IMG/VR virus record: IMGVR_UViG_2563366888_000003 | Strand: one strand, 5' to 3' | DNA length: 19,451 nt | DNA from: a virus | Taxonomy: Duplodnaviria; Heunggongvirae; Uroviricota; Caudoviricetes | Part shown: one piece after another, positions 1 to 19,451 of the stretch | Position numbering within the stretch: the stretch's first letter is position 1 | Layout: each line of letters begins with the position of its first letter | The notes under the pieces: generated by a model | What the model saw: the letters and a program-made list of their open reading frames with translations, nothing else | Databases searched by the model: none | Told to the model about the DNA's origin: nothing | Program-made: the position numbers and the translations under genes

Positions 1-120
1 CCAATCTTTGGAGCAATGGAACAAATTGTCGCCCATTGTGAGTCATATTCGCTCTGACTTTCCAGAACCATACGGACTGCCCGTTGACGGACTTCGGGGG
101 AAAAACGAGTATTTTTAGTC
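1..120 (-). CDS. IS3-family transposase OrfA, N-terminal 40 codons (partial, runs off window start)
   Basis: Minus-strand translation from the ATG at 118-120 gives [41 protein letters not shown], the helix-turn-helix N-terminus typical of IS3-family OrfA (IS629-like). The frame is open to the window edge. Confidence 0.8.
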
Positions 121-176
121 ATCCTGTTTACCTCTTTCTCAGGAAGTTTAGTCTCCAGGATTCCCGGGGCGGTTCA
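1..176 (-). mobile_element. IS3-family insertion sequence (IS629-like), left terminal segment; element continues beyond window start
   Basis: Reverse complement of 121-176 reads TGAACCGCCCCGGGAATCCTGGAGACTAAACTTCCTGAGAAAGAGGTAAACAGGAT followed by the transposase ATG, which I recognise as an IS629-type left end. The element terminus (TGAACC on the minus strand) lies at 171-176. Identification is from memory, not a database search. Confidence 0.75.
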
Positions 177-256
177 GAGATAACAATCAACTAATACTGT
201 TTTGTTGATTTTTGCTTGTAATTGGCGTTCTGGTCTGATTTTTGTGGAGTAAGTTG

Positions 257-640
257 ATGCGTGATATTCAGATGGTTCTTGAGCGTTGGGGAGCGTGGGC
301 GGCTAATAATCATGAAGATGTGACCTGGTCGTCCATTGCCGCCGGTTTTAAGGGATTAATTACTTCAAAAGTAAAATCTCGCCCGCAATGTTGTGACGAT
401 GACGCTATGATCATTTGCGGGTGCATGGCCCGTCTGAAAAAGAACAACAGCGATTTGCACGATTTATTAGTAGATTATTATGTAGTCGGTATGACATTCA
501 TGTCACTGGCAGGTAAGCATTGCTGCTCTGATGGTTATATCGGGAAAAGGTTACAGAAGGCTGAGGGCATAATTGAAGGGATGTTAATGGCATTAGATAT
601 CCAGTTAGAGATGGATATCGTTGTTAATAACTCTAATTAA
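257..640 (+). CDS. Q: Late-gene antiterminator Q (phage 82 / DLP12 QuuD-type), 127 aa
   Basis: Translation [34 protein letters not shown]... with Cys-rich motifs, recognised as a QuuD/Q82-family antiterminator. ATG at 257 chosen with GGAG 8 nt upstream; the six-frame track start at 242 is a TTG. TAA stop at 638-640. Confidence 0.85.
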
Positions 641-660
641 TATGCCAATTGTTTACTAAA

Positions 661-691
661 AATTATTAAAAATGGGGCGTTGAGACGCCCC
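661..691 (-). terminator. Candidate rho-independent terminator for the minus-strand porin transcript
   Basis: GC-rich stem GGGGCG (674-679) / CGCCCC (686-691) with a 6-nt loop. Read on the minus strand the hairpin is followed by ATTTTTAATAA (complement of 663-673). Confidence 0.45.
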
Positions 692-779
692 CAAAAATAA
701 AGGGTAATATATAACAGAAGGTTTATATAGTTAGAAGCAAGGTTGTGCTTCTAAAGGAAGTGGCTTGAGGGAGCCACTT

Positions 780-819
780 ATATGTTGGGGAGGCAACGCC
801 TCCCGCAACATATCTTTTT
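780..819 (+). terminator. Candidate rho-independent terminator on plus strand downstream of Q (tR'-like), lying in the porin 3' UTR
   Basis: Imperfect 15-bp stem ATATGTTGGGGAGGC (780-794) / GCCTCCCGCAACATAT (798-813), loop AAC, followed by CTTTTT (814-819). Confidence 0.4.
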
Positions 820-829
820 CGTAATCAGA

Positions 830-1912
830 TTAGAACTGGTAAACCAGACCTACAGCGACGATGTCGTCGGTATCAATATCAGCTGTTTTGGTAAACTTAC
901 TATCGTCAATTAAGTTGATTTTGTAATCAACAAAAGTGGACATGTTTTTATTAAAGTAGTAAGTAGCACCGACATCGACATACTTGACTAAGTCTCGGTC
1001 ACCATGAACACCAAGGTCTTTACCTTTTGACTGAAGGTAAGCAACAGATGGGCGCAGACCGAAGTCAAACTGATATTGTGCTACTGCTTCAAAGTTTTGT
1101 GCTTTGTTTGCAATATGGTTATTACCAAAAACGGTCATATTCTGAGTTTCAGAATATGTGGTAGCCAGATAGATATTGTTCGCATCATATTTCAGGCCTG
1201 CAGCCCATACTTCCGCATTTTTGCCGGAGGCATTGAATTTGCTCTTACCATAGGCGACCTGACCGTCAGTGCGATCTGATTTAGCATAGGTTGCACCCAC
1301 GCCGAATCCTTCATACTCATAAGTAGTGGAGAAACCGAAACCATCACCATTGGCTTCAGTTACGTCAGTGCGGTCATTTTTACCCTGATACTGAGCAGCA
1401 AAGTTCAGGCCATCGACCAGACCAAAGAAGTCGTTGTTACGATAAGTTGCAACACCAGTAGTGCGACCAGTCATGAACACATCTGTTTGGGTCCAGGTAT
1501 CACCACCGAATTCTGGCAGAACGTCAGTCCACGCACCGATGTCGTATGCTACACCGTAGTTACGGCCGTAATCGATTGAGCCGTAATCACCAAATTTCAG
1601 GCCTGCAAATGCAAGACGGGTTTTGTCTTTGGAAGAACCTTGAGATTCAGCGCGGTTGCCTTTGAATTCATATTCCCACTGACCGAAACCAGTCAGTTGA
1701 TCGTTGATTTGGGTTTCACCTTTGAAGCCAAGACGGGCATAAGTAGTATCACCATCATCTGCATCATTAGAGGAGAAGTAGTGCTTAGCATTAACTTTCC
1801 CGTACAGATCCAGCTTGTTACTGTCTTTATTATAAATTTCAGCTGCCTGAGCAGACATCGCCATCAGTACTGATGCAGCTACAGCAGAAATTGCCACTGT
1901 TAATTTTTTCAT
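830..1912 (-). CDS. nmpC: Phage-encoded general porin (OmpC/PhoE family; Lc of phage PA-2 / NmpC of DLP12 type), 360 aa precursor
   Basis: Translation from the ATG at 1910-1912 begins [23 protein letters not shown] followed by AEIYNKD (signal peptide with AQA cleavage site), carries OmpC-like motifs and ends in the beta-barrel C-terminal motif YQF. The six-frame track ORF extends 20 codons further upstream (to 1972), which I reject in favour of the signal-peptide start. Confidence 0.9.
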
Positions 1913-2340
1913 CGTGAGCCCTTTTTTTGAACTATTATTAAAAAATGATGTCACTGCGCGATAAATATTCATCTAATCAATGTGATTATTTCAAGATGTA
2001 AGTTTTGGTTTCTCGTTTGATTTGTGAAGTAGATCTCTATTTTTATCTGAACTTTTTTCTATCGAATCCTATTCATGGCTCTTGGCTGAATAAAAATAAA
2101 TCTATTAGCCAATTTATATTAATGGCTGTTATTTATAAGTGCTCTATAATTTGAAGGTTCAATTTAAATCGGCTAAAAATAACGCTGGAAATTATTTGTT
2201 GGTTATTTGTTGAGATTTGCTTATGTATTTGTAGTGGTGTTTTCAATACTCGGTAGCATTCTCGCAAATATCATTTAGTGGTTTACGTACGTAAAAAATT
2301 GGTTATGCTGTTAAGAGTGGTTACTTCGTCACACAGCTTA

Positions 2341-2372
2341 AACCCGCCGTCGAGCGGGTTTTTCCATTTTTT
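2341..2372 (+). terminator. Rho-independent terminator upstream of the lysis cassette
   Basis: Stem AACCCGC (2341-2347) / GCGGGTT (2354-2360), loop CGTCGA, followed by TTTCCATTTTTT (2361-2372). Confidence 0.5.
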
Positions 2373-2484
2373 GAGTCTCGATATTAGCTGATAACCCAAT
2401 ACCTGAGTTATTCACTGACTCCGAGTCTGTTACGTTTCGTAGTATTCCCTCAATTTACACCCGCTTTGTCTGCGAGGTGGGGTT

Positions 2485-2700
2485 ATGAAATCCATGGATA
2501 AGTTAACAACGGGTGTCGCCTATGGCACCTCAGCAGGTAGTGCCGGGTACTGGTTTTTACAGCTGCTAGATAAAGTCACGCCCTCACAGTGGGCGGCAAT
2601 TGGAGTGCTGGGTAGCCTGGTATTTGGCCTGCTGACGTACCTGACAAACCTTTATTTCAAGATTAAAGAAGATAAGCGCAAGGCTGCGAGAGGTGAATAA
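2485..2700 (+). CDS. S: Class II holin, phage 21 S21-type pinholin with dual-start motif (antiholin from Met1, holin from Met4)
   Basis: [71 protein letters not shown]: two transmembrane segments, charged C-terminal tail, Met1-Lys-Ser-Met4 dual start. RBS GAGGTGGGG upstream. The stop overlaps the R start (TAATG). Confidence 0.9.
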
Positions 2701-3197
2701 TGCCTCCATCATTACGAAAAGCCGTTGCTGCTGCTATTGGTGGCGGAGCAATTGCTATAGCATCAGTGTTAATTACTGGCCCAAGTGGTAACGATGGTCT
2801 GGAAGGTGTCAGCTACATACCATACAAAGATATTGTTGGTGTATGGACTGTATGTCACGGGCATACAGGAAAAGACATCATGCTCGGTAAAACGTATACC
2901 AAAGCAGAATGCAAAGCACTCTTGAATAAAGACCTTGCCACTGTCGCCAGACAAATTAACCCGTACATCAAAGTCGATATACCGGAAACAACGCGCGGCG
3001 CTCTTTACTCATTCGTTTACAACGTGGGTGCTGGCAATTTCAGAACATCGACGCTTCTTCGCAAAATAAACCAGGGCGATATCAAAGGCGCATGTGATCA
3101 GCTACGTCGCTGGACATATGCTGGCGGTAAGCAATGGAAAGGTCTCATGACTCGTCGTGAGATTGAGCGTGAAATCTGTTTGTGGGGTCAGCAATGA
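2700..3197 (+). CDS. R: SAR endolysin (phage 21 R21-type lysozyme with N-terminal signal-anchor-release domain)
   Basis: Gly/Ala-rich N-terminal segment [20 protein letters not shown] followed by the T4-lysozyme-like catalytic triad positions E35, D44, T50 counted in the translation. Coupled to the holin stop. Confidence 0.9.
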
Positions 3198-3655
3198 ACA
3201 GAGTAACCGCGATTATCTCCGCTCTGGTTATCTGCATCATCGTCTGCCTGTCATGGGCTGTTAATCATTACCGTGATAACGCCATTACCTACAAAGCCCA
3301 GCGCGACAAAAATGCCAGAGAACTGAAGCTGGCGAACGCGGCAATTACTGACATGCAGATGCGTCAGCGTGATGTTGCTGCGCTCGATGCAAAATACACG
3401 AAGGAGTTAGCTGATGCGAAAGCTGAAAATGATGCTCTGCGTGATGATGTTGCCGCTGGTCGTCGTCGGTTGCACATCAAAGCAGTCTGTCAGTCAGTGC
3501 GTGAAGCCACCACCGCCTCCGGCGTGGATAATGCAGCCTCCCCCCGACTGGCAGACACCGCTGAACGGGATTATTTCACCCTCAGAGAGAGGCTGATCAC
3601 TATGCAAAAACAACTGGAAGGAACCCAGAAGTATATTAATGAGCAGTGCAGATAG
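3194..3655 (+). CDS. Rz: Rz i-spanin (inner-membrane spanin subunit)
   Basis: [26 protein letters not shown]... with N-terminal TM segment and coiled-coil periplasmic domain, near-identical to lambda Rz as I recall it. ATG at 3194 overlaps the R stop (ATGA). The track start at 3182 is a GTG. Confidence 0.9.
3414..3596 (+). CDS. Rz1: Rz1 o-spanin lipoprotein, fully embedded in the +1 frame of Rz
   Basis: [24 protein letters not shown]... with lipobox VVGC, Pro-rich mature region [15 protein letters not shown], 60 aa, matching lambda Rz1. Confidence 0.88.
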
Positions 3656-3686
3656 AGCTGCCCATATCGATGGGCAACTCATGCAA

Positions 3687-3980
3687 TTATTGTGAGCAAT
3701 ACACACGCGCTTCCAGCGGAGTATAAATGCCTAAAGTAATAAAACCGAGAAATCCATTTACGAATGTTTGCTGGGTTTCTGTTTTAACAACATTTTCTGC
3801 GCCGCCACAAATTTTGGCTGCATCAACAGTTTTCTCCTGTCCAATTCCCGAAACGAAGAAATGATGGGTGATGGTTTCCTTTGGTGTTACTGCTGTCGGT
3901 TTGTTTCCAACAGTAAACGTCTGTTGAGCACATCCTGTAATAAGCATTGCCAGAGCGGCAGAAAACAACATTTTTTTCAT
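3687..3980 (-). CDS. bor: Bor outer-membrane lipoprotein (serum-resistance moron), 97 aa
   Basis: Translation from the ATG at 3978-3980: MKKMLFSAALAMLITGCAQQTFTV... with lipobox LITGC, near-identical to lambda Bor. The track ORF extends 16 codons upstream; the lipoprotein signal-peptide start was chosen. Confidence 0.9.
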   Translation of the reverse strand: MKKMLFSAALAMLITGCAQQTFTVGNKPTAVTPKETITHHFFVSGIGQEKTVDAAKICGGAENVVKTETQQTFVNGFLGFITLGIYTPLEARVYCSQ

Positions 3981-4341
3981 CTTATTATCCTGCATTGTTA
4001 AAAACGGCAGAATCCTATGTGACAACAATTAAACGATAGTTAAATGGATTGATGAAAATTAAAACTATATAGGTGGATGCTCAGCCTATTGGAGGAGGGG
4101 GGGGCACTCAGAATCCTGTGGAATGAAATAAACCGCTCTATCTGTCCATTACCCTTTTAGCTGCGCTGTATCGTCGCCGTATTCCCGCATTAACCATGAC
4201 CGTAGCCCGACGGGGAATTCCTTCTGCGTGAGTGTGCGGGAATAATCAAAAACGATGCACACCGGGTTTTACTGTGCTGACAGACGCAGGGTTACCCTCA
4301 TAGTCGCTTTTCCGGTGCGATGGTGGAAGAAACCGGGATGT

Positions 4342-4536
4342 TCATCCATCATCACTTTGGATTGATGTATATGCTCTCTTTTCTGACGTTAGTCTCCGAC
4401 GGCAGGCTTCAATGACCCAGGCTGAGAAATTCCCGGACCCTTTTTGCTCAAGAGCGATGTTAATTTGTTCAATCATTTGGTTAGGAAAGCGGATGTTGCG
4501 GGTTGTTGTTCTGCGGGTTCTGTTCTTCGTTGACAT
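4342..4536 (-). CDS. Small conserved cos-proximal protein (DUF3950 / YlcI-like, possible ribbon-helix-helix DNA-binding protein), 64 aa
   Basis: MSTKNRTRRTTTRNIRFPNQMIEQINIALEQKGSGNFSAWVIEACRRRL...; the same small ORF sits at the right end of lambda just before cos, as I recall. Basic N-terminus then a short helix-rich core. Confidence 0.7.
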   Translation of the reverse strand: MSTKNRTRRTTTRNIRFPNQMIEQINIALEQKGSGNFSAWVIEACRRRLTSEKRAYTSIQSDDG

Positions 4537-4699
4537 GAGGTTGCCCCGTATTCAGTGTCGCTGATTTGTATTGTCTGAAGTTGTTTTTACGTTAAGTTGA
4601 TGCAGATCAATTAATACGATACCTGCGTCATAATTGATTATTTGACGTGGTTTGATGGCGTAGATGCACGTTGTGACATGTAGATGATAATTATTATCA

Positions 4700-4905
4700 T
4701 TTTGCGGGTCCTTTCCGGCGATCCGACAGGTTACGGGGCGGCGACCTCGTGGGTTTTCGCTATTTATGAAAATTTTCCGGCTTAAGGCGTTTCCGTTCTT
4801 CTTCGCCGTAACTTCATGTTTTTATTTAAAACACCCCCTAAAAAGAAAGGAAACGACAGGTGCTGAAAACGGGCTTTTTGGCCTCTGTCGTTTCCTTTCT
4901 CTGTT
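4700..4905 (+). other. cos site: cosQ, cosN nicking site (GGGCGGCGACCT at 4736-4747) and cosB with R3 (4788-4799), R2 (4844-4855, inverted) and R1 (4889-4900)
   Basis: The lambda 12-nt cohesive-end sequence GGGCGGCGACCT occurs exactly at 4736-4747, flanked upstream by lambda right-end-like sequence and downstream by three CGTTTCC-type Nu1-binding repeats and an AT-rich IHF-like segment, ending at the Nu1 start. Confidence 0.85.
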
Positions 4906-4924
4906 TTTGGCCGTGGAATGAACA

Positions 4925-5444
4925 ATGGAAGTCAACAAAAAGCAGCTGGCTGACATTTTCGGTGCGAGTATCCGTACCATTCAGAACTGGCAGGAACAGG
5001 GAATGCCCGTTCTGCGAGGCGGTGGCAAGGGTAATGAGGTGCTTTATGACTCTGCCGCCGTTATAAAATGGTATGCCGAAAGGGATGCTGAAATTGAGAA
5101 CGAAAAGCTGCGCCGGGAGGTTGAAGAACTGCGGCAGGCCCGCGAGGCAGATCTCCAGCCAGGGACTATTGAGTACGAACGCCATCGACTTACGCGTGCG
5201 CAGGCCGACGCACAGGAACTGAAGAATGCCAGAGACTCCGCTGAAGTGGTGGAAACCGCATTCTGTACTTTCGTGCTGTCGCGGATCGCAGGTGAAATTG
5301 CCAGTATTCTCGACGGGATCCCCCTGTCGGTGCAGCGGCGTTTTCCGGAACTGGAAAACCGACATGTTGATTTCCTGAAACGGGATATCATCAAAGCCAT
5401 GAACAAAGCAGCCGCGCTGGATGAACTGATACCGGGGTTGCTGA

Positions 5445-5470
<26 letters not shown>
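4925..5470 (+). CDS. nu1: Terminase small subunit Nu1
   Basis: MEVNKKQLADIFGASIRTIQNWQEQGMPVLRGGGKGNEVLYDS... near-identical to lambda gpNu1 (winged HTH N-terminus), 181 aa. Confidence 0.95.
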
Positions 5471-9151
<3,681 letters not shown>

Positions 9152-9171
<20 letters not shown>

Positions 9172-10471
9172 TCTCCCGCATATTGCCAGCATGGCCTTTA
9201 ATGAGCCGCTGATGCTTGAACCCGCCTATGCGCGGGTTTTCTTTTGTGCGCTTGCAGGCCAGCTTGGGATCAGCCGCCTGACGGATGCGGTGTCCGGTGA
9301 CAGCCTGACTGCCGGAGAGGCACCCGCGACGCTGGCGTTATCCGTTAATGATGACGGACCACGACAGGCCCGCAGTTATCAGGTCATGAATGGCATCGCC
9401 GTGCTGCCGGTTTCCGGCACGCTGGTCAGCCGGACGCGGGCGCTGCAGCCGTATTCGGGGATGACCGGTTACAACGGCATTATCGCCCGTCTGCAACAGG
9501 CTGCCAGTGACCCGATGGTGGACGGCATTCTGCTGGATATGGACACGCCAGGCGGAATGGTGGCGGGGGCATTTGACTGCGCTGACATCATCGCCCGTGT
9601 GCGTGACATAAAACCGGTATGGGCGCTGGCCAACGACATGAACTGCAGTGCAGGTCAGCTGCTTGCCAGTGCCGCCTCCCGGCGTCTGGTCACGCAGACC
9701 GCCCGGACAGGCTCCATCGGCGTCATGATGGCTCACAGTAATTACGGTGCTGCCCTGGAGAAACAGGGTGTGGAAATCACGCTGATTTACAGCGGCAGCC
9801 ATAAGGTGGATGGCAATCCCTACAGCCATCTTCCGGATGACGTCCGGGAGACACTGCAGTCCCGGATGGACGCAACCCGCCAGATGTTTGCGCAGAAGGT
9901 GTCGGCATATACCGGCCTGTCTGTGCAGGCTGTGCTGGATACCGAGGCTGCAGTGTACAGCGGTCAGGAGGCCATTGATGCCGGACTGGCTGATGAACTT
10001 GTTAACAGCACCGATGCGATCACCGTCATGCGTGATGCACTGGATGCGCGTAAATCCCGTCTCTCAGGAGGGCGAATGACCAAAGAGACTCAATCAACAA
10101 CTGTTTCAGCCACTGCTTCGCAGGCTGACGTTACTGACGTGGTGCCAGCGACGGAGGGCGAAAACGCCAGCGCGGCGCAGCCGGACGTGAACGCGCAGAT
10201 CACCGCAGCGGTTGCGGCAGAAAACAGCCGCATTATGGGGATCCTCAACTGTGAGGAGGCTCACGGACGCGAAGAACAGGCGCGCGTTCTGGCAGAAACC
10301 CCCGGAATGACCGTGGAAACGGCCCGCCGCATTCTGGCTGCAGCACCACAGAGTGCACAGGCGCGCAGTGACACTGCGCTGGATCGTCTGATGCAGGGGG
10401 CACCGGCACCGCTGGCTGCAGGTAACCCGGCATCTGATGCCGTTAACGATTTGCTGAACACACCAGTGTAA
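9152..10471 (+). CDS. C: Capsid maturation protease / minor capsid protein C (GTG start)
   Basis: GTG at 9152 gives (M)TAELRNLPHIASMAFNEPLMLEPAYARVFF..., matching lambda gpC. It overlaps the B 3' end. The longer track ORF from 9005 is upstream read-in within B. Confidence 0.9.
9866..10471 (+). CDS. nu3: Scaffolding protein Nu3, in-frame internal start within C
   Basis: Internal ATG at 9866 in the C frame gives MDATRQMFAQKVSAYTGLSVQ..., 201 aa, as for lambda Nu3, sharing the C stop. Confidence 0.8.
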   Translation: MDATRQMFAQKVSAYTGLSVQAVLDTEAAVYSGQEAIDAGLADELVNSTDAITVMRDALDARKSRLSGGRMTKETQSTTVSATASQADVTDVVPATEGENASAAQPDVNAQITAAVAAENSRIMGILNCEEAHGREEQARVLAETPGMTVETARRILAAAPQSAQARSDTALDRLMQGAPAPLAAGNPASDAVNDLLNTPV

Positions 10472-10480
10472 GGGATGTTT

Positions 10481-10813
10481 ATGACGAGCAAAGAAACCTT
10501 TACCCATTACCAGCCGCTGGGCAACAGTGACCCGGCTCATACCGCAACCGCGCCCGGCGGATTGAGTGCGAAAGCGCCTGCAATGACCCCGCTGATGCTG
10601 GACACCTCCACCCGTAAGCTGGTTGCGTGGGATGGCACCACCGACGGTGCTGCCGTTGGCATTCTGGCGGTTGCTGCTGACCAGACCAGCACCACGCTGA
10701 CGTTCTACAAGTCCGGCACGTTCCGTTATGAGGATGTGCTCTGGCCGGAGGCTGCCAGCGACGAGACGAAAAAACGGACCGCGTTTGCCGGAACGGCAAT
10801 CAGCATCGTTTAA
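10481..10813 (+). CDS. D: Head decoration protein D
   Basis: [41 protein letters not shown]..., 110 aa, matches lambda gpD. ATG at 10481; the track start 10475 is two codons upstream. Confidence 0.93.
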
Positions 10814-10830
10814 CTTTACCCTTCATCACT

Positions 10831-10855
10831 AAAGGCCGCCTGTGCGGCTTTTTTT
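10831..10855 (+). terminator. Terminator-like hairpin with U-tract in the D-E intergenic spacer
   Basis: Stem GCCGC (10835-10839) / GCGGC (10844-10848), extendable by A-T pairs, loop CTGT, followed by TTTTTTT (10849-10855), 14 nt before the E start codon. Confidence 0.4.
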
Positions 10856-10868
10856 ACGGGATTTTTTT

Positions 10869-11894
10869 ATGTCGATGTACACAACCGCCCAGCTGCTGGC
10901 GGCAAATGAGCAGAAATTTAAGTTTGATCCGCTGTTTCTGCGTCTCTTTTTCCGTGAGAGCTATCCCTTCACTACGGAGAAAGTCTATCTCTCACAAATT
11001 CCGGGACTGGTAAACATGGCGCTGTACGTTTCGCCGATTGTTTCCGGTGAGGTTATCCGTTCCCGTGGCGGCTCCACCTCTGAATTTACGCCGGGATATG
11101 TCAAGCCGAAGCATGAAGTGAATCCGCAGATGACCCTGCGTCGCCTGCCGGATGAAGATCCGCAGAATCTGGCGGACCCGGCTTACCGCCGCCGTCGCAT
11201 CATCATGCAGAACATGCGTGACGAAGAGCTGGCCATTGCTCAGGTCGAAGAGATGCAGGCAGTTTCTGCCGTGCTTAAGGGCAAATACACCATGACCGGT
11301 GAAGCCTTCGATCCGGTTGAGGTGGATATGGGCCGCAGTGAGGAGAATAACATCACGCAGTCCGGCGGCACGGAGTGGAGCAAGCGTGACAAGTCCACGT
11401 ATGACCCGACCGACGATATCGAAGCCTACGCGCTGAACGCCAGCGGTGTGGTGAATATCATCGTGTTCGATCCGAAAGGCTGGGCGCTGTTCCGTTCCTT
11501 CAAAGCCGTCAAGGAGAAGCTGGATACCCGTCGCGGCTCTAATTCCGAGCTGGAGACAGCGGTAAAAGACCTGGGCGAAGCGGTGTCCTATAAGGGAATG
11601 TATGGCGATACGGCGATCGTCGTGTATTCCGGACAGTACGTGGAAAACGACGTCAAAAAGAACTTCCTGCCGGACAACACGATGGTGCTGGGGAACACTC
11701 AGGCACGCGGTCTGCGCACCTATGGCTGCATTCAGGATGCGGACGCACAGCGCGAAGGTATTAACGCCTCTGCCCGCTACCCGAAAAACTGGGTGACCAC
11801 CGGCGATCCGGCGCGTGAGTTCACCATGATTCAGTCAGCACCGCTGATGCTGCTGGCTGACCCTGATGCGTTCGTGTCCGTACAACTGGCGTAA
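10869..11894 (+). CDS. E: Major capsid protein E
   Basis: MSMYTTAQLLAANEQKFKFDPLFLRLFFRESYPFTTEKVYL..., 341 aa, matches lambda gpE. The track ORF start at 10842 lies inside the upstream hairpin and is rejected. Confidence 0.95.
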   Translation: MSMYTTAQLLAANEQKFKFDPLFLRLFFRESYPFTTEKVYLSQIPGLVNMALYVSPIVSGEVIRSRGGSTSEFTPGYVKPKHEVNPQMTLRRLPDEDPQNLADPAYRRRRIIMQNMRDEELAIAQVEEMQAVSAVLKGKYTMTGEAFDPVEVDMGRSEENNITQSGGTEWSKRDKSTYDPTDDIEAYALNASGVVNIIVFDPKGWALFRSFKAVKEKLDTRRGSNSELETAVKDLGEAVSYKGMYGDTAIVVYSGQYVENDVKKNFLPDNTMVLGNTQARGLRTYGCIQDADAQREGINASARYPKNWVTTGDPAREFTMIQSAPLMLLADPDAFVSVQLA

Positions 11895-11935
11895 TCATGG
11901 CCCTTCGGGGCCATTTTCTCTCTGTGGAGGAGTCC

Positions 11936-12334
11936 ATGACGAAAGATGAACTGATTGCCCGTCTCCGGTCGCTGGGTGAACAACTGAACCGTGATGTCAG
12001 CCTGACGGGGACGAAAGAAGAACTGGCGCTCCGTGTGGCAGAGCTGGAAGAGGAGCTTGATGACACGGATGAAACTGCCGGTCAGGACACCCCTCTCAGC
12101 CGGGAAAATGTGCTGACCGGACATGAAAATGAGGTGGGATCAGCGCAGCCGGATACCGTGATTCTGGATACGTCTGAACTGGTCACGGTCGTGGCACTGG
12201 TGAAGCTGCATACTGATGCACTTCACGCCACGCGGGATGAACCTGTGGCATTTGTGCTGCCGGGAACGGCGTTTCGTGTCTCTGCCGGTGTGGCAGCCGA
12301 AATGACAGAGCGCGGCCTGGCCAGAATGCAATAA
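11936..12334 (+). CDS. FI: DNA-packaging accessory protein FI
   Basis: MTKDELIARLRSLGEQLNRDVSLTGTKEELALRVAELEEELDD..., 132 aa, RBS GGAGGAG upstream. Matches lambda gpFI. Confidence 0.92.
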   Translation: MTKDELIARLRSLGEQLNRDVSLTGTKEELALRVAELEEELDDTDETAGQDTPLSRENVLTGHENEVGSAQPDTVILDTSELVTVVALVKLHTDALHATRDEPVAFVLPGTAFRVSAGVAAEMTERGLARMQ

Positions 12335-12345
12335 CGGGAGGCGCT

Positions 12346-12699
12346 GTGGCTGATTTCGATAACCTGTTCGATGCTGCCATTGCCCGCGCCGATGAAACGA
12401 TACGCGGGTACATGGGAACGTCAGCCACCATGACATCCGGTGAGCAGTCAGGTGCGGTGATACGTGGTGTTTTTGATGACCCTGAAAATATCAGCTATGC
12501 CGGACAGGGCGTGCGCGTTGAAGGCTCCAGCCCGTCCCTGTTTGTCCGGACTGATGAGGTGCGGCAGCTGCGGCGTGGAGACACGCTGACCATCGGTGAG
12601 GAAAATTTCTGGGTAGATCGGGTTTCGCCGGATGATGGCGGAAGTTGTCATCTCTGGCTTGGACGGGGCGTACCGCCTGCCGTTAACCGTCGCCGCTGA
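12346..12699 (+). CDS. FII: Head completion / head-tail connector protein FII
   Basis: 117 aa, MADFDNLFDAAIARADETIRGYMGTSATMTSGEQ..., matches lambda gpFII. Confidence 0.92.
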   Translation: MADFDNLFDAAIARADETIRGYMGTSATMTSGEQSGAVIRGVFDDPENISYAGQGVRVEGSSPSLFVRTDEVRQLRRGDTLTIGEENFWVDRVSPDDGGSCHLWLGRGVPPAVNRRR

Positions 12700-12710
12700 A
12701 AGGGGGATGT

Positions 12711-13289
12711 ATGGCCATAAAAGGTCTTGAGCAGGCCGTTGAAAACCTCAGCCGTATCAGCAAAACGGCGGTGCCCGGTGCCGCCGCAATGGCCATTAAC
12801 CGCGTTGCTTCATCCGCGATATCGCAGTCTGCGTCACAGGTTGCCCGTGAGACAAAGGTACGCCGGAAACTGGTAAAGGAAAGGGCCAGGCTGAAAAGGG
12901 CCACGGTCAAAAATCCGCAGGCCAGAATCAAAGTTAACCGGGGGGATTTGCCCGTAATCAAGCTGGGTAATGCGCGGGTTGTCCTGTCCCGCCGCAGGCG
13001 TCGTAAAAAGGGGCAGCGTTCATCCCTGAAAGGTGGCGGCAGCGTGCTTGTGGTGGGTAACCGTCGTATTCCCGGCGCGTTTATTCAGCAACTGAAAAAC
13101 GGCCGGTGGCATGTTATGCAGCGTGTGGCCGGGAAAAACCGTTACCCCATTGATGTGGTGAAAATCCCGATGGCGGTGCCGCTGACCACGGCGTTTAAAC
13201 AGAATATTGAGCGGATACGGCGTGAACGTCTTCCGAAAGAGCTGGGCTATGCGCTGCAGCATCAACTGAGGATGGTAATAAAGCGATGA
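12711..13289 (+). CDS. Z: Tail completion protein Z
   Basis: 192 aa, MAIKGLEQAVENLSRISKTAVPGAAAMAINRVASS..., matches lambda gpZ. Confidence 0.92.
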   Translation: MAIKGLEQAVENLSRISKTAVPGAAAMAINRVASSAISQSASQVARETKVRRKLVKERARLKRATVKNPQARIKVNRGDLPVIKLGNARVVLSRRRRRKKGQRSSLKGGGSVLVVGNRRIPGAFIQQLKNGRWHVMQRVAGKNRYPIDVVKIPMAVPLTTAFKQNIERIRRERLPKELGYALQHQLRMVIKR

Positions 13290-13681
13290 AACATACTGAA
13301 CTCCGTGCAGCCGTACTGGATGCACTGGAGAAGCATGACACCGGGGCGACGTTTTTTGATGGTCGCCCCGCTGTTTTTGATGAGGCGGATTTTCCGGCAG
13401 TTGCCGTTTATCTCACCGGCGCTGAATACACGGGCGAAGAGCTGGACAGCGATACCTGGCAGGCGGAGCTGCATATCGAAATTTTCCTGCCTGCTCAGGT
13501 GCCGGATTCAGAGCTGGATGCGTGGATGGAGTCCCGGATTTATCCGGTGATGAGCGATATCCCGGCACTGTCAGATTTGATCACCAGTATGGTGGTCAGT
13601 GGCTATGACTACCGGCGCGACGATGATGCGGGCCTGTGGAGTTCAGCCGATATGACTTATGTCATTACCTATGAAATGTGA
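13286..13681 (+). CDS. U: Tail terminator protein U
   Basis: 131 aa, [37 protein letters not shown]..., ATGA overlap with Z. Matches lambda gpU. Confidence 0.92.
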
Positions 13682-13688
13682 GGACGCT

Positions 13689-14429
13689 ATGCCTGTACCA
13701 AATCCTACAATGCCGGTGAAAGGTGCCGGGACCACCCTGTGGGTTTATAAGGGGAGCGGTGACCCTTATGCGAATCCGCTTTCAGACGTTGACTGGTCGC
13801 GTCTGGCAAAAGTTAAAGACCTGACGCCCGGCGAACTGACCGCTGAGTCCTATGACGACAGCTATCTCGATGATGAAGATGCAGACTGGACTGCGACCGG
13901 GCAGGGGCAGAAATCTGCCGGAGATACCAGCTTCACGCTGGCGTGGATGCCCGGAGAGCAGGGGCAGCAGGCGCTGCTGGCGTGGTTTAATGAAGGCGAT
14001 ACCCGTGCCTATAAAATCCGCTTCCCGAACGGCACGGTCGATGTGTTCCGTGGCTGGGTCAGCAGTATCGGTAAGGCGGTGACGGCGAAGGAAGTGATCA
14101 CCCGCACGGTGAAAGTCACCAATGTGGGCCGTCCGTCGATGGCAGAAGATCGCAGCACGGTAACAGCGGCAACCGGCATGACCGTGACGCCTGCCAGCAC
14201 CTCGGTGGTGAAAGGGCAGAGCACCACGCTGACCGTGGCCTTCCAGCCGGAGGGCGTAACCGACAAGAGCTTTCGTGCGGTGTCTGCGGATAAAACAAAA
14301 GCCACCGTGTCGGTCAGTGGTATGACCATCACCGTGAACGGCGTTGCTGCAGGCAAGGTCAACATTCCGGTTGTATCCGGTAATGGTGAACTTGCTGCGG
14401 TTGCAGAAATCACCGTCACCGACAGTTAA
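13689..14429 (+). CDS. V: Major tail tube protein V (with C-terminal Ig-like domain)
   Basis: [31 protein letters not shown]..., 246 aa, RBS GAGGA upstream. The track start 13659 is rejected in favour of the lambda-equivalent ATG at 13689. Confidence 0.93.
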
Positions 14430-14444
14430 TCCGGAGAGTCAGCG

Positions 14445-14867
14445 ATGTTCCTGAAAACCGAATCATTTGAACATAACGGCGTGACCGTCACGCTTTCTGA
14501 ACTGTCAGCCCTGCAGCGTATTGAGCATCTTGCCTGGTTGAAAGAGCAGGAAAAAAAGGCTGAATCCAGTGGCAACCTGCAGGTGTCTGTAGAGGCGCTT
14601 ATCAGAGGCGGGGCGTTTCTGGTGGCGATGTCTCTGTGGCATAACCATCCACAGAAGACAAAGCTGCCGTCCATGAATGAAGCCATTACGCAGATTGAGC
14701 AGGAAGTGCTTACCACCTGGCCCACGGAGGCAATTGCTCAGGCTGAAAACGTGGTGTTACGTCTGTCCGGAATGTCTGAGTTTGTGGTGAATAATGCCCC
14801 TGAACAGGCAGAGGACGCCGGGCCTGCAGAGCCTGTTTCTGCGGGAAAGTGTTCGACGGTGAGCTGA
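14445..14867 (+). CDS. G: Tail assembly chaperone G
   Basis: MFLKTESFEHNGVTVTLSELSALQRIEHLAWLKEQ..., 140 aa, matches lambda gpG. Contains the slippery heptamer near its 3' end. Confidence 0.92.
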   Translation: MFLKTESFEHNGVTVTLSELSALQRIEHLAWLKEQEKKAESSGNLQVSVEALIRGGAFLVAMSLWHNHPQKTKLPSMNEAITQIEQEVLTTWPTEAIAQAENVVLRLSGMSEFVVNNAPEQAEDAGPAEPVSAGKCSTVS

Positions 14868-15283
14868 GTTTTGCCCTGAAACTGGCGCGTGAGATGGGGC
14901 GACCCGACTGGCGCGCCATGCTTGCCGGGATGTCATCCACGGAGTATGCCGACTGGCACCGCTTTTACAGTACCCATTATTTTCATGATGTTCTGCTGGA
15001 TATGCACTTTTCCGGGCTGACGTACACCGTACTCAGCCTGTTTTTCAGCGATCCGGATATGCATCCGCTGGATTTCAGTCTGCTGAACCGGCGCGAGGCT
15101 GACGAAGAGCCTGAAGATGATGTGCTGATGCAGAAAGCGGCAGGGCTTGCCGGAGGCGTTCGTTTTGGCCCGGACGGGAATGAAGTTATCCCCGCTTCCC
15201 CGGATGTGGCGGACATGACGGAGGATGACGTAATGCTGATGACAGTATCAGAAGGGATCGCAGGAGGAGTCCGGTATGGCTGA
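14445..15283 (+). CDS. GT: Tail assembly chaperone fusion G-T produced by programmed -1 ribosomal frameshift
   Basis: Slippery heptamer GGGAAAG at 14843-14849, 5 codons before the G stop. The -1 frame (track ORF 14849..15283) stays open to 15283 and overlaps the H start, exactly as in lambda G/GT. Confidence 0.85.
14843..14849 (+). other. Programmed -1 frameshift slippery site GGGAAAG (G to GT)
   Basis: The heptamer is seen directly at 14843-14849, and the downstream -1 frame is open for about 144 codons. Confidence 0.85.
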
Positions 15284-17831
15284 ACCGGTAGGCGATCTGG
15301 TCGTTGATTTGAGTCTGGATGCGGCCAGATTTGACGAGCAGATGGCCAGAGTCAGGCGTCATTTTTCCGGTACGGAAAGTGATGCGAAAAAAACAGCGGC
15401 AGTCGTTGAACAGTCGCTGAGCCGACAGGCGCTGGCTGCACAGAAAGCGGGGATTTCCGTCGGGCAGTATAAAGCCGCCATGCGTATGCTGCCTGCACAG
15501 TTCACCGACGTGGCCACGCAGCTTGCAGGCGGGCAAAGTCCGTGGCTGATCCTGCTGCAACAGGGTGGTCAGGTTAAGGACTCCTTCGGCGGGATGATCC
15601 CCATGTTCAGGGGGCTTGCCGGTGCGATCACCCTGCCGATGGTGGGGGCCACCTCGCTGGCGGTGGCGACCGGTGCGCTGGCGTATGCCTGGTATCAGGG
15701 CAACTCAACCCTGTCCGATTTCAACAAAACGCTGGTCCTTTCCGGCAATCAGGCGGGACTGACGGCAGATCGTATGCTGGTCCTGTCCAGAGCCGGGCAG
15801 GCGGCAGGGCTGACGTTTAACCAGACCAGCGAGTCACTCAGCGCACTGGTTAAGGCGGGGGTAAGCGGTGAGGCTCAGATTGCGTCCATCAGCCAGAGTG
15901 TGGCGCGTTTCTCCTCTGCATCCGGCGTGGAGGTGGACAAGGTCGCTGAAGCCTTCGGGAAGCTGACCACAGACCCGACGTCGGGGCTGACGGCGATGGC
16001 ACGCCAGTTCCATAACGTGACGGCGGAGCAGATTGCGTATGTTGCTCAGTTGCAGCGTTCCGGCGATGAAGCCGGGGCATTGCAGGCGGCGAACGAGGCC
16101 GCAACGAAAGGGTTTGATGACCAGACCCGCCGCCTGAAAGAGAACATGGGCACGCTGGAGACCTGGGCAGACAGGACAGCGCGGGCATTCAAATCCATGT
16201 GGGATGCGGTGCTGGATATTGGTCGTCCTGATACCGCGCAGGAGATGCTGATTAAGGCAGAGGCTGCGTTTAAGAAAGCAGACGACATCTGGAATCTGCG
16301 CAAGGATGATTATTTTGTTAACGATGAAGCGCGGGCGCGTTACTGGGATGATCGTGAAAAGGCCCGTCTTGCGCTTGAAGCCGCCCGAAAGAAGGCTGAG
16401 CAGCAGACTCAACAGGACAAAAATGCGCAGCAGCAGAGCGATACCGAAGCGTCACGGCTGAAATATACCGAAGAGGCGCAGAAGGCTTACGAACGGCTGC
16501 AGACGCCGCTGGAGAAATATACCGCCCGTCAGGAAGAACTGAACAAGGCACTGAAAGACGGGAAAATCCTGCAGGCGGATTACAACACGCTGATGGCGGC
16601 GGCGAAAAAGGATTATGAGTCGACGCAGAAAAAGCCGTCCGGCGTGAAGGTGTCTGCGGGCGATCGTCAGGAAGACAGTGCTCATGCTGCCCTGCTGACG
16701 CTTCAGGCAGAACTCCGGACGCTGGAGAAGCATGCCGGAGCGAATGAGAAAATCAGCCAGCAGCGCCGGGATTTGTGGAAGGCAGAAAGTCAGTTCGCGG
16801 TACTGGAGGAGGCGGCACAACGTCGCCAGCTGTCCGCACAGGAGAAATCCCTGCTGGCGCATAAAGATGAGACGCTGGAGTACAAACGCCAGCTGGCTGC
16901 ACTTGGCGATAAGGTCACGTATCAGGAGCGCCTGAACGCGCTGGCGCAGCAAGCGGATAAATTCGCACAGCAGCAACGGGCAAAACGGGCCGCTATTGAT
17001 GCGAAAAGCCGGGGGCTGACTGACCGGCAGGCAGAACGGGAAGCCACGGAACAGCGCCTGAAGGAACAGTATGGCGATAATCCTCTGGCGCTGAATAACG
17101 TCATGTCAGAGCAGAAAAAGACCTGGGCGGCTGAAGACCTGCTTCGCGGGAGCTGGATGGCAGGCCTCAGGTCCGGCTGGAGCGAGTGGAAAGAGAGTGC
17201 CACGGACAGTATGTTGCAGGTTAAAAGTGCAGCCACGCAGACCTTTGATGGTATTGCGCAGAATATGGCGGCGATGCTGACCGGCAGTGAGCAGAACTGG
17301 CGCAGCTTCACCCGTTCCGTGCTGTCCATGATGACAGAAATTCTGCTTAAGCAGGCAATGGTGGGGATTGTCGGGAGTATCGGCAGCGCCATTGGCGGTG
17401 CTGTTGGTGGCGGCGAATCCGCGTCAGGCGGTACAGCCATTCAGGCAGCTGCGGCGAAATTCCATTTTGCGACCGGAGGATTTACGGGAACCGGCGGCAA
17501 ATATGAGCCAGCGGGGATTGTTCATCGTGGTGAATTTGTCTTCACGAAGGAGGCTACCAGCCGGATTGGTGTCGGCAACCTGTACCGCCTGATGCGGGGC
17601 TATGCGGAAGGTGGTTATGTGGGCGGTGCCGGAAGTCCGGCGCAGATGCGGCGGGCTGAAGGCATTAATTTTAATCAGAACAATCACGTGGTGATTCAGA
17701 ACGACGGTACGAATGGTCTGCCAGGTCCACAGATGATGAAGGCAGTGTATGACATGGCCCGCAAGGGTGCCCGTGATGAAATTCAGACACAGATGCGTGA
17801 TGGTGGCCTGTTCTCCGGAGGTGGACGATGA
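15276..17831 (+). CDS. H: Tail tape measure protein H
   Basis: 851-aa ORF, MAEPVGDLVVDLSLDAARFDEQMARVRRHFSG..., long coiled-coil central region with Gly-rich C-terminal part. Near-identical to lambda gpH. Confidence 0.95.
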   Translation: MAEPVGDLVVDLSLDAARFDEQMARVRRHFSGTESDAKKTAAVVEQSLSRQALAAQKAGISVGQYKAAMRMLPAQFTDVATQLAGGQSPWLILLQQGGQVKDSFGGMIPMFRGLAGAITLPMVGATSLAVATGALAYAWYQGNSTLSDFNKTLVLSGNQAGLTADRMLVLSRAGQAAGLTFNQTSESLSALVKAGVSGEAQIASISQSVARFSSASGVEVDKVAEAFGKLTTDPTSGLTAMARQFHNVTAEQIAYVAQLQRSGDEAGALQAANEAATKGFDDQTRRLKENMGTLETWADRTARAFKSMWDAVLDIGRPDTAQEMLIKAEAAFKKADDIWNLRKDDYFVNDEARARYWDDREKARLALEAARKKAEQQTQQDKNAQQQSDTEASRLKYTEEAQKAYERLQTPLEKYTARQEELNKALKDGKILQADYNTLMAAAKKDYESTQKKPSGVKVSAGDRQEDSAHAALLTLQAELRTLEKHAGANEKISQQRRDLWKAESQFAVLEEAAQRRQLSAQEKSLLAHKDETLEYKRQLAALGDKVTYQERLNALAQQADKFAQQQRAKRAAIDAKSRGLTDRQAEREATEQRLKEQYGDNPLALNNVMSEQKKTWAAEDLLRGSWMAGLRSGWSEWKESATDSMLQVKSAATQTFDGIAQNMAAMLTGSEQNWRSFTRSVLSMMTEILLKQAMVGIVGSIGSAIGGAVGGGESASGGTAIQAAAAKFHFATGGFTGTGGKYEPAGIVHRGEFVFTKEATSRIGVGNLYRLMRGYAEGGYVGGAGSPAQMRRAEGINFNQNNHVVIQNDGTNGLPGPQMMKAVYDMARKGARDEIQTQMRDGGLFSGGGR

Positions 17832-18157
17832 AAACCTTCCGCTGGAAAGTGAAACCCGGTATGGATGTGGCTTCGGCCCCTTCTGTAAGAAAGGTGCGCT
17901 TTGGTGATGGCTATTCCCAGCGAGCGCCTGCCGGGCTGAATGCCAACCTGAAAACGTACAGCGTGACGCTTTCTGTCCCCCGTGAGGAGGCCACGGTACT
18001 GGAGTCGTTTCTGGAAGAGCACGGGGGCTGGAAAGCCTTTCTGTGGACGCCGCCTTATGAGTGGCGGCAGATAAAGGTGACCTGCGCAAAATGGTCGTCG
18101 CGGGTCAGTATGCTGCGTGTTGAGTTCAGCGCAGAGTTTGAACAGGTGGTGAACTGA
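17828..18157 (+). CDS. M: Tail tip assembly protein M
   Basis: 109 aa, MKTFRWKVKPGMDVASAPSVRKVRFGDGYSQRAP..., ATGA overlap with H. Matches lambda gpM. Confidence 0.93.
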   Translation: MKTFRWKVKPGMDVASAPSVRKVRFGDGYSQRAPAGLNANLKTYSVTLSVPREEATVLESFLEEHGGWKAFLWTPPYEWRQIKVTCAKWSSRVSMLRVEFSAEFEQVVN

Positions 18158-18855
18158 TGCAGGATATCCGGCAGGAAACACTGAATGAATGCACCCGTGC
18201 GGAGCAGTCGGCCAGCGTGGTGCTCTGGGAAATCGACCTGACAGAGGTCGGTGGAGAACGTTATTTTTTCTGTAATGAGCAGAACGAAAAAGGTGAGCCG
18301 GTCACCTGGCAGGGGCGACAGTATCAGCCGTATCCCATTCAGGGGAGTGGTTTTGAACTGAATGGCAAAGGCACCAGTACGCGCCCCACGCTGACGGTTT
18401 CTAACCTGTACGGTATGGTCACCGGTATGGTGGAAGATCTGCAGAGTCTGGTCGGCGGAACGGTGGTCCGGCGTAAGGTTTACGCCCGTTTTCTGGATGC
18501 GGTGAACTTCGTCAACGGAAACAGTGACGCCGATCCGGAGCAGGAGGTGATCAGCCGCTGGCGCATCGAGCAGTGCAGCGAACTGAGCGCGGTGAGTGCC
18601 TCCTTTGTACTGTCCACGCCGACGGAAACGGATGGCGCTGTTTTTCCGGGGCGTATCATGCTGGCCAACACCTGCACCTGGACCTATCGCGGCGATGAGT
18701 GCGGTTATCACGGTCCGGCAGTCGCTGATGAATATGACCAGCCGACGTCCGATATCACGAAGGATAAATGCAGCAAATGCCTGAGCGGCTGTAAGTTTCG
18801 CAATAACGTCGGCAATTTTGGCGGCTTCCTTTCCATTAACAAACTTTCGCAGTAA
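18157..18855 (+). CDS. L: Tail tip protein L
   Basis: 232 aa, MQDIRQETLNECTRAEQSASVVLWEIDLTEVGGERYFF... with C-terminal Cys cluster. Matches lambda gpL. Confidence 0.93.
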   Translation: MQDIRQETLNECTRAEQSASVVLWEIDLTEVGGERYFFCNEQNEKGEPVTWQGRQYQPYPIQGSGFELNGKGTSTRPTLTVSNLYGMVTGMVEDLQSLVGGTVVRRKVYARFLDAVNFVNGNSDADPEQEVISRWRIEQCSELSAVSASFVLSTPTETDGAVFPGRIMLANTCTWTYRGDECGYHGPAVADEYDQPTSDITKDKCSKCLSGCKFRNNVGNFGGFLSINKLSQ

Positions 18856-18860
18856 ATACC

Positions 18861-19451
18861 ATGACAGAGACAGAATCAGCGATTCTGGCGCACGCCCGGC
18901 GATGTGCGCCAGCGGAGTCGTGCGGCTTCGTGGTGAGAGCGCCGGAGGGGGAAAGATATTTTCCCTGCGTGAATATTTCCGGTGAGCCGGAGGATTATTT
19001 CCGGATGGCTCCGGAGGACTGGCTGCAGGCAGAGATGCAGGGTGAGATTGTGGCGCTGGTCCACAGCCACCCCGGTGGTCTGCCCTGGCTGAGTGAGGCT
19101 GACCGGCGGCTGCAGGTGCAGAGTGATTTGCCGTGGTGGCTGGTCTGCCGGGGGACGATTCATAAATTCCGCTGTGTGCCGCATCTCACCGGGCGGCGCT
19201 TTGAGCACGGGGTGACGGACTGTTACACGCTGTTCCGGGATGCTTATCATCTGGCGGGAATTGAGATGCCGGATTTTCATCGCGAGGATGACTGGTGGCG
19301 TCACGGTCAGAATCTCTATCTGGATAATCTGGAGGCCACAGGGCTGTATCAGGTGCCGTTGTCATCAGCACAACCGGGCGATGTGCTGCTGTGCTGTTTT
19401 GGTTCATCGGTGCCGAATCATGCCGCCATTTACTGTGGTGATGGCGAGCTG
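18861..19451 (+). CDS. K: Tail tip assembly protein K (JAMM/MPN-type motif region; partial, 3' end beyond window). The conventional lambda K start corresponds to the internal ATG at 19005
   Basis: Open frame from the ATG at 18861, 6 nt after the L stop, continuous to the window end. It contains HSHPGGLPWLSEAD (JAMM-like H-x-H-x7-S-x2-D) and matches lambda gpK from MAPEDWLQAEMQGEIVALVHSHPGG onward. Not in the six-frame track, presumably because no stop falls inside the window. Confidence 0.8.
   Translation, partial: MTETESAILAHARRCAPAESCGFVVRAPEGERYFPCVNISGEPEDYFRMAPEDWLQAEMQGEIVALVHSHPGGLPWLSEADRRLQVQSDLPWWLVCRGTIHKFRCVPHLTGRRFEHGVTDCYTLFRDAYHLAGIEMPDFHREDDWWRHGQNLYLDNLEATGLYQVPLSSAQPGDVLLCCFGSSVPNHAAIYCGDGEL

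Follow-up and report, generated by a model that had tools for sequence, protein, structure and literature searches.

What follows for a lambda-like prophage when an insertion sequence (IS) comes to lie directly in front of its late-gene antiterminator? The question is raised by a 19,451-nt stretch of DNA (the window, meaning the whole stretch that was analyzed), which opens inside an IS and continues through the Q gene into the late region. Our reading, to which we give a probability of roughly 0.7, is that an IS629/IS1203-type element has inserted into a lambda-like prophage with a 171-bp deletion, and that expression of Q and the late genes is probably reduced or delayed. The features of the window on which the argument depends are these:

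Positions 1 to 176, minus strand: transposase-proximal (IRL) end of an IS629/IS1203-type element of the IS3 family, from identity to annotated copies.
Positions 3 to 122, minus strand: first 40 codons of orfA, the HTH part of the transposase, from translation.
Positions 152 to 176, minus strand: terminal inverted repeat IRL, TGAACCGCCCCGGGAATCCTGGAGA on the minus strand, from both IS ends compared side by side.
Positions 177 to 256, plus strand: 80-bp remnant of the 85-bp ylcG-quuD spacer, with the Q ribosome-binding site GGAG at 247 to 250; identical to IS-free alleles.
Positions 257 to 640, plus strand: late-gene antiterminator Q, QuuD type, intact, from a PF06530 match.
Positions 641 to 19451, plus strand: remaining late region through gpL and the start of gpK, with 100.0% identity to VR50 803944-823221.
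Positions 830 to 1912, minus strand: porin moron, within the late region.

The identity of the element is clear from its end. Window positions 1 to 176 match IS3-family copies annotated IS629/IS1203 in 3,606 of 5,426 complete E. coli genomes, where more than 1,000 records reach at least 99% identity. Hundreds of E. coli copies are 100% identical over these 176 nt; among them are H41, H42 and H45, annotated as "IS3-like element IS629 family transposase", and a complete 1310-bp copy in DLI.6n, which ends with this sequence. Copies that match all 176 nt have a length of 1310 bp, and their annotation includes a programmed frameshift and rve domains; full-length copies of this IS are listed as programmed-frameshift IS3-family transposases. 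For the complete LD22-1 copies that bear the name IS1203, identity is 96.1%, and a 700-nt junction query (IS end plus quuD) gave a 97% match to B20123, annotated IS629. The IS sequence stops with ...CCCGGGGCGGTTCA at position 176, the reverse complement of the IS terminus TGAACCGCCCCGGG. At full length, positions 152 to 176 finish ...TCTCCAGGATTCCCGGGGCGGTTCA, whose reverse complement is the terminal inverted repeat of an IS3-family element. The sequence TGAACCGCCCCGGG... is also present at position 8391 of the source scaffold (L014), where it is the IRR, and the element has imperfect terminal inverted repeats of the form 5'-TG...CA-3'. With the ends of ten IS copies compared side by side, the source scaffold included, IRL and IRR are alike, by reading, at 23 of 25 positions. 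The orfA ATG lies at 122 on the minus strand and opens a 40-aa fragment; its match to Pfam HTH_Tnp_1 (E = 0.0013) is below the curated cutoff, because only these 40 codons are in the window. Since orfA starts at 122 on the minus strand, the end at 176 is the IRL and the transposase is directed away from Q. The original prediction of an IS629-like IS3-family element ending at 176, about 80 bp before Q and with its transposase pointing away from it, was therefore correct in identity, coordinates and orientation.

The opening of the window inside the IS has a technical cause. Calculated from the coordinates of the record, the window corresponds to KE136920.1:1335457-1354907 in the draft E. coli assembly GCA_000408145.1; L014 from 9745 equals the window at 10,640 of 10,640 comparable positions, and a run of 1294 N (L014 8451-9744) lies directly to the left of window position 1. 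The window is the final contig of the scaffold, and its right edge, within gpK, is the scaffold's last base. Both window edges are assembly breaks in repeats and not biological boundaries. The assembly gap at which the window begins accounts for the cut in the IS at position 1; the element is not truncated in the genome. Leftward extension, which had been proposed as the way to find the other IS end, succeeded: across the gap the source scaffold carries the matching opposite inverted repeat, reading ...ggtgggaggctggaac|TGAACCGCCCCGGGTTTCCTGGAGAGTG... or, at greater length, ...ccaaaggtgggaggctggaac|TGAACCGCCCCGGGTTTCCTGGAGAGTGTTTTATC.... This is an IRR oriented as for one IS, and it is fused to codon 112 of rusA. 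With the opposite inverted repeat in place on the left, positions 1 to 176 are no stray remnant.

How much of an IS lies between these ends? A single copy would need 1074 nt of the gap, and the assembler's estimate of 1294 nt, about 220 nt more, is compatible with one copy and is no proof of it. Because the IS body falls in the gap, we infer an intact single element rather than read it, and the scaffold join rests on the assembler's read pairing. The two contigs might accordingly not be joined by one IS, the structure being an assembly artefact or a larger rearrangement, such as an inversion or translocation between IS copies to another locus, or more than one element in the gap. We consider this very unlikely. 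Both contigs do break within a multicopy repeat, the estimated gap does exceed the length that one IS requires, and a related strain has a group II intron within its IS629 at almost the same place. However, the two ends are an IRR and an IRL in the sole orientation that fits one element, their positions on the reference are separated by 171 bp and agree in order and strand, and the gap estimate differs from expectation by only those ~220 nt. We take the IS to be most likely complete at 1310 bp and antiparallel to Q.

The nature of the lesion emerges from IS-free alleles. VR50, which is IS-free upstream of quuD, is 100.0% identical to the window over positions 174-19451, and the complete prophage is present, IS-free, at loci L008-L010, in assemblies GCA_000408725.1, GCA_019047905.1 and GCA_024768455.1. 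In the VR50 locus (L004) the left flank of the source stops at 20776 and the right flank starts at 20948; the intervening 171 bp of the IS-free allele have given way to the IS, whose flanks keep their strand and order. The lost 171 bp comprise the last 8 rusA codons with the stop codon, the entire 141-bp ylcG and 5 bp at the start of the 85-bp spacer. The direct consequences are a RusA whose native sequence extends through residue 112 (...GGRLEL) and is followed by an IS-encoded tail in place of TITEMGNE, the loss of YlcG, and a Q gene that is unchanged, together with its ribosome-binding site and the downstream late genes. Comparison with IS-free alleles had been suggested as a means to name the interrupted gene, and to this extent it gave an answer, the 3' end of rusA and ylcG, but it yielded no clean target site.

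In related prophages, sibling copies of the same IS type are simple insertions, with 3-bp duplications at five sites:

ATT, between P and ren, in DLI.6n and SW070919.
GGG, in rusA, in DAM.
GGG, in ylcG, in LD22-1 and 23CRST050.
GTG, in ninX, in S1-CAM-02-A.
ACA, in rusA, in 118UI.

At the source junctions the flanks read ...ggaac| and |gagata..., and the 3-4 bp target-site duplication that the original prediction expected there is absent (aac vs gag). A simple insertion with such a duplication, about 80 bp before Q and with nothing else interrupted, would agree with the positions of the IS end and of Q and with the behavior of the sibling copies. Yet the other IS end adjoins rusA codon 112, the flanks are unlike, and 171 bp of the IS-free allele are gone; these observations contradict a simple insertion, which we regard as extremely improbable. 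Given the loss of 171 bp and the lack of a target duplication, the structure is that of an insertion plus adjacent deletion, or of recombination between IS copies. The missing duplication is accounted for by the deletion and is no evidence against membership in the IS3 family.

A deletion of this kind has precedent. Adjacent deletion that leaves the IS intact is a described class for IS629 (Kusumoto et al. 2011, as summarized in PMC9330008), and IS3 readily produces adjacent deletions (PMC8860574). The source locus has the corresponding structure, with no duplication and with flanks that are collinear but non-adjacent, the intactness of the IS being deduced as above. A simple IS insertion at one of the two junctions would have come first, and a transposase-mediated adjacent deletion would then have removed the 171 bp with the IS retained. 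Alternatively, two direct IS copies could have recombined. The end product is alike in both cases, and insertion followed by deletion is the most likely order of events. We also considered an origin from the P/ren copy, as found in DLI.6n and SW070919, by rightward deletion, and rejected it, as the P/ren site of the source is uninterrupted.

The ends of the lost segment have a feature of their own. Its first and last 3 nt (tga...tca; L004 20777-20779 and 20945-20947) are the same as the IS tips, TGA...TCA, and each breakpoint is therefore ambiguous by 3 nt. By eye, the left end of the segment is also like the inverted repeat at ~8 of 12 positions. The identity between tips and segment ends is probably a coincidence.

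The junction itself appears in no other record that we searched. A 38-mer across positions 163-200, which spans the exact junction, had no match in species-representative genomes, IMG/VR or JGI metagenomes, and the exact junction was absent by megablast from the 5,426 complete E. coli genomes. Among these collections it is private to the source assembly, and it constitutes an allele, not a new kind of element.

Apart from this lesion, the prophage is well preserved. In complete genomes it occupies the lambda attachment site, flanked by ybhC/ybhJ and by ybhB-bioA; its host here is a non-O157 draft genome, matched most closely by VR50 and DLI.6n. From recT to the truncated rusA, the 8,390 bp left of the IS are 100% identical to DLI.6n and show no indels relative to the IS-free loci L008-L010. 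The order in this region is recT, gam, kil, the S24 repressor gene, a cro-like gene, ydaT, O, P, the nin genes and the truncated rusA. To the right of the IS, Q is a protein of 127 aa that matches PF06530 (Phage_antitermQ) over the full length of the profile (residues 1-118 of 118, E = 3e-53). It is identical to WP_001405603.1 of VR50 and DLI.6n, and the gene is annotated quuD in identical RefSeq sequence. The IS-free gene order, rusA-ylcG-quuD-porin-essD-rrrD-rzpD, puts it where a Q-family gene is expected, between the nin region and the lysis cassette. The late region holds the lysis genes essD, rrrD and rzpD, an iss/bor gene, and the terminase, portal, head and tail genes. That the Q, lysis and morphogenesis genes are intact, as had been supposed, is borne out by the 100.0% identity to VR50, in which none of the CDS from quuD to gpL is flagged. 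Judged from sequence, then, the immunity and replication genes of the source prophage (leftward to recT) are intact, as are its late genes from Q through gpL.

Some further observations concern the late region and its relatives. Two morons lie on the minus strand within the late operon: the porin gene, of the OmpC/NmpC type, between Q and the holin gene, and iss/bor at ~3687-3980, a serum-resistance lipoprotein gene that follows the lysis cassette. The VR50 annotation of the identical sequence shows each of them as intact. A GC-rich hairpin, GGGGCGTTGAGACGCCCC, occupies 674-691, in the interval where quuD and the porin gene converge; it has a terminator score on the minus strand only, the T-run being on that side, and it falls where the late promoter and Q-utilization site would be expected. 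In the DLI.6n prophage, which is 99.9% identical, the IS66-family element ISCro1 interrupts the major capsid gene (L003 26234-28849). This is a second, independent inactivating IS event in the same prophage lineage.

With Q and its ribosome-binding site unchanged, any effect on Q would have to come from transcription. Early rightward transcripts would now cross 1.3 kb of antisense IS before Q. When the locus is reconstructed with a full IS copy, the ORF that begins as rusA ends ~161 nt into the IS, and 1,229 nt separate its stop codon from the Q ATG. The ~1.2 kb of antisense IS RNA before Q is presumably untranslated and would be a classic Rho substrate. Rho-dependent polarity would lower or delay Q, and hence the expression of the lysis and virion genes after induction.

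Might the IS itself supply a promoter for Q? A scan of the Q-ward strand of the full IS copy found no sigma-70-like site directed toward Q. The sole promoter-like site toward Q in window positions 1-256 is a weak TTGACG-17-GAGTAT at 84-112, which agrees with the consensus at only 8 of 12 positions, its -10 being poor. IS3-family elements have an outward -35 in the IRR and an inward -10 in the IRL (PMC9330008), and the end that faces Q is the IRL. Scans of the 80-bp spacer (177-256) found no convincing promoter and no terminator, and its fold is no better than that of shuffled sequences (z = -0.62). Nor did the 171-bp deletion remove a persuasive promoter, the only candidate in the lost segment being a weak TTGACC-15-AAGAAT inside ylcG. 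With the IRL facing Q and no convincing Q-ward promoter, a polar block on Q is plausible.

The strength of such a block would depend on the polymerase that arrives at the IS. A near-consensus boxA, CGCTCTTTAACAA, lies at L014 2986-2998, between the cro-like (YdaS-type) gene, from which 13 nt separate it, and ydaT, which follows after 45 nt; the position is equivalent to that of nutR. Polymerase modified at boxA by Nus factors resists Rho, so that read-through into Q may persist. Lambda N suppresses IS polarity, and N-modified polymerase transcribes through IS elements. We found no N-type gene between the repressor and kil genes of the source locus and no obvious boxB hairpin near the boxA, and the 20-kb source locus had no match in Rfam. 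A boxA without a recognizable N gene in the leftward operon may point to N-independent antitermination based on Nus factors.

These findings bear on a different outcome, in which the structure is as described but functionally near-silent, with Q still sufficient and the prophage not made cryptic by the IS. Read-through could be provided by boxA and Nus factors or by an unrecognized antiterminator, or Q could be served by a weak promoter in the IS. The boxA at the nutR-equivalent position, the weak promoter candidate at 84-112 and the general ability of N-modified polymerase to cross IS elements speak for this, as does the Q-ward strand of the full IS, where a terminator scan found only a 5-bp stem at the IRR and nothing else of note. 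Moreover, IS629-bearing prophages of O157 are reportedly still inducible. Against it stand the lack of an N homologue and of a boxB hairpin in the source locus, the poor -10 of the promoter candidate and the long, presumably untranslated RNA that would be open to Rho. We therefore hold a near-silent insertion to be possible but rather unlikely. Taking the parts separately, a substantial reduction of Q and late expression has, in our estimate, somewhat better than even odds, and near-normal Q and late function a distinctly smaller chance. For the source strain, the reading of a polar insertion plus deletion predicts intact immunity, replication and late genes together with a late switch that is perhaps uncoupled from induction.

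The same prophage backbone (at least 99.5% identical; L003, L004, L005 and L008-L014) exists in several states: IS-free, with an IS between P and ren, and with the IS at rusA/Q, as in the source. Other members carry IS-bounded deletions, in which the segment from ydaT to ybcN is gone (L013) or the whole left arm is gone (VR50 and L011). Near-identical prophages with differing IS positions and deletions form a natural series for stepwise decay. Within it, the source lesion is an ordinary and well-documented step of IS-driven prophage decay and calls for no new mechanism.

An IS also lies close to Q in B20123, a 97% identical relative, where it bounds a deletion that extends from gam to 77 bp before Q. 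The element there (L001 2597-6176) is an IS629 with a group II intron (ltrA); its junction is at 6176, GGTTCA|ataacaatc, and its other end is fused to a truncated gam, the entire immunity-replication-nin region being deleted. We rejected B20123 as an instance of the same event: its IS end is 3 bp further right than that of the window and belongs to a much larger gam-to-Q deletion, and the two are therefore independent. Their proximity could reflect a local target preference, in a sample that is biased by collection. In LD22-1 (L016) and 23CRST050 (L022) the IS occupies one ylcG site, ccaccgctggg|IS|gggggcgtctg, while the Q genes differ (384 vs 378 bp); this is either shared ancestry of the segment or repeated use of one target. 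A broader proposal would be that the 250 bp upstream of QuuD-type Q genes, made up of the rusA 3' end, ylcG and the spacer, are a preferred landing zone for IS629-type elements, with independent events at several sites and, in the unrelated strains of the window and B20123, two IS ends 3 bp apart; that Q is cut off recurrently from the early operon; and that this disarming of prophages is possibly selected; the late genes and the morons (porin and iss) may then be retained after disarming, and the 3-nt identities between IS tips and segment ends could hint at targeting by end mimicry. We regard this proposal as improbable. An apparent orientation bias of IS copies near quuD was discarded as an artefact, as the search joins only pieces arranged as in the query.

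Several known systems resemble this locus in part. IS629 is reported to be the main driver of variation within Stx2a phage types, among prophages that are otherwise identical, with insertions in roi, lysozyme and methyltransferase genes (PMC4587872). The source prophage is like the IS629-bearing lambdoid prophages of O157:H7 and other STEC in its IS type, in its lambda-like host element, and in combining gene disruption with small deletions. Unlike those cases, it has a non-O157 host, occupies the lambda attachment site and carries a Q of the DLP12 type. As in the adjacent deletions of IS629 that are promoted by transposase and IEE (PMC9330008) and in those of IS3 (PMC8860574), the IS is kept, there is no duplication, and the flanks are non-adjacent and in the same orientation; in contrast, only 171 bp are lost here, and the mechanism is deduced from the end product alone.

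Around Q, the gene order matches that of DLP12 of E. coli K-12, with rusA, ylcG, quuD, an opposite-strand porin gene and a lysis cassette. Unlike the cryptic DLP12, the source prophage has retained genes for immunity, replication and morphogenesis. The rusA gene of K-12 is quiescent, and an IS2 or IS10 inserted upstream activates it (PMC1636454), so that IS elements rewire transcription in this very region. In those cases the IS provides a promoter into the downstream gene, whereas the IRL that faces Q in the source has no known outward promoter. The source locus is also like the classical polar IS insertions in lambda and the gal operon, in that an IS lies between a promoter and distal genes and polarity hinges on whether the polymerase has been modified for antitermination. 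The classical insertions are relieved by N antitermination; unlike the classical lambda case, the source prophage has no identified N gene and only a boxA-like site.

Follow-up and report, generated by a model that had tools for sequence, protein, structure and literature searches.

IpeX is a small RNA (sRNA) of 167 nt encoded by the DLP12 prophage of Escherichia coli. A review describes it as a part of the porin transcript that is initiated at the porin promoter, and as a product processed from this longer transcript. Reviews record the experimentally observed repression of both OmpC and OmpF by IpeX, reportedly a post-transcriptional effect of its overexpression, and EcoCyc lists the RNA among the sRNAs between chiX and sokE. 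Reviews further state that IpeX acts without base-pairing to ompC or ompF and has no sequences complementary to them, one review being softer in its wording; those up to 2023-2025 still describe IpeX as acting without sequence complementarity. Like CpxQ, SdhX and StxS (the last from the PR' leader), IpeX is one of those sRNAs that are released from an mRNA and share its terminator. Castillo-Keller, Vuong and Misra (2006, J Bacteriol 188:576) reportedly presented IpeX as controlling porins by a "novel mechanism" that does not depend on sequence complementarity, and the original abstract is said to describe ompC repression as less Hfq-dependent than ompF repression.

The stretch of DNA analyzed here (the window) comprises the 19,451 nucleotides of the virus record IMGVR_UViG_2563366888_000003 and is of the DLP12/PA-2-like lambdoid prophage type of E. 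coli. Its gene order is rusA-ylcG-quuD (quuD at 257-640, plus strand), a porin gene (830-1912, minus strand), essD-rrrD-rzpD (from 2485, plus strand), bor/iss, and the terminase, head and tail genes. The 341 bases from 560 to 900 were 100% identical to E. coli VR50, whose annotation at 803771-823221 agrees with the open reading frames of the window. Our analysis was focused on the spacer at 641-829. Its left border is the end, at 640, of quuD, which encodes a Q-type late antiterminator of 127 amino acids (Pfam Phage_antitermQ over the full length, E = 3e-53; quuD is the RefSeq name). QuuD is 77% identical to Q of the Stx phages 933W and VT2-Sakai and distantly matches the Q21 structures 6P18 and 6JNX. 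To the right, the spacer adjoins the stop codon (830-832, minus strand) of an intact prophage porin of the NmpC/Lc type with 360 amino acids (Pfam Porin_1 over the full length, E = 1e-150), and it is the transcript of this gene that carries IpeX.

All 189 of the 189 bases of the spacer were identical to the quuD-nmpC spacer of DLP12 in E. coli K-12 MG1655. Identity was likewise 100% to phage 434 and to the sequence that follows lc in PA-2 (J02580). Since the corresponding regions of DLP12 and PA-2 are those of ipeX, the spacer is ipeX. The initial annotation had proposed an IpeX-like sRNA derived from the porin 3' UTR, to be examined by alignment to DLP12 ipeX, and this alignment revealed ipeX itself, base for base. 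On the minus strand, the segment that begins right behind the porin stop codon (829) and reaches to where the U-run region of the terminator ends (663) measures exactly 167 nt, and we placed the ends of ipeX, read from 829 to 663 as the 3' UTR of the prophage porin, according to this published length. The RNA and its terminator are the same as in DLP12 and PA-2, and so is its location on the porin strand, right behind the nmpC/lc stop codon. Thus, ipeX at this locus is known biology that has been described since 2006 and is not new.

The locus differs from that of K-12 in its upstream part. In the DLP12 prophage of K-12, nmpC, which is the same porin gene, is interrupted by IS5, and the insertion separates ipeX from the porin promoter, whereas the upstream porin gene of the window is intact. 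In this strain, porin and IpeX can thus be expected to be expressed together. A promoter scan detected no sigma-70-like promoter on either strand of 641-829, and the absence of an internal promoter-like site fits the synthesis of IpeX from the porin promoter. As a genome feature, ipeX is ordinary: the spacer is carried by 2510 of 5426 complete E. coli genomes, that is, by nearly half of them. Nevertheless, the locus appears to be unannotated in RefSeq and Rfam. RefSeq lacks an ipeX annotation in MG1655 and in every match that was inspected, and Rfam has no IpeX model. The Rfam search gave no match at the gathering score in the whole window and none at E <= 10 within 641-829 (560-2500 searched).

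The minus-strand RNA from 832 to 660 folds with -63.4 kcal/mol, compared with -30.7 ± 3.5 kcal/mol for dinucleotide-shuffled sequences (z = -9.3; none of 200 shuffles was as good). For the plus-strand spacer RNA, z was -5.7. The folding that had been recommended for this region thus showed both strands to be far more stable than shuffled sequence. The four stem-loops noted in the initial annotation were all recovered at their places by an inverted-repeat scan, which additionally found a weak fifth hairpin consisting of A-U pairs only (708-714/723-729). Numbered along the minus strand, hairpin 1 (780-813) begins 16 nt past the porin stop codon and is composed of an 8-bp outer stem, a 1-base bulge, a 7-bp inner stem and a 3-nt loop (arms 780-790/803-813, inner arms 788-794/798-804). 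Hairpin 2 (758-779; arms 758-765/772-779) has 8 bp and a 6-nt loop, and hairpin 3 (731-754; arms 731-739/746-754) has 9 bp and a 6-nt loop, both according to the fold. The additional weak element, hairpin 4 (708-729), was seen in the inverted-repeat scan and the fold; it has seven A-U pairs, and its loop and 3' arm hold the predicted anti-ompC seed described below.

The transcript ends at an intrinsic terminator (664-691, minus strand) with a stem of 691-685/680-674, a loop of 684-681 and the subsequent sequence AUUUUUAAUA. The terminator scan called this element as a stem at 691-674 with 6 G-C pairs followed by ATTTTTAATA, in agreement with the GC hairpin and T-run previously proposed to end the porin 3' UTR on the minus strand. 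The U-rich sequence UUUAUUUUU lies upstream of the terminator hairpin, and the tail consists of A plus UUUUU, i.e., of five U, whereas a 3' module for Hfq is expected to have approximately six or more. With this short tail, the IpeX 3' end would probably be a poor Hfq module. Like other 3'-UTR-derived sRNAs, IpeX carries a conserved single-stranded seed directly upstream of the terminator of its parent mRNA; unlike them, it has a short U-tail, and the role of Hfq has been reported as partial or absent.

Conservation was analyzed in an alignment of 12 distinct variants with 88-100% identity, E. albertii included; the 80 IMG/VR loci were almost all identical and of little use for covariation. 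Among the 12 variants, 34 columns vary, and their distribution is uneven. In a block of 31 nt at 694-724 (minus strand; IpeX nt 106-136, AAACCUUCUGUUAUAUAUUACCCUUUAUUUU), a single column of 31 varies, compared with 33 of 136 elsewhere (Fisher p = 0.006). Outside this block, 11 of 83 paired positions vary versus 22 of 53 unpaired ones (p = 0.0004). Thus, the stems are protected. Stem and U-run of the terminator are invariant in the 12 variants, the variation of this element being confined to its loop. Hairpin 1 shows a single compensatory pair, an apical change from C:G to U:A in E. albertii, and a shift of the bulge in PhiR63_2/4C10. In hairpin 2, two apical pairs are broken in three to four variants; hairpin 3 has changes from A-U to G-U, and most of its remaining variation is in the loop. 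The one compensatory pair in the 12 variants is not significant, as 192 of 500 shuffles did as well, and covariation is uninformative here because all homologs are at least 88% identical. In hairpin 4, changes of the 5' arm (IpeX nt 103 and 105) occur without compensation in the 3' arm, which argues that selection in the conserved block acts on the sequence and not on the stem.

On the plus strand, hairpin 780-813 is followed by CTTTTT (814-819), and these two elements, which had been regarded as a terminator, are indeed present. However, the terminator scan made no call at this place, probably due to the bulge in the stem, and the T-run is not conserved: CTTTTT is replaced by CTTTTA or CTTTGA in 5 of the 12 variants. 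A role of the plus-strand hairpin as a conserved terminator is therefore doubtful. These data also bear on the idea that the main role of the spacer is to insulate the two convergent genes from each other's transcription, with the minus-strand terminator ending porin transcription, hairpin 780-813 stopping read-through from Q, and the sRNA activity as a by-product. The convergent geometry, the clear minus-strand terminator and the very stable plus-strand hairpin, with CUUUUU behind it in this window, all agree with such a function. However, an insulator would have no use for three further hairpins and an invariant single-stranded block of 31 nt, the plus-strand T-run is not conserved, and the activity of IpeX on OmpC and OmpF has been shown experimentally in the literature. 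We therefore consider insulation as the main function improbable; the insulator and sRNA roles are not mutually exclusive.

The function of IpeX as an sRNA raises the question of what the near-invariant block does. IpeX was compared with the region from -70 to +30 of ompC, ompF, ompA and the phage porin in a home-made, accessibility-corrected duplex scan, in which windowed duplex energies were combined with the opening energies of both RNAs. The windowed scan was substituted for full-length IpeX-leader duplex folding, which gave meaningless whole-molecule hybrids, and the pairings are predictions. In the best predicted duplex, IpeX nt 107-121 (709-723, minus strand; AACCUUCUGUUAUAU) pair with positions -21 to -7 of ompC (AUAUAACAGAGGGUU) in 15 contiguous pairs, 14 of them Watson-Crick and one G-U, which cover the Shine-Dalgarno sequence. 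The hybrid energy was -20.2 kcal/mol and the net energy after opening costs -14.1 kcal/mol (-12.9 net in a coarser control scan with a step of 2). Only 1 of 100 dinucleotide-shuffled leaders was as good, and none was among 520 natural segments of 100 nt or among 23 translation-initiation regions of phages. Nearly all E. coli genomes (5367 of 5371) share the ompC leader itself with at least 99% identity.

The predicted anti-ompF seed lies directly beside the first one. IpeX nt 121-130 (700-709, minus strand; UAUUACCCUU) would pair with positions -14 to -5 of ompF (GAGGGUAAUA) in a core of 10 pairs, extendable to IpeX nt 114-131 versus ompF -14 to +3. Here, the hybrid energy was -15.4 kcal/mol and the net energy -8.9 kcal/mol, and 3 of 100 shuffles and 2 of 520 natural segments were as good. 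The leaders of ompA and of the phage porin itself gave background values (-3.7 and -3.8, respectively), the latter having only a 6-nt match to IpeX. By computation, IpeX possesses an accessible, conserved seed complementary to the Shine-Dalgarno region of its targets.

The two predicted sites resemble those of the host sRNAs MicC and MicF. When computed likewise, MicC gave -22.5 kcal/mol on ompC at -34 to -14, and MicF gave -23.4 kcal/mol on ompF at -17 to +8. The MicC site overlaps the predicted IpeX site on ompC (-21 to -7), with similar hybrid energies (-22.5 versus -20.2 kcal/mol), and the MicF site coincides with the predicted IpeX site on ompF (-14 to +3). Furthermore, nt 1-7 of MicC (GUUAUAU) are identical to IpeX nt 115-121. 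There is, however, no overall homology: IpeX is the 3'-UTR product of a phage porin, whereas MicC and MicF are free-standing genes of the core genome. Also unlike MicC and MicF, IpeX holds both seeds on one RNA, side by side and partly overlapping, and its pairing is only predicted.

Whether these matches are functional has to be weighed against the possibility that IpeX acts indirectly or in a non-antisense manner, by titrating a protein or an RNA or via its hairpins, and that the complementarity to the Shine-Dalgarno regions is fortuitous. This would be in line with the reviews, which deny base-pairing and complementarity, and with the description of IpeX as Hfq-independent. Moreover, IpeX and the leaders are A/U-rich, and long runs of pairs with such Shine-Dalgarno-like sequence are not very rare: 20 of 2000 shuffles reached 15 contiguous pairs, and the run of 10 in ompF is ordinary when taken alone (1045 of 2000 shuffles). 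The three 5' hairpins are also well kept, a feature that the seed model leaves unexplained. Against a chance origin, the match is located on the Shine-Dalgarno sequence of both experimentally reported targets, it falls within the sole nearly invariant block of IpeX, and the ompC energy was unequalled in 520 natural segments and similar to that of the validated MicC-ompC duplex. As to the statements in the literature, the 15-base match to the ompC ribosome-binding site has apparently been overlooked so far. Its longest perfect Watson-Crick run is 10 nt, and we infer that a word-based search, such as BLAST with a word size of 11, would miss it. On these grounds, an indirect or non-antisense action appears rather unlikely, yet it deserves to be taken seriously.

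A simple antisense mechanism for IpeX is likely, and we consider the following model of it reasonably probable. IpeX would be an ordinary antisense sRNA in which a single 31-nt block contains two adjacent, partly overlapping anti-Shine-Dalgarno seeds, one of 15 bp for ompC and one of 10 bp for ompF, so that the functions of MicC and MicF would be packed into a porin 3' UTR. According to the literature, the RNA forms the end of a porin transcript that starts at the porin promoter; by its sequence, it ends at the conserved terminator (691-664), its layout being three stable hairpins, then the near-invariant block, then the terminator. The upstream hairpins probably stabilize or delimit the RNA, and the 31-nt block would be the working part, with nt 107-121 pairing with ompC -21 to -7 and nt 121-130 with ompF -14 to -5. 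As both duplexes would cover the Shine-Dalgarno sequence, ribosome binding would be blocked and the host porin messages silenced, while the leader of the phage porin, with its 6-nt match only, would escape. The net effect would be the replacement of the host porins by the phage porin in lysogens, a form of lysogenic conversion. The receptor of PA-2 is OmpC. Given this receptor, IpeX would also exclude superinfecting phage.

If the model is true, the long ompC duplex as opposed to the short ompF duplex would explain the lesser Hfq-dependence of ompC repression. If it is confirmed, IpeX would be a phage moron that swaps the host porins for its own via one dual-seed 3'-UTR RNA. The predicted pairing offers a concrete mechanism of the antisense type, open to test, for an RNA whose action is still called non-antisense or indirect in reviews. 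Overall, we are confident that the minus strand of 641-829 encodes the known ipeX and that the spacer is not the late promoter, with the conserved block as the probable working part in the silencing of ompC and ompF.

Two observations concern the possible origin of the conserved block. Read on the plus strand (697-724), it has the sequence AAAGGGTAATATATAACAGAAGGTTT and resembles an ompF-type leader, GAGGGTAATAAATAA, joined to an ompC-type leader, ATATAACAGAGGGTT. This hints that the seeds may have arisen by inverted capture of porin leader sequence. In addition, several genomes of Enterobacter and its relatives have an exact 13-nt match to IpeX nt 121-133, located on the opposite strand and ~700 nt upstream of genes for OmpC/OmpF-like porins (six loci, at ~483-526); each match is at chance level (E = 0.6), while the position recurs in orthologous loci.

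The distribution of the spacer was then compared with those of its two neighbors. Among the phage records, 401 carried a QuuD-like Q and 36 carried the spacer, and the porin adjoined the spacer in all spacer-bearing phage records that were fetched. In E. coli STEC299, porin and spacer adjoin ybcM, without Q. In E. albertii (locus 2296-3495), porin and IpeX adjoin ycgN/ycgM-like genes, again without Q, and the homology stops directly after the terminator U-run. Thus, the spacer is linked to the porin and not to Q, and the occurrence of porin and IpeX without an adjacent Q in E. albertii and STEC299 indicates that the cassette moves or survives independently of other prophage parts. Related porins outside these species gave no counterpart. 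When 80 species-representative loci encoding related porins were compared (Salmonella, Citrobacter, Enterobacter, Klebsiella, Serratia and others), an IpeX-like 3' UTR was confined to E. coli and E. albertii; the OmpD-type porin genes on the chromosomes of Salmonella, Citrobacter, Enterobacter and other genera were without one.

In lambda, the PR'-6S-tR' unit directly follows Q. The initial annotation had accordingly considered a Q-dependent late promoter and qut site within the spacer, which would make the plus strand a late-leader unit with PR', qut, a short 6S-like RNA, and tR' formed by hairpin 780-813 and CTTTTT. What the spacer shares with the lambda unit and with the PR'-StxS-tR' unit of Stx phages is only a superficial plus-strand geometry, namely a strong hairpin with five T's ~175 nt past the Q stop codon. 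Unlike these units, it has neither a promoter nor homology to them. In positions 1-2600 of the window, the scan found only two promoter-like sites, both inside Q (454-506) and none directly downstream of Q.

The closest characterized Q is that of the VT2-Sakai/933W type (77% identity), and the VT2-Sakai record has a putative late promoter, qut and terminator annotated at the 3' end of Q. The block consists of TTTACG, 16 nt, TATCAT, then, further on, AAGAGTGGTTAC and a hairpin with a T-run. Comparison with this PR'/qut region led away from the spacer, as the block aligned to 2282-2366, 1.6 kb downstream of the spacer and beyond the porin. The Sakai PR' start has been mapped by dRNA-seq to a position 258 nt upstream of tR' (Sy et al., 2020), which is consistent with the annotated Sakai promoter and the second annotated terminator. 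The PR' block was found in 363 phage records, compared with the 36 that carry the spacer, and the sampled matches of 77-78% identity with annotation were located at or under the 3' end of Q. The presence of the spacer without Q in STEC299 and E. albertii and the degraded T-run in 5 of 12 variants likewise argue against a late-leader unit at 641-829. A lambda-like PR'-6S-tR' unit in the spacer was rejected on homology, for want of a promoter and in view of the PR' block at 2282-2372; we regard it as extremely improbable.

The counterpart of the lambda and Stx late leader units, and judging by the alignment the actual late promoter block of this Q type, is 2282-2372 (plus strand). It contains TTTACG as the -35 element (2282-2287), TATGCT as the -10 element (2304-2309), a putative start near 2316, the conserved leader AAGAGTGGTTAC, and, at 2340-2361, a hairpin with an adjoining T-run, which the scan called as a terminator-like site. 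The block is located 113 nt before essD. By analogy with the Stx phages, which make StxS at this place, it should yield a leader RNA of ~50 nt in lysogens. In Sakai, transcription apparently continues past the equivalent first hairpin, since the StxS precursor mapped there has 258 nt. The 1986 record of PA-2 (J02580) marks two CRP-binding sites upstream of lc, at 1434-1454 and 1730-1750, which correspond to approximately 2036-2056 and 2332-2352 of the window; one of these annotated sites falls within the PR' leader/terminator block.

Since the PR' block aligns beyond the porin, the porin-ipeX cassette (~641-2280) is an insert between Q and Q's own promoter. QuuD (600-640 compared) ends 19 codons before the Q of VT2-Sakai (record 3340-3435), whose C-terminal tail overlaps PR'. 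Owing to this shorter QuuD, the left junction of the insert seems to be at the very end of Q, and the porin-ipeX insert seems to have replaced the Q tail. The position of the late promoter behind a 1.6-kb porin-ipeX insert in this lineage is relevant for annotating and engineering prophages of the DLP12/PA-2 type.

Some minor observations concern the annotation of the neighboring genes. The porin at 830-1912 is labeled "ompC: porin OmpC" by RefSeq/PGAP, its true type being the NmpC/Lc phage porin, and this mislabel could mislead porin typing in resistance work. Hairpin 1 contains the start of an open reading frame of 43 amino acids (782-913, plus strand), which extends into the porin gene in antisense orientation and is unlikely to be a real gene. 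In the PA-2 record J02580, a 69-codon "ORF1" (180-389) starts at the equivalent position. Finally, a lipoprotein-like open reading frame of 60 amino acids at 3414-3596 (plus strand), located out of frame within rzpD, is rzoD (Rz1), which is annotated in MG1655 and absent from the RefSeq annotation of VR50.

Follow-up and report, generated by a model that had tools for sequence, protein, structure and literature searches.

The porins Lc, of phage PA-2, and NmpC, of the E. coli K-12 prophage DLP12, are the classical lysogenic-conversion porins. Such phage-borne proteins have been known for decades, as have the placement of their genes, with Q on one side and the lysis genes on the other, the way they are regulated, and the RNA IpeX. 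In K-12, the start of the nmpC promoter, PnmpC, has been placed by 5' RACE, deletion of positions -199 to -1 abolishes its activity, and CRP, OmpR, IHF and MprA have been named as its regulators (PMC11677980). IpeX is a 167-nt part of the porin transcript that is processed out of that transcript (PMC12197685), and porins of this family are described as remodelling the cell surface, with OmpC and OmpF lowered via the IpeX RNA (PMC12197685, PMC5069750, PMC8065619).

Late transcription under a related Q has been mapped in the Sakai Stx2 phage, where the start of the transcript was placed by dRNA-seq; its 3' end, at a distance of 258 nt, and cleavage by RNase E in GU/AUU at +173 were also mapped (Sy et al., PMC7547250). 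In the Stx phages (933W, VT2-Sakai/Sp5, H-19B and phi24B) the late promoter overlaps the 3' end of Q. Cargo there consists of tRNAs and stx, which come after the promoter and belong to the late transcript.

Here we compare these systems with a porin locus in a 19,451-nt stretch of viral DNA, the whole of which we call the window. We believe that the locus is a self-contained Lc/NmpC lysogenic-conversion cassette (about 619-2280, minus strand) that lies between Q and the late promoter pR', and we would put the probability of this reading at roughly 0.8.

An intact porin of the Lc/NmpC type

The window is the right arm of a lambda-like prophage (Table 1). Across 641-2484 it is 100% identical to the chromosome of E. 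coli VR50, and across 174-19451 it is 97% identical to PhiR11_1 and its relatives, phages with lambda-type terminase, head and tail genes whose records give E. coli MG1655, ECOR13 or C as host. The lysis cassette (2485-3655) was assigned from Pfam and from the annotation of phage 434B. An antisense porin gene stands between a PF06530 Q and a phage-21-type holin; an earlier note on this DNA had likewise placed it between the antiterminator and the holin. GC content is 0.296 in 1913-2280, 0.43-0.44 in 2281-2484, 0.437 in the porin gene and 0.571 in the structural genes (5000-19451). The AT-rich flank of about 570 bp (1913-2484) described in the same note is therefore real for 1913-2280 only, and the remainder, 2281-2484, is close to the porin gene in composition.

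Table 1. Features of the window, in order of position (approximate positions are marked ~)
Feature	Position	Strand	Remarks
Antiterminator Q	257-640	+	127 aa; Q21/Q933W family, PF06530
Intrinsic terminator of the porin/IpeX transcript	658-691	-	GC hairpin 691..674 and U-rich tail; terminator scan, RNA fold
Porin 3' untranslated region, probable IpeX region of DLP12/PA-2	660-829	-	Approximate, predicted ends
Terminator-like hairpin	780-819	+	Hairpin to 813; 15 bp with one bulge, then CTTTTT
Porin	830-1912	-	360 aa; mature protein 833-1843; stop codon 830-832
Porin signal peptide	1844-1912	-	
Porin upstream region, AT-rich	1913-2280	-	GC 0.296; PnmpC within -200..-1 (1913-2112)
CRP-like site TGTGAagtagaTCTCT	~2024-2039	-	CRP site annotated in PA-2 J02580
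Late promoter pR' and conserved initial transcribed region	2282-2332	+	Homology; predicted start A2316
pR' -35 element TTTACG	2282-2287	+	
pR' -10 element TATGCT	2304-2309	+	
pR' core TAAGAGTGGTTACNTNGNCAC	2312-2332	+	
Putative tR'	2340-2372	+	Hairpin AAACCCGC...GCGGGTTT (2340-2361) and T-rich tail; terminator scan
Holin/antiholin, phage-21-type	2485-2700	+	Pfam Phage_holin_2_1
Endolysin, lysozyme family	2700-3197	+	Pfam Phage_lysozyme
Rz	3194-3655	+	Pfam Phage_lysis; Rz1 embedded, 3414-3596
bor	3687-3980	-	
ylcI-like gene	4342-4536	-	
Nu1	from 4925		

The porin reading frame as listed (830..1972, minus strand, 380 aa) begins at an upstream ATG. We place the start of the protein at the MKKL codon at 1912, giving 360 aa, because this matches the annotated start of lc and its 23-codon signal peptide in PA-2 J02580; the signal peptide itself is identical to that annotated for Lc. 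No frameshift or stop was found inside the reading frame, and the protein could be aligned from end to end with Lc and with NmpC restored by removal of IS5, with two in-frame indels. The claim of a complete porin with a signal peptide and a C-terminal Phe was thus correct: 360 aa are uninterrupted, the first 23 form the signal, and the protein ends in GLVYQF.

Family models agree on the kind of protein this is. It passed the NCBIfam OmpC subfamily model (519.6 bits; cut-off 484) and covered positions 1-337 of the 337 in Pfam Porin_1 (PF00267; 502.4 bits), whereas it stayed under the equivalog cut-offs for PhoE (503.6 vs 599) and OmpF (478.7 vs 583), so that only the broader OmpC subfamily model was passed. 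The whole mature porin aligns with solved OmpC structures (E ~1e-136); against OmpC 2xe2, residues 24-360 align to 1-343, and LPEFGGDTW lies opposite the same motif, which holds the PEFGG of the constriction loop. From this high similarity we infer that the protein would form a trimeric 16-stranded beta-barrel diffusion channel. With the chromosomal porins OmpC, OmpF and PhoE it shares a full-length Porin_1 domain, the PEFGGD motif and the C-terminal Phe; unlike them, it is prophage-borne and appears to have its own regulatory region and 3' RNA.

Judged by its sequence, the gene is an intact allele of the classical Lc/NmpC lysogenic-conversion porin in the PA-2/DLP12 arrangement. The NmpC used for comparison was K-12 nmpC without IS5 and without one copy of the 4-bp duplication at its target. 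This restored NmpC is 98.9% identical to PA-2 Lc, and the window protein is 90.4% identical to each of them over its full length. The kinship that the earlier note had proposed to check by protein comparison was therefore upheld, and gene order and flanks also match those of PA-2 and DLP12. Its further remark, that the gene is uninterrupted here and not in those two phages, holds for DLP12 of K-12, where IS5 splits nmpC after codon 346, and fails for PA-2, whose lc is itself uninterrupted.

The locus resembles that of PA-2 in the position and orientation of the porin gene between Q and the lysis genes, in porin residues 1-98, which are identical and include the signal peptide, and in the sequences on either side: the downstream spacer is identical and the upstream region about 95% identical, late-promoter core included. 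It differs from PA-2 in two respects: the two in-frame indels leave the protein of the window shorter by five residues, and the stretch from the terminator hairpin to the holin is 16-17 bp longer in PA-2. With DLP12 the window shares the order Q (quuD), antisense porin (nmpC), holin, endolysin and Rz/Rz1 (essD-rrrD-rzpD), bor and ylcI. Identity to DLP12 is 189/189 in the Q-porin spacer, 200/200 upstream of the porin start codon, 567/572 in the porin-holin spacer and 382/384 nt between Q and quuD. Unlike the split K-12 copy of nmpC, the window copy is intact, and its interior is a different allele.

That interior makes the gene a mosaic with respect to K-12 nmpC. Identity is 99-100% in nt 1-270 and 61-82% in nt 541-1080, and the last 18 nt are identical. 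Against Lc there are 35 differing alignment positions, 30 of them substitutions and 5 indel positions, and the amino-acid changes fall into five patches, at mature residues 159-164, 194-204, 240-244, 280-283 and 312-324. These patches probably correspond to surface loops L4-L8 in OmpF/OmpC loop numbering. The nucleotide sequences have diverged deeply, yet amino-acid changes occur in a few patches only, a pattern that indicates purifying selection elsewhere in the protein. At the same time, because nt 541-1080 have diverged from nmpC and lc, properties measured for Lc may not fully transfer to this allele.

The porin transcription unit

Because of its near-identity to DLP12 and PA-2, the porin upstream region can be read through what is described for those phages, and Table 1 places PnmpC and the CRP-like site accordingly. 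Partial matches in 1872-2249 came not from host ompC but from the remains of another DLP12-like prophage, near fliE/yedK; derivation of the upstream region from micF-like sequence or from host ompC was rejected. When the primers of a published DLP12 reporter fragment, given as '-121 to +650', were sought in the window, the forward primer fell at 1840-1859 and the reverse primer could not be placed with up to four mismatches; the coordinates published for that fragment do not fit its amplicon.

Downstream of the porin gene, the 189-bp spacer is identical both to the K-12 nmpC-quuD spacer and to that of PA-2, and its minus-strand RNA is predicted to fold into five hairpins (-64.7 kcal/mol; z = -10.2 vs shuffles). 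A search of the whole window against Rfam at gathering thresholds gave no match, and thus no confirmation of IpeX by a curated model. On the opposite strand of the same spacer there is a second terminator-like element (780-819), which was read from the sequence and is present in the RNA fold; the consensus terminator scan did not report it. This element could halt unmodified transcription coming out of Q before it reaches the porin gene. The porin cassette thus looks insulated on both sides, with the plus-strand hairpin at 780-813 and the minus-strand terminator at 691-674, where the porin transcript would stop short of Q.

We suggest that the cassette would consist of an AT-rich regulatory region with PnmpC, the intact porin gene, a structured IpeX-like 3' untranslated region and its own terminator. 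In a lysogen of this prophage, the porin would be transcribed from its own promoter and inserted in the outer membrane, and the IpeX part of the transcript would lower OmpC and OmpF. The surface of the lysogen would be altered as a result, and OmpC might be lost as a receptor for other phages. Such an exclusion of OmpC-dependent phages, which the earlier note had also suggested, fits the behaviour of PA-2 and is not a new idea.

It is also conceivable that the porin gene is intact yet essentially silent cargo, which gives the lysogen no phenotype in ordinary conditions and is kept by hitch-hiking. K-12 does tolerate the inactivation of nmpC by IS5, and Prilipov is said to have found, in 1998, that the intact nmpC of E. 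coli B is quiescent. Against this, the promoter region of the window matches that of K-12 base for base, and in K-12 5' RACE readily picks up nmpC-IS5 transcripts; a large share of E. coli genomes carry the reading frame intact; and purifying selection is indicated outside the few changed patches, as described above. Lc is, moreover, a major protein of PA-2 lysogens. We therefore consider silence of the gene unlikely and prefer to regard the cassette as one that would be expressed in the lysogen.

The late promoter and transcription across the porin gene

The Q protein matches PF06530 with 179 bits and is 77-80% identical to the Q proteins of 933W, VT2-Sakai and H-19B; its match to the Q21 structures 6P18/6JNX is a distant one (E 1e-6). 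At the 3' end of the gene, similarity to the family stops at GAGATGGAT (~610-618), so that the last seven or so Q codons would belong to the variable cassette. The sequence that follows Q in the Stx phages is found elsewhere in the window. In a sensitive DNA search with 2200-2484, an 83-nt segment (2281-2363) was 77-78% identical to the extreme end of Q in Stx phages. The Stx counterpart of this segment is annotated as the late promoter in VT2-Sakai, phi24B and Ss-VASD, and as a Q-utilisation site and terminator in VT2-Sakai and phi24B; in H-19B the same promoter-homologous sequence comes directly after Q. Preserved in the alignment are the -35 element TTTACG, the block TAAGAGTGGTTAC and the hairpin AACCCGCC...GCGGGTTTTT.

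The published Sakai transcript gives this alignment its register. At the VT2-Sakai locus the -10 element occupies 724-729, and, counted from a start at 736, the end of the second annotated terminator (993) is at +258 and the GT/ATT at 907-911 falls exactly on +173. The predicted start in the window, A2316, is taken in the same register as the mapped Sakai start. The pR' core occurs once in the window (with up to three mismatches allowed), as it does once in each related locus, and in every one of DLP12, 434B, PA-2 and PhiR11_1 it falls between the porin gene and the holin gene. A simple sigma-70 consensus scan of 500-2700 found no promoter; with a threshold of 9 of 12 matches it overlooks pR' as well, which has 8 of 12, and so it is uninformative. 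Homology, with the Sakai register in support, thus points to a late promoter on the lysis-gene side of the porin. In DLP12, the site of Q action is presumably the promoter next to essD.

The window therefore shares with the Stx phages the Q family, the -35 element, the initial transcribed sequence and the first hairpin, and departs from them in layout. Instead of the canonical Q-adjacent promoter, we find 1641 bp between the Q stop codon (640) and the -35 element (2282), and this interval is filled with antisense cargo.

The hairpin at 2340-2361 is taken as tR' because it is the sole terminator-like element between the pR' start (2316) and the holin gene; it is conserved in Stx phages, DLP12, PA-2 and PhiR40_1. 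It is a candidate for the working tR' of this prophage; the 3' end mapped in Sakai is not at this first hairpin but at the second terminator, which has no counterpart here. Homology to the Stx phages ends at about 2366, so the 258-nt StxS region and the second terminator are absent from the window. On the same ground, a StxS homologue was rejected as the identity of the short pR' transcript, the StxS part lying beyond the end of the homology.

The earlier note had held that Q-modified late transcription must cross the porin gene in antisense. This obligatory antisense transcription, which was its sole mechanistically new claim, is not supported; it conflicts with where we predict the late promoter to lie. 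The sole copy of the pR' core lies in the homologous segment 2282-2366, downstream of the porin gene in the direction of late transcription. With pR' beyond the porin, Q-modified transcription need not traverse the gene. By analogy with lambda, the remaining candidate for crossing the porin in antisense would be early transcription from pR that reads out of Q under N antitermination. Upon induction, we suggest, Q would act at pR' downstream of the cassette, late transcription would start past the porin, and only the early, N-antiterminated read-through from Q would traverse the porin gene in antisense.

Could the late promoter nevertheless adjoin Q, as it does in lambda, with Q-modified polymerase transcribing antisense across the porin gene to the lysis and structural genes? 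A pR' that abuts Q is the textbook layout in lambda and the Stx phages, and 1.6 kb with its terminators is not, in principle, beyond the reach of a Q-modified polymerase. However, the family promoter core is absent near Q, its single copy being that at 2312-2332, and the entire 189-bp spacer between Q and the porin is occupied by the hairpins and terminators of the porin 3' end. The order Q, porin, core was also found in all of the 41 loci that have both a porin and a Q among the matches listed in the survey below, and a Q-type antiterminator is named in the literature as a regulator of the DLP12 S-R-Rz operon. We regard a late promoter next to Q as very improbable in this prophage and retain the position between the porin and the holin.

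Genes between Q and the late promoter in related phages

Phages with a related Q also showed other genes between Q and the promoter core, the first examples being a 148-aa ORF in PhiR40_1 and a lipocalin gene after Q in 1H12 (in the 1H12 locus no copy of the core was found within two mismatches). For this reason we scanned IMG/VR for the 21-nt core, which gave at least 120 viral loci. Among the matches listed, a Q of the family lay upstream on the same strand in 100 of 120, and the distances from the end of the Q match to the core fell into discrete classes. At least 24 loci have Stx-like spacing (42-76 bp), at least 41 have gaps of 1672-1691 bp that hold a porin, in three allele groups, and the other gaps among the matches listed range from 633 to 2480 bp. 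Q and the promoter are split in 76 of the 100 listed loci with an upstream Q. In the loci with both Q and porin, the holin match, where present, comes after the core.

Minus-strand orientation is common to most of the cargo, the longest ORFs lying on that strand in 18 of 20 representatives examined of the other gaps. Besides the porin, the gaps contain lipocalin, a small lipoprotein-like ORF, a KAP-type NTPase, an HNH protein and several two-gene sets with a membrane partner. Several of these matched candidate defence families in PADLOC: PDC-S20 (585 bits; the KAP-type NTPase), PDC-M68A (the HNH protein), PDC-S42 and PDC-M53A. We tentatively propose, at somewhat less than even odds, that in lambdoid phages of the Q933W/DLP12 family the junction of Q and pR' is a dedicated slot for accessory genes, of which the porin would be the commonest, and that these genes would be expressed in the lysogen and lie outside the late transcript. 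The proposed bounds of the slot are the conserved end of Q, GAGATGGAT, and the -35 element of the promoter. A literature search on the Q-promoter junction as a known hotspot found nothing specific.

The porin itself is widespread. Among 5426 complete E. coli genomes, 2465 carry its segment (1.84 kb, at least 80% covered); 156 records match it at 99% or more, and the protein occurs in 42 phage records, where it is mostly labelled OmpD, OmpC or NmpC. Outside the coliphage group, tblastn matches have identities of only about 64%. That the gene might be a host chromosomal ompC paralogue that merely adjoins prophage genes, as the RefSeq name 'ompC: porin OmpC' in most genomes might suggest, can be dismissed for practical purposes, given phage genes on both sides, its presence in those 42 phage records, some of which list MG1655, E. 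coli C or ECOR13 as host, and its 90% identity to the phage proteins Lc and NmpC against the 64% or so outside coliphages.

With the allele in thousands of sequenced E. coli, and with its porin type, location, regulation and RNA already known, what this analysis contributes is mainly a correction: in this phage group, cargo separates the late promoter from Q, and the porin gene would be insulated rather than overrun by late transcription. The gap cargoes that match candidate defence genes may merit a separate look. Finally, the position of the promoter matters for the annotation of late promoters in such prophages, and for the design of reporters in them.

Mosaicism of the porin gene and its traces in other genomes

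The porin gene (window 830-1912) proved to be a mosaic when compared with nmpC of the K-12 prophage DLP12 and lc of phage PA-2. Its first 270 nt at the 5' end and its final 18 nt are 99-100% identical to nmpC/lc, and identity in the interior falls to 61-82% at the nucleotide level. Five patches hold most of the amino acid changes, with few found elsewhere. The flanks of the porin gene are identical in DLP12 and the window and, together with the mosaic pattern within the gene, this points to old allelic lineages of the porin that would have been swapped through intragenic recombination.

Many E. coli genomes carry a relic of approximately 375 bp that matches the beginning of the porin gene and the region upstream of it (window 1872-2249) at 82-83% identity. 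At the one locus inspected, that of E. coli 98233 (L003 3001-3375), the relic lies between ybcM and tnpA/yedK, inside a degraded DLP12-like island from which the porin gene is gone. Records of related phages label the porin OmpD or OmpC rather than Lc/NmpC, and the automated annotation of PhiR11_1 begins it at an upstream ATG, giving a 1143-nt ORF (L002 2156-3298; window 830-1972) with 20 extra residues before the true signal peptide.

The late promoter and its first hairpin

The 1986 PA-2 record annotates two CRP sites, one of which corresponds, by our own coordinate conversion, to window 2317-2337 and coincides with the conserved late-transcript start (GTGGTTACTTCGTCACA). A role in the late promoter accounts for the conservation of this segment better than regulation of the porin by CRP does.

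The annotation of the Sakai Stx phages places a terminator at the hairpin and T-run spanning +27 to +49 (L004, the VT2-Sakai locus, 762-784). However, the mapped 3' end of their promoter-proximal RNA is at +258, beyond this hairpin, and therefore polymerase evidently passes it. In the window the first hairpin (2340-2361) is the only candidate for tR'. Downstream of the terminator hairpin and ahead of the holin gene, PA-2 and PhiR11_1 carry an extra 16-17 bp (CTGCTTTT-TTGCGATA) that both the window (at 2438/2439) and DLP12 lack.

Accessory genes around Q and the lysis cassette

Phages approximately 97% identical to the rest of the window lose similarity upstream of position 174 (window 1-173), which marks a mosaic junction shortly ahead of Q. 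Two more antisense cargo genes, bor and a ylcI-like gene, lie past the lysis cassette, an arrangement common to the window, DLP12 and 434B.

Genes of the Q-to-promoter gap and those past the lysis cassette
Gene	Location	Strand or orientation	Family
Porin	window gap, 619-2281	antisense	
Lipoprotein-like ORF	gap, among L013-L132		
KAP-type NTPase	gap, among L013-L132		PDC-S20
HNH protein	gap, among L013-L132		PDC-M68A
PDC-S42	gap, among L013-L132		
PDC-M53A	gap, among L013-L132		
306-aa ORF	gap, among L013-L132		
Two-gene sets	gap, among L013-L132		
bor, lipoprotein	window 3687-3980	-	Pfam Lambda_Bor
ylcI-like gene	window 4342-4536	-	DUF3950

Among the matches listed, the viral contigs sharing the late-promoter core (L013-L132) have Q-to-promoter gaps that fall into discrete length classes, the shortest 42 bp and the longest 2.5 kb, and the cargo they hold is of unrelated kinds and for the most part antisense. 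The gap looks like a hotspot for accessory genes or candidate defence genes.

Follow-up and report, generated by a model that had tools for sequence, protein, structure and literature searches.

Gene K of a lambda-like phage probably encodes a 247-residue JAB–NlpC/P60 protein, and the 199-residue lambda K is likely an artefact of the reference record

Gene K of the lambdoid phage described here most probably starts at the ATG at 18861, immediately after gene L, and encodes a 247-residue protein in which an N-terminal JAB domain is joined to a C-terminal NlpC/P60 domain. We assign this reading a probability of roughly 0.9, the N-terminus being deduced from sequence. The product is 48 residues longer than the 199-residue K annotated in the lambda reference sequence. 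Very probably, that shorter protein arose because a single base was left out of the 1982 record, and the true lambda K would have 247 residues as well. The K studied here is an already known protein, an ordinary lambdoid gpK/TAPK, whose architecture was published in 2006 and for which 247 residues is the dominant annotation.

Results

Gene order and reading frame

Throughout, the window denotes the whole analysed stretch of 19,451 nucleotides, taken from the IMG/VR virus record IMGVR_UViG_2563366888_000003. Its last tail genes, H, M, L and K, follow one another (Table 1), with M, L and K tightly packed: H and M overlap in ATGA, and the start of L lies on the stop of M (TGATG). Over positions 18700-19451, which include the last 156 nt of L, the window is 94% identical at the DNA level to resequenced lambda, and L plus K are 97-98% identical in DNA to those of phages ev207, 21, 434 and others. 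The K product matches PHROG phrog_30, 'minor tail protein', with E = 1e-129. Genes I and J would be located past the last base of the window; in every relative inspected they come after K.

Gene L ends with a TAA at 18853-18855, and the sixth base past this end opens the ATG at 18861-18863. The frame of K is open from 18840, the preceding stop being a TAA at 18837-18839; between that stop and 18861 there is no ATG, GTG or TTG, and 18861 is the earliest possible start of K. From there the frame runs free of stops for 197 codons, up to the window end at 19451. An IMG/VR contig shares these 197 codons at 100% identity, and its ORF reaches 247 residues. Codon 49 of the same frame is the ATG at 19005-19007, 144 nt (48 codons) 3' of the first; it opens MAPEDWLQAEMQGEIVALVHSHPGG and matches the annotated start of lambda K. 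An earlier note on this DNA had proposed that the K frame opens at the ATG just after L, 48 codons before 19005. Recomputation confirmed these coordinates, and the 48-residue translation given there was an exact match. The open frame by itself is weak evidence for a long K, the chance of meeting no stop in 48 random codons being (61/64)^48 = 0.10; support beyond chance comes from the domain match, together with conservation and the pattern of substitutions. A minus-strand ORF lying over K at 18876-19304 (142 aa) was dismissed as a shadow ORF of G+C-rich coding DNA, all conservation fitting the plus-strand K frame.

Table 1. Features of the tail gene region and of gene K, with positions in the window
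Feature	Position	Strand	Basis
Gene H	15276-17831		
Gene M	17828-18157		
Gene L, tail tip protein, 232 aa	18157-18855	+	ORF list; PHROG phrog_18/4199 'minor tail protein', E = 1e-152
L-K spacer ATACC, 5 nt	18856-18860	+	sequence; without Shine-Dalgarno match
Gene K, probable long form, codons 1-197 of 247, ended by window edge	18861-19451	+	translation; relatives
N-terminal 48 codons of K: JAB helix 1 and strands 1-2	18861-19004	+	Pfam, conservation, dN/dS, AlphaFold2
JAB/MPN+ (JAMM) metalloprotease domain, residues 1 to ~105	18861-19175	+	PF14464, PDB 2kks, Foldseek
Predicted catalytic Glu19 of JAB domain	18915-18917	+	in AESCGF
Small G+C hairpin TTTCCGG-TGAG-CCGGAGG	18976-18993	+	terminator-like scan; pairs most of internal GGAGG
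Internal Shine-Dalgarno-like GGAGGA (18989-18994) and ATG codon 49 (19005-19007)	18989-19007	+	sequence
JAMM zinc motif HSHPGGLPWLSEAD, H68-x-H70-x7-S78-xx-D81	19062-19103	+	sequence
NlpC/P60 (C40) cysteine peptidase domain, ended by window edge	19191-19451	+	PF00877
Catalytic Cys121	19221-19223	+	
Catalytic His187	19419-19421	+	
Peptides expected from the long K, window phage: MTETESAILAHAR, TETESAILAHAR, CAPAESCGFVVR, YFPCVNISGEPEDYFR			
Peptides expected from the long K, lambda equivalents: TQTESAILAHAR, CAPAESCGFVVSTPEGER, YFPCVNISGEPEAYFR			

The two peptidase domains of K

On the long K, the Pfam family PF14464 (Prok-JAB) aligned with residues 4-104, from position 4 to position 112 of a profile of 114, and scored 53.8 bits against a curated gathering score of 25 bits. 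When the protein was taken from Met49, only profile positions 63-112 were matched and the score of 23.8 bits fell under that cutoff, and the 48-residue segment alone matched profile positions 3-51. The full JAMM motif, given as E-x(n)-H-S/T-H-x7-S-x2-D in PMC300881, is present in the window as E19, H68-S69-H70, S78 and D81. A solved bacterial JAB protein, PDB 2kks, aligns to residues 7-105 of K with E = 2e-5.

The fold was modelled with AlphaFold2 on a close homolog of full length (97% identity, 247 aa; alignment of 98 sequences), the window K itself ending at residue 197. The model reached a mean pLDDT of 96.8 and a pTM of 0.91, and its residues 1-48 comprise a helix (3-15) and two strands (21-27 and 30-36). 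Foldseek searches against the PDB retrieved JAMM1 of P. furiosus (5ld9; rmsd 2.6 A over 109 columns), and further JAMM matches were 2kks, AMSH, Rpn11 and CSN5. Profile and model together support residues 1-48 as the N-terminal half of the JAB fold, an integral part of it that would contribute the catalytic Glu19. This agrees with the suggestion in the earlier note that the extra N-terminus completes an MPN/JAMM fold, for both the Pfam match and the modelled helix and strands extend through it, and the structure prediction proposed there gave, for the 97%-identical homolog, a JAMM fold that includes residues 1-48. An acidic and Cys-containing portion was expected there ahead of the HxH motif; Glu19, Cys21, Gly22 and Asn38 are 94-100% conserved in 100 divergent homologs. 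A zinc (iso)peptidase function is a prediction for K, and the papers searched contained no assay of gpK.

The second domain, PF00877, covers residues 111-196 (profile positions 1-76 of 105) with 32.6 bits against a cutoff of 23, the match stopping at the window end. Among homologs D120 never varies, and conservation of C121 and H187 is 90% or higher; the presumed third catalytic residue, His199, is invariant in the family and lies past the window end, where it is visible in the relatives only. NlpC/P60 matches found by Foldseek were MepS/Spr and other NlpC/P60 structures.

Conservation and selection over the first 48 codons

HMMER, run exhaustively against 1.84 billion cluster representatives, yielded 2412 that are homologous to K at E <= 1e-3. 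Divergent homologs (35-54% identity, 220-270 aa) align with query residues 2-10 through their own residues 3-15, and their N-termini therefore coincide with that of the long K. Per 100 such homologs, the residue of the window K was conserved in 84 at H11, 84 at A12, 93 at P17, 99 at E19, 94 at C21, 100 at G22, 75 at Y33, 100 at N38 and 96 at F47; further on, no exchange is seen at H68, H70 or D81, and S78 is kept in 90%. Position 49 is Met in 10 of the 100, and Ile in 67.

At shorter distances, 86 close loci were compared, made up of 80 IMG/VR loci, five resequenced lambda derivatives and ev207. In all 86 the K ATG is kept and there is no in-frame stop. Variable sites at codon positions 1, 2 and 3 numbered 7, 3 and 19 in codons 1-48, and 17, 12 and 65 in the downstream codons. 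Between the window and six diverged phages (PPompW, PhiR12_2, Stx1_EH1992, Stx2_EH1846, Stx2a_WGPS8 and Fels-1), dN/dS was 0.09-0.34 over codons 2-48, at dS 0.58-0.84, and 0.08-0.16 over codons 49-197. All six carry a K annotated at 244-247 aa from the equivalent ATG, as does ev207. In the four Stx-type relatives codon 49 specifies Ile, and thus offers no internal start. These patterns support coding-type purifying selection on codons 1-48, similar to that on the remaining gene.

Conservation of the upstream codons, by dN/dS and by codon position, had been named in the earlier note as a check, and the low ratios, the third-position bias and the frame open in 86 of 86 loci all favour the long form. 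The related expectation, that relatives would be free of in-frame stops, holds in the 86 close loci and would seem to fail in the lambda reference record, where the frame is broken by what is very probably a single-base error (see below). The longer two-domain K put forward there is likewise supported, with JAB and NlpC/P60 matches above their cutoffs, relatives of 244-247 aa, and selection acting over codons 2-48.

The same data bear on the alternative that K is made solely as a 199-residue NlpC/P60 peptidase from ATG 19005, the 144 nt upstream being an untranslated spacer or a small ORF. Such a spacer would have to show a third-position bias and dN/dS values in the range given above, and to encode E19 in 99 and G22 and N38 in 100 of 100 homologs, whereas at the proposed start codon, Met49, the majority of homologs, and likewise the relatives among Stx phages, have Ile and hence no start. 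The protein would begin with half a JAB domain, deprived of the catalytic Glu and of three core elements, and an untranslated gap of 148 nt would be an outlier in the otherwise overlapping H-M-L-K series. On the other side stand the annotation of the lambda reference and of RefSeq, several clusters of 199-aa proteins with thousands of members each, and an acceptable spacing of 10-11 nt between a GGAGGA and this ATG. We regard a K made in the short form only as highly improbable, also because the frame break in the reference, on which the classic annotation is built, is in all likelihood an error of the record.

A base probably omitted from the lambda reference record

In the lambda reference (J02459/NC_001416) the last base of L is 14127, and the annotated K, a protein of 199 aa (AAA96551/NP_040598), spans 14276-14875. 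An upstream ATG exists at 14133, in a frame shifted by one base from that of K. The contrast drawn in the earlier note between an in-frame upstream start and the classic lambda start thus stands for the window and not for the lambda reference, and since the upstream ORF is offset there by one base, the classic annotation was no choice between two in-frame ATGs. Where the reference reads GAGGCTATTTCC, five independently resequenced derivatives (PV340536, KT232076, LC730321, lambda imm21 and DE3) read GAGGCGTATTTCC, with an additional G after 14266 that results in a continuous K ORF of 247 codons. As the missing G breaks this ORF, the internal ATG preceded by a Shine-Dalgarno sequence was left as the only plausible K start.

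Residues 1-149 of the annotated lambda K correspond to residues 49-197 of the window K, with the same HxH...S..D motif and NlpC/P60 domain, the reference protein being without the first 48 residues. Once the G is restored, lambda K has 247 residues and is collinear with the window K, and the resequenced lambda K differs from it at a few residues only, among them D45 (window) for A and A50 for S. A product begun at the internal ATG would read MAPEDW in the window phage and MSPEDW in lambda.

The additional G is present in every lambda that was sequenced independently. In BLAST alignments, HK629 and HK630 differ in length from the reference by the same single base, and in whole-genome comparison LC730321 and PV340536 share a small set of differences from J02459, +G after 14266 among them. 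All 121 lambda-type junctions of IMG/VR contain the G, and the junction without it had no exact match in IMG/VR and none in JGI metagenome contigs. Two metagenome contigs bear on the reference lineage: L220 (14,498 bp) corresponds to J02459 6224-20720 with +G as its sole difference, and has at 20661 the reference-lineage base A, where other laboratory lambdas have G; L155 equals J02459 6832-19716 save one substitution and +G. Because these contigs match J02459 and yet have the additional base, reference-lineage DNA, when assembled de novo, contains the G. A hairpin in lambda, CTCCGG-TGAG-CCGGAG, ends 3 nt before the missing base, and is a plausible gel-compression site that may have caused the omission.

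One may ask instead whether the G-less allele was real in Sanger's cI857 Sam7 stock, where K would have been split or truncated and the JAB half dispensable for plaques. The other differences between J02459 and the resequenced lambdas are mostly A/T in the reference where G/C is found elsewhere, as might be expected, in our own interpretation, if a mutagen had acted on one stock. Two GenBank entries, OR974322 and OR474059, agree with the G-less reference, and the former also has the Sam7 change. We do not count these entries as independent support, for whole-genome comparison suggests that both are reference-derived: neither cI857 nor ind1 is found in OR974322, which follows the reference elsewhere, as a consensus built along the reference would. 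L220, with no mismatch over 14.5 kb and with A at 20661, nevertheless carries the G, and L155 is similar. Together with the lack of exact matches to the G-less junction in IMG/VR and the JGI contigs, and with the position of the missing base 3 nt past a G+C hairpin of the kind at which gel compression would typically arise, this makes a real G-less allele an unlikely explanation, and an omission in the record the preferred one.

A programmed frameshift in lambda K was also considered and rejected, the frame break being absent from every independent sequence. The heptamer GGGAAAG at 18949-18955, a conceivable slippery site, is in the wrong phase for the K frame and no commoner than chance would have it (5 matches, 2.9 expected).

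The annotation has followed the sequence only in part. In lambda imm21 and DE3 the DNA has the G, and these curated records still keep a 199-aa K with a marked ribosome binding site, a circumstance that would favour the short form; the 2025 lambda record PV340536 annotates K at 247 aa. UniProt P03729 likewise gives lambda K as 199 residues, and the breseq lambda example lists '14,266 +G' as an intergenic change between L and K. The literature searched contained no explicit statement of a reference error at 14266 or of a lambda K of 247 aa. A review of 2020 refers to gpK 'residues 52-182 out of 199 in total' (PMC7291167).

Translation initiation and the internal ATG

The ATG at 18861 is without a Shine-Dalgarno sequence, in the window and in lambda alike, from which we infer that initiation of K is probably coupled to termination of L. 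The spacer between the two genes measures 4, 5 or 10 nt in the relatives, changing by non-multiples of three while the K ATG is kept. In Fels-1 and WGPS8, where K is uncoupled from L, the equivalent ATG has a GGAG or AGGAG of its own; in WGPS8 the two genes are separated by a moron. The L-K spacer contained no promoter- or terminator-like sites.

The internal ATG at 19005 is preceded by GGAGGA at a distance of 10 nt, and with no such sequence at 18861 an internal start is possible on sequence grounds, if improbable. Most of the internal GGAGG is paired in a small hairpin, which folds as DNA with -6.1 kcal/mol in the window and -6.7 kcal/mol in lambda (z = -3.2). The hairpin was picked up in a scan for terminators and discarded as one, lying inside coding sequence and lacking the T-run that is typical of a strong terminator.

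A possible consequence is that two products are made, the 247-residue K and a minor 199-residue isoform by internal initiation at Met49, in a way reminiscent of lambda C/Nu3 and S105/S107. In the lambda-like subgroup the pair of Met49 and Shine-Dalgarno sequence is kept throughout, and gene callers consistently favour the internal site. Outside this subgroup, however, Met49 occurs in 10 of 100 homologs, and in the Stx-phage relatives it is replaced by Ile. The GGAGG can be explained by the coding of E-P-E-(D/A/E) and is mostly buried in the hairpin, a start at residue 49 would fall in the middle of a compact domain, and the papers searched gave no experimental data for a second product. We therefore consider a second isoform unlikely. 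Slightly less probable again is an elaborated version, in which lambda-type alleles would produce an L-coupled 247-residue enzyme together with a 199-residue isoform lacking a functional JAB, in a ratio that may matter for the tail tip; the hairpin over the internal Shine-Dalgarno sequence could set that ratio, by analogy with lambda G/GT or C/Nu3.

In sequence databases, most K-related clusters are of 247 aa with PF14464 and PF00877, several of them having from thousands to more than 12,000 members, and a minority, several with thousands of members each, are of 199 aa. Three of four contigs with 199-aa calls that were inspected have an intact in-frame 48-codon ORF with an ATG just past L, and the fourth has a TAT-to-TAG change. 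The 199-aa gene calls appear to be mainly an artefact of start choice, of a kind to which gene callers are prone: where a coupled true start is without a Shine-Dalgarno sequence, an internal ATG that is preceded by such a sequence is chosen in its place.

Discussion

The 247-residue K has the make-up of a family recognized some time ago. In lambdoid and T1-like phages, a tail assembly protein termed TAPK was described as a fusion of JAB and NlpC/P60 domains by Iyer, Burroughs and Aravind in 2006 (PMC1779556). The window K resembles TAPK and lambda gpK in its position, right after L in an H-M-L-K-I-J cluster, in its two-domain make-up, and in the length of 247 aa that is reached in relatives. 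The JAB part resembles stand-alone JAMM proteins (JAMM1, 5ld9/5lda; DSY2949, 2kks; the haloarchaeal desampylase NF041370), which have the same fold and the E...HxHx7SxxD motif. Unlike K, these proteins stand alone, whereas K is fused to NlpC/P60 and encoded in a phage tail operon, and sequence identity to them is only ~21-24%. K scores 29 bits against a cutoff of 130 for the NCBIfam model NF041370 and is not a member of that equivalog. The C-terminus of K is similarly related to the NlpC/P60 protein MepS/Spr of E. coli (PDB 2k1g, 8xup), with which it shares a papain-like fold and a Cys-His-His arrangement. In contrast to MepS/Spr, K has no signal peptide and is likely to act in the cytoplasm during assembly, and it may cleave a protein, gpI, instead of peptidoglycan.

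With this in mind, K can be seen as a cytoplasmic tail-assembly factor with two predicted peptidase domains. Stand-alone JAMMs cleave ubiquitin-like SAMPs from their targets, and the same activity is predicted for K on gpI: the JAB domain of TAPK was proposed to cut gpI behind the C-terminal glycine of its ubiquitin-like N-terminal domain and in this way to set that domain free (PMC1779556). Following the literature, K would cut this domain off the neighbouring gpI in the course of tail-tip assembly, and would then not be retained in the virion. In lambda, gpK is needed for tail assembly and is absent from virions (PMC10721106; PMC12617516). In the cryo-EM structure of the tail, gpI is visible from residue ~101 onward only (PMC11101478); this gap is compatible with removal of an N-terminal domain and is no proof of it.

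For the phage of the window the choice of K start matters little, since most databases already annotate 247 residues. The value of our finding lies rather in curation: J02459, NC_001416, DE3, lambda imm21 and the 2020 review all describe gpK as a single peptidase of 199 residues, and a lambda K cloned or modelled after that annotation would contain a truncated half-domain. With the G restored, lambda gpK would have a complete JAMM domain, including its catalytic glutamate, and such a domain bears on the role of gpK in tail-tip assembly and on the removal of the gpI domain.

The missing base in the lambda reference

In J02459, the lambda reference, one G is absent from K: the reference has GAGGC^TATTTCC, and every independent lambda sequence has GAGGCGTATTTCC. 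Without this G, K in the reference falls into two pieces, a stub of 47 codons and the annotated ORF of 199 codons. L220 and L155, two metagenome contigs that were assembled de novo and belong to the reference lineage, also contain the G. Next to the equivalent site, the window holds a small hairpin (TTTCCGG-TGAG-CCGGAGG), whose lambda counterpart is a perfect 6-bp stem. The hairpin is a likely cause of the gel compression that would underlie the error in the lambda reference.

Comparison of whole genomes revealed eight differences from J02459 that are common to the lambda genomes LC730321 and PV340536, comprising two indels and six substitutions. At every substituted position (6/6) J02459 carries A or T while both other genomes carry G or C. 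Instead of errors in reading, mutagenesis of the cI857 Sam7 stock that was sequenced might account for this bias.

Coordinates of features
Feature	Sequence	Position	Remarks
Missing-G site	J02459	14266/14267	1767/1768 in L003 (lambda reference); window equivalent near 18993-18996
Indels, LC730321 and PV340536	J02459	138/139; 14266	deletion of G138/139; +G after 14266
Substitutions, LC730321 and PV340536	J02459	20661, 22444, 25662, 31016, 34934, 45618	A>G, A>G, T>C, T>C, A>G, T>C
Q-like antiterminator	window	242-640	
380-aa gene	window	830-1972	minus strand; sole match PHROG phrog_410 (function unknown)
Endolysin	window	2700-3197	
Rz-like spanin	window	3182-3655	
Gene G	window	14445-14867	
GGGAAAG, first	window	14843-14849	
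T frame	window	14849-15283	
GGGAAAG, second	window	18949-18955	within K
Hairpin	window	18976-18993	
In-frame TAG	L224	near 70-78	ENA ERZ28660271 scaffold_37003
Ant gene	L094	1-581	Stx2a_WGPS8
Gene I, lambda reference	L003	2274-2945	223 aa
Gene I, PV340536 and metagenome calls	L005	1646 onward	190 aa
Gene I, ev207 RefSeq	L002	2911-3516	

Neighbouring genes and other motifs

The start of gene I, which follows K, differs between annotations. The lambda reference gives it a 103-nt overlap with K, PV340536 and the metagenome gene calls begin it at an ATGA overlapping the K stop, and ev207 has a third start, 37 nt within K. The position of the gpI start lies past the window end.

Gene G contains the sequence GGGAAAG close to its 3' end, where the T frame overlaps the gene, and this is expected to be the lambda-type G-T -1 frameshift site. 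The second copy, within K, does not have the right phase and is attributed to chance.

At its left end (242-4900) the window begins in the late-regulatory and lysis region and then crosses into Nu1 at 4925, thus showing the prophage-type order through cos. The minus-strand gene has a moron-like placement, between Q and the lysis genes.

Reading and initiation of K in relatives

Among about 90 relatives inspected, the only in-frame stop in the 48-codon segment is found in the metagenome contig L224, where the codon matching K Tyr46 has changed from TAT to TAG (GCGTAGTTCCGG); the stop represents either an error of assembly or a naturally occurring nonsense allele. In the Stx2 phage relative Stx2a_WGPS8, a gene annotated 'anti-repressor Ant', carrying a terminator-like GC hairpin with a T-run, is inserted directly upstream of K, the place held by L in other relatives. 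K of this phage has its own AGGAG, six bases upstream of the same long-form ATG. As to the internal start, the hairpin in the window pairs most of the Shine-Dalgarno-like GGAGG upstream of Met49, and may thereby lower internal initiation at Met49.
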